DNA of 64,000 bases, from contig CAUTRK010000009.1 of the NCBI GenBank assembly GCA_963540885.1, forward strand, positions 26 to 64,025, written 5' to 3'. Positions 1-64,000 of the stretch are shown one piece after another (the stretch's first letter is position 1; every line of letters starts with the position of its first letter). The translations under genes and the position numbers were made by a program. Under the pieces are notes generated by a model. The model saw only the letters and a list, made by a program, of their open reading frames with translations. It did not search any database and was not told where the DNA came from. This stretch comes from an uncultured Fusobacterium sp. GTDB lineage: Bacteria; Bacillota; Clostridia; Lachnospirales; Lachnospiraceae.

Positions 1-77
1 ACTCAACTGGGTCTATCCGACCCACAATTATTTATCGCCGGGCGGTTTCGTTTCCTCCGCCGCCCGTCGGCTATAAC

Positions 78-181
78 AGGACGGGAGCCGTAGTTCGCGT
101 TCGAGTTCGAGAACCCATTGTTGCAGTTCCGATAGCGCGGAGACACGTTCGAGCCATTGTTCAAGTTGCCGCCGAAGAACG
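78..181 (-). repeat. DGR template repeat (TR)
   Basis: 104-nt copy of 321-424 that differs at 12 positions. All 12 are T on the plus strand (A on the coding strand) in this copy. In frame it reads as an AAC(Asn)-rich version of the fibre C-terminus. Confidence 0.85.
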
Positions 182-268
182 CAGACCGACTCAAGTGCTC
201 TTCCGAAGCCCTGAAGGTTTATAGTTACATTGGTTACTAAAGTTTTTACGCTGTGGCTATGCAGCATT

Positions 269-290
269 CGCGGGGGAGAAATCCCCCGCG
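269..290 (-). promoter_or_regulatory. GC-rich hairpin just downstream of the VR/stop codon (DGR target-recognition type hairpin)
   Basis: cgcggggga-gaaa-tcccccgcg forms a 9-bp stem with a 4-nt loop, 19 nt past the stop codon at 309-311. No U-run follows it on the minus strand. Confidence 0.55.
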
Positions 291-308
291 TGCCCTCTTA
301 AATGGTGT

Positions 309-2282
309 TCATCGCTTAAGAGGACGGGAGCCGTAGTACGCGTGCGAGCGCGAGAACCCATCGTTGCAGGACCGAGAGCGCGGAGACACGATCGAGCCAT
401 CGTTCAAGGCGCCGCCGAAGAACGGCCGCTGGCCGTTTTTATTCTTCCAGCAATACGCCGCCTCGTAGGTTTCCGAACCACCCGATACATCATCCGGCAT
501 CTGCAGGATCGGATAATCACGGAAGAAATATTCCTTCTTGATGTATCCGTTGAAGCTGTAATTTGCATCTCCGTCGCCGTTCAGTTTCAGCACTTCCGGA
601 AGCAGCACATAGCCGTCTCCGTAGGCATCCGAGTATTTGGACGGATCCTTGCAGACGTACATCTCCAGACCCATCTTGTCCTCGTTGAACTTAAGGTTCA
701 TGCCGTCAACGCCGGTGTGCAGCATTCCCCAGAAATCCTCGACCCACAGCGCACGGACGGAATGAACGCCGTCGTTCGGGCCGCAGGTTCCGTTCGGGCT
801 TGCCATGGATACGGTCGCGCCGGTCTTCTGTGCGCATCTCCATACCATCGACGTTCCCGCAGTGATATTGACCGCTGCGCCGTCGAAGGTGATGTCCGCG
901 GCATTGTCATAGCCTGCGCTTTCCGCGATCGCGGTGATAACCCGGTCACGCGCAATGGAAAAATTCCACATACCCGTGCCGATGCATACGGTCATGCCGA
1001 CGCGCATCTTTGTGGCATTTCCCTTGCTGATCGTGATCGTGTTCGTTCCGGTCGCGGTGTTGAGTGCCGCATAAGCTGTGCTGCCCGAATCACAGAAGCC
1101 ACGGCCAAATGTGGTGCGGAAGTTGGCGTTTGCGCTCATGATCTCCATAAGATAGGTCATGACTTCCCATGCCCACACATCAATGATCTGCCAGTCGGAG
1201 CCGTTTGTCTTGACAGAAGTTCTGTCCGCCGTGACGGTTCTGCTGTGGGCCGGGAACATGCCCGCCGCCGACACGAAATGCCCTGCGCCGTTCAGTGCGC
1301 CAAGGAAGATCGGGAAATAGAAGTGATCTGTTTCCGTCCCGTCTGCCCGCTTCATCAGTTCCCGGACGCTCACGCTGTGCGGATAGCGCGGCGAATCGGC
1401 GATGATCTTGTATTCCCAGTTCTGGCCGCTCTCGTCCTTCTGGAAGAAATGCGAGATATACATATCCGTCGGCACTTCATCCATGAGGGAAGTATCCTCC
1501 GCCGCCGTCCCTTCGGTCGCGTACCAGTCAAAGTCCGCGTCCCCGAGATAGGCAAGCACCGTGCCGTCCATTTTCAGGTTGCACGGCTTGATCTGGTTGT
1601 ACGGCCACATCTCCATGAGGTCATTCTGCACGGACTCGTCGCCCCGTGCGTACTCCACGGTTGCCCCGGTCGCCTGGCCGATCCTGGTCCATGTGGTCGT
1701 GCTCTGCGGCGTGCCGTCTGCCGTGCACTTCCGCTTGATGCCGACCATGCCCGCGCTTGCTTCTTCGAGCGCCGTCACCCTTACTTCCAGGTCTTCAAAA
1801 TCCTCGATGGATACCAGGCCGCCCGGGCTTACCTTGATCGTGATGCTCGTCGCATTGCCGACTGACATGTAGTCGATATACCGGAGAGAACCGGGTGCGA
1901 CATTGTTGTAGGCGGGCATCCAGTCCGGATGCTCCGGATCCGCAACGGTAATGGAATAAAGGATTTCCGCGCCGTCGCTTCCTTTTGCGAAGACGCCGAC
2001 CTCCGTTACATAGAAGCCCTCCGTCACTTCCAGGTTGGAAGCGTTCAGCGTCAGCTTGCAGGTCGCGTCGTTGACGACTTCCGCTTTCGTGACCGGATAA
2101 GTGGTCTTCGGAGATTTCAGCGCAGTCCTTGCGGCCAGTGCTTCCGTAGACTCGCTGCCCGTATAGGAACCGTTGCCAAGCTGGAACCGTGTAAATTCAA
2201 TGGAGCTGGATGTGCCCGCAAGGCATTTCGCATGGAGCGCCGAGCCTGCTGCCGTCAGCACCTTTTTATAATTTCCAAGCAT
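309..2282 (-). CDS. Tail fibre / receptor-binding protein, DGR target (C-terminal variable lectin-like region)
   Basis: 657-aa ORF that is last in the tail module. Its N-terminal ~170 aa are homologous to the 372-aa fibre protein at 3688-4806. The C-terminus contains the VR. Confidence 0.8.
   Translation of the reverse strand: MLGNYKKVLTAAGSALHAKCLAGTSSSIEFTRFQLGNGSYTGSESTEALAARTALKSPKTTYPVTKAEVVNDATCKLTLNASNLEVTEGFYVTEVGVFAKGSDGAEILYSITVADPEHPDWMPAYNNVAPGSLRYIDYMSVGNATSITIKVSPGGLVSIEDFEDLEVRVTALEEASAGMVGIKRKCTADGTPQSTTTWTRIGQATGATVEYARGDESVQNDLMEMWPYNQIKPCNLKMDGTVLAYLGDADFDWYATEGTAAEDTSLMDEVPTDMYISHFFQKDESGQNWEYKIIADSPRYPHSVSVRELMKRADGTETDHFYFPIFLGALNGAGHFVSAAGMFPAHSRTVTADRTSVKTNGSDWQIIDVWAWEVMTYLMEIMSANANFRTTFGRGFCDSGSTAYAALNTATGTNTITISKGNATKMRVGMTVCIGTGMWNFSIARDRVITAIAESAGYDNAADITFDGAAVNITAGTSMVWRCAQKTGATVSMASPNGTCGPNDGVHSVRALWVEDFWGMLHTGVDGMNLKFNEDKMGLEMYVCKDPSKYSDAYGDGYVLLPEVLKLNGDGDANYSFNGYIKKEYFFRDYPILQMPDDVSGGSETYEAAYCWKNKNGQRPFFGGALNDGSIVSPRSRSCNDGFSRSHAYYGSRPLKR
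321..424 (-). repeat. DGR variable repeat (VR) inside the 3' end of the fibre gene
   Basis: Offset by 243 nt from the TR. The 12 mismatches all fall at TR adenines. It encodes ..FFGGALNDGSIVSPRSRSCNDGFSRSHAYYGSRP. Confidence 0.85.
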
Positions 2283-2338
2283 GTTTTATCCTCCTGATGA
2301 TATTCTTCAAGCGCCGCCCCCTGGCGCGTGAATTTGGT

Positions 2339-3691
2339 TTAATAAACAATGACTGCCTGAATGAAGCAAAGTGTCGCGGCTCCGCTGTCGGCTGTGCACT
2401 GTACTTTGATCACATCGCCTTTTTTTACCGCGAACGATTTGTTGAACATAGTGTTTCGCCAATAGTAACTCGTTCCGGTAAGGTCTCTGTTATCCACAAC
2501 ACTGCCGTTCTTCATGATCCGGCACAGTCCGTTTCCGCTTGCGTTATACTTTGCGGCAATTCCGCCGTAGTATACCGTTCCGTCCTCCGGCATGGTGAAT
2601 TCCTGTGTTTCGTCAATGTCGGTCTGGCCTGAACCAAATCCGCGAATCGCCTGTGCTGCGATAACCTTCTTGTTCCCGTACCATGTTCCGGTAATGCCTG
2701 CAAACGTCGTTCCTTTTTTGATGGTTGCGGCAGTCAGCGCCATGGTCCCCGTGATCTTTCCGTCTTTTCCATACGCTGTTTTGCTTTTCAATATCTGGTC
2801 TGCGGTTGCTGTCGCGTCAGATCCATAGGTGCCTTTGAGTCCGGCAATGGTCGTGCCGTTCTTAATGACCGACGCGACAATGCCGAGTGCTTCACGCACC
2901 TGCGCAAATGTCCTGGAAAGATAGTTCCCTTTCGTATACCGCCCCGTCTCCGGCACGGTATAGCGGAGCTGTGAGCTGCCAGTGTCGGCTGTGCAGGCGC
3001 TGGCCGCTACGTTGCCTTTGTCCGGCATGGCTCCGTCCCGGTATGCGCCGTTTACCCATGCGCCGTATCCGTCAAGAATCTGCGCCGCCGCTGCCGCGCT
3101 GTCCCCGGACTTCGGCTGTGTCTGCGAGGATAATGTCGCCGCCTTGACGCTGCCTGCCTGGTGGAAACCTTTTTGTATCTTGTATTCCTCCCCGCAGTTC
3201 AGCGTTGCCGCTGCCGCCGCAAAATCTCCCGCTTCTCCGATCTGCCTCCCGTCCTTGTCGTAATAAACTTTGCCGTCTCTTACGTCCGCTGTGGTGGCTG
3301 TCGAATCGTTCCCGTAGGTTCCCGCGATTCCCCCGGCCTCTTCCCCGTTGGCAATCACTCCCGGTTCAATCCCGATTTCTGCTGGATACACGCCGACATA
3401 AGCAGTGTTGTCTCCCGGATACTTTCCATCCGGCGGGATAATGGCGATCTGCTTGTCTCCGTTGGTATCCGTCGTAACAGAGACGCCGACAGACTGATGG
3501 ACCGGCACATTCGGACGGGACGCAGAATACCCCGGCGCTCCGTACTGCTTCTGCCGGTCGATCATGGTTCCTTCCTGCGGTTCTTCGTCCCCGGCTCCGA
3601 TGAATGCTTTCCCTTCCAGTACGTCCGCCGGTTCTGCTGTCAGCGCGTCATAATCCACCGTGTCGCCGCCCGGTATCATTCTGAGGATCAT
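2339..3691 (-). CDS. Tail fibre-associated protein with internal repeats
   Basis: The motif A(D/A)x(I/V)LxGKxxY..G...G(T/A) recurs about 5 times (ADVLEGKAF, ADVRDGKVYY, AAQILDGYGAW, ADQILKSKTAY, TIKKGTTFAG). The start at 3691 forms an ATGA overlap with the upstream stop. Confidence 0.6.
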   Translation of the reverse strand: MILRMIPGGDTVDYDALTAEPADVLEGKAFIGAGDEEPQEGTMIDRQKQYGAPGYSASRPNVPVHQSVGVSVTTDTNGDKQIAIIPPDGKYPGDNTAYVGVYPAEIGIEPGVIANGEEAGGIAGTYGNDSTATTADVRDGKVYYDKDGRQIGEAGDFAAAAATLNCGEEYKIQKGFHQAGSVKAATLSSQTQPKSGDSAAAAAQILDGYGAWVNGAYRDGAMPDKGNVAASACTADTGSSQLRYTVPETGRYTKGNYLSRTFAQVREALGIVASVIKNGTTIAGLKGTYGSDATATADQILKSKTAYGKDGKITGTMALTAATIKKGTTFAGITGTWYGNKKVIAAQAIRGFGSGQTDIDETQEFTMPEDGTVYYGGIAAKYNASGNGLCRIMKNGSVVDNRDLTGTSYYWRNTMFNKSFAVKKGDVIKVQCTADSGAATLCFIQAVIVY

Positions 3692-4806
3692 GCGCTCACC
3701 CCCTTGATTTTCAGGCCGAAATCCGCCTGCGGGCATCTCTCACAGCATATCAGCCTGATCTTTCCCGCCATTCCTTCCGCATATCCTTTCCCAAAGAACA
3801 AGGATGCTGCTTTCTTCTCTGCCAGGATTCCCGCCGCCGTTTCAGCAATGATGTTCTGCCACACTTCCGCGTCCGTGCTTTCTGTCATGTCCGAAACGGT
3901 AATCTCCTGCGTAAAGATCGTAATACCGCCGGAGCTTCCTTCCGTCCAGCTTGCCGCTCTTGCGGTCACGGCAACTTCGGAAAGTTTTTTCTCCACATTC
4001 TCTGTTCTGATTTTCAGCGCCGCTATGGCGTTTTTGTTTTCCGTGATCTGCTGCTGCAGGGTGGCTGATGCTTCCGAGCCAAGCGGGAGTTTGAAGTATC
4101 CATACTCCCCGGACTGCAATAGCTGCCATACATAGATTTCCGAACTGTCGGTATCCACATAGATTGCATCGGCCTGTCCCGTCTCCGGGAAGTCGGCAAG
4201 CGACCTTGATACCACATTGGTATCCGCCCATCCATATTCGTTTTCGATGGACGATGATTTTTTCAGGTATTGCCCGCCGCTGCCGCCTGAAAGCCCCGCA
4301 ATGATCCGCAGCACACTGTTTCGGAATGCGGTATACTCTGCCGCCGACACATGCGCACCGTCCATGTTGATCGTCACGGAGGAGGAATTGGCGACTTCCA
4401 GATTGATTCTCTGAACGATATTGCTGTATCCCACGCCGTTGTAAGCGGGAACGTAGGTTGACTGCGACTCCGCCGCAAGGACGGCATAAAGAATCGTTCC
4501 TTCGTCCGGATCCTGCGCCATGATCCCGGCCTCGTTGAGATAATAAAGCTCCGTCAGGCTTTCGTTCGTGATGTTCACCGTCACGACCACTGTTGACGGG
4601 TTGCCGTCCGGGATGGAGATGTCGGAAAACGCGAACTGCTGCCTCGGTTCCTTCAGGGCGTTTGCATACTCCAAGTCTTCATCCGCCGCCCAAAGCCCGG
4701 AGCCTGTGACAAATCCCGTAAACTCAATGTTCGTGAGATCCGCCTGTGCCTTTGCGATAAGCTGCTGCCCCTTCCTTGTCAGGGCATACCGTGTAAATAT
4801 TGCCAT
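3688..4806 (-). CDS. Tail fibre protein (tail-collar fibre N-terminal domain)
   Basis: 372 aa. The N-terminus (..IEFTGFVTGSG.., ..EAGIMAQDPDEGTILYAV..) is paralogous to the N-terminus of 309-2282. It follows the baseplate genes. Confidence 0.65.
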   Translation of the reverse strand: MAIFTRYALTRKGQQLIAKAQADLTNIEFTGFVTGSGLWAADEDLEYANALKEPRQQFAFSDISIPDGNPSTVVVTVNITNESLTELYYLNEAGIMAQDPDEGTILYAVLAAESQSTYVPAYNGVGYSNIVQRINLEVANSSSVTINMDGAHVSAAEYTAFRNSVLRIIAGLSGGSGGQYLKKSSSIENEYGWADTNVVSRSLADFPETGQADAIYVDTDSSEIYVWQLLQSGEYGYFKLPLGSEASATLQQQITENKNAIAALKIRTENVEKKLSEVAVTARAASWTEGSSGGITIFTQEITVSDMTESTDAEVWQNIIAETAAGILAEKKAASLFFGKGYAEGMAGKIRLICCERCPQADFGLKIKGVSA

Positions 4807-4819
4807 GCCAAAACGCCTC

Positions 4820-5632
4820 CTACATTAGTACCGACAAAGTGTCCTGAACGACCGCAAGGCCGGTATAGATTCCTTCCGGCCACTCGTATTCCCCTATGGT
4901 TTCCACGGTCACGGAAAGAGAGTCATAAGCCACGCCTATTGCAAGATGAAGCGGAACCTCCGTCTCCTGCTCCCGCTCCTTGCGAAACAGCGCGATATCT
5001 TCCACCAGCTCCGAGACTTCCCCGAGCGCGAAATATTCTCCAATCGGATATCCCTGTCCCGGGTCGTTCACATTGATATCGTTCGTGAGCATGGTCTTTT
5101 CATCCCACGCCGTCCCGAACAGATGCTTCCAGTCCGCGTCCACATCCCGGATTCCGGTAATAGACGCAAGGACGGAGCGGACATTTTTCACGCTGCGGAT
5201 GATCTGCTCAATCCTTGCCGCTGTCGTTGGTGAAAACTGCGCCGTCGTCTCGATCTCGAACATGTACGGATCCAGTCCGTTCTCGAACCACTCCGTCACC
5301 TTTCCGCTTCCGAAAACCGTATTGACCATTCTCTCGACGGCTGCCGTCGTGCCGGACTGCATTTCATTGATGATCGCATCTTTCAGCATTTGCCGTCTGG
5401 TTGCTTCGTCTGCGGTATCGTCGTAATACGGCGCGTCGATCTCTGCCGCCAGCGCGTCCACCACCTCGATATCCAGGCTGTCAACATCCGTGTTGACCAT
5501 GGATTTCAGCGTCCAGTCCCGCAGTCTTTGCGACGCGGCCCGCAGCGCCCAGGACAAAGCCCGTACTTTCGGCAGCTTCCTCATTGGTTCCGGGCAGAGT
5601 TCGTAAAACATGACATCGAATAAATCAGTCAT
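4820..5632 (-). CDS. Baseplate protein (P2 gpI / XkdU-like position)
   Basis: 270 aa, immediately downstream of and overlapping the baseplate J-like gene. It ends in a TAG stop. Confidence 0.5.
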   Translation of the reverse strand: MTDLFDVMFYELCPEPMRKLPKVRALSWALRAASQRLRDWTLKSMVNTDVDSLDIEVVDALAAEIDAPYYDDTADEATRRQMLKDAIINEMQSGTTAAVERMVNTVFGSGKVTEWFENGLDPYMFEIETTAQFSPTTAARIEQIIRSVKNVRSVLASITGIRDVDADWKHLFGTAWDEKTMLTNDINVNDPGQGYPIGEYFALGEVSELVEDIALFRKEREQETEVPLHLAIGVAYDSLSVTVETIGEYEWPEGIYTGLAVVQDTLSVLM

Positions 5633-6770
5633 TTTCCACGCCTCCGTAAGTAATGGTCTTCGTCCCGAATGTCGGCACTGCTCCCGCCGGAACGACGGTA
5701 AATGCCGGAGCGCTCAATACGACTCGCTTTGCACCCGCTGCCATGACGAGACGGACAAGGTAATCCGGAACGATATCCCGCCCGATTACCCCGGTCTGCC
5801 ATGCGATATAATCCTCGACCGCCTGCGCTACCTGTGACTGTATCGCCGCCGCCTGGTTCCGCTCCGAATAGTTGATGTAGTAGGTGAAGCTGATATTGAA
5901 TGTCACCTGCCCCACCGGCTCGATCTGCACGGTATCCGTCAGCGGCCTGCGCGTCTTTTCTGACAGGAAGCTGACCAACCCTTCCAGGAATGCCGCGTCC
6001 GGTGTGCTCTTATCCTTCATCAGCAGATATATCTTGACCACGCCCGGCGTTCCGTCTTCTATATAGGCATCTTCTATCAGGCTCGAATAGCTCATGATCC
6101 AGAACTTGTAGGCATCTTCCGAACCGGCTGTGTTCCACTCTGCCCGGGCGGAATAAATCCGCTGCCGCAGCTCGTCGTCTGTCTCCGCGTCCGTGCCGCC
6201 CTGCGTCTCTGATATGTTTGCCACGCTTGCCACATAACCGATGCGGTCAACGAGTGTGTTCAGCTTTCCGGTTTCTATGCCATTCTTGCCGCTTCCGACT
6301 TCCGTGCATGTGCAGGACACATCAATATAGGTGCTGCCTATAGGAATCTCCGCGTACTCGTCTGTCGCAAAGTATGTCCCGCTGCCGTCTGATACCCGCG
6401 TGCCTGCAGGTATGGCGATAACAGAGCTTTGCGCCGCCTGGAGCGTGAATCGAACCGTCGTTACTGCCGCGTCGCCCTCTGACCGCGTAATACCGAACCG
6501 CGCCGCGTAGTTATCCAGATACGCCCCGGTCGCATATTTGAGCATGTTCATCTTGCCCATATTGTCGATCCAGAGCGCCTGCTGATATGTCCGGTCTGAA
6601 TTGACCATGATCAGGATTTTCCACGGCGACGCATCCGGGAGAACGAGAGTGTTCCCCGTGATCTCCTTATACTTTGCCTGGAAGTCTGCCAGCTCATAGG
6701 CGTATTCCTGTTCCAGTGTCAGATTTTCTATGAAACTGACCTCTGGTATCTTGTCAAATACTGTTGCCAT
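5625..6770 (-). CDS. Baseplate J-like protein
   Basis: 381 aa with size, position and sequence character typical of gpJ/XkdT baseplate wedge proteins. Confidence 0.75.
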   Translation of the reverse strand: MATVFDKIPEVSFIENLTLEQEYAYELADFQAKYKEITGNTLVLPDASPWKILIMVNSDRTYQQALWIDNMGKMNMLKYATGAYLDNYAARFGITRSEGDAAVTTVRFTLQAAQSSVIAIPAGTRVSDGSGTYFATDEYAEIPIGSTYIDVSCTCTEVGSGKNGIETGKLNTLVDRIGYVASVANISETQGGTDAETDDELRQRIYSARAEWNTAGSEDAYKFWIMSYSSLIEDAYIEDGTPGVVKIYLLMKDKSTPDAAFLEGLVSFLSEKTRRPLTDTVQIEPVGQVTFNISFTYYINYSERNQAAAIQSQVAQAVEDYIAWQTGVIGRDIVPDYLVRLVMAAGAKRVVLSAPAFTVVPAGAVPTFGTKTITYGGVEND

Positions 6771-6771
6771 A

Positions 6772-7140
6772 TCATCCCTCCAGCTCGTTCACCCAGAAAT
6801 CGTACATGTGACCGTCGTCCTCCACGGTCGTTGCTTCCCCTTCGTATCCGTCGTTTTCCGAAACACTGATAACCGGCGTAAGAATGCCCTGCGCGAAATC
6901 GGACTTATCCCATGTCACCTCGTCCACAATGACGCGAGGCTCGTATCTGTCCACCTTCTCCGTCGCTTCCACGGAAAACTCATTCATGGCAATCTCCATC
7001 GGAAGCGAAAGCATGTTGGTTGCAATGCCAAAATCCCGGTCCAGGACCACCGTCCCGGCGGTGATGGAAAACAGCGTCCGCAGGCTTTGCAGGATATCCT
7101 TACTGTATGCTCCCTGAAATATCGGTGCGTTGATCTGCAT
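6772..7140 (-). CDS. Baseplate wedge protein (gpW/gp25-like)
   Basis: 122 aa from the ATG at 7140, preceded by AAGGAGG. Sits between the gpU-like and J-like genes. Confidence 0.5.
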   Translation of the reverse strand: MQINAPIFQGAYSKDILQSLRTLFSITAGTVVLDRDFGIATNMLSLPMEIAMNEFSVEATEKVDRYEPRVIVDEVTWDKSDFAQGILTPVISVSENDGYEGEATTVEDDGHMYDFWVNELEG

Positions 7141-7151
7141 ATCCCGCCTCC

Positions 7152-7550
7152 TTAGTAAACGTATTCCCGGAACGTAAGCTGCAGGTTCGCCTGATAGATT
7201 CCGCCGTCCCACATCACAACATTGTATGCTTCGGACATGGATTCAATCGCCATACGGTACTGACTCATTCTTCTGCCGCCAATGACCAGGTGCGCCGTCT
7301 TTCCGGTTCGTACGGCCCGCTCGATCTTCCGTATCATGGTTGCCGGGCGCACGCCAAGCGACGCGTCAAGCGTGATCTCCAGCGACGCCTCATCCAGATC
7401 CGGGCCTTGAAAATAACTGATTGGCTTCCCGTATACCGGCGTAAGCGTGCCCCATCTCCCTTTGACGGTCTTCTGCATGTTTCGGAAGGTAAGCACGCGG
7501 TCGTCCGATACTCTGAATCGTATGATCGATCCGAAATTGCCGATAGCCAT
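7152..7550 (-). CDS. Phage tail protein, P2 GpU-like
   Basis: 132 aa. The pattern IGNFG..F......GKP.S.FQGPDLDE.SLEI.L......HLVIGG..... resembles the GpU family layout. Confidence 0.45.
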   Translation of the reverse strand: MAIGNFGSIIRFRVSDDRVLTFRNMQKTVKGRWGTLTPVYGKPISYFQGPDLDEASLEITLDASLGVRPATMIRKIERAVRTGKTAHLVIGGRRMSQYRMAIESMSEAYNVVMWDGGIYQANLQLTFREYVY

Positions 7551-7562
7551 ATGCTCCCCTCC

Positions 7563-7925
7563 TTACGTTCCGACTTTTGCTTCCAGCGCTTCGATGCGCT
7601 TTAAGATATTCCCTACGGTATCGCTGCCCCCGGAGTCCCTAAGAAGCAGGCTTCCGTTTGAGAAATCGAGGACGGCCTGTGAGATTCCAGCTCCGGCCAT
7701 CTTCTGCGCTTCGTTGTGCAGGATCCCCAGCACCACGCCCTCCTCGCTGCCGTTTCCCATGTGGGCGACGGCTACCATGTCGCCGACCTGCGGCGCTCTG
7801 TACAGCCCGTTTGCCAGCACTGGGAGCGGTGTTGTTGCCCCGGTTCCTCTGTCCGGATATGTGACCGCCACCATGCCGGAAGCATCTACCGAGGACACCC
7901 TGCCGATTCTTACTATGTCGTCCAT
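7563..7925 (-). CDS. Baseplate spike / gpV-like (XkdR-like) protein
   Basis: 120 aa. The N-terminal OB-like segment RIGRVSSVD...VGDMVAVAH..G..EGVVLG is typical of baseplate assembly protein V. Confidence 0.55.
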   Translation of the reverse strand: MDDIVRIGRVSSVDASGMVAVTYPDRGTGATTPLPVLANGLYRAPQVGDMVAVAHMGNGSEEGVVLGILHNEAQKMAGAGISQAVLDFSNGSLLLRDSGGSDTVGNILKRIEALEAKVGT

Positions 7926-7934
7926 ATCCTTCTC

Positions 7935-8993
7935 CTACTGTATAAGCGTCGGTATCTTGTAGGCTTCAATGCTCTCCGAGAAGTTCCCGTTGCTTACCGA
8001 GTAGGTAACTTTCTTCACGAAGTACCGCCCGTCCACCCGTCCGCCGAACAGCTCCAATGTCACGACGGAAGATGCCGCGATAAAGCGCGGGACCGTCAGC
8101 CCAAAAGTCACGGTTGCCGCATCCCGGTTCGCATCATTCAGTGCGTTCCTGGCTTTTTCCAGTGCCTCCGCTTCCGTCTTAACAGACTGGTTCAGCGTGA
8201 GCAGCCGTTCCGGCGTGCCTACAGATACGTCAATGGTTGTTTTCTTCTTTGAGTCCGTATAGGCCAGCCGTGCCCCCGTATAGCTGCCCTGTGCCGTCGA
8301 TGTGAAATGGCAGTCTGTGCAGATATCGCCGTTCACCGTCAGCACGGATTCCTTCGCTTCATATGTGGCAAGGTCATAGATGATCACCTTGTCGGCATAG
8401 ACCTTGATTTTCTTTCCGTAGTCGTCGCAGAGCTTTTTCAGGAAGTCAGAGTCCGTCTGTTTGGACTGCTCCACGGATTCAATGATTGCCGTGTCCGCAG
8501 CATCGAACAAAAGCGCAAGCCCGGCATTCCCGACCATTTCCTCCGCGATCTTTTTCAGCGTAACGGCCTGCCATATCTTCGACTTCTCCGTTACCGTAAA
8601 GTCCTGGAAAATAGGTTTGGAGACCGCTTCAAAATCAATCACTCTGGATGGCCATGTCAGATCCACGGTATCCACATAGAACGCGCCGCATGGATATTCC
8701 ATATCCGGCCAGTTGTCCGGCGTGTAAATCAATGTCGGCTCTATGCGGTCATAGGGATCCGGATACCAGTTGTTCCCCCATCGTCCGTCTATGTTGTCGC
8801 ACTGCATGGATATCCGGTCGGAATTGCTGTGCGCTTCATCCGTATAGGAGAAGGAAGCGAGTGCACTGCTGAAAACCTTCGTCGCGTCCACCGCCATGTA
8901 TTTAATCCCGACATTGACGCGTCTCGTCCCCCGTATCGGCGCGACATAAAATCCCCCGCCTGGTCCGTAACCGTATGCCATCACTGCCTCCAT
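7935..8993 (-). CDS. Late control gene D-like tail/baseplate hub protein
   Basis: 352 aa located between the gpX-like and gpV-like genes, as in P2-type tails. Confidence 0.6.
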   Translation of the reverse strand: MEAVMAYGYGPGGGFYVAPIRGTRRVNVGIKYMAVDATKVFSSALASFSYTDEAHSNSDRISMQCDNIDGRWGNNWYPDPYDRIEPTLIYTPDNWPDMEYPCGAFYVDTVDLTWPSRVIDFEAVSKPIFQDFTVTEKSKIWQAVTLKKIAEEMVGNAGLALLFDAADTAIIESVEQSKQTDSDFLKKLCDDYGKKIKVYADKVIIYDLATYEAKESVLTVNGDICTDCHFTSTAQGSYTGARLAYTDSKKKTTIDVSVGTPERLLTLNQSVKTEAEALEKARNALNDANRDAATVTFGLTVPRFIAASSVVTLELFGGRVDGRYFVKKVTYSVSNGNFSESIEAYKIPTLIQ

Positions 8994-9181
8994 ATCGGGA
9001 GTGAGATATCCGAGCCGAATGTGATCTCCGGGCAGGAAAGCTCTGCTCCCGCGCTGAAAATGATTGTGCGGAGATATTCCGGATTGGCTGCCATCAGAAT
9101 GTCTGCCTTCATCTCATCCCCGTATACTTCCTTCGCGATCTGGTCCCACATGTCCCCGGATTTCGTAATGTATGTCGTCAT
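8981..9181 (-). CDS. Tail protein X (LysM-like)
   Basis: 66 aa reading YITKSGDMWDQIAKEVYGDE....ANPE....F.AG..L..P, which matches the gpX pattern. Lies directly after the tape measure gene. Confidence 0.7.
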   Translation of the reverse strand: MTTYITKSGDMWDQIAKEVYGDEMKADILMAANPEYLRTIIFSAGAELSCPEITFGSDISLPIWRQ

Positions 9182-9239
9182 ATCTCACCCCATAAAAGAT
9201 TTGCGGGTGACATCTCTGCCGCCCGCAAACCCTGCTGCC

Positions 9240-12200
9240 TTATTCTGTTGCAAAACCGTAGCGCTTTTTCCGCTGCATCATCCGGTCGTACATCTTCTCG
9301 AACTCGTCCATAGCCATCTGTAACCCGGCCTGCACTTCGTTCCTGTCCGCATTCCCCATGATAGTGATCTGCGGCGAGAAGATAATGTCTCCGCCTCCGC
9401 CAAATCCGGCACCGCCGATATCCGCAAGCTCCCGTTCCTTGATGCCGAGCATCTTTCCGGCCTGCTGCCACAGCGCGATATTCTCCCGCCTTGCCGACCG
9501 CTGGAAGGAGATAACCGCTTCTGTCCCGGCTTCGCCCGCGATAGACGGGCCGTTGGTAAAGCCGCCTTTTGCAAGCATCGGTATATTCAGCGGGCCGAAA
9601 GTCTTGCCGCCAACCATCGGCACCCAGTCAGGTATATTGACCTGAATGCTGTTGATCTTTCCGATTATGCCGTTGATAATCGCCTTGATTGCTTCAATCG
9701 GCGTGGATACAAGCCCGACCATTGCTTCAAATGCTCCGCCGAGCATTGTCTTGCAGCCTTCCCATACCTGCCCCCAGTTGCCGGTAAAGACTCCCGTAAG
9801 GAAATCAATAAGACCCTGGAAGAATGTCTGGATTCCCTGAACTATCGTCAGGATTCCTTCGGAAAGCACCTGGAACCCGGCAAGCACCGCAGGCACTACC
9901 ACGCTTCCTACGTTCAACAGTGCCGTCGCAATCGCACCGATGATCGGTTCCGCCGCCTGAATCACCTGTGCTATTGTCGTAAATACCGTCATGACCGCAG
10001 TTCCGAGCGCGGTAAAAATCGCCGCTATGGTCGGTGCTGCTGCCGTAAATGTCTGCATCAGGATCGGTACGACCGTCTGCGTGATGAAGTTGAAAATGTC
10101 TAATATGATCGGCTTCACGTAGGTTGTGGCGAAAGTAACGATCTGCCCTACCACTCCCATGATGGATTGCAGTATCGTTACCAGCCCGCCGAATGCCGCA
10201 CCGGCATCATCGCCAAACATTCCGGTAATGGCCTGCTGAACCGGTGCAAGTGCTTTCGCTACTCCGCCATCAGCAAACAGTCCTGTGATAAAATCACCGA
10301 CCGCTGCCAGCTTCCCGGTAAACTTATCAAAGACGGCCACGCCTTTTTCACCGAACACATTCCCGATGATTGTCCGGATGTCCTCCAGATGATCCCCGAG
10401 AATGCTGACCACGGCTATGATGCCCGAGATAGCCAGCACGACCGGCGCTGCTCCCGTCACAAGGCTCCCGAACCCGGAGGCAATCGGCCCCCAGAATGCC
10501 CCGCCCAGGTTCGCTGCCGCGCCGCCAAATTCAAGCCCGGCTCCCAACGCTCCTTTTCCGAGGTTCAGCATCCCGCCGCCGATTTGCGCGGCTTTACCCG
10601 CTGCGCCGCCGATAAACTGCCCGGCTTTGCTGTTTTGCAGCATGGCAAGCCCGGCTCCGGCTTTTGTCTTTAGCGCATCAACTCCCATTCCGCCGAGCAT
10701 AAGCCCGCCGTCTACCAGGTCTTTGAATGTCGCGCCGTAAATGCCGGAAAGAATCTGTCCTGTGACGCTTGCGGTTCCTTTTGCCGCTCCGATCAGTCCG
10801 CCGCCGATCTTCGTACCACCAAGGCCCTTGATTCCGCCGAGGATGTTTCCTCCCCACGCCTTTCCTGAACCGAGCATTCCGCCGAGCATATTTGAAATGC
10901 CCGGTATCATGCCGCCCTTGACGCCGCCGTTTTTCAGTTTATGTCCAAACAGCATTGTCGAAAGCATTCCCGGTGCTCCGGTAATGCCTTTGATCAGGCC
11001 GCCGCTTCTTCCGCCGAATGCTGACTTTGAGCCAAACAATAAGTCCGCGCCGCCGCCGAGCAGTCCCTCGATGGCCGGGGCGAACTTCATACCGACGAAT
11101 GCCGCCGCGATCTTCCCGATAGTCGCCGCCACCTGCGGGCCGTTGTCGTTCACATAGTCCAGCGCCTTAGTGATGTACGGCAGATACTTTTCGATCATAT
11201 CTCCGACTTTGGAGATTCCCTTCGATGCCAGCTCCGCCAGCGTCCCGGAAAGCTCCTGGAGCTGCGGCATGTTGTCGTTGAGCCGCAGGAACAGTTGCCG
11301 GATGGAATCATCCCACTGCGTCTGCAATGGGACAAAACTCTTTCCTATGTTCACTTTGAACATGTCTATGGCGCTGTTCCGCATCTGCCGCACGGCTTCC
11401 GGCGTCGCAGTCTTAATGTCGAACTCCCGCTGCATACTGTTCATGTATGCCTGTTCATCCGCCACCATTTCAAGCGCGTGCTGGTATACGTCCAGATTGT
11501 TGACGATCTTCGCTCCGCCCTCTGCGGCCCATACGCCGAATAATTGTCCGACGGCATTCAGCCGACGTTCTTCCGGGAGATTGGCGATTCCTTTAAAGAG
11601 CGTGTTCAGAGTTCCTACGCTGTCCTTCGTCATGGACTTCGAGACTTCTTCCGCAGTCAGGCCCATTTCCGCAAGCACGCCCTTCTGCTTCTTTGTCATG
11701 TCCGAACCTTTGGAAAGATTCAGCGCCATACGCTTAATGCTTGTACCGACGCGATCCGATGCAACGCCCGTTGCCAGCATGGCGTCAGCCAACGCGACCG
11801 TTGTTGACGGGTCGATGCCCGCAAGCTGTCCCAGCGCTGCCGACTGATTGACCGCGTTTGCAATCTCCGCCGCCGTCGTTGCAGAGTTCGCGCCCAGGTA
11901 ATTGATCTGGTTTGCCAGAGTCATTACCTCTTCGTGGGACATGTTGAATGCGTTTTCCCACTTTGCGCCGTACTCTGCGGCTTCCTTCGCTTCAATGTCC
12001 CATGCTGACGCCATCACAGCCGCATCTTTTACCAGTCCGCCGATATTCCCTTTTTCGTCAACCTGGAACATCTGCTCGATGGTTTTGCCAGACTGTCCCA
12101 TGGCTGCGGTCATTTCGGCAAGATATTCGCGCGTCAAAGGAACCTGCGTGCTTACCTTCTGGATGGCGTCATAGACATATTCATAGTTTTCTGCGTATGT

Positions 12201-12530
12201 CTTTCCGTTCGATGCGGTTTTCAGCGTGCCGTCAAGGTTCTTCGCCGCAGAGCCGATATTCCCCAGCTCGTCAGCCATACCGTCCACGTACTTGATAACA
12301 TCGCCAAGCTCGTTCTTGTACTTTACGGCTTCGTTGGCGCATGCCTTTAATCCCGCCACCGTCGCCGTTGTCATGGCTCCCATGGCCGCAAGACCGACCG
12401 TGCCGATCCGGCTTAGTGTCCGCGAGAATCCGCTGATCTGCCGCTGTGACGAATTGAGTGCGGACAAGAGGCTTTTGTCCATCTTGCCCGCGATTTTTAT
12501 TGTCAGAGCTAATGTTTTGTCTTTCGCCAT
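9240..12530 (-). CDS. Tail tape measure protein
   Basis: 1096 aa, Gly/Ala-rich with helical repeats, positioned after the chaperone gene. Confidence 0.9.
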   Translation of the reverse strand: MAKDKTLALTIKIAGKMDKSLLSALNSSQRQISGFSRTLSRIGTVGLAAMGAMTTATVAGLKACANEAVKYKNELGDVIKYVDGMADELGNIGSAAKNLDGTLKTASNGKTYAENYEYVYDAIQKVSTQVPLTREYLAEMTAAMGQSGKTIEQMFQVDEKGNIGGLVKDAAVMASAWDIEAKEAAEYGAKWENAFNMSHEEVMTLANQINYLGANSATTAAEIANAVNQSAALGQLAGIDPSTTVALADAMLATGVASDRVGTSIKRMALNLSKGSDMTKKQKGVLAEMGLTAEEVSKSMTKDSVGTLNTLFKGIANLPEERRLNAVGQLFGVWAAEGGAKIVNNLDVYQHALEMVADEQAYMNSMQREFDIKTATPEAVRQMRNSAIDMFKVNIGKSFVPLQTQWDDSIRQLFLRLNDNMPQLQELSGTLAELASKGISKVGDMIEKYLPYITKALDYVNDNGPQVAATIGKIAAAFVGMKFAPAIEGLLGGGADLLFGSKSAFGGRSGGLIKGITGAPGMLSTMLFGHKLKNGGVKGGMIPGISNMLGGMLGSGKAWGGNILGGIKGLGGTKIGGGLIGAAKGTASVTGQILSGIYGATFKDLVDGGLMLGGMGVDALKTKAGAGLAMLQNSKAGQFIGGAAGKAAQIGGGMLNLGKGALGAGLEFGGAAANLGGAFWGPIASGFGSLVTGAAPVVLAISGIIAVVSILGDHLEDIRTIIGNVFGEKGVAVFDKFTGKLAAVGDFITGLFADGGVAKALAPVQQAITGMFGDDAGAAFGGLVTILQSIMGVVGQIVTFATTYVKPIILDIFNFITQTVVPILMQTFTAAAPTIAAIFTALGTAVMTVFTTIAQVIQAAEPIIGAIATALLNVGSVVVPAVLAGFQVLSEGILTIVQGIQTFFQGLIDFLTGVFTGNWGQVWEGCKTMLGGAFEAMVGLVSTPIEAIKAIINGIIGKINSIQVNIPDWVPMVGGKTFGPLNIPMLAKGGFTNGPSIAGEAGTEAVISFQRSARRENIALWQQAGKMLGIKERELADIGGAGFGGGGDIIFSPQITIMGNADRNEVQAGLQMAMDEFEKMYDRMMQRKKRYGFATE

Positions 12531-12657
12531 TCCTCTGCCACCTCGTTATTGATTTCCAAAAACTCCCGGACTGGCAGATTCAGATAGAAGTCAACTCCTG
12601 TATTGGTAGCTGCGGAAAGCCGGATAGCGGCTCTCCTTAACTCCTTCGCTCCGCCCT

Positions 12658-13311
12658 TTACTCGAAAAAACTTGAATCATTCACCGCCGATTTCAGCTTC
12701 ATAACTTCCCGGAGCGGAAGCCCGGTAAAGAAATTCTCCGGCAGTCCTGTCGCCATGGAGGCCATAGCGCACGCATAGACAAAGTTCTGTGATGCATTCG
12801 CCGCCGCGAACCCTTCCTCTGCCATGCGGTTTTCCGCGCGAGACTCGTTCATGCTGGTGAGGTCCCCGACCCCCGAAAGGTCAATCTCCGTGTAGGCTTT
12901 CCCCTCGTAGTCGTAAGGCTCATTCAGCGTAATAACGTGGTTCTTCGCGCCGCCGTTCAGGTTCATGGTTCCCATGATTACCTGCTTTACCGCCCGGGAG
13001 ATATCCAGCCGCGCCAGCTTGAAGAACTCCACCGGAAGCCCCGTTGCCTTTGCGGCAATGATCCGCGCGAATGACGTGCTCGTTTCCGTGAGCACTACCG
13101 CTGCGATATCCTCGCCGTTGAATAATGCGCTCTGGGCTTCGATGCCATCCCGGATTGTCAGTTTCTTTACTCCGTTCAGGTCGATCTCTGTATACTCTTT
13201 TCCTTCAAAGGCATACGGTTTTTTCAGCTTAATGACATATTCTTCATCCCTTGCCGCTTCTTTTATTTCGATCACATTTTTCTCTGCGGCTACGCTCATT
13301 TCTTCTGCCAT
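12658..13311 (-). CDS. Tail assembly chaperone (two tandem gpE-like domains)
   Basis: 217 aa lying between the tube and tape measure genes. It carries an internal duplication: VIKLKKPYAFEGKEYTEIDLNGVKKLT... and VITLNEPYDYEGKAYTEIDLSGVGDLT... Confidence 0.6.
   Translation of the reverse strand: MAEEMSVAAEKNVIEIKEAARDEEYVIKLKKPYAFEGKEYTEIDLNGVKKLTIRDGIEAQSALFNGEDIAAVVLTETSTSFARIIAAKATGLPVEFFKLARLDISRAVKQVIMGTMNLNGGAKNHVITLNEPYDYEGKAYTEIDLSGVGDLTSMNESRAENRMAEEGFAAANASQNFVYACAMASMATGLPENFFTGLPLREVMKLKSAVNDSSFFE
12664..12670 (-). promoter_or_regulatory. Candidate -1 programmed ribosomal frameshift site (T TTT TTC) of the tail assembly chaperone
   Basis: The slippery heptamer lies 1 codon before the stop (agt ttt ttc gag taa). 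The -1 frame stays open for about 50 codons to the TAG at 12509-12511, overlapping the tape measure start. Confidence 0.55.
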
Positions 13312-13350
13312 GTCGGCTCCTTTCGATTCTGTTTTTGTCCTTTAAGCACC

Positions 13351-13400
13351 AAAAAGCACAGCCCCGGCGGGATGTTCCCGGCCGTAAGCCGTGCTTTTCT
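13351..13400 (-). terminator. Hairpin plus U-run after the tail tube gene
   Basis: The minus strand reads AAAAGCACGGC...GCUGUGCUUUUU, an imperfect GC-rich stem followed by a T-run, lying between the tube and chaperone genes. Confidence 0.45.
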
Positions 13401-13418
13401 GATTACCCGATGGGTAAT

Positions 13419-13943
13419 TTATGTGAGTGCGTTGATCTCCGCCAGCATGTCCACGCCGTTGACCTTGTAAACGGAGTTGAGCTTATCCACCTCGATAAGC
13501 TGCTTGCCGTCCACTTCGATCATGATGTAGGTCAGCTCCAGGGTGACTTCCGCCTCCATGGTCTCGCCCTTCTCCACCTTTCCGGGCTTAAAGGACTTGA
13601 CGCGGCCAACCTCCACGACACGGAGTCCCTTGTGCGTGTATCCGCCGGTCTTGTCATAGACCTGCTGTGCGGCGCGGAAAGTCAGGTTGACGGTTTTCGT
13701 CGGGGACAACATGTCCATAGCGGAGCTGTAAAGGGTGTTGAACGGTACGACCTGCTCCATGCTCTCGAACTGGCCGATAGTGGGGCTATCGATCTCGCCG
13801 CTGATGCCGCCGCCCTCAATGGTGCTGGTCTTCATGTTGATCTCCGGCAGATCCATGGATGCGCCGTTGCCAATCATCTTCGTGCCGTCAAGATAAACAT
13901 TGAAGTCATTGATCTTCTCGGGTACGTAATTATTTCCGATCAT
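13419..13943 (-). CDS. Tail tube protein (P2 FII-like)
   Basis: 174 aa directly downstream of the sheath gene, with N-terminus ..EKINDFNVYLDG. Confidence 0.8.
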   Translation of the reverse strand: MIGNNYVPEKINDFNVYLDGTKMIGNGASMDLPEINMKTSTIEGGGISGEIDSPTIGQFESMEQVVPFNTLYSSAMDMLSPTKTVNLTFRAAQQVYDKTGGYTHKGLRVVEVGRVKSFKPGKVEKGETMEAEVTLELTYIMIEVDGKQLIEVDKLNSVYKVNGVDMLAEINALT

Positions 13944-13956
13944 TTCTCATTCCTCC

Positions 13957-15411
13957 TTATGCCGTGAGCGCAGTCGCAAGGGCGTTCGGGTCGAACTCGA
14001 TCACGTCCTCGATATCCTCTGCCGGGGTATACGGCGTAATGTACTGATGGAAGGTCAGCTTTCCGTCGAGAAGGTCTGCGGTGGTGTTCTCATCCTCGTT
14101 GAAGGTGATTTCATACCGTGCGCAGACTCCACGGGCGACAAAGCCATTTCCGCGTACATTCTCCGAATCCACGATAGCCTCAATCAGCCGCTTATTTGCC
14201 GGGGAGTCTACTTTCTGGAAATAAGTCAGGATAAAGGTATTTGCCGCCCAGCTCATGAAACGCCGCACGGAGAACCATCTGTCCTTCGGGTCAGTGTTGC
14301 CCGGATAAGCCGCCGTGTTATTGCCCCACAGGCGGAAGCCGTTCATGTTGAGCCACGTCGCCACGCCGAAGCTGTTGACGGTGTTCGCCTGCTCCTGGTC
14401 CAGAAGAACCTCCGTGCCGTCCGCAAGGCAGGCTGCGGAAATGGAGATGGTCTTGTTGGACGGGGAGACATTGGGGGTGTCGTCGTTCGCCGCATCGGTG
14501 TATGCGGTCAGAGCGCCCGCCAGGGAGGATCCGCTGTATACGGTGTCGCCAACCTTGCCGTACAGCCATACGTCATAGGCGTTTTCAGAAGTAGCGCCCT
14601 GCGCTTCCTTCTTCGTCTTTACGTCGGTGTACTTCTTGGCTCCGGTCGATCCACAGTCGATGTCGATGATGCAGACGGACTTGAACACGCCGTTCAGTTC
14701 CTTGGTCTTTGCCTGCAGGGCTGCTGCCACGGTTGCGTCTGTAGACCATCTCGGGGCAAGCAGAATGCCCGGGGTCATGCCCAGCTTCGGATATACCTGC
14801 CGCACGACTTCAATGCCGGTCTCTGCGCCCGTAGAGGCGTTCACGCCCCCAACGATATGCGCCGCCGTCACAGCGTCCGGGTTCAGCTTATTGCCGGAAA
14901 CCTTGACTGCGGTTGCGCCGTTGCCATTTCCGCCAGCGATCAGCACGATATCCGCGCTGCCGTCCTCCTCGAATGTCACGGTGTAATCCGTGTCCTTCGT
15001 GAGCGTGGTACTGTCCTTCTTGACGGTAAGGCCGTCCAGGATCAGACCGACAATGCCGGTCTTCGCCACACCGTCAGTCACGGTAACGTTGGTCTCCGCA
15101 ACAGCGGTCTTATGCGTCGCGGGATCCAGCACGTTGATCAGGATGATCGGGCCGTTGCCGACGACCTGGAAGTTTGCCGCAATCGCTTCACACAGCGTAT
15201 ACTTCTCAAAGTCCGGCACAAAGCCCACCGCTTCGACTGCCTCCTTGTAGTTGTATGCGATGATCGGAGTATTCACCGCCGCTGACGGATCCGCCGCCAT
15301 ATTGACCGGAGCCGTGCCAACGATCACCTGCAGGCCAGCCGTTCCCGTAACCGGGGCAACGAGGCTGGTTGCTACTTCGCTGGTGTATACTCCATGCTTG
15401 TAAGTTGCCAT
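13957..15411 (-). CDS. Contractile tail sheath protein
   Basis: 484 aa with N-terminus MATYKHGVYTSEVATSLVAP.. typical of FI-like sheath proteins. Confidence 0.85.
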   Translation of the reverse strand: MATYKHGVYTSEVATSLVAPVTGTAGLQVIVGTAPVNMAADPSAAVNTPIIAYNYKEAVEAVGFVPDFEKYTLCEAIAANFQVVGNGPIILINVLDPATHKTAVAETNVTVTDGVAKTGIVGLILDGLTVKKDSTTLTKDTDYTVTFEEDGSADIVLIAGGNGNGATAVKVSGNKLNPDAVTAAHIVGGVNASTGAETGIEVVRQVYPKLGMTPGILLAPRWSTDATVAAALQAKTKELNGVFKSVCIIDIDCGSTGAKKYTDVKTKKEAQGATSENAYDVWLYGKVGDTVYSGSSLAGALTAYTDAANDDTPNVSPSNKTISISAACLADGTEVLLDQEQANTVNSFGVATWLNMNGFRLWGNNTAAYPGNTDPKDRWFSVRRFMSWAANTFILTYFQKVDSPANKRLIEAIVDSENVRGNGFVARGVCARYEITFNEDENTTADLLDGKLTFHQYITPYTPAEDIEDVIEFDPNALATALTA

Positions 15412-15425
15412 AGTCCTTTCTCTCC

Positions 15426-15749
15426 TTAAAGTTCAGACTTTAATTTCCCGTAGAGAAGTGCCTCTGCCGTGCCCTTGGTTTCAAGTTTCGTTCTCATTTC
15501 TGCGAATCTCTCCACCGGCACGATCATTGTCCTCGCGATAGGGTGCTTTTCTGCGAAATCTCTGACATAATCCGGGATGCCGCCGTTAAAGACAGTGTAT
15601 TGCCTTGCCACGCCACGGATAGACGGTCCGCAGTAAACGAATAACCCGGATTCTTCCGGGTCGTTCTTCTCTGCTTCCATCTGCTCCATGACTGCAGGCT
15701 CCTGTTGCCGTTCTTCCGCAGTCTGCTCTTTGCTTATTCTTTTCGTCAT
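15426..15749 (-). CDS. Hypothetical phage protein
   Basis: 107-aa ORF in the operon, with a 4-nt overlap with the upstream gene. Confidence 0.45.
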   Translation of the reverse strand: MTKRISKEQTAEERQQEPAVMEQMEAEKNDPEESGLFVYCGPSIRGVARQYTVFNGGIPDYVRDFAEKHPIARTMIVPVERFAEMRTKLETKGTAEALLYGKLKSEL

Positions 15750-16276
15750 AAAAGCTCCTCCAACTCTGTATCCTGCGTCATGGCCGGGGCCGTACAGTCA
15801 AATGTGATTGCGCCGTAGAAATACGGCCTTGTGTCCTGAATCTGCAAAGCCCATGAAATCGGTTTCAGCACGGTAAACGCGCCGCCAAAATACGGATGTG
15901 AGCACAAGCGCTGAATGATATCTTCTTTGATGTTTGCCACATCCTGATATCCTTCCCGCTTCACACCCTCGTCGTAACAGCAGATAACCAGTGCAAAGCT
16001 CACGATCTGCGGGCTGTCCTCCCTCGGGATTTCTCCCTCGGTCATTTGCACGAGAATGTAGGGGCAGGGCGCGTCTGCCGAATCGGCGTCCACATCGTTA
16101 TCCTCCGGAACCGGCAAGTCCTGTTTGTAGAACGTGAGCAGTTCCCTTCCCTGCTGCCCGACATACTTCCTGCCGTCGAACAGTTCTTTCAGTTCATCGA
16201 TCAATGCATCCTGGCAAAGCTGCGGCGTCCGTCCGATACCGGCGGCTTCGACCATGCTTATATAGTTTTTTGCCAT
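15746..16276 (-). CDS. Neck / tail completion protein (positional call)
   Basis: 176 aa lying between the head-tail connector genes and the sheath gene. Confidence 0.4.
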   Translation of the reverse strand: MAKNYISMVEAAGIGRTPQLCQDALIDELKELFDGRKYVGQQGRELLTFYKQDLPVPEDNDVDADSADAPCPYILVQMTEGEIPREDSPQIVSFALVICCYDEGVKREGYQDVANIKEDIIQRLCSHPYFGGAFTVLKPISWALQIQDTRPYFYGAITFDCTAPAMTQDTELEELL

Positions 16277-16279
16277 GCC

Positions 16280-16975
16280 TTATCTTCCTTTCGCCTGTTG
16301 CAGCTCCAATACCCGGTACGCTCTGGTTATCAGCGCGTCCATGAGAAAATCCTCTGCTCCCGGCTCAACTTCCGGCCAGATGGTGTGATGCATTGCGGTA
16401 GCCGACGGGGATCCCATCGTCATAAGTTTTTCTACTCTGCCGTCCTTCGTGGTCCATCTCGGGACTTTGCTCCGGAATGTCACTTTGTTCTTGGAGTTGG
16501 AACCGATCACTCTCTGCACCATGCCGACATGCCCGGACTTAAACGGGAGGAGGAAACCTTTGCTCAGTCTCCCTGCTCCCGTCAGCGCTTTCATGGCGCT
16601 TGATTTCAGGACTTTGCCCTTGAAATAATCCGGGGCATTGGCTGCATTGCCCCCGATATAAAATGTCCCCGGCTGACTCTTGAAGTAGCCGAGGTCGTTT
16701 CTCATGGTTGCAATATGCAGCTCTGCGCTGATGTCCTTATTGCTTGCGCTCTTGGTCTTTTTCAGGTCGTTCAGGTGCCTTGCTCCGGCGGCATTGACTG
16801 CATACCTTGCTTTGGCGTGCTTGATCATCTCCCGGCGCGTATATCTTGCCGTGGAGTTGACTGCCACCTTCGCGACTGCCGGAGTCTTTGCTTTCAGGTT
16901 CCCGAGGATCCGTTCTACTTCATTGATCCCCTCCAGCCCAATCACGATATTGTTTCCTTCGTAGACGATGCTCAT
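16280..16975 (-). CDS. Head-tail connector protein (HK97 gp10-like, positional call)
   Basis: The start at 16975 (MSIVYEG..) forms an ATGA overlap with the upstream stop. Confidence 0.45.
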   Translation of the reverse strand: MSIVYEGNNIVIGLEGINEVERILGNLKAKTPAVAKVAVNSTARYTRREMIKHAKARYAVNAAGARHLNDLKKTKSASNKDISAELHIATMRNDLGYFKSQPGTFYIGGNAANAPDYFKGKVLKSSAMKALTGAGRLSKGFLLPFKSGHVGMVQRVIGSNSKNKVTFRSKVPRWTTKDGRVEKLMTMGSPSATAMHHTIWPEVEPGAEDFLMDALITRAYRVLELQQAKGR

Positions 16976-17382
16976 TGCCGTACCCTCTGCATGGTCATTC
17001 GGTATACGCCGTCCTCTTCTCTGCACTGTAGGATTGTGAAGGTGCGCTGCTGACTGGTTCCCTTGTCAACAACAAGGTCTTTGCCGATCTTCGGTCTCGG
17101 CCCGTAGTCCGCTGCCTTAATGTAGAGAATCGTGTGTGACGTATACAGTCCGGTATCGAAGTTCTGCTTTGCTCCTGCTTCCCAATGCGCGGAATGCTCC
17201 CGGAGTGTGCTTTCCTCGATGATCACCGGCGCTTCCTTGCCGTCTATCGTGTGAGTCTCGGCGTGCTCGTCCAGATTGAAGAATGCAAGGCTGATATCCG
17301 CTTTTGCGCAGTCTTTGAAGGTCGGGCGCTTCCATTCGCTTTCCGCATTCTCATAATCCTGTGTCACTTCAAACAGCGCCAT
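16972..17382 (-). CDS. Head-tail adaptor / head closure protein (positional call)
   Basis: 136 aa and the first gene after the capsid terminator. Confidence 0.4.
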   Translation of the reverse strand: MALFEVTQDYENAESEWKRPTFKDCAKADISLAFFNLDEHAETHTIDGKEAPVIIEESTLREHSAHWEAGAKQNFDTGLYTSHTILYIKAADYGPRPKIGKDLVVDKGTSQQRTFTILQCREEDGVYRMTMQRVRQ

Positions 17383-17394
17383 ATCTTAACCTCC

Positions 17395-17424
17395 AAAAAG
17401 CCCCGCCGGTCTCCCGGCGAGGCT
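17395..17424 (-). terminator. Rho-independent terminator after the major capsid gene
   Basis: The minus strand reads GCCUCGCCGG-GAGA-CCGGCGGGGC followed by UUUUU. Confidence 0.6.
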
Positions 17425-17434
17425 CCTGTCTCTA

Positions 17435-18487
17435 TCAGCACACGAAAGCTACGAACCAGCTATCCACCTTGTCCGGGATGGGAAGCGGGCGTGCCTGAAC
17501 TTCAAGCAGCCGTCTGTCGGGCTGATGCTTTACGAAGCTGCGGAATACTCTCTCGGACTGTGCTGTTACCCACTGCTGGGAAGCGTCCTCGATGTAGTTG
17601 CAAGCGCCGTATGCCATCATGAAGCCCGGGTTGGCCGGAATCAGGATAACGGCATTGTCCGGAATGAGCGGCTTGGTCTCCGGGTTCTCCGGGTCTGTCC
17701 AGTCGTCCAGATATACCTCGCCGTAGCTGTAGATATCCAGTGCCGGATTTGCCAGATGGCCGATATACTTCACGCCGTTCGGAAGGTCTCTCGGCGCGAC
17801 TTCGCCGTAGAGATATCTTCTGTTGTCTAGGCGCTTCATAACGGTTTCGTCTGCCAGGAACGCCCGGAGTGCGGACTTGCCCATGATCACAGTGTCTACG
17901 TTGGCAAAGCCGTTGATAAGCACCCTGTCGGTCCAGTCCTCCAGATTGTCGAGAATCTTTGCTGCGGACTTACCCCACTGCGCAGTCCCGGTAAGTGACT
18001 CGGTGTTGCTGAATCCGAAGCTGATTACCTCGTTCACGCCCTCGCCCACGACCGGAATCTGTCCGGTGACGATTGCCTGTACAGCCATCCACTCTTCACG
18101 ACGGGTTACAGCGTCATTCAGGCGGTTGTAATCCTCGGTGAGCTGACGCGCCGCACGCTGCGCCGGGGTCATGCCGCTGTAAAGGGTCTCGCCCGGAAGC
18201 CTGCTCATAAGGCGGTCTGCCGTGGTGATGTCGGACGGATTGATGAGCGGAGCCGCGTAGCTCTCGGTCTTATATCCCTCCGCCCGAAGCGCCTTGCCGC
18301 CGACTCTCGGATGGACGAAAGCCGCCATGCGGCGGTTGCCCTTCACGATGTCGATGTCAACGCGCTCGGTAACGAAAGTCTTCACGTTGGTGAAGAACTT
18401 GTCCTTGAAAAACGTATGAACCGGCGGTGCGGTTCTCACAACCTCTGCCAGATAGCGCGGGCTGTAGATGTTGACTTCGTTCGCCAT
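17435..18487 (-). CDS. Major capsid protein (lambda gpE-like)
   Basis: 350 aa with N-terminus ..IYSPRYLAEVVRTAPPVHTFFKDKFF.. characteristic of the phage capsid E family. Follows the decoration protein gene. Confidence 0.85.
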   Translation of the reverse strand: MANEVNIYSPRYLAEVVRTAPPVHTFFKDKFFTNVKTFVTERVDIDIVKGNRRMAAFVHPRVGGKALRAEGYKTESYAAPLINPSDITTADRLMSRLPGETLYSGMTPAQRAARQLTEDYNRLNDAVTRREEWMAVQAIVTGQIPVVGEGVNEVISFGFSNTESLTGTAQWGKSAAKILDNLEDWTDRVLINGFANVDTVIMGKSALRAFLADETVMKRLDNRRYLYGEVAPRDLPNGVKYIGHLANPALDIYSYGEVYLDDWTDPENPETKPLIPDNAVILIPANPGFMMAYGACNYIEDASQQWVTAQSERVFRSFVKHQPDRRLLEVQARPLPIPDKVDSWFVAFVC

Positions 18488-18507
18488 GTCTTATCCCTCC
18501 TCTTAAA

Positions 18508-18840
18508 TCACTTTAAGAAAATGCCGATGTTCCTGAATCCGGTTTCCAGATCCGCTGCGGTGACGCCGGTCGGCAGTGCCAGCTTGTCAGCGAAGAACTC
18601 TCCGGTAAGGTAGATAACGACAGATGCGTCCGCTACGGCGTCCTCTGCGGCGATGCCGTACAGAGTGTCACCACTTGCGGTAACTGCCGCTGCCTTGCCG
18701 TTGGAATCGAGCTTCACGGGAGCGCCCTTGCTGATTGCGCCCGCCGCCGTCTTTGCCTTGGTCTCAATGGCGACATTCGCGCCAGCAATGAGATAATCCG
18801 GCTCCGTGGAGAAGGTCTGCTTTGCTAAATCCATTGCCAT
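18508..18840 (-). CDS. Head decoration protein (lambda gpD-like)
   Basis: 110 aa with ..PDYLIAG......KAKTAAG..ISKGAPV........YGIAAEDA. Confidence 0.7.
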   Translation of the reverse strand: MAMDLAKQTFSTEPDYLIAGANVAIETKAKTAAGAISKGAPVKLDSNGKAAAVTASGDTLYGIAAEDAVADASVVIYLTGEFFADKLALPTGVTAADLETGFRNIGIFLK

Positions 18841-18853
18841 GGTCTCGTCCTCC

Positions 18854-19966
18854 TTATCTCTTGTTCTGTGCTCTGATGGCGTCCATGAACTCGTCAGGCT
18901 CGTTGCCGCCGTTCATGGGCGGTGTTGACTTCACGCCGTTTGCGCCGCCGTCCTTCGCATCTTTCTTAAGGCTGTTCAGATAGGCTTCGCCCCGGGACTT
19001 CATGTTTTTCAGCGCCGCTCTTGCGAAAGCGTCCGCGCTGACCGGATTGACGAACATTGCGTCATTGGCAATCTCCTCGCACCCGTCTACGCTGGTATCC
19101 ATGATGTCCCTGATTCTCTGACGCTCTGCGACAGTAGCCTCATTCGCCGCCGCCTCTACAAGCTGATTGCACAGCTCCGGATATGCTTTGCGCAGGTCGT
19201 CAATGGTTGTAATGGTTTCCATTCCGTCTCCCTCCTTTGTGGTGATGGTGTTTCCCGGCTTTGCTCCGGGAGCTTTATTTTCAAAACGTCCGGCGGCGGG
19301 GGCTGCTGCCAAACTGTCCTGAACAAATTTCGGTGCCGTGCTGAACGGCATATTCATGCTGACGCTGTTCACGAAAAGAACTCCGTCCCGGTTCTCATAG
19401 GCAGTGTCCTCTTCCTCGTCCACCAGCTCGTCCACGAATCCGTTTTCCTTCGCGTCCGCCGCTGTCCACCAGCTTGTCGCGTCCATGAGCGCTGCGACTT
19501 CTTCCTTGTCGCGCCCGGTTTTTTTCGCATAGAGCGTCACGATATTTTCCCGAATGGCCTCTATCGCTTCGATGCACTTTTGCAGTGTTTCCGCATCTGC
19601 GTAATCAAAGATTCCCATGCGGACCGGATGGATCATGTAGGTGGCATCCGCTGCCGCGACCACTTTGTTGCAATGGCAGGCGACAATCGTTGCCGCACTG
19701 GCGCACAGTCCGTCGATCATTGCCGTAACGGTCGCGCCGTTCTGTTCCAGCATGTTTCCGATGGTGGTTGCCGCGAACACGTCTCCGCCGCCGGAGTTGA
19801 TCCGCACCGTGATCGTGTCCACATTCCCCAGCTTGTCGAGGTCTTCCTTGAACTCCCTCGGCGTTGCTTCGTCTCCCCACCAGGAACGCTGCGAAATGTC
19901 GCCATATAAAAGCAGCTCCGCCCCGGACTCTGCCGAGTTGCGGAACTGCCAGAACTTTTTTGGCAT
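18854..19966 (-). CDS. Prohead protease (ClpP/S49 type) fused to scaffold-like C-terminus
   Basis: 370 aa with ..ITVRINSGGGDVFAATTIGNML......DGLCASAATIVA.. Lies between the portal and decoration genes. Confidence 0.8.
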   Translation of the reverse strand: MPKKFWQFRNSAESGAELLLYGDISQRSWWGDEATPREFKEDLDKLGNVDTITVRINSGGGDVFAATTIGNMLEQNGATVTAMIDGLCASAATIVACHCNKVVAAADATYMIHPVRMGIFDYADAETLQKCIEAIEAIRENIVTLYAKKTGRDKEEVAALMDATSWWTAADAKENGFVDELVDEEEDTAYENRDGVLFVNSVSMNMPFSTAPKFVQDSLAAAPAAGRFENKAPGAKPGNTITTKEGDGMETITTIDDLRKAYPELCNQLVEAAANEATVAERQRIRDIMDTSVDGCEEIANDAMFVNPVSADAFARAALKNMKSRGEAYLNSLKKDAKDGGANGVKSTPPMNGGNEPDEFMDAIRAQNKR

Positions 19967-19969
19967 ATC

Positions 19970-21589
19970 CTATTCCTCCTTTGGCTTTACCGGCGCTGCT
20001 GTCGGCTGCGGTATCAGAATCGGATTTATGATTTCATCCACCTCTTTTTTCCGCCTTGCTTCAATCACTCGCGCCCTGACATTCTTGTTAAAGTCTCCGC
20101 CCGTCATTTGTGCCGTTTCGTCTGCCGCCGTTGAGAAGCAGTTTTCTACCCGGAGCGCTGCCGCCTGGACTTCCTGAACCGGATTAAGGTTCGTCCGCGC
20201 CGGTCCGCTCCATGTGCAGGCAATATAGGTTTTCCGAATGGCGGGATCCGAGAAGAAGCCCGGAGCCTTAATCCGTCCCCTTGCTACCGCTTCCGCGAAC
20301 CATTCATCATAGATTGGCTTGCAGAAATCATCTTTGAACCAATCCCGCTGCATGGCGCATGTCCGCCAAAACTCATTGAGTGCGCCCCTGGCCGCGCTGT
20401 AGGATGCCGTAAACTGTTTGAACAGCACTTCCGGCGGAATCTCCAATGCCGCCCCGATCTGCCTTATCAGCGCATTCGTGAACTCGTCGTATCCGGTGTT
20501 CGGGTGCTTCGGGTCGATCATCTTGATATCTTCGCCCGGTGCCATATCGACAAATGCGCCCGGGCCAAGTTCAATGCTGCTCTGGTCTGCCGAATCAATC
20601 AGCATGTCCGGCGGAAGCATTTCTCCGAAAGGCCGTCCATCTGACGGATTCTGTTTCAGCACTGCTACCGTAAACATGGCGGAAAGCACCGCCGCCGTTA
20701 CTTCCGCGTCGGTGTACCTTCCGAGCTGCTTGATCGATTCAAGGACCGGCGCAAGGATCGGGACGCCGCGCCGCTGTCCTGCCCTCTCCCGGTTCATGAT
20801 GTGCAGAATATTCCGCCGCCCGGTCTCCCTTCCGAATGCTTCAACTCTCGTCCACTTCATTTCCCCGGGCTGAATCGTCGCCGTGTTGGAAAGCGGATGG
20901 CGATTACAGATCCAGTAGGCAACTACCACGCCCTCTGCGTCCGTTTCGACGCCCTGGACGATCTGGTGTACATGGATCCCGTTTACTTCGCACGGCACAA
21001 GTCTGTCAAAAAGATCAGGGCTGCACACTCTGTCCGCTTCGATGATCCTTACCCGAAGCGCATAAGGCTGTCCCGGCTCTTTCCGCATCGGCATCAGCAC
21101 AAATGCATCGCCGTTCATGAGGTAACTCAAAAATGCAAGCTGCTGTAGCTTGTAAAAGTTATCCACCTTTTCCGCGTCGCAGGCCGGTGTGTCCGCCCAA
21201 AGTGAAAACTCTCTCGTGATCTGCTGCTGCAGGCGTTCCAGCTCATCGTCGCTCATGCCGAGGAACTCTCCGTCAATCTGCGGGGACGGAATCAGTCCGC
21301 CCGCAATGACATTCGTCCGCATGGTCTTAAGGGCTGCTGCCGCCGTCGGGATCCCCATGTACGCGTCCCGGCTGCGCTGTCTTAAGATATCTATGTTGTC
21401 TTCGATATCTTCTTTCGCGCTGCCGCCTGCGAAGTCCCAGCCCCGCATGGATTTCTTTGTCAGATTCGCGCCGTAATTACCGTATCCCGTATTGATGATT
21501 TCAAGGGCGGTACGCGCCGCCATTCTCCGCATTCCGCATGTCGGAGAGATGGCAGCGATTGCTTTGTCCAATATGTTCTGCTTTACCAT
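19970..21589 (-). CDS. Portal protein (lambda family)
   Basis: 539 aa, downstream of the gpW-like gene and the terminase. Confidence 0.85.
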   Translation of the reverse strand: MVKQNILDKAIAAISPTCGMRRMAARTALEIINTGYGNYGANLTKKSMRGWDFAGGSAKEDIEDNIDILRQRSRDAYMGIPTAAAALKTMRTNVIAGGLIPSPQIDGEFLGMSDDELERLQQQITREFSLWADTPACDAEKVDNFYKLQQLAFLSYLMNGDAFVLMPMRKEPGQPYALRVRIIEADRVCSPDLFDRLVPCEVNGIHVHQIVQGVETDAEGVVVAYWICNRHPLSNTATIQPGEMKWTRVEAFGRETGRRNILHIMNRERAGQRRGVPILAPVLESIKQLGRYTDAEVTAAVLSAMFTVAVLKQNPSDGRPFGEMLPPDMLIDSADQSSIELGPGAFVDMAPGEDIKMIDPKHPNTGYDEFTNALIRQIGAALEIPPEVLFKQFTASYSAARGALNEFWRTCAMQRDWFKDDFCKPIYDEWFAEAVARGRIKAPGFFSDPAIRKTYIACTWSGPARTNLNPVQEVQAAALRVENCFSTAADETAQMTGGDFNKNVRARVIEARRKKEVDEIINPILIPQPTAAPVKPKEE

Positions 21590-21598
21590 CCTTCCTCC

Positions 21599-21835
21599 TT
21601 ACACGTCCCTCGGGACAAAGTGGTAAAGGCGATTCCTTCCGCCTGTCTTTTCTTCTGCGTCGATCTCTGCCAGCTTGCCTGCCCAATACTCCATTTCTTC
21701 CCTGACTTGTTTCAGGTCTGCCCTGGTCAGCATCCGGGTTCCGATCTGGTAGCTCTGCCCCGTGGCGATGCTTTCCTCTGCGGCAAGCCAAGTGTTCAGT
21801 TTTTCTTCGCAGATTTTTCTTGAAAACACTGCCAT
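21599..21835 (-). CDS. Head-tail joining protein (lambda gpW-like)
   Basis: 78 aa lying between the large terminase and the portal, with ..SYQIGTRMLTRADLKQV.. Confidence 0.6.
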   Translation of the reverse strand: MAVFSRKICEEKLNTWLAAEESIATGQSYQIGTRMLTRADLKQVREEMEYWAGKLAEIDAEEKTGGRNRLYHFVPRDV

Positions 21836-21836
21836 A

Positions 21837-23663
21837 TCAGATTCCTCCTGACCTTACCCGTCTTCCTCTGGCTTTCGGTGTCTGCTCCGGATTGATCATC
21901 AGTTCCGCCGGGTTCAGCACTTCCATCATTGCCTGCGCGTAGTTCCGGCAGTCCAGTGGTTCATTTCTCTTGTGAGCGCTGTCCACCAGCTCCCAGACAA
22001 TGACGCTTCGTCCCTTCCGGATCCTGACTACCATTCGCTCCGCTGTCAGCCCCTTAAAATATTCCTCTCCGTATCCTGCTTCCTCGTTCAGCGGGAAATG
22101 ACAGTAGTTCGGGCCGACCGTCTGCATTTTCAGGCGATTAAAGAGAAGTGCCTTTCCTGTGTCTACGCCAATCACAAAGAGCGGCGCTTTCTCGCGGTTG
22201 TTCTTCGTCGGATTCGAGAAGAACGGCACGTCCTGACCGCCCCGGCCTTTCAGCGCCCAGACGCGGCGTTCATATCTTTGTTTCGTGAACCGGTATACTT
22301 CATTCGCATGATGTCCGCCGGAATCGACAAATGCCCCGGCGATCCGCAGCGCTGTTCCGTCTTTCTTGAAAAACGGCTGCAATAAAAAAGCGTCCAGATC
22401 CCGCCAGACCTGTTCGCCCTCCATATATCCGAATATCTTTTGATACCGTATTCCCCAGCTTTCCTTCCCGGCTCCCCAGCCGACCACTTCCACCTCGAAG
22501 CGGTCATCCTGGACATCGACCCCGGCAGTAAGGATGAGCACGCCGTCCGGCACCTGTGCCTCGTAAATCTCCCGCCGGTTGATAAGCTCTGTCTCGTCCA
22601 TGGCGGTTCCCGGCTCGTCCCACGGCTCCCCGAGTTCCGTATTGATCCACGTTTTCAGCTTATCATGGTCGCCCTTCTTCGATAGATCGTCCGCAATGAG
22701 GAACTTCTCCGCAATCTCCTTCCATCCGCAGAAGGTGGAGGCCAGTGTGTTCAGATGGAAGCCCCGGGTTTCCGCTCCCGGATTTGCGGCGACGAAATGC
22801 CCCTGTTGCTCCATCTTCTTCCATTCGTGTTCCTGCGACTGAATGCCGCATTTCTCGCATTCATAGGTCACGCCCTTCGATAAGTCTGTTTTATCGAAAC
22901 GGATATTTCCCCAGGTAAGCGGCTGTAAATGTCCGCACTTCGGACACGGCACACACCATTCTTCCCGGGTGCTTTCTTCAAACTCCTTCGCAATCCGGCT
23001 GTTGACCTTTAATACCGGCGTGCTGACGACCACGGTCTTTTTATCCCAGAACGTCGTCTGACGCTTCATGGCGAGGAGGAGCGGGTCGCCCTCGGAACCG
23101 GCGGACGCCGGGTAACGGTCCACCTCGTCCGCAAGCAATACCTTGATCGGTCGGCTTGCAAGGCTTGCCGGGGAGTTTGCCCCGATGATCGTCACATGTC
23201 CGCCCGGAAAGTTCTTTTTCAAAATCGTGTTTCCGCTGTATCGTGACTTTGTGTCTACCAGTTCCCGGAGAACCGGTGTATCCCGCAGCATAGGCGCGAG
23301 GAAATCTTTTGAGAAGGTCTGCGCCATGTCGAGTGTCGGCTGCATAACAAGTACCGGGGCCGGGTAATAATGCATGTAATAGCCAAGCATGTTCATGAGC
23401 ATTGCGGTCTTTCCAATCTGTGCCGCGCTCATGATCACCACTTTTCTGATATGCGGATCCCCGATGGCGTCCATGATCTCCCGCTGATACGGTGCTTTGT
23501 CTGTATGCCACCGTCCCGGCTCCGCGCTGTTTTCCGCCGAAAGCATCCGGTATCTGTCCGCCCACTCGCTAAGTGTCAGCTCCGGCGGCGGTTTCAGTGC
23601 TGCTATGCACCTCGCGAACATGTCCTCCGTGTTCTTCGGTATGTCTATCGTTTTTCGTTTCAT
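21837..23663 (-). CDS. terL: Terminase large subunit (GpA type)
   Basis: 608 aa containing a Walker-A-like SAAQIGKT and a zinc-ribbon CPKCG...CEKCG, as in lambda gpA-type terminases. Confidence 0.9.
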   Translation of the reverse strand: MKRKTIDIPKNTEDMFARCIAALKPPPELTLSEWADRYRMLSAENSAEPGRWHTDKAPYQREIMDAIGDPHIRKVVIMSAAQIGKTAMLMNMLGYYMHYYPAPVLVMQPTLDMAQTFSKDFLAPMLRDTPVLRELVDTKSRYSGNTILKKNFPGGHVTIIGANSPASLASRPIKVLLADEVDRYPASAGSEGDPLLLAMKRQTTFWDKKTVVVSTPVLKVNSRIAKEFEESTREEWCVPCPKCGHLQPLTWGNIRFDKTDLSKGVTYECEKCGIQSQEHEWKKMEQQGHFVAANPGAETRGFHLNTLASTFCGWKEIAEKFLIADDLSKKGDHDKLKTWINTELGEPWDEPGTAMDETELINRREIYEAQVPDGVLILTAGVDVQDDRFEVEVVGWGAGKESWGIRYQKIFGYMEGEQVWRDLDAFLLQPFFKKDGTALRIAGAFVDSGGHHANEVYRFTKQRYERRVWALKGRGGQDVPFFSNPTKNNREKAPLFVIGVDTGKALLFNRLKMQTVGPNYCHFPLNEEAGYGEEYFKGLTAERMVVRIRKGRSVIVWELVDSAHKRNEPLDCRNYAQAMMEVLNPAELMINPEQTPKARGRRVRSGGI

Positions 23664-23779
23664 AGTTTTTCATTCCGCGCCATATCGCATCCAGAATCCT
23701 TTTTCTGCATTTCTGGTATGGGCAGAACACTATGCTGCTGCCCGTGTGGGCTTTCCATACGCAGTCCCGGCACGGCGGC

Positions 23780-24259
23780 TCATTCTTCCGTTTCATTGTC
23801 GTTGCCCGTGATTGCCATTGCGGCGTTATAGCCGCTCATTTCTTCCAGCGCCTCCGTAATGGCGGTCTTCAAAAGGTCGAAGATTGCCGCCTGATCCCGT
23901 GGCATTTCCGCCAGCGTCGGGGACAGCTTCGCCGGGATGATCAGCATTCGGCTTCTGACATTTATGCACAGTGCCTTGATCCCCTTCTCTATATCTTCCG
24001 TGCTGTGGAGATTGCCGAGGCGTTCGTCATTGTCCATCTCTGCCGCCTTGCGTTTCTCCGCCGTCAGTTTCATTCGCTCCGTCTGCAGGCTTTCCTTCCC
24101 AGTACCACCGAGATAGGTAATGTACTTGTTGACCGTCTGCTGCAGGTCGTAAAGCCCCGGCCTTGCTTCCTGGATCACTCCCTCATCCCGGAGCTGCCGC
24201 ACCCGCCGTTCCGTAAGGCACAGCCAGTTCGCAACCACCCTGCTTGTGTACAGCTTCAT
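23780..24259 (-). CDS. HTH protein, candidate Nu1-like small terminase subunit
   Basis: 159 aa from the ATG at 24259 (MKLYTSRVVANWLCLTERRVRQLRDEGVI..), with an N-terminal HTH. Lies directly upstream of terL. Confidence 0.5.
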   Translation of the reverse strand: MKLYTSRVVANWLCLTERRVRQLRDEGVIQEARPGLYDLQQTVNKYITYLGGTGKESLQTERMKLTAEKRKAAEMDNDERLGNLHSTEDIEKGIKALCINVRSRMLIIPAKLSPTLAEMPRDQAAIFDLLKTAITEALEEMSGYNAAMAITGNDNETEE

Positions 24260-24345
24260 TGTCTGCCCTCTTGCCCCGCTCCTTCCTTCGGTTCTATAAT
24301 TGATCTGCCAAAACCATTTAAGCCCGATAGGAAGGAGGTGAATGT

Positions 24346-24555
24346 ATGGGCGTAAACTACACTGCGTGGGAAGTTGATATTTCCAATCTCCCCGTACCAG
24401 ACCGCGAACCGCTTTATAAAAAATTATCCGGAGTTGGTTGGGACGCTTACTGGAACGAACCACCTTATACAACTATTAAAGTCCTGATCCCGGAAGGAAA
24501 GCAGCTTCGCGATCTTGTCTCAATACCAGATATCTGTATTGTCCGGAAGGTCTGA
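24346..24555 (+). CDS. Small protein, family A copy 1 (antisense-oriented partner of a convergent pair)
   Basis: 69 aa with a strong RBS (ggaaggaggtgaatgtATG). The C-terminal motif L..L.SIPD.C.V is shared with 30049-30258 and 35202-35423. Confidence 0.55.
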   Translation: MGVNYTAWEVDISNLPVPDREPLYKKLSGVGWDAYWNEPPYTTIKVLIPEGKQLRDLVSIPDICIVRKV

Positions 24556-24813
24556 TAGATCCTTCATTTTTTCCATTGGTTCGCGGTATGCGTGTATATT
24601 TATGGCTGCCGGGTCGTACTCAATAACGATCCGGCATTTGTTTTTCGGGACCATGAGTGGAAAGATATGTTCGCATACTACTTCTATTCCGCGCCATGTA
24701 ACGTCTTTTTCTCCAATGAGCCGCAATCCGTGCAATGCCTTTGCAAGATCGTGCAGATTTTTAAAGGCGTTCTCGTATCCTTCTCTGTTCATTGAGTTAT
24801 ATACGGCTTTCAT
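24520..24813 (-). CDS. Small protein, family B copy 1
   Basis: 97 aa with RBS gaggaaatagaacATG. The motif KCRIVIEYDPA is shared with 30249-30443 and 35404-35652. Its 3' end overlaps 24346-24555 by 36 nt. Confidence 0.55.
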   Translation of the reverse strand: MKAVYNSMNREGYENAFKNLHDLAKALHGLRLIGEKDVTWRGIEVVCEHIFPLMVPKNKCRIVIEYDPAAINIHAYREPMEKMKDLSDLPDNTDIWY

Positions 24814-24960
24814 GTTCTATTTCCTCTTTTCCGTAATTGCTCTATGCACTGTTTGATTTCCCATTCTTCCGGTGCATCGAGTCCCTTATTTGTTATCCAT
24901 CGTGTTAAGACTCTTAGGACGACATATTGTTTTATCAGCAAATATGCTATATACGCAGCT

Positions 24961-25740
24961 TCAGCTATCACTATCAGTAATAACATTTTCGCTTTCCTCT
25001 CCGTCTTCGTCCGGGCCGACTTCCACGGCTCCGGTTGCCCGCATCATCATGATTTCCAAGCGGCGCTTTTCAAGCTCTATTCTTCTGTCGCTTTCTTCTG
25101 CCGACCGCAGGGCATTCGCTATGGTAGCAATCCGTCCTTGAACCTTGTACAGCGCTTCATTCAACTTCATGACCCGGCTGAATGCGGTGTCGCTGCTGTA
25201 CATGCCCATCTGCTGCCGCCCGCCGTCCTGGCGTTCCCCGGCTTCGTCTTTTCTCCCCGGTTCCCGCATATCCATAAGGCTTGACAGATGCAGCGTGTCT
25301 TCCGGCTCTGCTTCGTACTGCGCGATCTTCGCAAGGATCCTGTGCTCCCGGACCTTCAATATCTTCATCTCGTGTTCAAGTGCCGCCCTGCTGCCCATTG
25401 GCGCATTGTCGGCTATCGCCTTTTCAGAATCCGTCAGCATATCAAAAAAGATGGTGCTGTATGCTCCATCCTTTTCCGCGTTCTTATTCCCGATTGGTGC
25501 GCCGTCATGATGCCCGGCGGCATTCTTCTTGCCCTTGCTGTTCCGGTTTCCCGGCTGACCGCCGCGCTTTTTCTTCGGCAGGCTTTCGTCCCATTTGTCC
25601 TTCTGCTTCCAATTCCGCAAAGTCTGATACGACGCGCCCAGCTCTGCGGCAAGTTCCCGGAGATTGACCTCCGCGCCCTTGCTCCTTCTCGCGATGTATT
25701 CAGACTTGGCGGTGTCGCGCATTTCGCTCCGCTTCGCCAT
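24961..25740 (-). CDS. YjcR-like HTH protein (terminase small subunit-related)
   Basis: 259 aa from the ATG at 25740, with ..LRELAAELGASYQTLRNWKQKDKW..KKKRGGQPGNRN..GAPIGNKNA.., typical of the PBSX XtmA/YjcR family. Confidence 0.6.
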   Translation of the reverse strand: MAKRSEMRDTAKSEYIARRSKGAEVNLRELAAELGASYQTLRNWKQKDKWDESLPKKKRGGQPGNRNSKGKKNAAGHHDGAPIGNKNAEKDGAYSTIFFDMLTDSEKAIADNAPMGSRAALEHEMKILKVREHRILAKIAQYEAEPEDTLHLSSLMDMREPGRKDEAGERQDGGRQQMGMYSSDTAFSRVMKLNEALYKVQGRIATIANALRSAEESDRRIELEKRRLEIMMMRATGAVEVGPDEDGEESENVITDSDS

Positions 25741-25853
25741 CCTACACCCCCAATGAAAAAGCCGGGAGCTGCTGCCCTCGGCCCAAAATTTCATGATATC
25801 AATATAGCTCGAAAACCCGGCAAAAGTCGGCAAACTTTTTCGGTTGCGAACAT

Positions 25854-26882
25854 TTATGGAAGATTTTTTATAAACTCCTTCGCGGCCTTATATGCTCCCG
25901 CTCTGCCGTCCAATCTTTCGTATCCGGGAAGCGTATACCTGATATAGTTTATCTGTTTCTTTGTAAGCTCGAATCTCGAAAATGCGCTGTCCGTATATTT
26001 CAGCTTTGTTTCTCCTGCTGTCAATCCATTCTCCTGACAATAAACCACGTAGCAGTAGAATCGCACTCTTTCTGCATCATCCATTCCTCCCCAGATATAT
26101 GATGCGATCTGTTTTTGAGATGAAAACATAGAGAAGCAGATTCGTCGCTCTTTGGCTATCTCCTTTATCCCCTCCGTTGCCCTGGTGTCGTCCCCGTCCT
26201 GGTATCGAGTCAGAAGCGCCGCCACATCTATACTGCACATCAGGTTTGGATGTGGGATTCCGGCTCCATTCAGATATTTAATCTGTTCAAACGACGGCGG
26301 GCTGTCCAAAAACTTTACGCTTTCGTATGGCGGCATGGTGTCTTTCTTTTCGGCTTCTGCTATGGCATCTTCCGCACTATTTGCATTTACAACGATTTTC
26401 GATTTTCTGTTTGTTGGCTTCCGCGTCTTTTCGCTTATGCCGTATCTTCTCCCGGTAACTTCATACTGGTAAAAACTCGCGTAACCTATCCCGGTTGGGG
26501 GTCCGTCATAATATTCCCAAAAGATCGGAATGAACTCGTCCATGGCTTCGCCGTTCTTGACGCTCTTTGGAACTGCCTTTTCAAGTTCTTTGTATCTTCC
26601 GTTTCTCAACATCAGGAATATCATATGTTTGCACGGCACATGTTTTTTCCTGAAATCTTCACAGTCGCATTCCGTAATGGATACTCTGTGAATGTTGCCG
26701 CTTTCCCGGTTCTCAACCATCGCTTCATTCTTTGAATCATTCAGATATTCCTTTATACGCAAATCATCAGACCGCGCTCTAATGAGCCTGTTTTCAAAAT
26801 CCCTGCTACGCAAATAACTCTGGCTGAATCCCGCCCCTGCTGCCGTACCCATTGAACGCAGAAAAGAAAATATTCCCATCAT
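25854..26882 (-). CDS. SWIM zinc-finger protein (moron)
   Basis: 342 aa with a CxCx10CxH signature (CDCEDFRKKHVPCKH). GC content is clearly lower than in the flanking phage genes. Confidence 0.6.
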   Translation of the reverse strand: MMGIFSFLRSMGTAAGAGFSQSYLRSRDFENRLIRARSDDLRIKEYLNDSKNEAMVENRESGNIHRVSITECDCEDFRKKHVPCKHMIFLMLRNGRYKELEKAVPKSVKNGEAMDEFIPIFWEYYDGPPTGIGYASFYQYEVTGRRYGISEKTRKPTNRKSKIVVNANSAEDAIAEAEKKDTMPPYESVKFLDSPPSFEQIKYLNGAGIPHPNLMCSIDVAALLTRYQDGDDTRATEGIKEIAKERRICFSMFSSQKQIASYIWGGMDDAERVRFYCYVVYCQENGLTAGETKLKYTDSAFSRFELTKKQINYIRYTLPGYERLDGRAGAYKAAKEFIKNLP

Positions 26883-26903
26883 ACCTCCTTTGCAAAATTT
26901 ATC

Positions 26904-26978
26904 ATTTAGTCATCTTTGGGATAATTATATGAGCGACTTCATGCTACCGTCAATTCGATTTAGTCATTTTTGGAATAA
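26904..26978. promoter_or_regulatory. Two 21-bp direct repeats (candidate operators) between the SWIM and XRE genes
   Basis: atttagtcatctttgggataa (26904-26924) and atttagtcatttttggaataa (26958-26978), with 2 mismatches. Confidence 0.5.
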
Positions 26979-26992
26979 AGGCGGATGGTGGT

Positions 26993-27238
26993 ATGAAGAT
27001 TTACAAGAGTGAATACGGCAAGTGCAATGTTGCCGGTCAAAAGATTCGTTCCCTTCGGGAAGCTGCGGAACTCTAGCAAGAGCAGCTTGCCGCAAAGATT
27101 CAGCTTGCCGGGTACAACATCAATCAGAAAGCGATAAGCAGGATTGAGACCGGGGAACGTGTGCTTGCGGATTATGAGTTGATCTGTTTTGCAAATGCTC
27201 TGTGCGTCTCTGTGAATGAATTGCTCGGCCTGGAGTAA
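26993..27238 (+). pseudogene. XRE-family HTH regulator interrupted by an in-frame TAG
   Basis: MKIYKSEYGKCNVAGQKIRSLREAAEL*QEQLAAKIQLAGYNINQKAISRIETGERVLADYELICFANALCVSVNELLGLE. The TAG at 27074-27076 sits where XRE proteins normally have Ser/Thr (..LSQEQLA..). Confidence 0.6.
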
Positions 27239-27437
27239 TCCGGGCTTTTATTTTTTTTTGAACCCGCCTCATATTTTCGCGCCCGGTCGAGGGGAAGGCG
27301 AAAAATCCCCTTATACCTAACCAAAAATTGCGCTTCCGAACCCGTGTAGGTGAAAACGCGGCTCCCAGTACCTTGCCTGGAATGGGGGCTGGGCCGGTCG
27401 AGGTCGATTTTTCGCATTATATAGGTAGAAAGTCGTT

Positions 27438-27501
27438 CCGGTGGCGGGCTGTGCTCCGGTGGCGCGGTGCTTCCGGGTGGCGCGGTGCTTCCGGGTGGCG
27501 C
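27438..27501. repeat. Tandem 17-18-bp repeat, about 3.5 copies
   Basis: ccggtggcgggctgtgct / ccggtggcgcggtgctt / ccgggtggcgcggtgctt / ccgggtggcgc. Confidence 0.7.
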
Positions 27502-27519
27502 TTTTCCTATATGGCATAG

Positions 27520-27550
27520 AAAAAGCGCGGTTTTATGGCCGCGCTTTTGT
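27520..27550. terminator. Bidirectional hairpin terminator
   Basis: aaaaagcgcgg-ttttatgg-ccgcgcttttgt. The stem is flanked by an A-run on one side and a T-run on the other. Confidence 0.5.
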
Positions 27551-27568
27551 CCTGGTATTGATCCGGCT

Positions 27569-27748
27569 TTATTCGTTGTTTAGTGCTAAATCTCTTATAT
27601 ATTGGTTTACTGACTTTCCTGCTCTTTTGGCGTTGTTTTCAATTATTGTTTTTTCCTCCGGTTTTATTCTTATTCTGATTTCTGCCTGTTTTGCTAAATA
27701 TCTTGCATTGCTTGCTTTTTTCTTTTCCGTATATCCATTGTATCCCAT
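27569..27748 (-). CDS. Ribbon-helix-helix (CopG/Arc-like) DNA-binding protein
   Basis: 59 aa (below the ORF-track cutoff): MGYNGYTEKKKASNARYLAKQAEIRIRIKPEEKTIIENNAKRAGKSVNQYIRDLALNNE, with RBS aggtgaaataATG. Confidence 0.6.
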   Translation of the reverse strand: MGYNGYTEKKKASNARYLAKQAEIRIRIKPEEKTIIENNAKRAGKSVNQYIRDLALNNE

Positions 27749-27804
27749 TATTTCACCTGCCTTTTTTATATTATTTCATGCTTATTATACTATATAAAAG
27801 CGGA

Positions 27805-27884
27805 ATGTTCCCATGTGCAAATTGCACGAAATCGCATGGGAACTTTTGTGTACGATTACATATTGACTGTCGCATGTTCCCATG
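27805..27884. promoter_or_regulatory. Operator set: three copies of GTTCCCATG (one inverted) plus the palindrome TGCAAATTGCA
   Basis: gttcccatg at 27807-27815 and 27876-27884, catgggaac at 27835-27843, and tgcaaattgca at 27816-27826. All lie in the divergent region between the RHH gene and the plus-strand island. Confidence 0.5.
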
Positions 27885-27891
27885 CTATCAT
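27863..27891 (+). promoter_or_regulatory. Sigma-A type promoter with an operator in the spacer
   Basis: TTGACT, a 17-nt spacer containing gttcccatg, then TATCAT. Confidence 0.5.
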
Positions 27892-27953
27892 AAAGCCACA
27901 ACGAACGAAGCAAGCCGCAAGGCAAGCGGAAAAGAGTTGTAGCACATTGAAAA

Positions 27954-27982
27954 TTGAATAGGGCTTGCGTCCATGGTATAAT
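27954..27982 (+). promoter_or_regulatory. Sigma-A type promoter (extended -10)
   Basis: TTGAAT, a 17-nt spacer, then tgg-TATAAT, 28 nt upstream of the ATG at 28010. Confidence 0.6.
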
Positions 27983-28009
27983 GAATCCTGAAAAGGAGGA
28001 CGTTAGAAA

Positions 28010-28177
28010 ATGGAGAACGAAGAAATGGCCGAACTTGCCACACTTGAAAGACTCATTAAAGAACGCAATCACTTAACCGATTTGTTAGAGCTTATTCAAT
28101 CCGGCGATATTGAAAAGGCCATGAAAATCCTTAATCGTGATATTGAATCAATCAATGAGGCGATAAAGGAAAAGTAA
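28010..28177 (+). CDS. Small helical protein (first gene of the plus-strand island)
   Basis: 55 aa (MENEEMAELATLERLIKERNHLTDLLELIQSGDIEKAMKILNRDIESINEAIKEK) with RBS aaaaggagga. Below the ORF-track cutoff. Confidence 0.55.
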   Translation: MENEEMAELATLERLIKERNHLTDLLELIQSGDIEKAMKILNRDIESINEAIKEK

Positions 28178-28199
28178 AAAGAACAGCAACTAACCTAAA

Positions 28200-28237
28200 G
28201 ATGCAAGCCTGATTCAATTCGAGCTTGCATCTTTTTT
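28200..28237 (+). terminator. Rho-independent terminator
   Basis: gatgcaagc-(14 nt)-gcttgcatc followed by tttttt. Confidence 0.65.
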
Positions 28238-28269
28238 ATTCAGAAAATCAAAATCAGGAGGATAAAGAA

Positions 28270-28695
28270 ATGACTAACAACGAAATCATTTATAAGGCAC
28301 TGCAGGCAAAAGGATTTTCCGAGGATCAGTTAACGCAGCTTATGCAGGCTTTTCGCGGCGATCTCCCATTTCACACTTTCGCAGAATGGAAAGCACGCGG
28401 TTATTACGTTAGAAAAGGTGAAAAGGCATTTTTGGCGGTTCCGCTTTGGAAATATACGGATCGTCCCAACATGGCAGCACGCAAGGCCGCCGAGGAGGCC
28501 GGTGAAGAAATCAATCCGGATCCGCACTATTACAAGAAAATGTCTTACATCTTCGGTTTTAACCAGGTTGAAAAGGCCGGAGCCAAAAAGAACAACGCGC
28601 CGCAGGTGGTAGCAGTCCAGGCCGTAAACGAAAACAAGCCGCTTATGCTTCCGACGGTTTACAAGCCGGAGTGCACAGCATTAGCAGTTATCTAA
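28270..28695 (+). CDS. ArdC N-terminal-like (ssDNA-binding, anti-restriction-type) protein
   Basis: 141 aa from the ATG at 28270 (RBS aggagg). ..HTFAEWKARGYYVRKGEKAFLAVPLWKY.. resembles the ArdC-N/DUF1738 core motif. Confidence 0.45.
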   Translation: MTNNEIIYKALQAKGFSEDQLTQLMQAFRGDLPFHTFAEWKARGYYVRKGEKAFLAVPLWKYTDRPNMAARKAAEEAGEEINPDPHYYKKMSYIFGFNQVEKAGAKKNNAPQVVAVQAVNENKPLMLPTVYKPECTALAVI

Positions 28696-28845
28696 CAAAA
28701 CCATCATACGAGAAGATCAACAAATTCATTAAGAGCATCCCGGACGACGCCAGGAGCATTTACGGCCTGCCCTATAGCATCCGTGTCAACTAAACAAAAC
28801 GTATCCCGCCGCCGGTCGGGCAAAACCGGCAGAAAGGACTTTGAT

Positions 28846-29019
28846 ATGTGGGAAGCATCCGCAGAATATGCCGACGGCACGACGATCACAAAGTATTTCC
28901 CGTATAATGAAAATGGCAACTATCATCTTGAAAACGAACGCCAGTACGAGCTTGAAGAATGGTTGATCGGATACCACGATGATTGTACATGGTATAGCGT
29001 TGTTTATATCGCCGCGTGA
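28846..29019 (+). CDS. Small hypothetical protein
   Basis: 57 aa (MWEASAEYADGTTITKYF..), preceded by the conserved 35-nt leader ending in the RBS agaaagga. Confidence 0.5.
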   Translation: MWEASAEYADGTTITKYFPYNENGNYHLENERQYELEEWLIGYHDDCTWYSVVYIAA

Positions 29020-29065
29020 GCAATTTCCCGTCGCCGGTCGGGCAAAGCCGGCAGAAAGGAACAAA

Positions 29066-29272
29066 ATGTATCAGGTAACAAAAAGCCAATGGTCAAGGAT
29101 CGTCCGCGAACATTCTGACTTTGTTTGTAAGGCGTTCCGCCGGTATGAGCATGACGGAAAAGTGTGTAATCCCGGCGAATGGTGCTGCTTTGAATGTCTG
29201 CTCCCCGGCGCTCCGAATAATGGCGCTGTCCTGGTCTTTGAGCACATTCATTTTGAAATTGTCCCCGGCTGA
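29066..29272 (+). CDS. Small Cys-rich hypothetical protein
   Basis: 68 aa (MYQVTKSQWSRIVREH..), preceded by the second copy of the 35-nt leader. Confidence 0.5.
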   Translation: MYQVTKSQWSRIVREHSDFVCKAFRRYEHDGKVCNPGEWCCFECLLPGAPNNGAVLVFEHIHFEIVPG

Positions 29273-29320
29273 TTATCAATGTAGCTTTGTTTATGTCTGC
29301 ACAAAAAGAAGGAGGAAGAA

Positions 29321-29404
29321 TGGCCGAACTGATTGAATACAAGGTGATCCGTGAATATATGGACGGAAAGCGCGGAAAGCGCAACAAAAAACTATATATG
29401 TAGG
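29321..29404 (+). CDS. Mini-ORF (27 codons) ending in TAG; the frame stays open 37 more codons to 29518
   Basis: Strong RBS gaaggaggaagaATG. MAELIEYKVIREYMDGKRGKRNKKLYM*DDEGQLTIGGLYMHLGPGYPGMQRIVSAKPTGTKDDW. Confidence 0.35.
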
Positions 29405-29629
29405 ACGACGAAGGGCAGCTTACTATAGGCGGGCTATATATGCACCTCGGCCCCGGCTACCCCGGGATGCAGCGCATTGTCTCCGCGAAGCCGACCGGCA
29501 CAAAAGATGATTGGTAATATATGCTTTGATCTCATCCGCAAAACGCCCGGAATAATCCGGGCGCTGTGTGCTATACTTATGTCATATCTTTGCTATAACA
29601 AAAAGCATTTACAAAAAGAAGTTGCTATC

Positions 29630-29881
29630 ATGGCTGAACAAAAAATACTTTTCTTTCCGCCTTATCGGCTTGTGGCGCAGTTTGCCGATGGAAAGCGCCT
29701 GATCTTTGACGGCATGAGTGAAACGGAAGCTATGGCCGCGATGGAATCCGCCCAGGATGAACACGGCGATATCTCATGGTATGATGGCGTGACCGATGAA
29801 CATTATGAAAACGGTGTGCTGTACCGCATGACTCCGGATCCGCCAGTGATCGACCCGGAATCCGGTAACATGCATGATTGA
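29630..29881 (+). CDS. Small hypothetical protein
   Basis: 83 aa from MAEQKILFFPPYRLVAQFADGKRLIFDG.., with a weak RBS. Confidence 0.4.
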   Translation: MAEQKILFFPPYRLVAQFADGKRLIFDGMSETEAMAAMESAQDEHGDISWYDGVTDEHYENGVLYRMTPDPPVIDPESGNMHD

Positions 29882-30048
29882 ACCAAAAATGCACGAAATC
29901 GGTTTTATTTGCCCGTTTACTCGTAAAAAATGCGCAGATAGAACAAAAAGTGATCGTTAAAACAAAAATTTGTACGTTTTGAAGCAAAAACGCCCCGGCG
30001 GCTCCCACAAGCCAGCCGGGGCAAAACCCTCGCAGAAAGGATTTTCTC

Positions 30049-30258
30049 ATGAGAAATGTAATATTGAACTGTAGTAAACTGTCGTATAATTCAAAGGTTG
30101 AACTCTTTGATAAGCTAAGAGCCTTAAATATCATTGGCGTTGGTGAATTTGTTTCTGACGAATATGATCTGTATCCGGAAGATTTTGAGCTGCAATCGCT
30201 TATAGATATCATACCGGACGGATGCAGATATACCGTCTTTCCCGAGCATCATTCCTGA
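30049..30258 (+). CDS. Small protein, family A copy 2
   Basis: 69 aa with RBS gaaaggattttctcATG. The C-terminus LQSLIDIIPDGCRYTV matches the family A motif. Confidence 0.5.
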   Translation: MRNVILNCSKLSYNSKVELFDKLRALNIIGVGEFVSDEYDLYPEDFELQSLIDIIPDGCRYTVFPEHHS

Positions 30259-30443
30259 TAAATATAATATCGTCCTTCTGCCGGATCGTACTCGAATATG
30301 ATCCGGCATTTCTGATCTTCCACTGACAACATTTCTGATAAAATTCCCATGATTTCCGCCGCCGTTTTCATGTCCTGCAACGGTCCGAAACTGCACTTTT
30401 TATTTTTTGCTATTATTTCTCTTTCTTTCTCTTTATTTCTCAC
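30249..30443 (-). CDS. Small protein, family B copy 2
   Basis: 64 aa with a GTG start and a GGAGG RBS 9 nt upstream. Contains ..QKCRIIFEYDPAEG.. Its 3' end overlaps 30049-30258 by 10 nt. Confidence 0.5.
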   Translation of the reverse strand: MRNKEKEREIIAKNKKCSFGPLQDMKTAAEIMGILSEMLSVEDQKCRIIFEYDPAEGRYYIYQE

Positions 30444-30780
30444 GACCTGCTGCCTCCATCGCTTTCTCGAATATCTTTTTGCTGATCTTGTATCCTTCTT
30501 GCCATTCCGGCGTCCCCGGTATGTGGCGCGGCGTCAAATATTTTTCCGGATCCATGCGCATAGCTTCCCATTCCTGCGTTGATATCCCCAGCTCCGCATG
30601 TTCTGCCGGATAATCACTCTTTGTCAAGTCTGCACCGATACCGCCTTTTATAAGTCTCTTGATGTCCCCGTGCGCGAAAAACAAAACAGATTTAAGCACA
30701 AGACACGCAAGGCGCAGTTCTTCATAATCCGGCCTGCCGTTATCTTCTAAATCCGCCAGAATTTCCGCTGTAGTTCTCAT
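30433..30780 (-). CDS. Hypothetical phage protein
   Basis: 115 aa from the ATG at 30780 (RBS ggaaggagag). Confidence 0.5.
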   Translation of the reverse strand: MRTTAEILADLEDNGRPDYEELRLACLVLKSVLFFAHGDIKRLIKGGIGADLTKSDYPAEHAELGISTQEWEAMRMDPEKYLTPRHIPGTPEWQEGYKISKKIFEKAMEAAGREK

Positions 30781-30967
30781 TTGCTCCGTTCTCTCCTTCC
30801 CTGATCCACATAACTGCGCCGCAATACGGGCAACTATCCCAATATCCGCGTCCCAGGTGCCCACACTTCGAGCACTTATAAATTCCCAATATTGCCCCCG
30901 TTACTGTGTTTACTCTATAGTCCGCGGCCCATTCCGCCGGTCCTTTTTTCGGTATTATCACGCCCAT
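30740..30967 (-). CDS. Zinc-ribbon protein
   Basis: CSKCGH....CPYCG. The start is uncertain (ATG at 30967 or TTG at 30991). Confidence 0.4.
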   Translation of the reverse strand: MGVIIPKKGPAEWAADYRVNTVTGAILGIYKCSKCGHLGRGYWDSCPYCGAVMWIREGENGANENYSGNSGGFRR

Positions 30968-30971
30968 TCTT

Positions 30972-31553
30972 TTATGGCTCTTTTTCGTCAAGATGCGTTG
31001 CCATCATATCCGCCAGATGCAGCATTGCTGCCAGCTTGCATTGTTTGAATGCTCTGTCCAGCTCCCGCAGATCCGACCGTGCCGCCGCGTCATAAGCTCC
31101 CATGTGCCAGCGTATAGCTATGATCTCTACCGGATCCAGCTCCATAAACGGCTGTATCATGATCACAGACTTTTCCCCGTGTCCAATCGGCAGCGCGTCC
31201 CCGCGATAAATGTACTGCTGCCCCGTCGGCACTCTTTCCAGGCTATAAACTTGCGCCTTGCAAACATCATGAAGCAGCGCCACGACCGCGATATGCTCCG
31301 CGCTGTAGCTTTGCTGCCCCTTCCGGGCTTCTTCCCCGTTCAGCCAAGCAAGCCGCCTGAAAACATTGTTGGAATGCTCCACAAGCCCGCCCGGATAGGC
31401 TCCATGATATTTCGTGCTTGCGGGTGCTTCAAAGAATCCGATCTTTTCAAGCCCTTTGAGCAGGTCTTCTGCTCCCGGCCTTTTAATTATGCTCCGGAAA
31501 TCCTCTCTATACTTTTCTCCTTCTGACAGCTTGTCCCAATCCGTTAAATCCAT
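30972..31553 (-). CDS. HD-domain phosphohydrolase
   Basis: 193 aa with ..KYHGAYPGGLVEHS..., ..LLHDVCK.., ..GHGEKS.. Confidence 0.7.
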   Translation of the reverse strand: MDLTDWDKLSEGEKYREDFRSIIKRPGAEDLLKGLEKIGFFEAPASTKYHGAYPGGLVEHSNNVFRRLAWLNGEEARKGQQSYSAEHIAVVALLHDVCKAQVYSLERVPTGQQYIYRGDALPIGHGEKSVIMIQPFMELDPVEIIAIRWHMGAYDAAARSDLRELDRAFKQCKLAAMLHLADMMATHLDEKEP

Positions 31554-31557
31554 GATC

Positions 31558-31842
31558 TTACTCCCCTTCAACAATGTTTCCCGTGAACAATCCACCTTCC
31601 GCAAGAGCCTTCTCCGCTGTTTCCTGCTCCGTAAGCTCCAACGCCTTATTGAGATACCACCTCGCCTTTTCCCAGTCTTCCTGCGGTGTCTCGTGCTTAT
31701 TCTCGCAACGATAAAGATACTTGAAAGCATTGCACTCGCAGAATGCGGCGACCTTCTCCGCGCCGAATACTTCCACCATCACGTCGATGCATTCAAACTT
31801 CCCGGTCTCATAATGTGCCGGATGATTCACATTGTCCGTCAT
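31558..31842 (-). CDS. DUF3310-like phage protein
   Basis: 94 aa reading ..NHPAHYETGKFECIDVM......NAFKYLYRCENK....EDWEKARWYL, the characteristic DUF3310 pattern. Confidence 0.6.
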   Translation of the reverse strand: MTDNVNHPAHYETGKFECIDVMVEVFGAEKVAAFCECNAFKYLYRCENKHETPQEDWEKARWYLNKALELTEQETAEKALAEGGLFTGNIVEGE

Positions 31843-31850
31843 ACATCCCC

Positions 31851-32039
31851 CTATTCCAGCTCCATGATAGCTTCGTACAGCTCTTCCGTCCGCTCCCCGG
31901 CCTCGAATCGTTCCTTTAGCGGAATAATTGCCATTGCCAGCCCGTATGCGCCCGGTAATCCGATCTCCTGATACGCCTCTTCGATAACTTTCAAATACTT
32001 TTCCGCGTTCTCCCACCTGCCGCCGTCTGCCTGCTCCAT
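31851..32039 (-). CDS. Hypothetical phage protein
   Basis: 62-aa ORF within the operon. Confidence 0.4.
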   Translation of the reverse strand: MEQADGGRWENAEKYLKVIEEAYQEIGLPGAYGLAMAIIPLKERFEAGERTEELYEAIMELE

Positions 32040-32240
32040 AAGCCCTCCTTTTTACCTATTCGCAAATTGTTTTTCCTGCGCCCCTTTACGGTTTGCAGAA
32101 ATCCCTTTTCGCGCATGAGTTCTTTCGCTTGAAAATTACCATTTTCGTTAAAATCTGCGCCCGCTGCCGCCGTCAAATTTTCGTGCCCTGGAACCGCCGC
32201 CGGACTGTTCCCCGCTTTCCGGTTTTGGAATCTGTTTCTT

Positions 32241-32726
32241 CTATTTCCGCGCGCGCGAGGCTCTCTCTAAGATTTCGTCCACCATCGGCACGTCTTCCAA
32301 GGCGTAAATCAGCCGGTCAAGAGCTTTTTCATGCCAATACCTGACGGCTCTGTCCGACGCGTGCAAGCTCATTGAAATTTTTGTCCAACTGTACTCATTC
32401 AGATACCGGAAGAAAAGCAGCTTTTTGTACCTACCGTTCAGAACGTCCAAAGAGGCCCTTATATGCCCCTTGTCCTGCTCCAAGATGCGGATATTCGTCT
32501 CGATCTCTTTCAGCCGTCCTGCTGCGTCGTTGTCGGCGGCGAGAAGCGCCATTGATTCCGTAGGCCGTCCCGGATTTGACCCGTGCGGCATCCCGTCCAT
32601 GTCAATGCCACGGATCCCATTGTAATATGCGTCCTCGATCTCCGTTTTCTGCTGCCGGAAGATTTTCAGCATATCCGGTATGCCCTTGTAGTAAATCAAG
32701 ATGAGTTTTGCTTCCTCGCGCTGCAT
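32241..32726 (-). CDS. ArpU/RinA-like late transcriptional regulator (sigma region-4-like HTH)
   Basis: 161 aa. The C-terminal ..LLFFRYLNEYSWTKISMSLHASDRAVRYWHEKALDRL resembles a sigma-70 region 4 HTH. Confidence 0.55.
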   Translation of the reverse strand: MQREEAKLILIYYKGIPDMLKIFRQQKTEIEDAYYNGIRGIDMDGMPHGSNPGRPTESMALLAADNDAAGRLKEIETNIRILEQDKGHIRASLDVLNGRYKKLLFFRYLNEYSWTKISMSLHASDRAVRYWHEKALDRLIYALEDVPMVDEILERASRARK

Positions 32727-32745
32727 CCGCCGCCCCCTCTGCCTG

Positions 32746-33255
32746 TTACGCCGCTGCTTCTTTTGCTTTCTCTCTGTAAACGTCTCCCGCCAGCCATAAA
32801 ACGCGGTCGATCTGCTCTTTCTCGAACGACAGCGCCTTATTCATTGCCAAGGCATAGAGACGCGCCACCATTTCCCCGGCCTGCCGCTGTGCCGTCAAAA
32901 TATCCCAGTCTTTATTTTTCTTCGGCGCTTTCGCTGCCGGAAGAATGAACGGACGCATGAAAAGCGGCTCTGACTTTTCTTTCAGTTCCTTCTTTGCCGC
33001 TTTCGGTCCCTGGACTCTCTGCGCATTGATGTACATAGCGGAAAATCTGTCCGCCCACTCCGCAACTTCATTCACCTTTTCTTCCTGCAGGCCGTAAGCA
33101 GTTGAAAGCGCCGTCCAGATGCAAAGATGCATCATTTCCGCCGTTCGTGTCCTTGCGTCGTCAAATATCTGCTCCGCAGTCTTTTTCCCGGACTTCTGAT
33201 ACCGTTTCTGTGCGTGTTGCGCCATCAGTCGGCGGTTGTCAAAGTAATTCCCCAT
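32746..33255 (-). CDS. Hypothetical phage protein
   Basis: 169-aa ORF within the operon. Confidence 0.5.
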   Translation of the reverse strand: MGNYFDNRRLMAQHAQKRYQKSGKKTAEQIFDDARTRTAEMMHLCIWTALSTAYGLQEEKVNEVAEWADRFSAMYINAQRVQGPKAAKKELKEKSEPLFMRPFILPAAKAPKKNKDWDILTAQRQAGEMVARLYALAMNKALSFEKEQIDRVLWLAGDVYREKAKEAAA

Positions 33256-33586
33256 CCCGTCTCCTTCCGCCCGGAAGTTTTATATGCCCCGGGCAATAAT
33301 TTCTGTCGTCGATATAGAAATCCGCACAAATCTTTCGCGGATTGTTCCCGTACTTTGCTTTCAGCTCCGGCAGATTGTCATTCACGGCGTCAAACTCCAA
33401 GCCGTGCTCCCGGCACCACAAAAGAGCCGCCTGCAGGTCTTCCTCTTCCCGGAGTGTATTCAGGATGATCTTGTCTCCCATCTGCTTTGCCGCTATCAGA
33501 AAGCGTATCAGTTCTTTGTTTGGTTCACCAATCTCCGGCCAGCACTCATGACAGAGCGTGCCGTCAAAATCTACAGCGAATACCAT
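33239..33586 (-). CDS. HAD-like hydrolase
   Basis: The start MVFAVDFDGTL.. carries the DxDGT motif I. The start overlaps the upstream stop. Confidence 0.5.
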   Translation of the reverse strand: MVFAVDFDGTLCHECWPEIGEPNKELIRFLIAAKQMGDKIILNTLREEEDLQAALLWCREHGLEFDAVNDNLPELKAKYGNNPRKICADFYIDDRNYCPGHIKLPGGRRRDGELL

Positions 33587-34074
33587 CAGCAACCCTCCTT
33601 CCAGGCTTCTGTATCCTTCTTTCTCTCGTCTGTTATTATTTCCCGGAACTTCCACCCGTTCGGCTTTGCATACTGCTCTATGAACAGACGCCGCCGCAGA
33701 GGGTAATCCCGCTGCTGTTTCCGCACAAACCGACTCTTGATTTCCACAATCTCCACGGTCCCGTCAGCATAATCAAGCCGGAAGTCCGCCGTATAGCGGA
33801 TCGCCCCCAGCTTCACGCCGCAGTATTCAGCCGCCCCGAATAGCGGGAACTCCGGATGCTCCGTGCATTCCCTGATCTTCCCGGCGCGAATGTCGGGAAC
33901 AACGGTCCCGTAATAAAACTCATACTCTCCCCGGCTGTCAAACCTTCCCCGCTCATGCTTTGCTTTCATGAGCAGATTCAACTTTTTGTTCCTGATATCT
34001 TCCTCCTGCATTGCCAGTTGCCGCATGGCCTGCGCCCGCATCCCCGGCGGCAGGTCTTTCAGCTCAAAATGCAT
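33586..34074 (-). CDS. DUF1064-like nuclease-fold protein
   Basis: 162 aa reading ..RFDSRGEYEFY......G.I........F.L........YTADF.....DG.VEIVEIKS.. Confidence 0.6.
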   Translation of the reverse strand: MHFELKDLPPGMRAQAMRQLAMQEEDIRNKKLNLLMKAKHERGRFDSRGEYEFYYGTVVPDIRAGKIRECTEHPEFPLFGAAEYCGVKLGAIRYTADFRLDYADGTVEIVEIKSRFVRKQQRDYPLRRRLFIEQYAKPNGWKFREIITDERKKDTEAWKEGC

Positions 34075-34914
34075 TCATCTTCGCCGCCTTTCCTTCACCG
34101 CGTCCCGGCGGTACATGATAATGACCGTGTGCCGCTGCCCCGTATCCGTTACCTTCGTCTCGACCCGCTCCAATGTGTACCCCGGATACTGCCGCGCCCA
34201 GAAATCCGAATCGTCTATGTAAGTCGTTGCCGCTTCCTCGAATTTCTTCCGGCTCCACTTTGTGTCATTCGGCGGCGGCGTCTTCGGCTTTTCCAGTCCC
34301 CTTGACTGCCGCCAATGCCGATCACACCGCTTGTTCTTGCCAATGTAATTAACAAGACTCTCGACGGATCCATGATTGACTTCCAGCCGGTCACAACGGC
34401 ACATGCCCATGCTCTCACCGTTTTTGTCTTTCCAAAGCTCCTCCAGAACATCCCGCGTCAACCCCTCCGTGTGCTGAATGATAGCGTGGTGATGATGCCG
34501 CCCGATATAGCTCCCGTCTTCCTGCTGTGTCGCGTACTCCGTCGCCATGACCCATTTCGGGCGGCTGACTCCGTGCCGGTCGCACCACCGATACACCCGT
34601 TTCATGTAATTCGTGAAATCTTGATCCGCCCTCTTCTGGTCTCCCGGATCCGGTAAGTGTTCGTCGTTATATGTTCCCGTCCATGAGAAGTCCCCTTCAC
34701 CAAAGTTTGTATTCACGAGCTGCACATGGTATCGTTTCGCCCTTCTGTCGTTGTATGCCTGCTGTGCCAGCTCCGTTGCCTTTTTCTTTTTCGCCCTCCG
34801 GCTCTCTCTGTGCTCCCGCTCCGATACCTGGTACAGATCCACCTCCATGTATCTTGCCGTATCGTAACTTCTCCCGCAGATATGCTTTTGCTCTCTGTAG
34901 TACACCCTGCCCAC
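34075..34914 (-). CDS. HUH-type rolling-circle replication initiator (Rep)
   Basis: 279 aa with motif I-like FSWTGTY, the HUH motif GRHHHHAII, and a Y-motif LVNYIGKN. Confidence 0.6.
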   Translation of the reverse strand: MGRVYYREQKHICGRSYDTARYMEVDLYQVSEREHRESRRAKKKKATELAQQAYNDRRAKRYHVQLVNTNFGEGDFSWTGTYNDEHLPDPGDQKRADQDFTNYMKRVYRWCDRHGVSRPKWVMATEYATQQEDGSYIGRHHHHAIIQHTEGLTRDVLEELWKDKNGESMGMCRCDRLEVNHGSVESLVNYIGKNKRCDRHWRQSRGLEKPKTPPPNDTKWSRKKFEEAATTYIDDSDFWARQYPGYTLERVETKVTDTGQRHTVIIMYRRDAVKERRRR

Positions 34915-35104
34915 ATCCAGCTCCGATCATCAACCATGCTTAACCATTTATGACTATATATCTATGTCTCTAAAGATAAGAGGGATATACAAGCCCTATA
35001 CCGCCGACTTTGCGGTTAATTTTTTGAAAGCCTTTTTCGGTATTGCTTTTAAAAAGGCTTCCGTGTCCGAAGCGGAGAACGCATTTCCTGCGCACTCCGC
35101 TTTT

Positions 35105-35150
35105 TGTTATCTGTCGTTATCTGTTGTCTTTTATTTGCGTCGATGTTATC
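35105..35150. repeat. GTTATC iterons upstream of rep (candidate origin elements)
   Basis: tgttatctgtcgttatctgttg....gatgttatcat gives three GTTATC copies in the rep upstream region. Confidence 0.3.
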
Positions 35151-35201
35151 ATTTCTGTTGCCCGACTACTCTGCCAAAACCATTGAAAGGAGGTTATTGC
35201 T

Positions 35202-35423
35202 TTGAAGCTGCTTTATTATCGCTTTGATGTTTCCGGTCTCTCGACTGAGGAGCGTCGCTCTGTCGCTTCTGCTCTTGACATGCAGGCTCATACCGGATGC
35301 ATCATTGACGCTCGCAACCGTAATATTTTCTATAGCTTTTTCCCTGAAAGCATCAATATGGACGACTTGAAGACATATTTCCCCGTTCTTTACAAGTGCC
35401 ATATCACTCTGACGACTCCGTGA
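35202..35423 (+). CDS. Small protein, family A copy 3
   Basis: 73 aa with a TTG start and RBS gaaaggaggttattgcTTG. The C-terminus MDDLKTYFPVLYKCHITL matches family A. Confidence 0.5.
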   Translation: MKLLYYRFDVSGLSTEERRSVASALDMQAHTGCIIDARNRNIFYSFFPESINMDDLKTYFPVLYKCHITLTTP

Positions 35424-35652
35424 TATCCGGAATCTGCTCCACTCTAAACATTGATCTCGGAAAGTTCGGGTCAAAATCAAGAATCACCCGGACTTTCCTG
35501 TTTCCTGTCATGTTCATATAGCTTTCAAGGTACTGGATATTCTTGTAAACATCTTCGGTTTTCCATAGCCCGATTGGCATGACTCTGTACAATATCGGAT
35601 CATATCCGTAGTGCTCTAATATTTCGTCTTTAGTTAAATGGCAGTCCTTCAT
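35404..35652 (-). CDS. Small protein, family B copy 3
   Basis: 82 aa with RBS ggaaggagtggaagATG and ..RKVRVILDFDPNFP.. Its 3' end overlaps 35202-35423 by 20 nt. Confidence 0.5.
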   Translation of the reverse strand: MKDCHLTKDEILEHYGYDPILYRVMPIGLWKTEDVYKNIQYLESYMNMTGNRKVRVILDFDPNFPRSMFRVEQIPDITESSE

Positions 35653-36139
35653 CTTCCACTCCTTCCGGAATACTCATGAACCCTTCGCCCACGTCCGACG
35701 CCTGATAGCCGCCCTGCTGCCCGGTTCCGTATCCACCGGAATAATTGCCGCCCTGCCCTCTTTGCGTCTGCTGCTGCCCGCTCTGTGCGTTTCCGCCGCC
35801 CTGCGCGTTCTTGCTCTCTGCAAACTCCGCTTCTTCGACAACAACATCTGTCGTGTAGACTTTGTTTCCGTCCCGGTTCGTATAGCTCCCGGTTGCAATC
35901 CGCCCGGTAATGGCAAGTTTCGTTCCCTGGTGCGTGTACTTCTCCATAAACTCCGCTACCCTTCCGAAAGCGATGCATGACGGAAAATCCGCCGTCTGCT
36001 GCTGGTCGTTTCCTTCCTGCCGCTTTACCCGTCTGTCTACCGCCAATGTGAAACGGGCAGTGCACTTCTGGTCCTGGCCCTGTGTCCACCGGATATCCGG
36101 GTCCCGCGTCAGCCGCCCCATGAGTATTACTTTGTTCAT
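35630..36139 (-). CDS. ssb: Single-stranded DNA-binding protein
   Basis: MNKVILMGRLTRDPDIR..., a Gly/Gln-rich linker, and an acidic tail ..EDEGLPFN. Confidence 0.9.
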   Translation of the reverse strand: MNKVILMGRLTRDPDIRWTQGQDQKCTARFTLAVDRRVKRQEGNDQQQTADFPSCIAFGRVAEFMEKYTHQGTKLAITGRIATGSYTNRDGNKVYTTDVVVEEAEFAESKNAQGGGNAQSGQQQTQRGQGGNYSGGYGTGQQGGYQASDVGEGFMSIPEGVEDEGLPFN

Positions 36140-36546
36140 TCCTTCGATTCTCCTATTGCTTCAATCATCATTGACGGCTCCGAACCGGTATGTAAACGGC
36201 TGCCCCATCTGCTCCGCCCGGTTGCGTATCTGATTGCGTCCCAGATATCCTCGGCAATCAGCATTTTCTCCGTTTTTTCCTTCAGGTATCCTTGCGGTTC
36301 AAATGTCACCCGGAACAGGTACTTCATAATCTCCCGCATATGATCCCGGCGGTTGATAAAGCTGTCGAAAGCCCGGCGGTTTTCTTCGTTGTAGATTTCC
36401 CGGCCCATGCTTGCCAGGTCGTTGCAGAAATCCATATCCTGCCCCATGCGGAGACGAAAATATTCCTCCGTGGTCTCCATAATCAGGTCTAACTGTGCTT
36501 CGGATACTGTCAGCTTATAAAATTTCCGTTCTTCCTTCTTCTTCAT
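36136..36546 (-). CDS. Hypothetical phage protein
   Basis: 136-aa ORF with a 4-nt overlap with ssb. Confidence 0.5.
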   Translation of the reverse strand: MKKKEERKFYKLTVSEAQLDLIMETTEEYFRLRMGQDMDFCNDLASMGREIYNEENRRAFDSFINRRDHMREIMKYLFRVTFEPQGYLKEKTEKMLIAEDIWDAIRYATGRSRWGSRLHTGSEPSMMIEAIGESKE

Positions 36547-36656
36547 TCTCCGTCCCGTCTGTCTCTCCTGGAGACGATCATAAGCGCCGACAGGAACACG
36601 CCCAGCGACGCCCCGATGAATAGCCCAACCCCGAAAGCGATTAAAACATCTATCAT
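36543..36656 (-). CDS. Small membrane peptide (37 aa)
   Basis: MIDVLIAFGVGLFIGASLGVFLSALMIVSRRDRRDGE. Translationally coupled at both ends (TAAATG upstream, ATGA downstream). Confidence 0.35.
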   Translation of the reverse strand: MIDVLIAFGVGLFIGASLGVFLSALMIVSRRDRRDGE

Positions 36657-37331
36657 TTACACCGCATCCTCCATGGTCTGCTGTTCGTATATCTCCCCGG
36701 TATCCGGGTCAATCTTGCGTCCGTCCTCCGTTTCCATCTTTCTGGCCTGCTCCCGGCGTTGTTCCCGAAGAAGCTGTGCATATACCTTGTCCTCGAACTT
36801 TTTCAGCTCTTTCAGATAGTCTTCCGTGACTATCGCCATCGGCATAATCCCGGCCAGCACCTCGAATCCGTCCATGACGACGATATATTTCACACCTTTT
36901 GTCGTCTCCCTGACGGCCAGACTGATGTATTCGCTCTCTTTGAAGCGATCTGACAACGGCGCAAGAAATGCCTCGTCATAGAAAATCAGCTCTCCGTCGT
37001 CCACTTCCAGTGCCTGTGCATAAATGCCCTTTACGAAAGCGGCGCTTTGAATCTTCTTTGCCCCGGTCGTCCTTTTGTCAAGTCCGTCCGTAAGATCCAT
37101 GCCGTATACATCGTCAAAACTTTCCGCGTAATCTTCTGTGATGAAGATTTTCTTTGCCTGCCCCGGCTCAATGTCCAGCACCGCCCTGATCTGTTCTTCT
37201 CCGCGCATATCCGGCAGCTCCGGCGCTTTGTAGAGTGCTGCGCTATTCCCTAAGAGGATTCCGTCGTCAGTGTGAACGACCCGGATATATCCCCGGCGCT
37301 TTGCAAGTGCCACATACTTTGATATCTTCAT
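36657..37331 (-). CDS. Hypothetical phage protein
   Basis: 224-aa ORF. Confidence 0.5.
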   Translation of the reverse strand: MKISKYVALAKRRGYIRVVHTDDGILLGNSAALYKAPELPDMRGEEQIRAVLDIEPGQAKKIFITEDYAESFDDVYGMDLTDGLDKRTTGAKKIQSAAFVKGIYAQALEVDDGELIFYDEAFLAPLSDRFKESEYISLAVRETTKGVKYIVVMDGFEVLAGIMPMAIVTEDYLKELKKFEDKVYAQLLREQRREQARKMETEDGRKIDPDTGEIYEQQTMEDAV

Positions 37332-37831
37332 TACTCGCTCCCCGTACTTCCGAAGCCGCCCCGGTCTTTGTTCCCAAGGCTTTTCACCTGGACGAACTCG
37401 ACCGGCTCATGCTTCCTGACCAAACAGAACTGACATACTCGCGTTCCCTTCGGAATGAATGTCTTCCGAATGGCTACAGCCGGGAACCCCCATACATCAT
37501 GATCGCCGCAGTAATCGTTCTCTATGATCCCCATGCTGTTTGCAAGCATGATGCCATACTTCATGCAGAGGCTTGACCTCGGTACGATCTGCGCATAATA
37601 TCCTTCCGGAAGTTCCATAGAAACGCCCAGGGAAATCAGTTTGCATTCCAGCGGTTCAAGCTCTGCGTCTTCCGCCGTTGCAAGATCGATCCACTCCCCG
37701 TGCTGCTCCGGCATTTTGTTTCCGTGCGTATTGATACGAACTTTGAGTGGTTTCTTATTGCTTTCCACCCATTCCGTCGCCGCCGCAACTGTCGCTTCGA
37801 TCTGTTGCCAATTCAAATCCGGTTTCTTCAT
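37331..37831 (-). CDS. dut: dUTP diphosphatase
   Basis: ..IENDYCGDHD.. together with the C-terminal ..KDRGGFGSTGSE (dUTPase motifs 3 and 5). Confidence 0.8.
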   Translation of the reverse strand: MKKPDLNWQQIEATVAAATEWVESNKKPLKVRINTHGNKMPEQHGEWIDLATAEDAELEPLECKLISLGVSMELPEGYYAQIVPRSSLCMKYGIMLANSMGIIENDYCGDHDVWGFPAVAIRKTFIPKGTRVCQFCLVRKHEPVEFVQVKSLGNKDRGGFGSTGSE

Positions 37832-37986
37832 GACGTTTTCTTCCCCCGCTGCCCTTTGAGCCGTCGCATATACCGATTATCGGTCGCAAACTCTGCCACC
37901 GGCTTTGACTTTCCGGTATACTGACTTGCTCCAATCAGTGCCCCGGCGGTCAATGTCTTATGCTTACTGTGCTTTGTCCACCCCAT
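37828..37986 (-). CDS. Small basic protein (52 aa)
   Basis: MGWTKHSKHKTLTAGALIGASQ... It fills the gap between neighbours, and its stop forms an ATGA overlap with the dut start. Confidence 0.35.
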   Translation of the reverse strand: MGWTKHSKHKTLTAGALIGASQYTGKSKPVAEFATDNRYMRRLKGQRGKKTS

Positions 37987-37990
37987 CGCC

Positions 37991-38461
37991 TTATCTCCCC
38001 AATACTTCCGGGAACGGAAGATACTCTCCGTATGCTCTCCTGTGTCCCTGCTCCGATACGGTCACATAGGCCGTGCCCCGACGGTTGAGCCGCATCTTGA
38101 CCATGTTCCCGCAGGTGATGCACTTATGTTCCGTTTCTTCGTCCTGCAGGTTTGTCTTGTAACGGAAATCCGCGCCGCATTTACACCGGAGATACAGTGG
38201 CCTTAAATCCTGCAATGGTGTTTCTTCTCCGCACTCGCACTTATACACATAGATTTCGCGCTTCGCATTGAACGCCCGCACCTTTCCGCAGTGTTCGCAC
38301 TGTATAATCAGAAAACCGCGCCAAGGTCCCTCGAAATTTCTTTCCCGCTGATCCCGTGCCATTTCTTCCGTATCCTGTGCGGCTGTGCCCCAGCTCTCGC
38401 GGCTTCCGAACAGGCTCTCCGCCCTGCTCCTTCCTTTCTGCTTCATCTGTCCTCCTGTCAT
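37991..38461 (-). CDS. Multi-zinc-ribbon protein
   Basis: CEHCG..CECG..CKCG..CITCG. Confidence 0.45.
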   Translation of the reverse strand: MTGGQMKQKGRSRAESLFGSRESWGTAAQDTEEMARDQRERNFEGPWRGFLIIQCEHCGKVRAFNAKREIYVYKCECGEETPLQDLRPLYLRCKCGADFRYKTNLQDEETEHKCITCGNMVKMRLNRRGTAYVTVSEQGHRRAYGEYLPFPEVLGR

Positions 38462-39192
38462 GAAAGATTGAACTGCTCCATATGAAAAAGATTCATCTGC
38501 GCCGTGTGGGCGCTGAATCGTTTTTCCTGTTTTTTGAAATAATCCTCGTCAATCTCGAAGCCGATAAACTCCAGGTCAAGCCCCGACTCCCACGCCGCAA
38601 TCCGGCTGCTCCCGCTGCCAAGATGCGTGTCCAGTATCCTGAATCCCTTCTTTGCGTACTTTTGGAATATCCAGGCATACAGCTCTATCGGCTTTTGTGT
38701 CGGATGGAACCGCCCGCCGCCCGAGCTGGAACATTTCATGATCTTTGCGTTATCGTTAAAACTGCACCATGCATATTCCGCCATTGCCATTGAGAAGTTT
38801 TCCGGAATGTTCGTTTTCTCCCAGACAAGGAAGCATCTGTTCGGAGGAAGCTGAAAGTAGTTCCCGCCCCATATGATCTGCTCTTTGCTGACTCTGAAAA
38901 GCTCCTCGAAATATTCTTCTCCCGGCGCTGTATCCCATTCGATTATCTTTGTGCCGTACTTCTCCATGTGGCCGCCGCCGCGCCTGTCAATCTTCCGAGT
39001 ACCCCCCCCGGTCAGTTTTTCGCGCTTATAACGATCGAACTTCCCGCCGAATCGGCTCTTGTCCTGCCGCTTGAAATCCTGTCCCCCGTCCCCATATGGC
39101 GGATCCACAACGGCCAGGTCAAAGAATTTATCCGGGAACTCCCGCATTCCCTCCATGCAGTCCATGTTATAGGCTTTGTTTAGTTCCAGCAT
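38458..39192 (-). CDS. DNA methyltransferase, amino-MTase beta class (N6-A or N4-C)
   Basis: 244 aa with an N-terminal DPPY motif (AVVDPPYGDG) and a C-terminal SAM motif (FHPTQKPIEL...ILDTHLGSGSS). Contains an in-frame G8 run at 39002-39009. Confidence 0.85.
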   Translation of the reverse strand: MLELNKAYNMDCMEGMREFPDKFFDLAVVDPPYGDGGQDFKRQDKSRFGGKFDRYKREKLTGGGTRKIDRRGGGHMEKYGTKIIEWDTAPGEEYFEELFRVSKEQIIWGGNYFQLPPNRCFLVWEKTNIPENFSMAMAEYAWCSFNDNAKIMKCSSSGGGRFHPTQKPIELYAWIFQKYAKKGFRILDTHLGSGSSRIAAWESGLDLEFIGFEIDEDYFKKQEKRFSAHTAQMNLFHMEQFNLS

Positions 39193-39442
39193 TTCTTTTT
39201 CTTGTGAGATTCTTTCCGCAGACCGGGCAAAATCTAAGCGGAAAATTTCCGTATGTGATTTGCCCTGCGTGATTTACTCTTCCTCCGCCCGTCCTATAGG
39301 TATGTATCTGCATAGCTGACGTGTATCGCGCTTTCAGATTGAATGTCCGCTCCGGATCCTTGTTATGCTCTTTGTGGGATTCCGCATGGCTCTTTTTCAT
39401 ATATCTGTACAGCTCACAGAATTTGCACTCGTTCGTTTTCAT
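39167..39442 (-). CDS. Zinc-ribbon protein
   Basis: CKFC....CPVCG; 91 aa. Confidence 0.4.
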   Translation of the reverse strand: MKTNECKFCELYRYMKKSHAESHKEHNKDPERTFNLKARYTSAMQIHTYRTGGGRVNHAGQITYGNFPLRFCPVCGKNLTRKRNAGTKQSL

Positions 39443-39588
39443 TTCTCCACCAGTTTTTGAAACTCTTCATCCAGGAGAAAACCTCCAACAAATACCAATA
39501 GCAGCCTTGCAATATATTCTCCCGATGTCCTGCATCCGCCTATGCACGTTGCCGTCCCCAATATGAACCACGCCAGATAACGCTTCAT
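39439..39588 (-). CDS. Small membrane protein (49 aa)
   Basis: MKRYLAWFILGTATCIGGC...LLLVFVGGFLL.. ATGA couplings at both ends. Confidence 0.3.
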   Translation of the reverse strand: MKRYLAWFILGTATCIGGCRTSGEYIARLLLVFVGGFLLDEEFQKLVEK

Positions 39589-39710
39589 TTCGCCATCTCC
39601 AATACGACTATTCCCGCAATCGCAATTATCAGCGATGCGATCCTGTCTGCTGTATCTCGTCTTCCGAACGAAACTGCAATTCCTATCAGGATTCCTCCGA
39701 GCGCATGCAT
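39585..39710 (-). CDS. Small membrane protein (41 aa)
   Basis: MHALGGILIGIAVSFGRRDTADRIASLIIAIAGIVVLEMAK. Confidence 0.3.
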   Translation of the reverse strand: MHALGGILIGIAVSFGRRDTADRIASLIIAIAGIVVLEMAK

Positions 39711-39976
39711 TTCCTTTTTCTCCTCGTTTCTGCGTGATGCTTCGCGTCGTATCTCAAATGGCACGGAGCGCAAAGCGCTTTCAGGTTTTCTGGCCGCATA
39801 TCCTCCGGCGTATGGTTCAAATGCGCTACCGTCAACGTGTTCCTGTGCGTGTCAAACGGTTCTCCCGGCCTGCGGCATTGCTTCCCGCAGAACTCACATT
39901 TCCAATCCGCTTTTTCTTTGATCGCATACGCTATCCTTTTCCAGTTCTTTGGATATCGCTTGTAATTCATCGGCAT
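39686..39976 (-). CDS. HNH endonuclease
   Basis: CEFCG...VAHLNH...NLKALCAPCHLRYD. Confidence 0.8.
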   Translation of the reverse strand: MPMNYKRYPKNWKRIAYAIKEKADWKCEFCGKQCRRPGEPFDTHRNTLTVAHLNHTPEDMRPENLKALCAPCHLRYDAKHHAETRRKRKCMRSEES

Positions 39977-40090
39977 TTCGCGCCAGTCTCCCGTTATATT
40001 CCGCTATCCTTATAAGCGTTTCCGGACCGCTGTACCCTTCCAACGCTTCCGGTATGCAATATTGCTTTCCCATGACTTCTTCCGTCGGCG

Positions 40091-40327
40091 TTATTCCAGT
40101 ACAAACCTCGCGGTATCTGCTGTCGCCACGAGCTTATCTTCCGCGTATATCCGCACATCCCTTCCCACACATCCGAAATATGGGCAGTGTGCTTCGTCGC
40201 ATATCCCCCAGCTCTCCCCTGGCGGTCTTTTCTTGCGACACACAAAGTCAAATGTTGTATGATCGTCTGGATCTGTGCACGCTATGCGCACCCACTTACA
40301 AGCTGTGGTGAACCTTTCAAAGTCCAT
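40091..40327 (-). CDS. Hypothetical phage protein
   Basis: 78 aa from the ATG at 40327 (RBS agagaggagaaaATG). The longer ORF-track version would run through the tRNA-like elements. Confidence 0.45.
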   Translation of the reverse strand: MDFERFTTACKWVRIACTDPDDHTTFDFVCRKKRPPGESWGICDEAHCPYFGCVGRDVRIYAEDKLVATADTARFVLE

Positions 40328-40382
40328 TTTCTCCTCTCTTTTAGTCCGGCGTCGTGCGGCAACCGCCCCGGACTCAGGCTCC

Positions 40383-40460
40383 CCCGAGCGGTGGGAGTCG
40401 AACCCACCATGCCGCACTAATGACCGTTGAGTGTTGCGGTGCCGGAACGGGAACGCCCGG
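40383..40460 (-). ncRNA. tRNA-like element B (tRNA 3' half or aberrant tRNA)
   Basis: Perfect T arm GUGGG-UUCGACU-CCCAC plus a 3' acceptor strand CGCUCGG-G. The only complementary 5' strand (CCGGGCG) overlaps element A. There is no D arm. A CCGCA/UGCGG stem encloses an 18-nt loop. Confidence 0.3.
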
Positions 40461-40521
40461 AATTGAACCGGAATCAAAGGTCTTACTCCCTTGCGAAGCT
40501 CTACCGTTGAGCTACATTCCC
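40448..40521 (-). tRNA. tRNA-like gene A with a non-canonical anticodon arm (isotype unassignable)
   Basis: Acceptor GGGAAUG/CGUUCCC, D arm GCUC-AACGGUA-GAGC and T arm UCCGG-UUCAAUU-CCGGG are canonical. The anticodon region folds only as a 6-bp stem CAAGGG/CCUUUG with loop AGUAAGA, which lacks U33. Confidence 0.4.
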
Positions 40522-40649
40522 GTGCGCGGTCCATCCAAAGATCGGTTCAAGCAAGACCGCCTGCGTCGGCTTATCTCCGCTCCTTTCGGTCACGACTTCT
40601 CTTGCCTTTCCTGTGAGCTGTTCTCCGCGCGGTAGTATTTCATTTCTTA

Positions 40650-40723
40650 TCGGGAATCCGGGACTCGAACCCGGGACACGCGGCTTATAAGGCCGCCGCT
40701 CTAACCGCCTGAGCTAATTCCCA
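40650..40723 (-). tRNA. tRNA-Ile (anticodon UAU)
   Basis: Full cloverleaf: acceptor UGGGAAU/AUUCCCG (U1-G72), D stem GCUC/GAGC, anticodon stem GCGGC/GCCGC, loop CUUAUAA, T arm CCGGG-UUCGAGU-CCCGG. No CCA is encoded. Confidence 0.8.
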
Positions 40724-40936
40724 AAATCGCGCCATATCCCCAAAGGCGCGTCCTACTTCTCCGAGTACCTGACTACCGGATTTTCGATTTTCTCGCTCGA
40801 CTGGATTTCAGGGTTCCAGCAGGAGGAGGATTCGTTCTGCCGCACTCCTGCATACTACAGATATCTATAGCATCGGAAATCCGCGCGTTCGGGAAACTGT
40901 AAACCCGTCTGGTTTAGCGAGGGAAGATACCTCGGC

Positions 40937-41083
40937 TGCCGTGGGCAAAGATTTGCACTTTGCATGATAATGTACACTCTCGTTCCTTGTGAGATAGGAT
41001 CTGCTATCCGCAGTTTGCGTTATTCATGCTTCACGCATTCCGCTTTTGCACAAGGACGCGTCTACCTATTCCGCCACCACGGC
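40937..41083 (-). ncRNA. Enlarged tRNA-like RNA, unit 1 (147 nt)
   Basis: 7-bp acceptor GCCGUGG/CCACGGC, a class-II-like D arm UGGCGGAAUAGGUAGACGC, and a T-like arm GCAAAG-UGCAAAU-CUUUGC. An 8-bp stem UCCUUGUG/CACAAGGA carries an insert of about 57 nt. Confidence 0.45.
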
Positions 41084-41169
41084 GCTGCGCCAATGCGTCC
41101 ACGGCACATTTCTGCATGTCCTGCGGGATAAGCGATTGAACAGGCTTTCTTCTTATCCCCTATGCATAT

Positions 41170-41352
41170 TCTGCGGGCAAGGATTTGCACCTTGCATAAA
41201 ATAGGATAGGCGTGTTGTGGACGACGCCTCGTTTTACGTCTTACCCGACCAACTTACCATACTCATCTGGTTGGTTTTGCCCGCGCCGTATCGCTTACAC
41301 CGAGCAAATTCTCCTATTTCTGATTAGCGTCTACCTATTCCGCCACCGCAGC
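41170..41352 (-). ncRNA. Enlarged tRNA-like RNA, unit 2 (183 nt)
   Basis: Acceptor CUGCGG/CCGCAG, the same 21-nt D-arm block as unit 1, and a T-like arm GCAAGG-UGCAAAU-CCUUGC whose base changes are compensatory relative to unit 1. The stem GAAAUAGG/CCUAUUUU encloses about 105 nt. Confidence 0.45.
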
Positions 41353-42042
41353 TATTCATCATTCCGGAAAGTGGAACTTCGTTACGGCTATCGGAAATTC
41401 CTCAATCTCCGACGCCCAACGCGCCGTCCCCGGTCCGTTGCATCTCTCCCAACAAAGCGGGAATCCGCCTATCCCGTCGAACAGGCTTCCCATGGTTGCC
41501 GGTCTCTCATACTGTGCCGATATTCTCCGCAGAAGGTAAAACCAGAACGGAAGCGCTATAGAGTTTCCGAGCGCCTTATACCTGGCGCTGTCCGAACTTT
41601 TGTGCTTCTTTCCCTTACTGTCCGTCCATTCCCCTATATCCGTCCATCCGTCCGGGTATCCCTGCAGGCGTTCCTCTTCCAGCGGGGTATATCTCCGCGC
41701 CACTCCATTTACTCTGCATACATTGTTCAGATTCAGGCTTTCTCCGCCGTTTGGCTTCGCCTGGAGCGTACCGTTAATGTTCGGATTTTCTGTGCCGTTC
41801 CGGCAGTCAACCGCCGTCACAATATAGGTTTTCGAATCTTCCCGGAAATCGAGATTCGCTTTTGCCTTTAGCGTGTGCGAAATCTCCGGCGCGTATATCA
41901 ACACTGCCTGTGTGTCGTGCATCGTGTCCAATGTGTTTGCTATCGGTTCCATGGTGATATTGTTCGTCTGGCCGTTGCCAATGCTGACTGCTTCTTTATG
42001 TTCCATGCTCACCACCTCCGAAATCACGCACGGGATCCGCTG

Positions 42043-42049
42043 CCCCCCC
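42043..42049 (-). repeat. Poly-G(7) tract at the second methyltransferase frameshift
   Basis: G6 would join ..SPTLNTAGG to QRIPCVISEVVSMEHK.. in frame. Confidence 0.7.
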
Positions 42050-42634
42050 GGCGGTATTCAGCGTCGGAGATATGTCATATCCGATCCTCGGCGTTCCGTC
42101 CTGGCTCCGTGGCTCAATAATCATTACTCCGTGCCGGTCCGATGTTGATAATGTCGGGCTTGGGTCTCCCGGCTTCCCGATGCCGAGTCCGTTCCCTGCT
42201 CCGTCTCCGTGTCTTGTCGGTCCGCCGCCCTGAAAGCGTGTTGCCTTGTCGTTTATCAGATACGTCTCTCGATCTTCTCCGAATCGGCAGACGGATTGCA
42301 CATAATTTGCTCTTAAAGCTGCGGACTTTTCTTCTTGAATCAGGATTCCTTTTCCTCCGCCGTCTTTTCCGCTCCGTTCCTGGAAGCTGATTGCCTGATC
42401 AGCACTTCCCGCAGCTTCTCCGGCAGTTCCTTCCCCCGTTTCTCCGCCCGTCGGAGGATACCAGCGCAAGCCCTTTCGCTCAAAGAGTACCTCTCCGGCA
42501 CAGAGTCCTCCAAAATCTGCGACAAGAGCGATCCGTTTTCTTCTCTGGGGCACTCCCCAAAACTGGGCGTCGTGTACTCGCCAAGCAACGGACCATCGGC
42601 CCATCCTGTCGTAAAGAAGCCCGCTTGCTGGCCA

Positions 42635-42643
42635 CCCCCCCCC
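42635..42643 (-). repeat. Poly-G(9) tract at the first methyltransferase frameshift
   Basis: G8 would join ..APTLHVPRGG to WPASGLLYDRMGRWSVAWRVHDAQFWGVPQRR.. in frame. Confidence 0.7.
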
Positions 42644-42982
42644 GAGGCACATGCAAAGTTGGGGCTTCCGGGCAGGCGATCCGGACTGTTTCTTCGAGGA
42701 CTGCCGCGAAGTCTTCCCCTTTGTTGGAGCTGAATGCTCCGGGGACGTTTTCCCAAACCATGAATCGTGGTCGAACATTGAAATCTGTACCGCGTCGTTT
42801 CCTGTCAACATCCCGCATCTCCTTTATTACCCTGATCTGCTCCATGAAAAGCCCCGACCTTGCCCCGGCAAGTCCCGCCCGTTTACCGGCTACGCTCAAA
42901 TCCTGGCACGGGCTGCCGCCTATGATGCAGTCCACCGGCTCGATCTCTGCGCCGTTGATCTTCGTGATATCCCCTAAATGAA

Positions 42983-43258
42983 TCATCTTATAAACCCATC
43001 TTGAATATGAATGACCGGGCTTGTCTTCGGCGCGTTCTTGTACATCTCGTTAAGCTGATGCCGCCTGACGCGCTGAATATCCGCGTTCCTGTGTCCATCC
43101 TGACACGTCTCATATTTTCTACACCTAATGCAGTTGTAACCGGCTGTGCATAGATCGCATCTGTCCGCATCGCACTGATACCGGAACCGCAGTTTATATT
43201 TGCATTCGTGCTCCGAGCAATCCTTTATGCTGCAATGCTTAATATCATTGAACAGCAT
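42983..43258 (-). CDS. Cys-rich hypothetical protein
   Basis: 91 aa with about 12 Cys residues. Its stop overlaps the start of the methyltransferase ORF. Confidence 0.45.
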   Translation of the reverse strand: MLFNDIKHCSIKDCSEHECKYKLRFRYQCDADRCDLCTAGYNCIRCRKYETCQDGHRNADIQRVRRHQLNEMYKNAPKTSPVIHIQDGFIR

Positions 43259-43493
43259 TTCTTTCCTCTTTTGCCCGCATTGTAAGCGCTGCTATCTGCT
43301 GTATGGTTTCCGCTTCCTCGGTTCCGTCCATTGCTTCTCCGCAGTATGGGCAGTACCGATATGTGCATATCTTTTTCTTGTCTGTTGATTTCTTCGGCGC
43401 TCCTATCGCTACATCCTGGACGCGCTCCCCGCACGCCGGGCAAATGAATATTCTCGACTTGATGCGCGTGTTCTCCGGTGTCCACAGTCTCAT
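43245..43493 (-). CDS. Zinc-ribbon protein
   Basis: The start MRLWTPENT.. at 43493 forms an ATGA overlap. Contains CPACG....CPYCG. Confidence 0.45.
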   Translation of the reverse strand: MRLWTPENTRIKSRIFICPACGERVQDVAIGAPKKSTDKKKICTYRYCPYCGEAMDGTEEAETIQQIAALTMRAKEERNAVQ

Positions 43494-44380
43494 AGCATGT
43501 TCCCCTTTGCTTTCTGATATGCCGCCTGCCACTTTCTGTAGTTCTCCATAACCGCCCGCGAATATTCCGTGCTGTCATACTTTGCCGAACCCATGTTGTA
43601 AGCGACGACCGCCCGCTCCGTCTCTCCGTACCTTCTGACGCAATCCCCGTATACATAGATCGCGCCCTTGATATTCAACTCATAATCAAGCATTTCGTCC
43701 ATGGAGCTGATACCGAACATTTTTTTGAATGTTCCCTGCCAGGACTTCCGGTTGAGCTGAAACAGCCCGTAATCATGCGTGTTATGATTGACCGCTGTCG
43801 TGCTGAATGTCCCACCGGTTTCCTTGTCTGCCAGCGCAAGCGCCATGATGTAGTCATATCCCGCGCCCGTCCACATGGTATAAAGTGTTTTCTGCTGCTC
43901 CCGTGTGAGCGGCACTTCTTCCAGATAGATAAACCATGCTGCCTCGTCCGGTTCCGTTTCTTCTGTCGGTGCTGCTGCCGTCTCCGCCTGCTCCGCCGTC
44001 TCGATTGGCGGTGCTTCATCGATCTCGATTACATCCCGTTCCGAATGAATCTCAATCATGATTGGTTCTTCCGCCGTCTCCATCGTCTCGACTGCTGCCA
44101 TGGCCGGGAATGTGTCCGCCGTGTTTGCCCCGATGAATACCGCGACTGTTGCCAGGACTGCTCCCGCTGCCGCGATAGTTCCCCGGCAGGCGGTTCTTCT
44201 CCGTCTTATCCTTCTGCGGATCCTTGCCGCTTTCTGGAATGTGGCTCCCGCCGCCATCATCAGCATACATGCCAGCATACCGCCGACTGTCACGCTCACC
44301 TCATTCAAATCAGCCCCGGACGCAAAGAGCATTTCCCCGAAAAATCCGATACCGATCAGAACATCCCCGACCACCTTCAT
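43490..44380 (-). CDS. Membrane-anchored lytic transglycosylase (SLT domain)
   Basis: N-terminal TM helices, an acidic linker, and a C-terminal ..ADKETGG...HDYGLFQLN....AYNMG.. Confidence 0.65.
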   Translation of the reverse strand: MKVVGDVLIGIGFFGEMLFASGADLNEVSVTVGGMLACMLMMAAGATFQKAARIRRRIRRRRTACRGTIAAAGAVLATVAVFIGANTADTFPAMAAVETMETAEEPIMIEIHSERDVIEIDEAPPIETAEQAETAAAPTEETEPDEAAWFIYLEEVPLTREQQKTLYTMWTGAGYDYIMALALADKETGGTFSTTAVNHNTHDYGLFQLNRKSWQGTFKKMFGISSMDEMLDYELNIKGAIYVYGDCVRRYGETERAVVAYNMGSAKYDSTEYSRAVMENYRKWQAAYQKAKGNML

Positions 44381-44381
44381 T

Positions 44382-44621
44382 TCACACCTCCTGCTTTAAT
44401 CTCTCCTTATTCCAGTATGTTTTTTCCTGTGCCACTTCCGCCCTGTACTCCGGTTTTCCGTTCTTGTCCACATTCCCGGTTCTTCCCCTGCGCAATTCCC
44501 TATAAATCACCGATCTGTCTGCGCCTAAGACTCTTGCAATCTCCATGACCGAGCTTCCATTCTCGTAAAGTTCTTCAATCTTCTTTCTGTTTTCCAGCGT
44601 AAGCCATGGTCTCCTGTTCAT
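44382..44621 (-). CDS. HTH DNA-binding protein
   Basis: 79 aa with ..ENRKKIEELYENGSSVMEIARVLGADRSVIYRELRRG.. (HTH_38/IS30-N-like). Confidence 0.6.
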   Translation of the reverse strand: MNRRPWLTLENRKKIEELYENGSSVMEIARVLGADRSVIYRELRRGRTGNVDKNGKPEYRAEVAQEKTYWNKERLKQEV

Positions 44622-44638
44622 TCCTTCCCTCGTCTTTC

Positions 44639-44932
44639 TTATATTTCAATCCTTCGATACACTGTCAGTTGCAGATCCGCAAAGCTATAGTCCGCCAGCT
44701 TATCCGGTTCCAACGGGTTTAACAGTCCTCGTTCCTTCCACTGCTTATGCGAAATGTCCGTTTGAATTGTCAGCCTCTTAACCGGCCTATCCTTCACTGC
44801 TTCATATTCTTGGCAATGGTTGAGCATGATCCCGCGATATCCGGCGAATATAACCCTGCTGCCCTCCGTTATCATCACACTGTCCGGATTTTCCATGAGT
44901 TCTACTATCTGACTGACTATGACCGGCTCCAT
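44639..44932 (-). CDS. Hypothetical protein (first gene at the right prophage end)
   Basis: 97-aa ORF. Confidence 0.45.
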   Translation of the reverse strand: MEPVIVSQIVELMENPDSVMITEGSRVIFAGYRGIMLNHCQEYEAVKDRPVKRLTIQTDISHKQWKERGLLNPLEPDKLADYSFADLQLTVYRRIEI

Positions 44933-44950
44933 TGTTCCTCCGATTTTTGC

Positions 44951-44992
44951 ATAAAAAATAGTGCGCCAGAAGCATTTAACTTCTGACGCACT
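44951..44992 (-). terminator. Hairpin plus U-run on the minus strand
   Basis: agtgcgtcagaag-ttaaatg-cttctggcgcact followed by attttttat on the minus strand. A 12-bp stem with one mismatch. Confidence 0.45.
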
Positions 44993-45187
44993 TCGTCATT
45001 GCTCAATCCTTATGAAGTGCTCCGTCCGTCCAGTTGGCTAACTGTTGGCTTCTGTTGCACTTAGTTTATTATCTCGGCCCTGAATGCTTGACAGCGCTTT
45101 TTCACCTGAATGGTTACCATTTAGCACAGCATCACAGCTTGAATTCTCAGGCTGGCGCCTGTCCTCAGCCCTGCGCGCAAGCCTCAT

Positions 45188-46252
45188 CTACAGGCGCCGC
45201 TCCAGCAGCACATATTCATAGCGCCGCACGATCCGGCTGCGGGCATAGTTCTGTGTGACCTTCCCGTCCCGCGCGAGTGCGGCTATGCTCGAAAGACGTT
45301 TTTCTCTCAGCTGTCTCCAGATACAGCCGGCAATCGCGCTTCCAAGTCCGGGGTGCTCCGGCGCCGCGCCAAGATACAGCAGCACATAAGCCTTTGGTTT
45401 CCGCCTCAGGCAAAGTATACGCAGAAGGTTGCGTGGATCGCCCGTGTGGTACACCCTGTTTCCGTAGTCCGGCACACCGACCAAAAAGCCGACCGCTTCT
45501 CCCTGATAATATGCTATCTTTACCATCTCCATATTCAAAATATGGCGATAGCCGTCAAACAGGGTGCGGAAATCTGCGAGGGAAATCTCCTTGTAGACAG
45601 GAAAATCCCGATAAAGCGACGTAATCAGACCATAGAGCGTCTCAAGCGCGCTGTCAAAGTCCTTCCGCTCAGGGCTCACAATATCGTAGCCCCTCTCCAG
45701 AAAAAGTTCCAAGCGCCGCTCGCACTTTTCTTTGTCCGCAGGAATATCCGCCGGATAGCCGTTGGAGACATAATGCTCCTTTACCCTGTAACCATTCTCC
45801 AGAAAAAGCTCATAGTAATACTCCCTGTTGTAGGGCTCTCCGGTGTAGGGCGTCCGCTCAAAGCCGTTGATCTTCAGACGGTAGCCAAGCCAGAAGGACG
45901 CATTTACCGGTCCGATGACGCTTTCGCAGTTCATTTTTTTCGCAAATCGCCGGACGTTTTCAAAGAGGAAGCGCGCCACCGCCGTGCTGTTCACGCACTC
46001 AAAAAAGCCAAGGTAAGCAAGCGCATCCTCCGGATAACGGACGATACAGAACCTCCCGACCGCTTCCTTCCCGTCATAGATCAAAAATGCCGTGAGCCGG
46101 AAATACCCGCTCAGAGGATGAATCCCCAGAAGAAGCTTCTTCACCTCCTCCGGGCTTTCCATATTGGTGCTTCTGCTGTAAAGCTTCTTCGGCAGTCTCA
46201 GAAAATCCCGAACACGGCGTCTCTCCAGCTCAACGCTCACTGCCCGCAGCAT
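45188..46252 (-). CDS. Two-domain GNAT-fold acyltransferase-like protein
   Basis: 354 aa with ..LGFFECVNSTAVARFLFENVRRFAKKMNCESVIGPVNASFWLGYRL.. and a second ..LYLGAAPEHPGLGSAIA.. segment. Last gene of the operon. Confidence 0.4.
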   Translation of the reverse strand: MLRAVSVELERRRVRDFLRLPKKLYSRSTNMESPEEVKKLLLGIHPLSGYFRLTAFLIYDGKEAVGRFCIVRYPEDALAYLGFFECVNSTAVARFLFENVRRFAKKMNCESVIGPVNASFWLGYRLKINGFERTPYTGEPYNREYYYELFLENGYRVKEHYVSNGYPADIPADKEKCERRLELFLERGYDIVSPERKDFDSALETLYGLITSLYRDFPVYKEISLADFRTLFDGYRHILNMEMVKIAYYQGEAVGFLVGVPDYGNRVYHTGDPRNLLRILCLRRKPKAYVLLYLGAAPEHPGLGSAIAGCIWRQLREKRLSSIAALARDGKVTQNYARSRIVRRYEYVLLERRL

Positions 46253-48554
46253 CGCTTTTCATCACCTCCAGCTCTCCCGTACTCCCGTTCATTCTAATCC
46301 GATCACCATTTCTGATCTTCTCCGTGATACCCTTCACGCCCACGACAGACGGAAGCTTCAGTTCTCTTGAAATAATTGCGGTGTGTGAGAGGAGCGAACC
46401 GCGCTCCGAGACAACGCCCTTCGCCAACATCAGAAGAAATACCCAGCCGGGATCCGTCATTTTTGTGATCAGGATTTTCCCTCTGACATCGCCGGGACGA
46501 TTCACGTCTGTCACGACAAGCGCCTCTCCCTCCGCGATTCCCGCAGCGCAGGGTGTGCCGTACAGACGGTTGTTCTCGCTCCGAAAGAAGCTCTCTGCAT
46601 TCACACTCCGATGAACCTTATCAAACTCCTCCTTTTCAAAAATCAAACGGCTGTAGGCGGGAAGCTTTTCATAGAGCCTCCACCGCTCCTTTTTCACCTC
46701 GATTCTGCCTCTGTATTCCGTGCGCAGCGTCTCACTGCCTGTCAGAGGCGCTTTTCTCTCCGCAAGCGCGAAAACCTCCGCCTCCTCCAGCCAGAAAATC
46801 TCCTCTTTCCCCTCCAAAAGCCCTTCTTCCGCGAAACGCTCTCCCAGCGCAAGAAAAATCCCCCTCACCATGCCGTAAATCCGACTCCGGTTCAATCGCG
46901 CCGTCTCGCGGCTGCGAATCCCCTTCGCGCACTTCTCCGCAAGCAGCGCAGTCAGAAAACCCTCTCCCCGAGGCGCCGTCCGCCGCGCTCCGTGCAGCCT
47001 GGTATGCAACTCCCTCAGACGCTCCGGCGCCGCCGCGTATTCCTCCACCTTCTGCTGCAGCAGCTCCGGATCGCTCCGGAAGGTTCTGCTCTCAAGCTTC
47101 AGCTCCTCCATGCTGCGGTCCCCATATTCCTCCAGATAGCTCTGAAAGGCGCTTCTGTACTCCACGCTTTCCAACGCGCCCCGTCCGCCTCCGTTTTCCA
47201 GCCAGCACAGAGCGAGCGCTGTCAGCGCCTTCAGCGGCCGCAGACTCTCAATATCGGAGATTCCTGAGATGTACCGGTGCAGTTTCTCCTCCGCATCCCC
47301 GTACCTTTTCTGAAGCCGGCGCTTCAGAAGCCCCGTGAAAATAAACGCATAGAGATCGTTCAACAGCGTGACATCCCAGACAGCGAAGAGACGTTCCTGA
47401 AGCAGACGATAGAGGGAGGCGAGCTCTGCCGCGGACATACCGGGGTCAAAGCGTTCCCTGTACAGTGTCTTCACCTCCTTGAAGGCTGCACCCAGCTCCT
47501 CCATGTGCCGCTGCACAGTCAGCAGCTCATATGCCGCGTTAAAATACGTCCCAAGCCGGAGAAGAAGCGGCAGCTTTACCGCGCGGCTGTCGTACTCCCT
47601 GCTTCTCACGCCCATCATCTCCTGCCAGACAGGAATCAGCTTTCGGTTCAGCGGCAGAAATCGGATCGCCGTGTACCAGTTGCTGATCTTGTAGTACATC
47701 CTTCCATTGACGCTGCCAACCATATTCCGGAATGTTTCCTCATGCCTCTGCAGCACCCGCTCATTTTTCAGAACTCTTGCGGAGAGCCCCCGGAAGACAC
47801 CGGCGTACACCTTCTTCACAAAGCTGCAGGTGAGCGGCAGAGAGATACCGGGATAGCTCTCTACAATGTTGCTGTTGTCCATGATCAGCGGTGCGGAAAA
47901 ATCCAGCGTCGTGATTCGGCGCGCCTGAAGAATAAAAACGCTTCCGCCCGCAATGGCAAACTCGATGTCCATGCCCTCTCCCAGCAGCGCGCAGATTCTC
48001 TCCGAGAGAGCGACCAGCTCCTCCACCCTGTCCTTTTCCAGCAGCGCCTCCCGTCCTTCACGGTAATAGACGCGGTCTGTGCGATGATAGTAATAGCTGC
48101 TGGTCTCTGTCGTACCGCTTACGACGCCCTCCCCCGGCCCTCTCCCACAGACAATGACGCTCTCATTCAGAAGCCCCTGCGGATTGGAGCTGAAGATGAC
48201 GCCGGAAAGCTCCGCCGGAACCATTTTCTGGACGATGACATGCATCCTGATTTTCCGTGAACCTTTCTGATAGGCAGCGACCGCCTTTTTCTCAGCCGAA
48301 GCAAAGCACGCCGCAATTTTCTCCTTCAGCGCCGCTCTTCCCACATTCAGAAAAGTATCGAACTGCCCCGCAAAGCTCTGCTCCGCACCGTCCTCCACGT
48401 CGGCGGAGGAACGGACAGCCGAATACTCCCATGGAAACACCGTCTTCCATTGCTCCGGTGTATTTCTCTGTTCATTCGGGATAACGCGAAACTCCGGCAC
48501 CGGAAATCCGTTTTCCAACAGCAGTGTGAGATTTTCCGCTTTTTTCCCTGTCAT
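46230..48554 (-). CDS. PEP-utilising dikinase-like protein (PPDK-N ATP-grasp plus swivel phosphohistidine domain)
   Basis: N-terminal GKKAENL...SSADVEDGAEQSFAGQFDTFLNV and C-terminal ..ILITKMTDPGWVFLL..AKGVVSERGSLLSHTAIISRELKLPSVVG. An alternative upstream start lies at 48626. Confidence 0.75.
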   Translation of the reverse strand: MTGKKAENLTLLLENGFPVPEFRVIPNEQRNTPEQWKTVFPWEYSAVRSSADVEDGAEQSFAGQFDTFLNVGRAALKEKIAACFASAEKKAVAAYQKGSRKIRMHVIVQKMVPAELSGVIFSSNPQGLLNESVIVCGRGPGEGVVSGTTETSSYYYHRTDRVYYREGREALLEKDRVEELVALSERICALLGEGMDIEFAIAGGSVFILQARRITTLDFSAPLIMDNSNIVESYPGISLPLTCSFVKKVYAGVFRGLSARVLKNERVLQRHEETFRNMVGSVNGRMYYKISNWYTAIRFLPLNRKLIPVWQEMMGVRSREYDSRAVKLPLLLRLGTYFNAAYELLTVQRHMEELGAAFKEVKTLYRERFDPGMSAAELASLYRLLQERLFAVWDVTLLNDLYAFIFTGLLKRRLQKRYGDAEEKLHRYISGISDIESLRPLKALTALALCWLENGGGRGALESVEYRSAFQSYLEEYGDRSMEELKLESRTFRSDPELLQQKVEEYAAAPERLRELHTRLHGARRTAPRGEGFLTALLAEKCAKGIRSRETARLNRSRIYGMVRGIFLALGERFAEEGLLEGKEEIFWLEEAEVFALAERKAPLTGSETLRTEYRGRIEVKKERWRLYEKLPAYSRLIFEKEEFDKVHRSVNAESFFRSENNRLYGTPCAAGIAEGEALVVTDVNRPGDVRGKILITKMTDPGWVFLLMLAKGVVSERGSLLSHTAIISRELKLPSVVGVKGITEKIRNGDRIRMNGSTGELEVMKSDAAGSER

Positions 48555-48667
48555 ATCCTCTCCCCGATGCTCCGGAGCCTCCGAAGCCTCTGACGCTGCC
48601 GACCACACTCCGGCTCCGCCGCCCATCCCTCCGCGGGAGGGCAGTCTCCTTTTTGCGGCGCTCTTAT

Positions 48668-49639
48668 CTATCCGATCTTTCCGAATACGAGATAGCCCAT
48701 GATCGTCAGGAGCATCAGCGATTCCTGAAGATAGGTATAGCGCTCCACCTGGGCGACAAGCGCAAAGCGCTCCGGATTCCGGATGAACTGCACAAAGCGC
48801 AGGCTCATCCAGCCGACCAGAAGCGCGAGCAGAAGCAGGGTGAGCTTATTCAGATTCCAGACAAGAATCATATTCGTGACAATATCTGCCAGCGTCAGGA
48901 TCAGTACAAAGCGCGTCGGGCGCACATAGCCGAAAAGCTTTGAGTAGGTGACGTAGTCATTTTCATCCTTCGGCGCTCTGATCTTTCTGGATATCTCCCA
49001 GATCAAGGCCGGAAAATACAAGGTCCAGAGCGTCATGACCGTAATCAGCGAAACTGCCGGCGTCAGACGATACTTGATCACAGTAAAGGAGATGATGTAG
49101 AGGTTTACAAACATCTGCACCGGATTGTGTGTGACAAGCGCCAACGGAAGGCTCGGCTGAATTCTTGCCCGCTGAAAGAACCACTTGCTCATAAGGTAGC
49201 CGTAGAGATACAGGATGCAGAAGAAGGGTAAATTATTCATGAAGCAGAAATTCAGTCCTGCGGCGACCGTCTGTGCGATGGCGCAGATAATCACGACATC
49301 GCTCCTTCTGGTCCTGCCGCTCGGCAGCGGGCGTTCCGGAAACAGCCGCATATCCGTCTCATAGTCCTTCAGATCATCCGCGATGCGGAGCCAGAGAAGA
49401 AAGGCAAACACTGTATAAGCGCCCGTGATTTCCTGTACACCGATCCGGAACTCCGTCACCCCGTAATTCAGCAGAACAATGAAATGAATCTCCAGAAATA
49501 TGATAAGTCCGAGCAGAAGACGCGCGAATACAGGATAGCGCTCCCGAAAATAGATATACAGTCGTCCTCCCACAGCTCCCCCGTTCCTTCTCCGCTCTTT
49601 TTCGCGACACACTCTGTTCCTTCTCAGTCCCGGCGGCAA
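48668..49639 (-). CDS. UbiA-family prenyltransferase-like membrane protein
   Basis: Polytopic membrane protein with an Asp-rich motif (LRIADDLKDYETD). The start is uncertain. Confidence 0.5.
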   Translation of the reverse strand: MPPGLRRNRVCREKERRRNGGAVGGRLYIYFRERYPVFARLLLGLIIFLEIHFIVLLNYGVTEFRIGVQEITGAYTVFAFLLWLRIADDLKDYETDMRLFPERPLPSGRTRRSDVVIICAIAQTVAAGLNFCFMNNLPFFCILYLYGYLMSKWFFQRARIQPSLPLALVTHNPVQMFVNLYIISFTVIKYRLTPAVSLITVMTLWTLYFPALIWEISRKIRAPKDENDYVTYSKLFGYVRPTRFVLILTLADIVTNMILVWNLNKLTLLLLALLVGWMSLRFVQFIRNPERFALVAQVERYTYLQESLMLLTIMGYLVFGKIG

Positions 49640-50526
49640 GACTGACGCACCGCATTCTGCGCCTCTGCCGCAGCTGTACGTCCTATCGTCTCCCTGTACC
49701 GCACCCGGATCTCCGTCTCTCTCCCGCAGAATGCCAGGATATCCTTATCAAGCACCGCTGCGTTCTTTTTCAAGAGCAGCACAATGGTGGAGCCGCCCAG
49801 CTGAAAAAAGCCCTTTTCCTCCCCCTTCCAAAAGCGACGGATGCCGTGATCCACTATGCTCCCCACCAGCAGCGCACCGACCTCGACCATGATGATTTCC
49901 CCAAAGTGCCTGCTCTTCAGGATGCTGACCAGGCGGGCATTCTCCTGATAGATCCGATATTCGTTGGAAAAATCGGACACAGTGTGCAATCTTCCCCTCA
50001 GTCTTTTCTTTCTCAGCAGCACCCCGTCGTCCGGAAAGCAGTAGCGATGATAGTCGTCCATCGACAGGCGGAAAACAAGGCAGAGCCCTCCCTCAAAGCC
50101 GCTCAGTGCAACGCCTCCGGTCAGCTGCCGCAGCGTATATTCATGTCCCTTGATGTGCAGCCTTCCGTCTCTCCGGATCGGGAACAGGCGAAGCTTTGCA
50201 TCTGCAGGAGAGATCAGCGCATCCGCCTCTCCGCGAAGGGGACGCGCCTCCTCCCTGATTTTTCGTATAAAAAAATCATTGAAGGAGCGATAGCGCGCCG
50301 TCTCATACTCCGGGAGAGCAATGTGCCAACGCCTTATAAAGGGCAGGATTTCTCTTCTGCTGAGCAGCGAGCGGTAGTACACACCGCACAGCGCGGAAAA
50401 TGCCGGATGCAGCACGAGGACAGACAGGAAACGCCCTCCGGCTGTCCCGTACAGCTTTTTCAGGAGCGCGCCGCCATACTGTCCATCCTCCTCGCAGCTC
50501 TGCTTATTTCGGTCGTAAATCCGCAT
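49624..50526 (-). CDS. psd: Phosphatidylserine decarboxylase proenzyme
   Basis: C-terminal ..FQLGGSTIVLLL (the G-S-T self-cleavage motif). Start MRIYDRN with RBS gggagag. Confidence 0.75.
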   Translation of the reverse strand: MRIYDRNKQSCEEDGQYGGALLKKLYGTAGGRFLSVLVLHPAFSALCGVYYRSLLSRREILPFIRRWHIALPEYETARYRSFNDFFIRKIREEARPLRGEADALISPADAKLRLFPIRRDGRLHIKGHEYTLRQLTGGVALSGFEGGLCLVFRLSMDDYHRYCFPDDGVLLRKKRLRGRLHTVSDFSNEYRIYQENARLVSILKSRHFGEIIMVEVGALLVGSIVDHGIRRFWKGEEKGFFQLGGSTIVLLLKKNAAVLDKDILAFCGRETEIRVRYRETIGRTAAAEAQNAVRQSCRRD

Positions 50527-50562
50527 TCTTCTCTCCCTTCTCCCCATCCTCCGATCGCGCTC

Positions 50563-51219
50563 TCATCCGCACAGCGCGGGGATCCCAATCCAGTAAAACA
50601 GAAGAAGCCCAACAAACAAAAGCCCGAACAGCAAATACGCTGCGCCCGACGGCTTCCTGACGGGAATATCCAGAATCTCAAGGACGCCGATAGCAGGAAG
50701 CGCCCAGCCGTAGAAAACTGCGAACTGCGCAGCTGTCAGCCTCCACAGAAGGGCGTAGAGGAGAGGCAGCAGCAGCGCTGTATAGGTGACCGGAAGCCCG
50801 CGATAAAAGTGGAGCGGTTCTCCGTCCATCTCCCCGACAAGAATATGAAAGTACGCGAGCCGCGCAATGCCGCAGACTGCAAAGAAAATCAGCAGGAGCA
50901 AACGATACCATGTCATCGCGCCGAGGGACAGCGCGATCACAGCAGGAAAGGCGACAAAGCTGACCGCATCCGCCAACGAGTCCAGTTCTGTCCCAAAGTG
51001 TTTTTCTTCTTCACTTCGCCTGCAGCGTCTCGCCACAGGTCCGTCCGCAAGATCGAAGACCCCTGCAAAAGCGAGGCAGCTCATTGCTGCGCGGAGGCGG
51101 AACGCCGGGAGCTCCGCCCCCGGAAGCCCTCCTGCCGCGAAGCCCATGCCAAGAATCGACGCAGCGACACCCGCGTAGGTCAGAACGACAGATCGGTTCC
51201 ATTTTCCAACTATTTTCAT
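50563..51219 (-). CDS. pssA: CDP-alcohol phosphatidyltransferase (phosphatidylserine synthase-like)
   Basis: DLADGPVARRCRRSEEEKHFGTELDSLADAVSF matches DGx2ARx8Gx3Dx3D. Confidence 0.8.
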   Translation of the reverse strand: MKIVGKWNRSVVLTYAGVAASILGMGFAAGGLPGAELPAFRLRAAMSCLAFAGVFDLADGPVARRCRRSEEEKHFGTELDSLADAVSFVAFPAVIALSLGAMTWYRLLLLIFFAVCGIARLAYFHILVGEMDGEPLHFYRGLPVTYTALLLPLLYALLWRLTAAQFAVFYGWALPAIGVLEILDIPVRKPSGAAYLLFGLLFVGLLLFYWIGIPALCG

Positions 51220-53765
51220 CTTTTCTCCGCGCGCGTCACGATTCCGCTCCCGCCATCGACTGTGACACGCTCCCCGTCCCTGATTTTTTTCATGGCGTCA
51301 TGGCAGCTGACAACTGCGGGGATGCCGTACTCCCGCGCTACGATCGCCGCGTGACAGAGTATCCCGCCGTACTCCGTGACAATGCCGGAGAGCACCGCAA
51401 ACTTCGGCGTCCAGCCGGTATCTGTGAACCTCGTCACCAGAATATCTCCCGCCTTCAATCTGTCAATTTCGGAAAAATCCCCGATGACGCGTGCCGTCCC
51501 CGTGACCACGCCGCTGTTCGCACCGAGCCCCCGAATACCCTTCGCCTCAGTCTCTCCTTTTTTCTCCTGTGCCCCTTCAAACGCCGGCCCTATCTCATTT
51601 TCACTCATGTAATTGCGGTAGGAATTGTAATATCTCCGGTTTTTTTCGATGATCCTCCGCAGCGCTTCCGCATCAAGCCGTCCATCCTGATATGCCCAGA
51701 GCTGCCTGATCTTCAAAAACCATATTTCATCGGCCTCCCGCAGAACCCCCTGTGCCACCAGAAGCTTCGCGTATTCGAGCGTATACATACGGATAATGCA
51801 GTAAAATCTGGTGGAGATATCGCGGAACTCCTCGCGCCACCAGAGCATCTCCCGCATTTCAAGCAGCTTTTTCTTCAGCGCCTCAAAACGGCTCGCCGTC
51901 ATCCTTCCTCTGATACTCTCAAGGAGCGCTGCATAGCGCTTTTTGCCCTCCGCCTGATCTCTTTCGGGGCTGTATTCATCCGAAAGCACCGCCATATCCC
52001 GCACCCCCGTGACCAGGGGCGTTATATCCTCAAAATAGTTCGGATACGCCACGTCCAGCTCATGGTCGGAGTGATAGCCGAAGCGCTCTTTCAGCTCCCT
52101 GACCTCATCAAAGAAGCGCCCGTCAGTCGCTGCACCCGCCTCCGGCTCCCCGTCCTCCTCTCCCCTGAGCTCGGAGACAATCTGCCGCGGCTCCGTGTCC
52201 CTCCAGTAAGCAAACGCCTCCGGCAGCCGCCGGATTTTTCGGGAGAGCTTCCACATCGCATAAAAGGGCAGGAGATGCGAAATGTTTTCGATGCTGCTGA
52301 GCAGTGTCAGATACTCGCTTTCCGACACATATTTCAGGAGCGCTTCCTTGTAAAGCGACTGATGCACAGTATTGATGAATATCTGCCAGAAGTAAGTGCT
52401 CTCGCTCCGGAGATAATCATCTTCCGTCAGCTTCCGCCAGGTCTTCGCGATATCTCCCGCCTGTCCTGAGCGCAGCGCGGAGAGATAGCCTTCGTAGACA
52501 TGCAGCAGTTCTTCTCTGTAGCGCTCCACGTTCCGCTTCCGCTCCCTCACAATGCGCTTCTGCGCGAGCGCCATCCGGATAATATGGAGGAGGGAAAGGA
52601 AGGAGAGCTTTGTCACCTGTCCGTCTCCCTCGTACATCATCCGGATGCCGTACTCCGAATCAAACTCCCGCTCCCTGTAGCCGATGATTTTGCTCATGGC
52701 AAGCTTCACGACAGACAAATTCCAGTAGCATCTCGCATAGAACATCTCTCCTAACTTCCGGAGCTCCCTTTCCTTCAGTATTTTAGCATCCAGAAGGAAC
52801 TTTTTCAGCGCGTACTCCCAAATATATTCGTAGAGACTCCACATATACGGATAACAGACCGCAGCGGACACGCCGCCGTCCTTAAAATCTGCCGTGCTCC
52901 AGAGATCGCGAAGCCCCGCGTAGTTCAGCCGGGTAATCTGCCTCGCCTGAAGGATCGCAAGCGCCCCACCCGCAAGCGCAAACTCGATGTCGCAGGGATA
53001 GCCGAACAGCAGCTGAATTTTCAGAAATTCCTCTCCCAGCGCCTCTATCCTCTCCCTGTCAAGCGCCGACGCGCCGTCCTCCGCCCTGCCGCTGCCCTCA
53101 TACCAGTCGTAGGAATACCGCTCCGGCTTTACTCTTCCTCCTACCAGCGCATCTCCCATGCCGGGCGCAAGTTCAATCAGCATGCTTTTGTCACAGCCTG
53201 TGATCGGATTCACCGTGAAGCAGATGCCACTGTACTCCGCCGGAACCATCTCCTGTATGACCACCGCCATGGCATAGCCCGTAAAATCTATTTTCCGATA
53301 AACAAGATAGTTCAGGATCGTCTCGCCGAACATGGACTGATAGCAGCGGACCACCTGCGCGGCGATCGCTTCCATGTCGCGTATATGCAGGAACGTGTCG
53401 TACTGTCCCGCAAAGGAGTACGCCTCCATATCCTCCTTCATCCCGCTGCTTCTGACGGCGTAGGCTTTCTCTCTGTCCAGCCGGCGTGAGAGCGTTTTCC
53501 ACGTCTCATCTGAAAGCGTCCGCCCCTCAAACAGCGCTCGCAGCTCCTTTCCGCGCTCCCGCACGTTCCGCCCGGAGAGACCGGAGAGCAGCGCATCAAT
53601 CCTGTCTTCGATTCCATTCTCCCGGACAAAGCGGAAATATTCTTCCCGGTCCAGAATCACGCCGCCGGGAACCGGAAGGCCCTCTCCCTTCATCCGGCAG
53701 AGAAAAGCGCCCTTATTGCCGAGAATTTCCGCCTCGCGGCAGCTTCCGTCAAGCTCTCTTATCAT
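51216..53765 (-). CDS. PEP-utilising dikinase-like protein, second paralog
   Basis: N-terminal GNKGAFL...VRSSGMKEDMEAYSFAGQYDTFLHI and C-terminal ..ILVTRFTDTGWTPKF..LSGIVTEYGGILCHAAIVAREYGIPAVV. Start MIRELDG at 53765 (RBS gggag). Confidence 0.75.
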   Translation of the reverse strand: MIRELDGSCREAEILGNKGAFLCRMKGEGLPVPGGVILDREEYFRFVRENGIEDRIDALLSGLSGRNVRERGKELRALFEGRTLSDETWKTLSRRLDREKAYAVRSSGMKEDMEAYSFAGQYDTFLHIRDMEAIAAQVVRCYQSMFGETILNYLVYRKIDFTGYAMAVVIQEMVPAEYSGICFTVNPITGCDKSMLIELAPGMGDALVGGRVKPERYSYDWYEGSGRAEDGASALDRERIEALGEEFLKIQLLFGYPCDIEFALAGGALAILQARQITRLNYAGLRDLWSTADFKDGGVSAAVCYPYMWSLYEYIWEYALKKFLLDAKILKERELRKLGEMFYARCYWNLSVVKLAMSKIIGYREREFDSEYGIRMMYEGDGQVTKLSFLSLLHIIRMALAQKRIVRERKRNVERYREELLHVYEGYLSALRSGQAGDIAKTWRKLTEDDYLRSESTYFWQIFINTVHQSLYKEALLKYVSESEYLTLLSSIENISHLLPFYAMWKLSRKIRRLPEAFAYWRDTEPRQIVSELRGEEDGEPEAGAATDGRFFDEVRELKERFGYHSDHELDVAYPNYFEDITPLVTGVRDMAVLSDEYSPERDQAEGKKRYAALLESIRGRMTASRFEALKKKLLEMREMLWWREEFRDISTRFYCIIRMYTLEYAKLLVAQGVLREADEIWFLKIRQLWAYQDGRLDAEALRRIIEKNRRYYNSYRNYMSENEIGPAFEGAQEKKGETEAKGIRGLGANSGVVTGTARVIGDFSEIDRLKAGDILVTRFTDTGWTPKFAVLSGIVTEYGGILCHAAIVAREYGIPAVVSCHDAMKKIRDGERVTVDGGSGIVTRAEKR

Positions 53766-53820
53766 CGCTCCGCTCCCTTCATCGCCTTCCCTGTCGGCAC
53801 AGCCTTTCTCACCCAGGCGC

Positions 53821-54408
53821 TCAGAACATGTTCCGGCGCACCCCAAGAGCATACAGGAGCATATTGAAAACAATATGCGTCAGTGCGCCGAGCATCACGT
53901 ACAGAATATACATCCCTGCCGAGAGCGGATAAAACAGACAGAGCACAAGCACGCAGCCGAAGACCGAATCCGCCTGATCCAGAAAAATAAAAAAGCCTCT
54001 CAAAAATCCGTCCGGCGCTTTTCCCGGTGCAATGCCAAGCCGCCGCTTCATAAAGCTGTTCGGCAATTCAAACAGTGCGTAGGCAAGTCCCTCCAGAATT
54101 CCGATCCGCAGATTGAACAGAGCGCTGTTCTCATGGAGGGCATAAAAAAGATTCCTCGCCGAGAGTGCCTGGCTTTTACACACCCGCCCCCACAGAACAC
54201 CAAGGGCGGCATTGAACACGATATAGCCGAAAAAGCCTTTCCAGGTCTTATGCTCGCCGAAGATCCGTCTTCCATCCCTGAGCGTCCTCCCGCCGTCCAT
54301 CGGCAGCCTCAGGCTGTCAATCAGCCCTGACTTGCAGAATGCCGAAGTGGCGACGCCTGCAAGAATCGCCGGCATCAGGCTGATATACAATGAAATAATT
54401 GCGTCCAA
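53821..54408 (-). CDS. CDP-archaeol synthase-like (CarS/DUF46) membrane protein
   Basis: GEHKTWKGFFG, ..NSFMKRRLGI.. and ..FLDQADS.. match the CarS signature motifs. Confidence 0.6.
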   Translation of the reverse strand: MDAIISLYISLMPAILAGVATSAFCKSGLIDSLRLPMDGGRTLRDGRRIFGEHKTWKGFFGYIVFNAALGVLWGRVCKSQALSARNLFYALHENSALFNLRIGILEGLAYALFELPNSFMKRRLGIAPGKAPDGFLRGFFIFLDQADSVFGCVLVLCLFYPLSAGMYILYVMLGALTHIVFNMLLYALGVRRNMF

Positions 54409-54595
54409 GCTGTCTCTCCTTTTTTCCGCAGTTCATTATAGTTCATATCCCCCTGTATGTACAGCTTTCATATACTGCCGCCGACGCCACCCTCACCGAC
54501 ATGACAGTGCTACGGCTCTCTCCCCGCTTGACCTCCCAAAAAACAGCGTGATAGAATAGGCGCGGTCCTCTATTCTGCTCCGGAAAGGAACACCT

Positions 54596-55510
54596 ATGCC
54601 CAGAGAGCTCAAGTCCTGGCAGATCGCCGAGCGCAGCATTATCAAAAAATACAGGAAACAGCTCTGGAATCCCTTCATCGCCGCGGTCAAGCGCTATGAG
54701 CTGATCCAAAAGGGAGATAAAATCGCCGTCTGCATCTCCGGCGGAAAGGACTCCATGCTCTTAGCCAAGCTGATGCAGGAGCTTCACCGCCACAGCGAAA
54801 TCCCTTTTGATGTGGAATACGTCGTCATGGATCCCGGCTACAATGCGGAAAACCGCGCCCGAATCGAGGAAAATGCCCGCCTCCTCCACATACCGATCCA
54901 GGTATTTGAAACCGATATTTTTTCTGTCGCGAATACTGTCACCCAGAATCCCTGTTATCTCTGCGCGCGCATGCGCCGCGGCTATCTCTATAAAAGAGCG
55001 CAGGAGCTCGGCTGCAACAAGATTGCGCTCGGCCATCATCTGAGCGATGTCATTGAGACCACCGTCATGGCAATGTTCTACGGCGCGCAATTACAAGGGA
55101 TGATGCCCAAGCTGCACAGCCGGAATTTTCCCGGGATGGAGCTGATCCGTCCGATGTACTGCATTCGCGAGGAAGACATCATCGCATGGAGACGCTATAA
55201 TCAGCTGGAATTTATCCAGTGCGCCTGCCGTTTTACAGAAGAAGCGGGAAGCGCCGGGAACGAAATCGGCAAAAGCAAGCGCCGGGAAATCAAAGCGCTG
55301 ATTCAGCTGCTGAAAAAAGGAAATCCCGATATCGAGAAGAGCATTTTCCGCGCCCTGCACTCCGTCTGTATCGAAACCTTCCCGGGATACAAGGAAAGCG
55401 GAGAGGATCACAGCTTTCTTGAAAGCTATGCAGGCAGAGACATCCGCAAAGGCACCTCCGCTCAACTAATACAGCAAACACAGATACCGACTGCGCCGGC
55501 GTCACCATGA
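54596..55510 (+). CDS. ttcA: PP-loop ATPase, tRNA 2-thiocytidine synthase TtcA-like
   Basis: ..KIAVCISGGKDSMLLA.. (SGGKDS PP-loop) and conserved Cys pairs. Confidence 0.75.
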   Translation: MPRELKSWQIAERSIIKKYRKQLWNPFIAAVKRYELIQKGDKIAVCISGGKDSMLLAKLMQELHRHSEIPFDVEYVVMDPGYNAENRARIEENARLLHIPIQVFETDIFSVANTVTQNPCYLCARMRRGYLYKRAQELGCNKIALGHHLSDVIETTVMAMFYGAQLQGMMPKLHSRNFPGMELIRPMYCIREEDIIAWRRYNQLEFIQCACRFTEEAGSAGNEIGKSKRREIKALIQLLKKGNPDIEKSIFRALHSVCIETFPGYKESGEDHSFLESYAGRDIRKGTSAQLIQQTQIPTAPASP

Positions 55511-55584
55511 ATTAAGCCCCCGCGCCGCTCCGCCGCTTTCAGCAGCTCCCGCAGCGCTGACAATACAATGCGTGCACCGCCCAT

Positions 55585-56322
55585 TCAGAGCAGTGCACGC
55601 ACAAAAGACTGCAGCAGGAAGCCCACTGCATTATAATGATATAAAAATCCAAGCCAACCGGAGGCATCCACCAGCGCAAGCAGCTTCCCGCCTGTCACCG
55701 TGGTCTCAAACAGCCCCAGCAGTAAAAATCCGATCCAGACAAAAATCAGCGCTTCCAGAAGCCCCAGCACTGCTCCCGCAATCTGGTTCAGTCCATGAAT
55801 CACCGGAATCTCCGTAAACATATCAAGGATCCTCAATCCAAGATGCAGCAGCAGCCAGATCAGGATAAAGAGCAGCACAAACCCGATATACCCTATAATC
55901 GTTTTCCCGAGATAGCCTGCGACATACTGCTGGAAATGCTCTGCGCCGAGCTTTTGCCACATCTCTCCGTTATTATTGTCCCGCAGCGCTTTCTGAAGAA
56001 TTTTTGAAATATCCATTCCGGCAATAATCTGTTCCTGACTCTCCCGCGTCTCTACCTGCTCTTCCTTCAGATCGTCTATCCCCGTCGCCTTAATGATATA
56101 TTCTCTCGTCGCAGCCTCAATCCCTGTGTGCTCCTTCAGAAAATCGACCGTCTTCGGAAGGACAGCGCGCGTCGCGATTAAAGTAATCACAATCGCCATG
56201 AGAGATACCGCCAGACGGACAAAGCCACGGCTGTGCCCGTACAATGCCATTCCCACAATAAACAGCCCGATCAGGAGCGCAAACCAGTTTCCATCCAGCC
56301 ACTCCGCCGCAGTTTCAAGCAT
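55585..56322 (-). CDS. CvpA-like integral membrane protein
   Basis: 245 aa with several TM helices and a CvpA-like N-terminus. Confidence 0.45.
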   Translation of the reverse strand: MLETAAEWLDGNWFALLIGLFIVGMALYGHSRGFVRLAVSLMAIVITLIATRAVLPKTVDFLKEHTGIEAATREYIIKATGIDDLKEEQVETRESQEQIIAGMDISKILQKALRDNNNGEMWQKLGAEHFQQYVAGYLGKTIIGYIGFVLLFILIWLLLHLGLRILDMFTEIPVIHGLNQIAGAVLGLLEALIFVWIGFLLLGLFETTVTGGKLLALVDASGWLGFLYHYNAVGFLLQSFVRALL

Positions 56323-56344
56323 TCATAAGCCCTCTCTGTCTCCT

Positions 56345-58471
56345 TCAGGAAATAAAGTCATCTTCCTTCAGGATCAGCATCCCTTCCTTATCATATTTAC
56401 GGGAGAACATTCCCCCGATGCGTTTTAAGAGCGGCGGCTTTTCCGCTCTGTCTGCCACCTCCTCGATCAGGGCTTCCGCATTCTTCCGGCTCAGGCGAAC
56501 GCCGTCCTCCTGCATGATTTCGATCCGCTCGTAAAGAGCCAGCATGCTCTTTCCGGTGATCACGCAGTCTATCTTTTTCGCATAATCGCCGGCATAGTGC
56601 GCAAAAGCATCAATATCCAGCTCCTCTTCCTCATACGCCCGCTCCGCCGCACTCTGCCGTCTGCTTTCCGCTGCCTCCCCGGAGCGGGACAGCTCTGTGC
56701 GCTGCGTTTTTTCAGACGCTTCAGCGCGAGTCTCCGTCCCCGCGTCTAAAGCCTGATCCGATCCCCCGATCTCTGCCGCCGCCTTCGCATCCTGCCCTCC
56801 GCAAAATGCAGCTTCCAGCATCGGATAACGCTCCACCAGCCGGGAGAGCTGAAGCGGATTATCCACTAAAAGAATGGTTCTCTTTCCTTCGTCCGCCGCA
56901 ATCAGCTCCAGCAGCTCCGTGATGCTCTCCGGAGACAGATCTCCCGCCTCTTCAACAATCAGATCCTTACCCGCTATCTTCTCCGCGGAATTCTGCACTC
57001 CGCGCACGTTCAGCCTGCCAGCCCTGATTTTTGCCGCCGTATTCCGGATCCCTGTCGCTGTGTGGATCTCTTTCAGCCTGCTGATCGCCGCGTTCAGTCC
57101 CTCCCCTGCCGTTTTTCCCTCGATCAGGCAATTGAAAGAACCCGGATTTTTCGCTTGCTCCACAGCTCTTGTCTCTTCCGCTGCCTCAGATTGTATTTCC
57201 GGCTGTGTTTGTGTCGCATCTGCTGCCTTCACCGCTTCTTCGGCCGCTCTTCCACGCATCTCGTCTGCTTTTTGCTCCATTTTGGCATTCTTCAGCCGCG
57301 GAAGAATTCTGGTCTCTCCCATATTCTCCTCTGCAGCCTTCTTTTCCAGCGCTTTCCGGACATCCGGCAGAACGCGGGTGATATCTTCCGCTTCTGCCGT
57401 TTCCGGGATCTTTACATTTTTTTCGCTCTCCACAGCTTCGACATCTGCCGGTTGCTCCGCTGTATCCTCGCCCGCCGCTTCCAAGGGCTTCACAGCTTCT
57501 TCACGCGCTGCCTTTTCAGACACCTCTCCGGCTATTTCTCCCGCCTCTTCTTCCGTGGCTTCTTTGACCGCTTCCGATGCGCGTTCCCGCTCCTCCGGCA
57601 GCTCTGGCGCTTCTGTCCGCGCCACTGCTCCGACCGTCCGGGGGGGCGCCGTCTCTGTTTCAAGCGCCGCGCGCGCGCGTTCCGCTCTTACAACCGCCGC
57701 AGCCGCTTCATTTTGCCTCGCGTCCCGCAGCATTTCCGAGCGCTCTGTTTCCAGCTGCTCCAGATGTGCTTCGATCTCCGCATCAATTTCATCCCGTGCC
57801 GCCGACGCTTCATCCTTACCTGTTTCTGTACGGAACTCAGCCGCTTCCTCTGTCGCCTCCCGATTATCCAGAAGATTCTGCTGATATTCCGTCAAGGGCT
57901 GTCCCTCGCCCTCCAGCTTCAGCAGCAGCGCCTTCTCTACCCACTGCCCCATCCCGAACAGCACCGCAATCCTGTCACACAGCTCCACGCACTCGGCATG
58001 TCTACCCGCCTCATGGTACAGCTCTGCCAGCTCATACATCCTCTCTTCATCCAGTTCTTCTGAAATATAGCGCTCCAACGGCGGTATCTTCTGTGTCGCC
58101 GCGGCTCCCTTCTCCTTCAGAATGCTGTAGCGAAGAACATATTGTCTCGAATCTTCAGGTGCAAGCTCCAGAAATTCGTGATAATACTTCTCCGCCGCGG
58201 CACTGTCATGCTCCATCAGAACAAGCTCGATCAGATGAGCCAGAATTCCCCGCGCCATAGGCGCGCGCTCAAGCGCAAGCAGGAGGATCTCCTGCGCCTC
58301 CCTGTACTCGCCGTTCTTTTCATAGATCTCCGCGACCCGTGTGAGCTGAATCACATTCGGAACGCGCCGCCAGTCGATTTTATCGGCAATTTTCATCGCC
58401 GTCTCATAATCGCCGCGCTCCGCCTGCTTCTCCATCTGTTCGACCTTTATGCTGAACTCTCGCTTATCCAT
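56345..58471 (-). CDS. TPR-repeat protein with a long Glu/Ala-rich low-complexity centre
   Basis: 708 aa with an N-terminal TPR-like region (..GDYETAMKIADKI...IYEKNGEYREAQ..). Confidence 0.5.
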   Translation of the reverse strand: MDKREFSIKVEQMEKQAERGDYETAMKIADKIDWRRVPNVIQLTRVAEIYEKNGEYREAQEILLLALERAPMARGILAHLIELVLMEHDSAAAEKYYHEFLELAPEDSRQYVLRYSILKEKGAAATQKIPPLERYISEELDEERMYELAELYHEAGRHAECVELCDRIAVLFGMGQWVEKALLLKLEGEGQPLTEYQQNLLDNREATEEAAEFRTETGKDEASAARDEIDAEIEAHLEQLETERSEMLRDARQNEAAAAVVRAERARAALETETAPPRTVGAVARTEAPELPEERERASEAVKEATEEEAGEIAGEVSEKAAREEAVKPLEAAGEDTAEQPADVEAVESEKNVKIPETAEAEDITRVLPDVRKALEKKAAEENMGETRILPRLKNAKMEQKADEMRGRAAEEAVKAADATQTQPEIQSEAAEETRAVEQAKNPGSFNCLIEGKTAGEGLNAAISRLKEIHTATGIRNTAAKIRAGRLNVRGVQNSAEKIAGKDLIVEEAGDLSPESITELLELIAADEGKRTILLVDNPLQLSRLVERYPMLEAAFCGGQDAKAAAEIGGSDQALDAGTETRAEASEKTQRTELSRSGEAAESRRQSAAERAYEEEELDIDAFAHYAGDYAKKIDCVITGKSMLALYERIEIMQEDGVRLSRKNAEALIEEVADRAEKPPLLKRIGGMFSRKYDKEGMLILKEDDFIS

Positions 58472-58626
58472 CTGTTATCCTCTTCACCGTATAGGTCCGT
58501 GGCAGTCGCCGGACGCGATACAGACTTCGTCTCTTTCGCCTGCAAGCAGCACACGGCTCCAGCCGCGCACTTGTCGCCGGACGTGATACAGACTTCGTCC
58601 CCTCCGCTTAAAGCCGCGCCGCCTGC

Positions 58627-59223
58627 CTAAAGCTGTGTTCTTCCCTCTAATGCCCTGAGAAGCGTCACCTCATCGATATATTCAAGATCCCCGCCGACCG
58701 GAACGCCACTCGCAATCCTCGACACGCGGATGCCCGTCGGTTTTACGAGCTTCGCGATATACATCGCGGTCGTCTCTCCCTCAAGACTGGAGTTCGTCGC
58801 AATAATCACCTCATCCACATCGCCCTCGAGCCGCTGCATCAGCTCCTTCAGACGGATATCTGCCGGTCCGATGCCGAGCATTGGCGAGATGGCGCCGTGC
58901 AGCACATGGTAGACGCCCTCATACTTGCCGGTTTTTTCATACGCCGCCAGATCCCTGGTGTTCTCTACCACCATAATAACATGATGATCCCTCGACGGGC
59001 TCTTGCAGATCGGGCACAGCGCGTCATCTGTCAGTGTACAGCACTCCCTGCAGTAGCGAATGTTTCTCTTTGCGCCCAAAATCGTGTCGGTCAGCGCGGT
59101 CACACGCTCCTCCGGCATATTGATGATATGAAAGGCAAGACGCTGTGCGCTCTTTCTCCCCACGCCGGGCAGCGCGGAGAGCTCCTCGATCAGCCTTGTA
59201 ATCTGTTTGCTGTAATAATCCAT
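58627..59223 (-). CDS. recR: Recombination protein RecR
   Basis: ..LPGVGRKSAQRLAFH.., a CxxC..CxxC zinc finger, and a Toprim segment. Confidence 0.9.
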   Translation of the reverse strand: MDYYSKQITRLIEELSALPGVGRKSAQRLAFHIINMPEERVTALTDTILGAKRNIRYCRECCTLTDDALCPICKSPSRDHHVIMVVENTRDLAAYEKTGKYEGVYHVLHGAISPMLGIGPADIRLKELMQRLEGDVDEVIIATNSSLEGETTAMYIAKLVKPTGIRVSRIASGVPVGGDLEYIDEVTLLRALEGRTQL

Positions 59224-59227
59224 CCGG

Positions 59228-59575
59228 TCAGAACGGCAGTGCGCCGCCAAGCCCTCCGGTCAGCTTTCCCATGATCACCTGATTTTCCGCCTCCATCTGG
59301 CGCAGAGCCTCATTTGCCGCCGCAACAATCATGTCCTGAAGCAGCTCGACATCCTCCGGGTCCACAGCCTCCGGCTTAATAAGCACTTCGGTCAGCTCCC
59401 GCTTCCCTGAGACTGTCACGCTCACCGCGCCGCCGCCCGCCGTCGCAGTAAATTTTCTTGTCTCAAACTCCTTCGCCTGATCCGCCATCTGCTTCTGCAT
59501 TTTCTGCGCCTGCTTCATCAGATTACTCATATTGCCGGGAATCCCTCCGCCCGGAAATCCTCCGTGCCTTGCCAT
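59228..59575 (-). CDS. ybaB: Nucleoid-associated protein YbaB/EbfC
   Basis: ..MSNLMKQAQKMQKQMADQAKE....AGGGAVSVTVSGKRE. Confidence 0.85.
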   Translation of the reverse strand: MARHGGFPGGGIPGNMSNLMKQAQKMQKQMADQAKEFETRKFTATAGGGAVSVTVSGKRELTEVLIKPEAVDPEDVELLQDMIVAAANEALRQMEAENQVIMGKLTGGLGGALPF

Positions 59576-59622
59576 TGCTTTATCCTCCGTATCCTCTGAA
59601 CTTGTATTTTTCCTGCCTGCGT

Positions 59623-61209
59623 CTATTCTGTCTCCACCGGGAAATGAACCGCTTCTCTGAGCTCCTCCTTTGTCACAACATAGCTGTTTACAGGTTCTCC
59701 CCCGCCTTTCAGGACGCGCGTGCGAAAGGCAATATCCTTTTTATAGGTTTCGCGGACATAGTCTGTCAATTCCCTGATTGCGCCATCCTGTGCCCCAAAG
59801 CGCTGCAAGCCAATATTCGGAAATACCACGCACATCGCGCCGCTTCCGGCTGGCTCGACCGAGGTCCCGCGCAGCGCTGCGCCGTAGGCTCCGCCGATCG
59901 CATTGGTTATCTTTCCCCAGTCGTTCCGGATCGCCATGAAATCCTCGTACTCCGCCTTTGGCAGAGCGATGGTCCTCGCCTTCTCCGGCGCTTCTTCACG
60001 CCGCAAAGACGATGGCTCCGCCCCACCTTCCGCCCTCCGGATGCCGCCGGCTTTCAGTGCCTTCAGCTCCCGCTCCAGACCGGTGATCCGCTCCAGCAGC
60101 GCGTCGTTGGTATCGTCCATCTCCGGCGCTGTCAGCCGGATCAGCGCAAGCTCCGTCATCACTCTTTTCTGCGAGGAATAGCGCAGCCGGTTGGAAAGCT
60201 CGGACAGCGTCCGGATATAGCGCATCAGAACTACTGTAGAAGCCGATGCGGCGTCCTGCTTCATGAGCGCCAGCTTTTCCCCTGCGCTGTCAATCATCCG
60301 CTCCGCATTTTCCGCTGTCTTCAGGATCAGAAGATTGCGGAGATACCAGAGAAAATCATTGACAAGCTGTCCCAGCTCTCTTCCATCCTCAAACGCCCGG
60401 TCCAGAAGCCGCAGCGCCTCGCCGGTTCTTCCTCCTGAAACCGCGCGGAACAGCTCCGCAAATGCCGCGGCATCAACCGCGCCGAGAATTTCCAGGACCT
60501 CCTCATAGCTGATCTGCTCATCCGGATGAAATGCCACGCATTCATCCAGGAGACTGAGCGCGTCACGCATCGCGCCGTCTGCCTGCCTCGCAATATAAGA
60601 AAGCGCTTTGTCCTCGATCAGGATCCCTTCCGCCTCTGTGAGCTCTCTCAGCCTGTCAGTGATAATTTCTGCCTTGATTCTGTGAAAATCATAGCGCTGA
60701 CAGCGGGACAGCACCGTCACCGGAATTTTATTTGCTTCCGTGGTCGCAAGAATAAATATAACATACGCGGGAGGCTCCTCCAGTGTTTTCAGAAGCGCAT
60801 TAAAGGCGCCCGTCGAAAGCATGTGGACCTCATCTATAATAAATACCCTGTATCGCCCTTCCGCCGGAGGGTACTGAACCCGCTCCCGAATATCCCGTAT
60901 GTCATCCACACCGTTATTCGATGCCGCGTCGATTTCCTGTACGTTCATCGAATGATCCTCTGCGATGGCTCTGCACATGGCACATTCCCCGCAGGGATTT
61001 CCATTGACCGGACGCTCACAGTTTACCGCCCTTGCCATGATTTTTGCAACACTGGTTTTACCTGTTCCGCGTGTGCCGCAGAACAGGTAGGCATGTCCGA
61101 TCCTGCCGGAAATGATCTGATTTTTCAGCGTCACGCAAATAGCATCCTGTCCCCTGACCTCATCGAAGCTTCGGGGGCGCCACTTACGATACAGTGCCAC
61201 ATACGACAT
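59623..61209 (-). CDS. dnaX: DNA polymerase III subunit gamma/tau
   Basis: MSYVALYRKWRPRSFDEV.GQ....L......GRIGHAYLFCGTRGTGKTS. Confidence 0.9.
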   Translation of the reverse strand: MSYVALYRKWRPRSFDEVRGQDAICVTLKNQIISGRIGHAYLFCGTRGTGKTSVAKIMARAVNCERPVNGNPCGECAMCRAIAEDHSMNVQEIDAASNNGVDDIRDIRERVQYPPAEGRYRVFIIDEVHMLSTGAFNALLKTLEEPPAYVIFILATTEANKIPVTVLSRCQRYDFHRIKAEIITDRLRELTEAEGILIEDKALSYIARQADGAMRDALSLLDECVAFHPDEQISYEEVLEILGAVDAAAFAELFRAVSGGRTGEALRLLDRAFEDGRELGQLVNDFLWYLRNLLILKTAENAERMIDSAGEKLALMKQDAASASTVVLMRYIRTLSELSNRLRYSSQKRVMTELALIRLTAPEMDDTNDALLERITGLERELKALKAGGIRRAEGGAEPSSLRREEAPEKARTIALPKAEYEDFMAIRNDWGKITNAIGGAYGAALRGTSVEPAGSGAMCVVFPNIGLQRFGAQDGAIRELTDYVRETYKKDIAFRTRVLKGGGEPVNSYVVTKEELREAVHFPVETE

Positions 61210-61217
61210 AGTTCACC

Positions 61218-62399
61218 TTATCTGTCTCCGAAGGAAAGCCCCAGAAGTCGGGCTTCTTCAACAATTGACGCGTTCGGGTCCACTGTCTTGAGTTTCCCCG
61301 CCGATTCCTCCAGCGCTATGCTGGTCACTTCATTATTGCGTACAACCACCATGCGTCCGAAGCGCCCCTCCGCAATCAGCCTTGCCGCTCTTGCGCCCAG
61401 ACGGGTCGACAGCACGCGATCGTATGGATTCGGCGCTCCGCCGCGCTGTGTGTGTCCGGGAACTGTGACGCGGACCTCCCGTCCCGTCAGCTCCGAAATC
61501 TGCGCACCGATTTCATAAGCCACGGAAGGATATTTCCTGGCATTGTTTTTTCCCTTCTGCTCCTTCTTGCTGCGCGCCGCCAGCTCCTTGGAGCGCGCGC
61601 CCTCCGCAACCGCGATAATCGAAAATTTACTGCCCGCCTTTTCACGCTTCTTCAGCGCCTCTATCACCACATTGATGTCATAAGGAATTTCAGGAATCAG
61701 GATGATATCCGCCCCGCCTGCCATTCCCGCATACAGGGTGAGCCAGCCGACCTTATGTCCCATGACCTCTACAATAAACACTCTCCCGTGAGAGGCCGCG
61801 GTCGTGTGGATGCGGTCAATCGCATCCGACGCCACCTCAATGGCGCTCTGAAAACCAAAGGTCACATCGGTCCCGTACAGATCGTTGTCTATCGTTTTCG
61901 GCAGCGATACGATATTCAGTCCCTCCTGCCGCAGCAGGTTCGCGGTCTTCTGACTTCCGTTCCCGCCAAGCACACAGAGACAGTCCAGCTGCAGCTTCCG
62001 GTAGGTCGCCTTCATCAGCTCAACCTTATTGTTTCCGTTCTCATCCGGAACCGTCATCAGCTTGAACGGCTGACGACTGGTCCCCAACAGGGTCCCTCCC
62101 CGCGTCAGTATGCCTGAAAAATCGCTCTTCAGCATCAGACGATATTGCTCGTACATCAGCCCGCGGTATCCGTCCAGAAAGCCTATGATTTCCACATTTT
62201 CGCAGAGATTGTAAAGCGTTTTTGCAATGCCCCGCATGGTCGCGTTCAGCGCCTGACAGTCTCCCCCGCTCGTCAGCATTCCGACGCGGAGCTTTCTCGT
62301 TCCAAGCCGCTCTCTTCCCGCCTCATCCGACACTTTTTTTACCGTCCTTCTGCCTCGCTCCGCTTTTCCGTTCTTTTCCATTTTTGTTGTTTCCGCCAT
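61218..62399 (-). CDS. pfkA: 6-phosphofructokinase
   Basis: ..VGMLTSGGDCQALNA.., ..LPKTIDNDL.., ..GHTQRGG.. Start at 62399 with RBS ggaggga. Confidence 0.85.
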   Translation of the reverse strand: MAETTKMEKNGKAERGRRTVKKVSDEAGRERLGTRKLRVGMLTSGGDCQALNATMRGIAKTLYNLCENVEIIGFLDGYRGLMYEQYRLMLKSDFSGILTRGGTLLGTSRQPFKLMTVPDENGNNKVELMKATYRKLQLDCLCVLGGNGSQKTANLLRQEGLNIVSLPKTIDNDLYGTDVTFGFQSAIEVASDAIDRIHTTAASHGRVFIVEVMGHKVGWLTLYAGMAGGADIILIPEIPYDINVVIEALKKREKAGSKFSIIAVAEGARSKELAARSKKEQKGKNNARKYPSVAYEIGAQISELTGREVRVTVPGHTQRGGAPNPYDRVLSTRLGARAARLIAEGRFGRMVVVRNNEVTSIALEESAGKLKTVDPNASIVEEARLLGLSFGDR

Positions 62400-62629
62400 T
62401 TTACAGCTCCCTCCGCTCTCCAGAGCGGGTCTCATATTTCCAAAGACTGCCGACAGCGCTCTCCGCGTGCCATATTCGTTAAAAGTATACGACAGAATGC
62501 CGCATTCGGCAACTTTGATACCAGAAAATCGGTCCGTCTTTGATGCCAGAAAAGCGGTCCGTCTGACGACGCACCGCCTCACCATTTTTTTCATCCGCAC
62601 ATCCCGCTTTGAATGAGAACCATGAACGT

Positions 62630-62864
62630 TACCGCGGCAGCAAGCTCGGTGACGGTGATCCCGCATCACCCGTACGCATTCGCTTAGTGCTGCTGCATTC
62701 CTGCCCTGACACGGTTCGCGAAGGTCCGCCGCGCGGGGACCCTCACGTCAACACCGCTTTCCGCGGGCTGCTTCACAGTTCACGCACCCGAGGCGGGATA
62801 TCACCCCTGCTGTGGCGGGTTGCAGGTGCAGGGAACCGCCATCTCCCCGGCTGTGCGGACCTTC
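62630..62864 (-). ncRNA. ffs: Signal recognition particle RNA (large Bacillus-type, with Alu domain)
   Basis: The minus strand reads GGGGAGAUGGCGGUUCCCUGCACCUGCAACCCGCC...GGUGUUGACGU.AGGGUCC...GAACCGUGUCAGG...GCAGCACUAAGCG. This matches, block for block, my recollection of the B. subtilis scRNA. A TATACT -10 lies just upstream. The ends are approximate. Confidence 0.65.
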
Positions 62865-62934
62865 AGTATAAAATGACGCCTATCTGTTGTCAATCAGTTC
62901 TTCTGCGTCTTCTTTTCCTTTTCAGGAACTGTCA

Positions 62935-63169
62935 AGCAAATTTCTGTAAGGATGTTCCTGGACAGTTCGGGTATGCCAAAGTTGTGTACTGTGGCATAAC
63001 AAAGGAGCAAATGCCGCTCTGGAAGAGCGGCGACACTGCCCCCTACGCCCGTATTCTCGATTTTCGCAGAGACTCCGCCGAGCTGCTCTCCGTATTGAAG
63101 GAGCACGCTTCCATACCTATCATAAGCAAGGCGGCATCGGCACCCCGAACCTCTATGAATATCAGATAG
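62935..63169 (+). pseudogene. Possible remnant of a TmcAL/YlbM-type nucleotidyltransferase gene
   Basis: ..APYARILDFRRDSAELLSVLKEHASIPIISKAASA.. resembles an internal segment of that family. Only about 75 codons are present. Confidence 0.25.
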
Positions 63170-63227
63170 TGATTGTATGAGAGATTGTAAACAGCGAGAT
63201 CATTTATAACTCGCTTCTCTGGGTCTT

Positions 63228-64000
63228 TTATACTCGTCCCAGAATTAATCTTGGCAGCCATAAAGATAGCTCCGGAAAAAACGTAGTCAGAATTAAAGCC
63301 GGCAGCCACGCAAAAAGAATATATTGCAGCGTCGGTTTTATGGCTTCAATGGCGCTGGTTTTTGCAACCTGAGCACCCAGATAAAGCATGGGAGCGCAAG
63401 GAGGCGTAACCAATCCCATGCCAAGATTAACTCCCATAATTGCAGCATAATGTACAGAATTCACTCCAACACTGGTAGCAATAGGTAATAACAACGGTGT
63501 TGAAAGCACGATGGCTGATCCATCATCCATTAACATTCCTAAAACGATCATGACAATATTAATCATGACTAAGATCAGAGTTTTATTAGTTGTAATCCTC
63601 ATAGTTATGTCAACCAGCATATCCGGTACTCGCTCTGTCGTAAATATACGAGAAAGAATACCGCAGCTCATCAGCATCATCATAATTGCCCCGGAATTAT
63701 ATGCTGATTCTACTAAACTTGATCCCAACTCGTTGATTTGCATTCCCTTATAAAACAGGACCGCTATTGGCACGCAATAAAACACTGCGACCGCTGCTGC
63801 CTCCATTGTTGTCATAACACCACCATAGATACTTCCCAAAACTATTATGGGCATCAGTAATGCGGGAATTGCGTGTGCACTGCGCTTAATAATAGCGTTA
63901 AAACTCATATCCATCTTTTCCGGAGTGTTATCCTGAATGCTTTTTAATTTTCTCACCTGAAAATATTGAATGATGCAAAAAAAAGTCGCTACAATTATAC
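63228..64000 (-). CDS. dctM: TRAP transporter large permease DctM (C-terminal part; gene continues past the window)
   Basis: The polytopic sequence ..MLMDDGSAIVLSTPLLLPI....GVNSVHYAAIMGVNLGMGLVTPP.. is typical of DctM. GC content is lower than in neighbouring genes. Confidence 0.7.
   Translation of the reverse strand, partial: IIVATFFCIIQYFQVRKLKSIQDNTPEKMDMSFNAIIKRSAHAIPALLMPIIVLGSIYGGVMTTMEAAAVAVFYCVPIAVLFYKGMQINELGSSLVESAYNSGAIMMMLMSCGILSRIFTTERVPDMLVDITMRITTNKTLILVMINIVMIVLGMLMDDGSAIVLSTPLLLPIATSVGVNSVHYAAIMGVNLGMGLVTPPCAPMLYLGAQVAKTSAIEAIKPTLQYILFAWLPALILTTFFPELSLWLPRLILGRV

What the first reader, a model, noticed from the sequence alone, without database searches (positions are those of the whole stretch)
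45188..54408. Seven-gene operon combining archaeal-type lipid head-group enzymes with two PEP-dependent dikinase-like proteins
The genes are tightly packed or overlapping on the minus strand. In order they are: a CarS/DUF46-like CDP-archaeol synthase homolog (motifs KTWKG, SFMKRR, DQAD), dikinase-like paralog 2, a CDP-alcohol phosphatidyltransferase, PS decarboxylase, a UbiA-family prenyltransferase-like protein, dikinase-like paralog 1, and a two-domain GNAT-fold protein. UbiA-type prenyltransferase, then CarS, then serine transferase, then decarboxylase is the order of the archaeal ether-lipid head-group pathway, and it is unusual to see it as one unit in a Firmicutes-like genome. The two flanking ~800-850-aa proteins have ATP-grasp plus swivel-His architecture (as in PEP synthase or rifampicin phosphotransferase) and no obvious role in phospholipid synthesis. 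They suggest phosphorylation of a lipid or isoprenoid intermediate. No GGGP synthase or G1P dehydrogenase lies in the window.
Basis: partly seen in the sequence, partly recalled or inferred. Interest (0 to 1): 0.6.

Follow-up and report, generated by a model that had tools for sequence, protein, structure and literature searches.

The report
Uncharacterised archaeal-style lipid operon in Clostridia
A seven-gene operon, picked up by this gut Clostridia species but absent from its closest relatives, joins archaeal-type membrane-lipid enzymes to two antibiotic-kinase-like enzymes and most likely makes an unusual membrane phospholipid that nobody seems to have described.

Summary
The seven genes are real, co-directional and bounded by a promoter-like site and a strong terminator. 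Profile and fold searches confirm every assignment: CarS-like cytidylyltransferase, two rifampin-phosphotransferase-type (ATP-dependent, not PEP-dependent) His-swivel kinases, a PssA-like serine transferase, a PS decarboxylase, a divergent UbiA-fold enzyme closest in fold to archaeal DGGGP synthase, and a tandem GNAT. Gene order is conserved in the 80 related loci fetched; 409 species genomes matched, mostly rumen and gut Clostridia by record title. Most relatives add an eighth gene, an acyl-adenylating ligase, which this window lacks. Fusions (PssA-CarS, GNAT-ligase) and rearranged distant variants (with HMG-CoA reductase or MMPL exporters) tie the genes into one lipid pathway. The genome has no GGGP synthase and no G1P dehydrogenase, so a true archaeal diether is unlikely. 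None of 11 congeners has the UbiA-like gene or any PS decarboxylase, so the operon is a self-contained accessory acquisition. Best reading: a dedicated route to a non-canonical, probably isoprenoid-bearing and N-acylated, ethanolamine phospholipid. The product and the kinase substrates are inferred, not shown. I found no paper describing it. This scan has met the same operon before in other genomes, with similar conclusions.

The parts
54435..54463 (-). sigma-70-like promoter (TGTACA, 17 nt, TATAAT) upstream of the first gene; it faces a divergent promoter-like site for the PP-loop gene at 54528-54557 (+)
   Evidence: consensus match only
53821..54408 (-). CarS-like CTP:lipid-phosphate cytidylyltransferase, 195 aa, TTG start behind AAGGAGAG
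   Evidence: Pfam PF01864 57.5 bits (cut-off 22); NCBIfam archaeal CarS 78 bits, below its 148 cut-off; full-length alignment to Aeropyrum CarS 5GUF, E 5e-7; no significant similarity to the genome's own CdsA
51216..53765 (-). kinase 1: Rph-type ATP-grasp + helical middle domain + C-terminal His-swivel domain, 849 aa, swivel His in the LCHAA motif (starts at residue 803)
   Evidence: PPDK_N 181 bits and PEP-utilizers 89 bits; best solved relative is Listeria rifampin phosphotransferase 5HV1/5FBS, E 1e-64
50563..51219 (-). PssA-like CDP-alcohol:serine phosphatidyltransferase, 218 aa, CDP-alcohol motif D..DG..AR...G...D...D from residue 56
   Evidence: PF01066 47.7 bits; TIGR00473 pssA 74 bits and archaetidylserine synthase 73 bits, both below cut-off
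49624..50547 (-). phosphatidylserine decarboxylase proenzyme, 307 aa, GGST self-cleavage motif at residue 251; the only PSD found in the genome
   Evidence: PF02666 150 bits
48668..49573 (-). divergent UbiA-fold membrane transferase, 301 aa, Asp-rich motifs ADDLKDYETD (65) and KDENDY (202); the only UbiA-family match in the genome
   Evidence: NCBIfam NF010118 382 bits (cut-off 443), Pfam UbiA 29 bits (cut-off 34.2); AF2 pLDDT 84, top Foldseek hits DGGGP synthase 7BPU/6M31 with TM 0.62-0.69
46230..48626 (-). kinase 2: second Rph-type His-swivel phosphotransferase, 798 aa, 25% identical to kinase 1, swivel His748 invariant in 32 orthologues
45188..46252 (-). tandem-GNAT acyl-CoA-type N-acyltransferase, 354 aa, CoA-loop-like motif HPGLGSA at residue 300
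   Evidence: no Pfam hit; AF2 pLDDT 95.7; Foldseek top hits are tandem GNATs 2WPW, 5KF1, 7Q3A and MshD; fused to an AMP-binding enzyme in P0138
44960..44992 (-). intrinsic terminator (14-bp stem followed by a T run) closing the operon; prophage genes start at 44932

Best explanation
The operon is a self-contained, horizontally spread pathway for a non-canonical membrane aminophospholipid.

Inferred order of steps:
1. The UbiA-fold enzyme, closest in fold to archaeal DGGGP synthase, attaches an isoprenoid chain. The host's donor would be farnesyl-PP, or a salvaged prenol. The acceptor would be a glycerol-phosphate-type molecule such as G3P or lyso-phosphatidate.
2. The CarS-like enzyme activates the resulting lipid phosphate with CTP. 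The ordinary CdsA is presumed not to accept it.
3. The PssA-like enzyme exchanges CMP for serine.
4. The PSD decarboxylates the serine head group to ethanolamine.
5. The tandem GNAT N-acylates the free amine with an acyl-CoA. In most relatives the adjacent AMP-binding ligase supplies that acyl-CoA.

The two Rph-type kinases use ATP and a phospho-histidine to phosphorylate lipid hydroxyls. Kinase 1, always next to CarS, would make or recycle the lipid phosphate that CarS needs. Kinase 2, always next to the UbiA-like and GNAT genes, would phosphorylate a prenol, a prenyl phosphate or the acceptor.

Shown: enzyme families, folds, catalytic motifs, co-conservation, fusions and distribution. Inferred: every substrate, the order of steps and the product.
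For: - Families and motifs are intact in all seven proteins.
- The UbiA-like model is closest to DGGGP synthase.
- The CarS-like protein is a Pfam CarS-like member. It is distinct from the CdsA encoded elsewhere in the genome next to uppS.
- In a 300-genome phylum sample at E<=1e-5, only this genome gave a full-length CarS-like match; seven others gave weak partial matches (E about 1e-6) in 264-277-aa frames that look like CdsA. Among the 14 controls, only the four archaea matched.
- Gene order is conserved. Of the 80 loci, 42 show CarS-K1-PssA-PSD-UbiA-K2-GNAT-ligase; the rest are variants or are cut by contig ends. No other flanking gene is conserved.
- Fusions link adjacent steps: PssA-CarS (P0416) and GNAT-AMP ligase (P0138).
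- Distant rearranged variants keep the same set and add lipid-related genes. L121 adds an HMG-CoA reductase-APH kinase fusion, a MacB-type ABC transporter and an MMPL-methyltransferase. L124 adds an MMPL. L125 has a permuted order. L126 keeps a minimal GNAT-UbiA-PSD.
- The pathway is dedicated, not housekeeping. 0 of 11 congeners has any PSD or the UbiA-like gene. The operon's PSD is the only one in this genome and in 3 of 5 cultured carriers.
- The GNAT has a CoA-loop-like motif and tandem-GNAT acetyltransferase folds as its top hits.
Against: - No product has been observed, and no substrate was tested.
- The UbiA-like protein is below Pfam's UbiA cut-off and only 14-17% identical to DGGGP synthase. 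Its donor and acceptor are open.
- The genome has no GGGP synthase and no G1P dehydrogenase, and only one FPP-synthase-like trans-prenyl synthase. The isoprenoid chain would therefore be short, cis-C55 or scavenged.
- No Rph-family enzyme is known to me to act on lipids (my own knowledge).
- Two kinases are more than the scheme strictly needs.
- About a quarter of the loci lack PssA inside the cluster, and some variants lack kinases or CarS. Parts of the scheme must then be covered by other enzymes.
- In this window the ligase gene is absent.
Confidence: 0.55

Rival explanations
1. This is a genuine archaeal-type pathway, essentially the first reader's reading. The UbiA-like enzyme acts as a DGGGP synthase. 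CarS, the serine transferase and the decarboxylase then make archaetidylserine and archaetidylethanolamine (a di-isoprenoid diether on G1P) in a bacterium.
For: The four enzyme types occur in the pathway's order of use. The CarS-like protein aligns over its full length to ApCarS. The UbiA-like fold is closest to DGGGP synthase.
Against: The 97%-complete genome has no PcrB/GGGPS and no G1P dehydrogenase; the Fe-ADH_2 hits are AroB, alcohol dehydrogenases and PurE. Its only trans-prenyl synthase is FPP-synthase-like. The CarS-like score is half the archaeal equivalog cut-off. This reading leaves the kinases, the GNAT and the ligase without a role.
Confidence: 0.07
2. The product is a glycerol-free polyprenyl-phosphate lipid. 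A kinase phosphorylates a polyprenol (undecaprenol or a shorter prenol). The CarS-like enzyme makes CDP-polyprenol. PssA and PSD convert it to polyprenyl-phospho-serine and then -ethanolamine. The GNAT N-acylates it. The result is either a two-tailed phosphodiester lipid or a carrier that donates phosphoethanolamine to envelope polymers.
For: It gives the kinase next to CarS a simple role. It needs no glycerol-lipid precursor. The host has UppS and FPP synthase. The PssA-CarS fusion only requires some CDP-activated lipid alcohol.
Against: It leaves the UbiA-like enzyme without a role, yet that protein is the most conserved in the set (median 70% identity) and belongs to the invariant GNAT-UbiA-PSD core. 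According to a review, CarS has two lipid-binding grooves suited to a two-chain substrate (PMC9385802).
Confidence: 0.15
3. This is a prenol-salvage version of the main scheme. The two kinases act in series on a dietary isoprenoid alcohol (phytol, geranylgeraniol or farnesol, which are plentiful in herbivore guts). They make first the monophosphate and then the diphosphate, which the UbiA-like enzyme uses as donor. This would replace a missing long-chain prenyl-diphosphate synthase.
For: There are two paralogous kinases. The host has only an FPP-synthase-like enzyme. At least 45 of the 80 related loci come from ruminant collections or rumen isolates by record title. A distant variant replaces one kinase with an HMG-CoA reductase-APH kinase fusion, which points to isoprenoid supply.
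Against: I know of no Rph-family enzyme that makes a diphosphate from a monophosphate (my own knowledge). Kinase 1 travels with CarS, not with the UbiA-like gene. The habitat bias may only reflect how many rumen genomes are in the database.
Confidence: 0.15
4. The cluster is ordinary PE-synthesis genes (PssA, PSD) that happen to sit beside an unrelated small-molecule or secondary-metabolite cassette (UbiA-like, kinases, GNAT, ligase). It is not one lipid pathway.
For: PssA is missing from about a quarter of the clusters, and a UbiA-K2-GNAT-ligase block can occur alone (L075). In several carriers the operon's PSD is the only PSD in the genome.
Against: The congeners have no PSD at all, so PE synthesis is not a housekeeping function that the cassette landed beside. 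GNAT-UbiA-PSD stays together even in the most reduced and most distant variants. CarS is fused to the PssA-type enzyme in a cluster that also holds the kinase, GNAT, ligase and UbiA-like genes.
Confidence: 0.08

Closest known systems
Archaeal polar-lipid pathway, back half: DGGGP synthase (UbiA family), CDP-archaeol synthase CarS, archaetidylserine synthase, archaetidylserine decarboxylase
   Same: The same four enzyme types are present. The CarS-like protein is a Pfam CarS-like member and aligns over its full length to ApCarS. The UbiA-like fold is closest to DGGGP synthase. The CDP-alcohol and pyruvoyl (GST) motifs are intact.
   Different: The host is bacterial. The genome has no GGGP synthase, no G1P dehydrogenase and no GGPP-type synthase that I could recognise. 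Every protein scores below the archaeal equivalog cut-offs. The cluster adds two Rph-type kinases, a tandem GNAT and usually an acyl-adenylating ligase, which have no archaeal counterpart.
Rifampin phosphotransferase (Rph), with the related PigC/RedH ligases and PEP synthase
   Same: The three-part architecture is the same (ATP-grasp, helical substrate domain, C-terminal His-swivel). Rph is the best solved relative. The swivel histidine is conserved.
   Different: The scores are far below the Rph, PigC and RedH equivalog cut-offs. There is no PEP/pyruvate TIM-barrel, so these are not PEP synthases. The genes are embedded between integral-membrane lipid enzymes, which suggests a lipid or prenol substrate rather than an antibiotic or a pyrrole.
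Bacterial CdsA-PssA-Psd route to phosphatidylethanolamine
   Same: The logic is the same: CTP activation of a lipid phosphate, then serine transfer, then decarboxylation.
   Different: The activation enzyme is CarS-type and exists alongside a normal CdsA. The whole unit is accessory: congeners have no PSD. It is locked to a UbiA-fold enzyme and a tandem GNAT.
Fatty-acid ligase plus GNAT N-acylation pairs (for example mycobactin FadD33/MbtK; recalled from memory, not tested here)
   Same: An AMP-binding enzyme sits next to, and is sometimes fused with, a GNAT-fold transferase.
   Different: This is a distinct tandem-GNAT family with no Pfam model. It lies in a phospholipid context. The ligase is absent from this window.

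Membership tests
CDP-archaeol synthase (CarS) | Pfam CarS-like (PF01864) above the gathering score | tested here: met
   57.5 bits against a cut-off of 22. The genome-wide search gives this one place only.
CDP-archaeol synthase (CarS) | NCBIfam archaeal CarS equivalog cut-off | tested here: not met
   NF003114 scores 78.4 bits against a cut-off of 148.
CDP-archaeol synthase (CarS) | Small protein of about 180 aa that aligns end to end with the solved ApCarS and shares its conserved polar motifs | tested here: met
   Residues 2-192 align to residues 12-171 of 5GUF, E 5e-7. The GKT.G, SF.KRRLGI and LDQ.D motifs are shared.
CDP-archaeol synthase (CarS) | Substrate DGGGP available (GGGP synthase and G1P dehydrogenase in the genome) | tested here: not met
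   No PcrB match. The Fe-ADH_2 hits are AroB, alcohol dehydrogenases and PurE. The genome is 97% complete.
CDP-archaeol synthase (CarS) | CTP-dependent formation of a CDP-lipid | not testable with these tools
   Indirect support only: a CarS-like domain is fused to a CDP-alcohol transferase in P0416.
DGGGP synthase / UbiA superfamily | Pfam UbiA above the gathering score | tested here: not met
   29 bits against 34.2. NF010118 (PRK13592 prenyltransferase) scores 382 against 443.
DGGGP synthase / UbiA superfamily | Two Asp-rich Mg-diphosphate motifs | tested here: met
   ADDLKDYETD at residue 65 and KDENDY at residue 202. D66, D67, D70, D74 and E204 are invariant in 31 orthologues.
DGGGP synthase / UbiA superfamily | UbiA fold, nearest to DGGGP synthase | tested here: met
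   AF2 pLDDT 84. Foldseek gives 7BPU (TM 0.65/0.69) and 6M31 (0.62/0.66), ahead of ApUbiA, UBIAD1, AfUbiA and Rv3806c.
DGGGP synthase / UbiA superfamily | GGGP acceptor and GGPP donor | tested here: inconclusive
   There is no GGGPS in the genome, and the only trans-prenyl synthase is FPP-synthase-like. The real donor and acceptor are unknown.
Rifampin phosphotransferase family (Rph-type His-swivel kinases) | ATP-grasp N-domain, helical middle domain, C-terminal PEP-utilizers swivel domain with catalytic His, and no PEP/pyruvate barrel | tested here: met
   Both kinases carry PPDK_N and PEP-utilizers only. The best PDB relative is Listeria Rph, over the middle and C-terminal domains. The swivel His lies in the LCHAA and LSHTA motifs, and His748 of kinase 2 is invariant.
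Rifampin phosphotransferase family (Rph-type His-swivel kinases) | Equivalog score for Rph, PigC, RedH or PpsA | tested here: not met
   Kinase 1 scores 300 against 999 for Rph; kinase 2 scores 193 against 999. The best model for kinase 2, NF004882, gives 744 against 850.
Phosphatidylserine decarboxylase | Pfam PS_Dcarbxylase plus the GST self-cleavage motif | tested here: met
   150 bits. GGST at residue 251. The NCBIfam equivalogs are below cut-off (238 against 371).
CDP-alcohol phosphatidyltransferase, serine-specific (PssA / archaetidylserine synthase) | CDP-OH_P_transf domain with the D..DG..AR...G...D...D motif | tested here: met
   47.7 bits. The motif can be read in the sequence from residue 56.
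CDP-alcohol phosphatidyltransferase, serine-specific (PssA / archaetidylserine synthase) | Serine specificity (equivalog cut-offs) | tested here: not met
   TIGR00473 scores 74 against 107. Archaetidylserine synthase NF038087 scores 73 against 240. The adjacency to PSD is the argument for serine.
Tandem GNAT N-acyltransferases | Two GNAT domains in one chain, with a CoA-binding loop in one of them | tested here: met
   AF2 pLDDT 95.7. Foldseek probability is 1.0 to 2WPW, 5KF1, 7Q3A and MshD, with TM 0.53-0.67. The H.GLG.A motif is conserved. The acyl donor and the acceptor were not tested.

The most novel reading that the evidence does not exclude
Gut and rumen Clostridia, and rarer distant bacteria, naturally make a hybrid phospholipid. 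It would carry a bacterial glycerol backbone, an archaeal-style isoprenoid ether chain installed by a DGGGP-synthase-like enzyme, CDP activation by a bacterial CarS, and an N-acylated ethanolamine head. The two Rph-type enzymes would be the first lipid or prenol kinases in a family known for antibiotic inactivation and pigment ligation. That would be a living example of a mixed archaeal/bacterial membrane lipid, carried on a mobile operon.
Probability: 0.3. Interest if true: 0.85.

Novelty: new variant of a known kind. Interest (0 to 1): 0.65.

Why it matters
If the product is an isoprenoid-bearing aminophospholipid, this operon would be a natural, transferable bridge across the 'lipid divide'. 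Bacteria proposed so far to make archaeal-type lipids lacked CarS (PMC7852524). It would also give the rifampin-phosphotransferase family a physiological lipid substrate. And it would add an unknown membrane or signalling lipid to abundant herbivore- and human-gut Clostridia. Several cultured rumen isolates carry the operon, so the question can be tested directly.

Tried and rejected
**Literature.** Seven full-text searches found no paper on this gene set. They combined CarS or CDP-archaeol, UbiA, dikinase or rifampin phosphotransferase, PSD, Butyrivibrio lipids and Clostridia. One search was too loosely worded to be informative.

**Complex prediction.** One job paired the UbiA-like protein with kinase 2 residues 240-798. 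It returned 'no answer' (score 0.00). This is not evidence either way.

**Sequencing runs.** No RNA holder was listed for the operon, so expression and the transcript structure were not examined, and read laying was not used.

**Plasmids.** tblastn of the UbiA-like protein against PLSDB found no match.

**Synteny.** I looked for a clean insertion site in two congeners. Only the PP-loop gene is shared near that site and the neighbourhoods differ, so no site could be defined.

**Sequence search of solved structures.** The GNAT and the UbiA-like profile found nothing by sequence in the PDB. Folds were needed.

**Search with the GNAT alignment.** The UbiA-like alignment was used instead.

**Plus-strand ORFs.** Long ORFs antisense to the operon (up to 502 aa) have no Pfam family and are treated as shadows.

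**Phylogeny.** Placing the CarS-like and UbiA-like proteins against archaeal sequences was not possible. Profile cut-offs and fold ranking stand in for a tree.

**Rejected idea.** I considered that the CarS-like protein is merely a CdsA. Pairwise BLAST against the genome's own CdsA gives E of 7.8 or worse, and there is no PF01148 hit.

Full report
**Observation**

The region 45188-54408 holds seven minus-strand ORFs. Pfam and NCBIfam assign them, in order of transcription:
- a CarS-like protein (PF01864, 57.5 bits);
- a PPDK_N + PEP-utilizers protein ('kinase 1');
- a CDP-alcohol phosphatidyltransferase that scores best against pssA and archaetidylserine-synthase models;
- a phosphatidylserine decarboxylase (150 bits);
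- a UbiA-like protein (NF010118/PRK13592 at 382 bits; Pfam UbiA at 29 bits, below its cut-off);
- a second PPDK_N + PEP-utilizers protein ('kinase 2');
- a 354-aa protein with no family hit.

Lengths of relatives place the real starts of kinase 1 at ATG 53765 and of the UbiA-like gene at GTG 49573.

Spacing is tight. There are overlaps of 4 and 23 nt, and gaps of 15-55 nt elsewhere.

A promoter-like site lies at 54463-54435. A 14-bp-stem terminator at 44992-44960 closes the unit.

Upstream lies a divergent PP-loop ATPase gene. Downstream, prophage genes begin at 44932.

Long plus-strand ORFs across the operon hit no family.

**The proteins**

*CarS-like.* It aligns end to end with Aeropyrum CarS (5GUF, E 5e-7) and shares its polar motifs. 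It shows no significant similarity to the genome's own CdsA. At E<=1e-5 the family rings only in the four archaeal control genomes. In a 300-genome sample of the phylum, this genome gave the only full-length match; seven others gave weak partial matches that look like CdsA. Its score is half the archaeal equivalog cut-off.

*Kinases.* Both find Listeria rifampin phosphotransferase as their best solved relative. Both keep the swivel histidine. Neither has a PEP/pyruvate barrel. They are therefore ATP-dependent Rph-type phosphotransferases, not PEP synthases. They are 25% identical to each other.

*Serine transferase and decarboxylase.* The PssA-like protein keeps the CDP-alcohol motif. The PSD keeps the GST cleavage motif.

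*UbiA-like.* It keeps two acidic motifs that are invariant among 31 orthologues. Its AlphaFold model (pLDDT 84) is closest to archaeal DGGGP synthase (7BPU, 6M31; TM 0.62-0.69). That match ranks ahead of other UbiA structures, UBIAD1 and the Rv3806c phosphoribosyltransferase.

*Last protein.* It folds with pLDDT 95.7 as a tandem GNAT. The top hits are tandem-GNAT acetyltransferases and MshD; FemX and L-PGS rank lower. A conserved H.GLG.A loop suggests an acyl-CoA donor.

**Conservation**

Peptide patterns from a UbiA-like alignment matched 409 species genomes in the GTDB-based collection. The best 80 loci are mostly rumen and gut Lachnospiraceae, Butyrivibrio, Saccharofermentans and Ruminococcaceae by record title, and they include five cultured isolates.

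Of the 80 loci, 42 show CarS-K1-PssA-PSD-UbiA-K2-GNAT-ligase. The window's seven-gene form, without the ligase, occurs in 7. PssA is missing from the cluster in about a quarter. Most other patterns are contig truncations. No further flanking gene is conserved.

The window's genome has no orthologue of the AMP-binding ligase.

**Functional links**

A GNAT-ligase fusion exists (P0138).

A PssA-type/CarS-like fusion also exists (P0416). It sits in a distant cluster that holds a kinase-2-like gene, the GNAT, a ligase and a UbiA-like gene. That cluster also carries an HMG-CoA reductase-APH kinase fusion, a MacB-type ABC transporter and an MMPL-methyltransferase.

Other distant variants:
- L124: GNAT-PssA-PSD-CarS-UbiA-MMPL.
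- L125: the seven genes in a permuted order, in which CarS-K1 and UbiA-K2-GNAT move as blocks.
- L126: a minimal GNAT-UbiA-PSD set plus a short-chain dehydrogenase.

The persistent core is therefore GNAT + UbiA-like + PSD. CarS and PssA usually join it, and kinases often do.

**Genome context**

The 97%-complete genome has:
- no PcrB/GGGPS;
- no G1P dehydrogenase;
- one UbiA-family match, which is this gene;
- one FPP-synthase-like trans-prenyl synthase;
- IspH and one UppS;
- one CdsA and a PgsA-type transferase;
- one PSD, which is this gene.

DnaX relatives that carry names are Lachnospiraceae or Clostridium sp., at about 57% identity.

None of 11 congeners has the UbiA-like gene, and none has any PSD. 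In the family, 12 of 300 other genera sampled carry the UbiA-like gene. In three of five cultured carriers the operon's PSD is the only PSD.

The operon is therefore a patchy, self-contained accessory unit that brings its own head-group chemistry. It is not a housekeeping PE locus.

**Interpretation**

The chain CTP activation, then serine transfer, then decarboxylation is supported by families, motifs and the PssA-CarS fusion.

A CarS-type enzyme exists beside a normal CdsA. A DGGGPS-like enzyme is locked to a dedicated PSD. Together these argue that the lipid phosphate is not ordinary phosphatidate and probably carries an isoprenoid chain.

PSD chemistry needs a free amine (established pyruvoyl mechanism). 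The GNAT, with its ligase, should therefore act after decarboxylation and give an N-acyl head group.

The kinases most plausibly phosphorylate lipid or prenol hydroxyls. Which ones is open. I set out the alternatives as rivals: a genuine archaeal diether (unlikely), a glycerol-free polyprenyl-phosphate lipid, salvage of dietary prenols, and a chance neighbourhood.

**Comparison and novelty**

The closest known systems are the back half of the archaeal polar-lipid pathway, the bacterial CdsA-PssA-Psd route, and the Rph family. No protein here reaches an equivalog cut-off.

I found no publication on the cluster. The FCB-group bacteria proposed to make archaeal-type lipids were reported to lack CarS (PMC7852524).

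Earlier notes of this scan describe the same operon in other genomes with similar conclusions. They are AI notes and I used them as leads only.

- The test in congeners, where PSD is absent.
- The two fusions.
- The HMG-CoA reductase and MMPL variants.
- The minimal core.
- The DGGGPS-like fold ranking.

Noticed in passing
window 44932-45187 and whole genome: The AMP-binding ligase gene follows the GNAT gene in most relatives but is missing here. The operon ends at a terminator, and prophage genes start 255 bp after the GNAT stop codon. No orthologue lies elsewhere in the genome; the only hit is a 27%-identical AMP-binding gene on contig C2. Whether the phage displaced the ligase gene is open.
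   Followed up: partly
L121:1664-19231: A distant relative of the cluster holds an HMG-CoA reductase fused to an APH-type kinase, a kinase-2-like gene, the GNAT, a ligase, a PssA-CarS fusion, a MacB-type ABC transporter, a UbiA-like gene and an MMPL-methyltransferase fusion. A B12-radical-SAM gene lies upstream.
   Followed up: partly
L092-L095: Four contigs from MAGs labelled Saccharibacteria or Nanosyncoccaceae, one of them 214 kb long, carry the full eight-gene cluster with 66-69% UbiA-like identity. Other contigs are labelled Fibrobacter or Muribaculaceae. This could be transfer or a binning error. It would be notable if real, because (from memory) Saccharibacteria lack lipid synthesis.
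   Followed up: no
L047:14207-15223; L049:15000-16094 (also L053, L057, L080): In five loci an extra two-domain GNAT (Acetyltransf_1 + Acetyltransf_3, about 340-360 aa) is inserted between the tandem-GNAT gene and the ligase gene.
   Followed up: partly
L017 (G420:C38:24758-25684): In the only same-family carrier found in the first relatives sample, the UbiA-like gene has an in-frame TAG. It may be a pseudogene or a sequencing error.
   Followed up: no
window 54596-55510 (+): A PP-loop ATPase gene (ATP_bind_3, TtcA-like) is transcribed divergently from the operon, and the two share a 190-bp intergenic region. The gene is conserved in the congeners at about 75% identity, but its neighbours differ there.
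   Followed up: partly
L126:8719-13830: A minimal variant in a genome with a Por_Secre_tail gene nearby (Bacteroidota-like) holds a 429-aa protein with no family, then the GNAT, the UbiA-like gene, a PSD and a short-chain dehydrogenase. It has no CarS, PssA or kinase in the cluster.
   Followed up: partly
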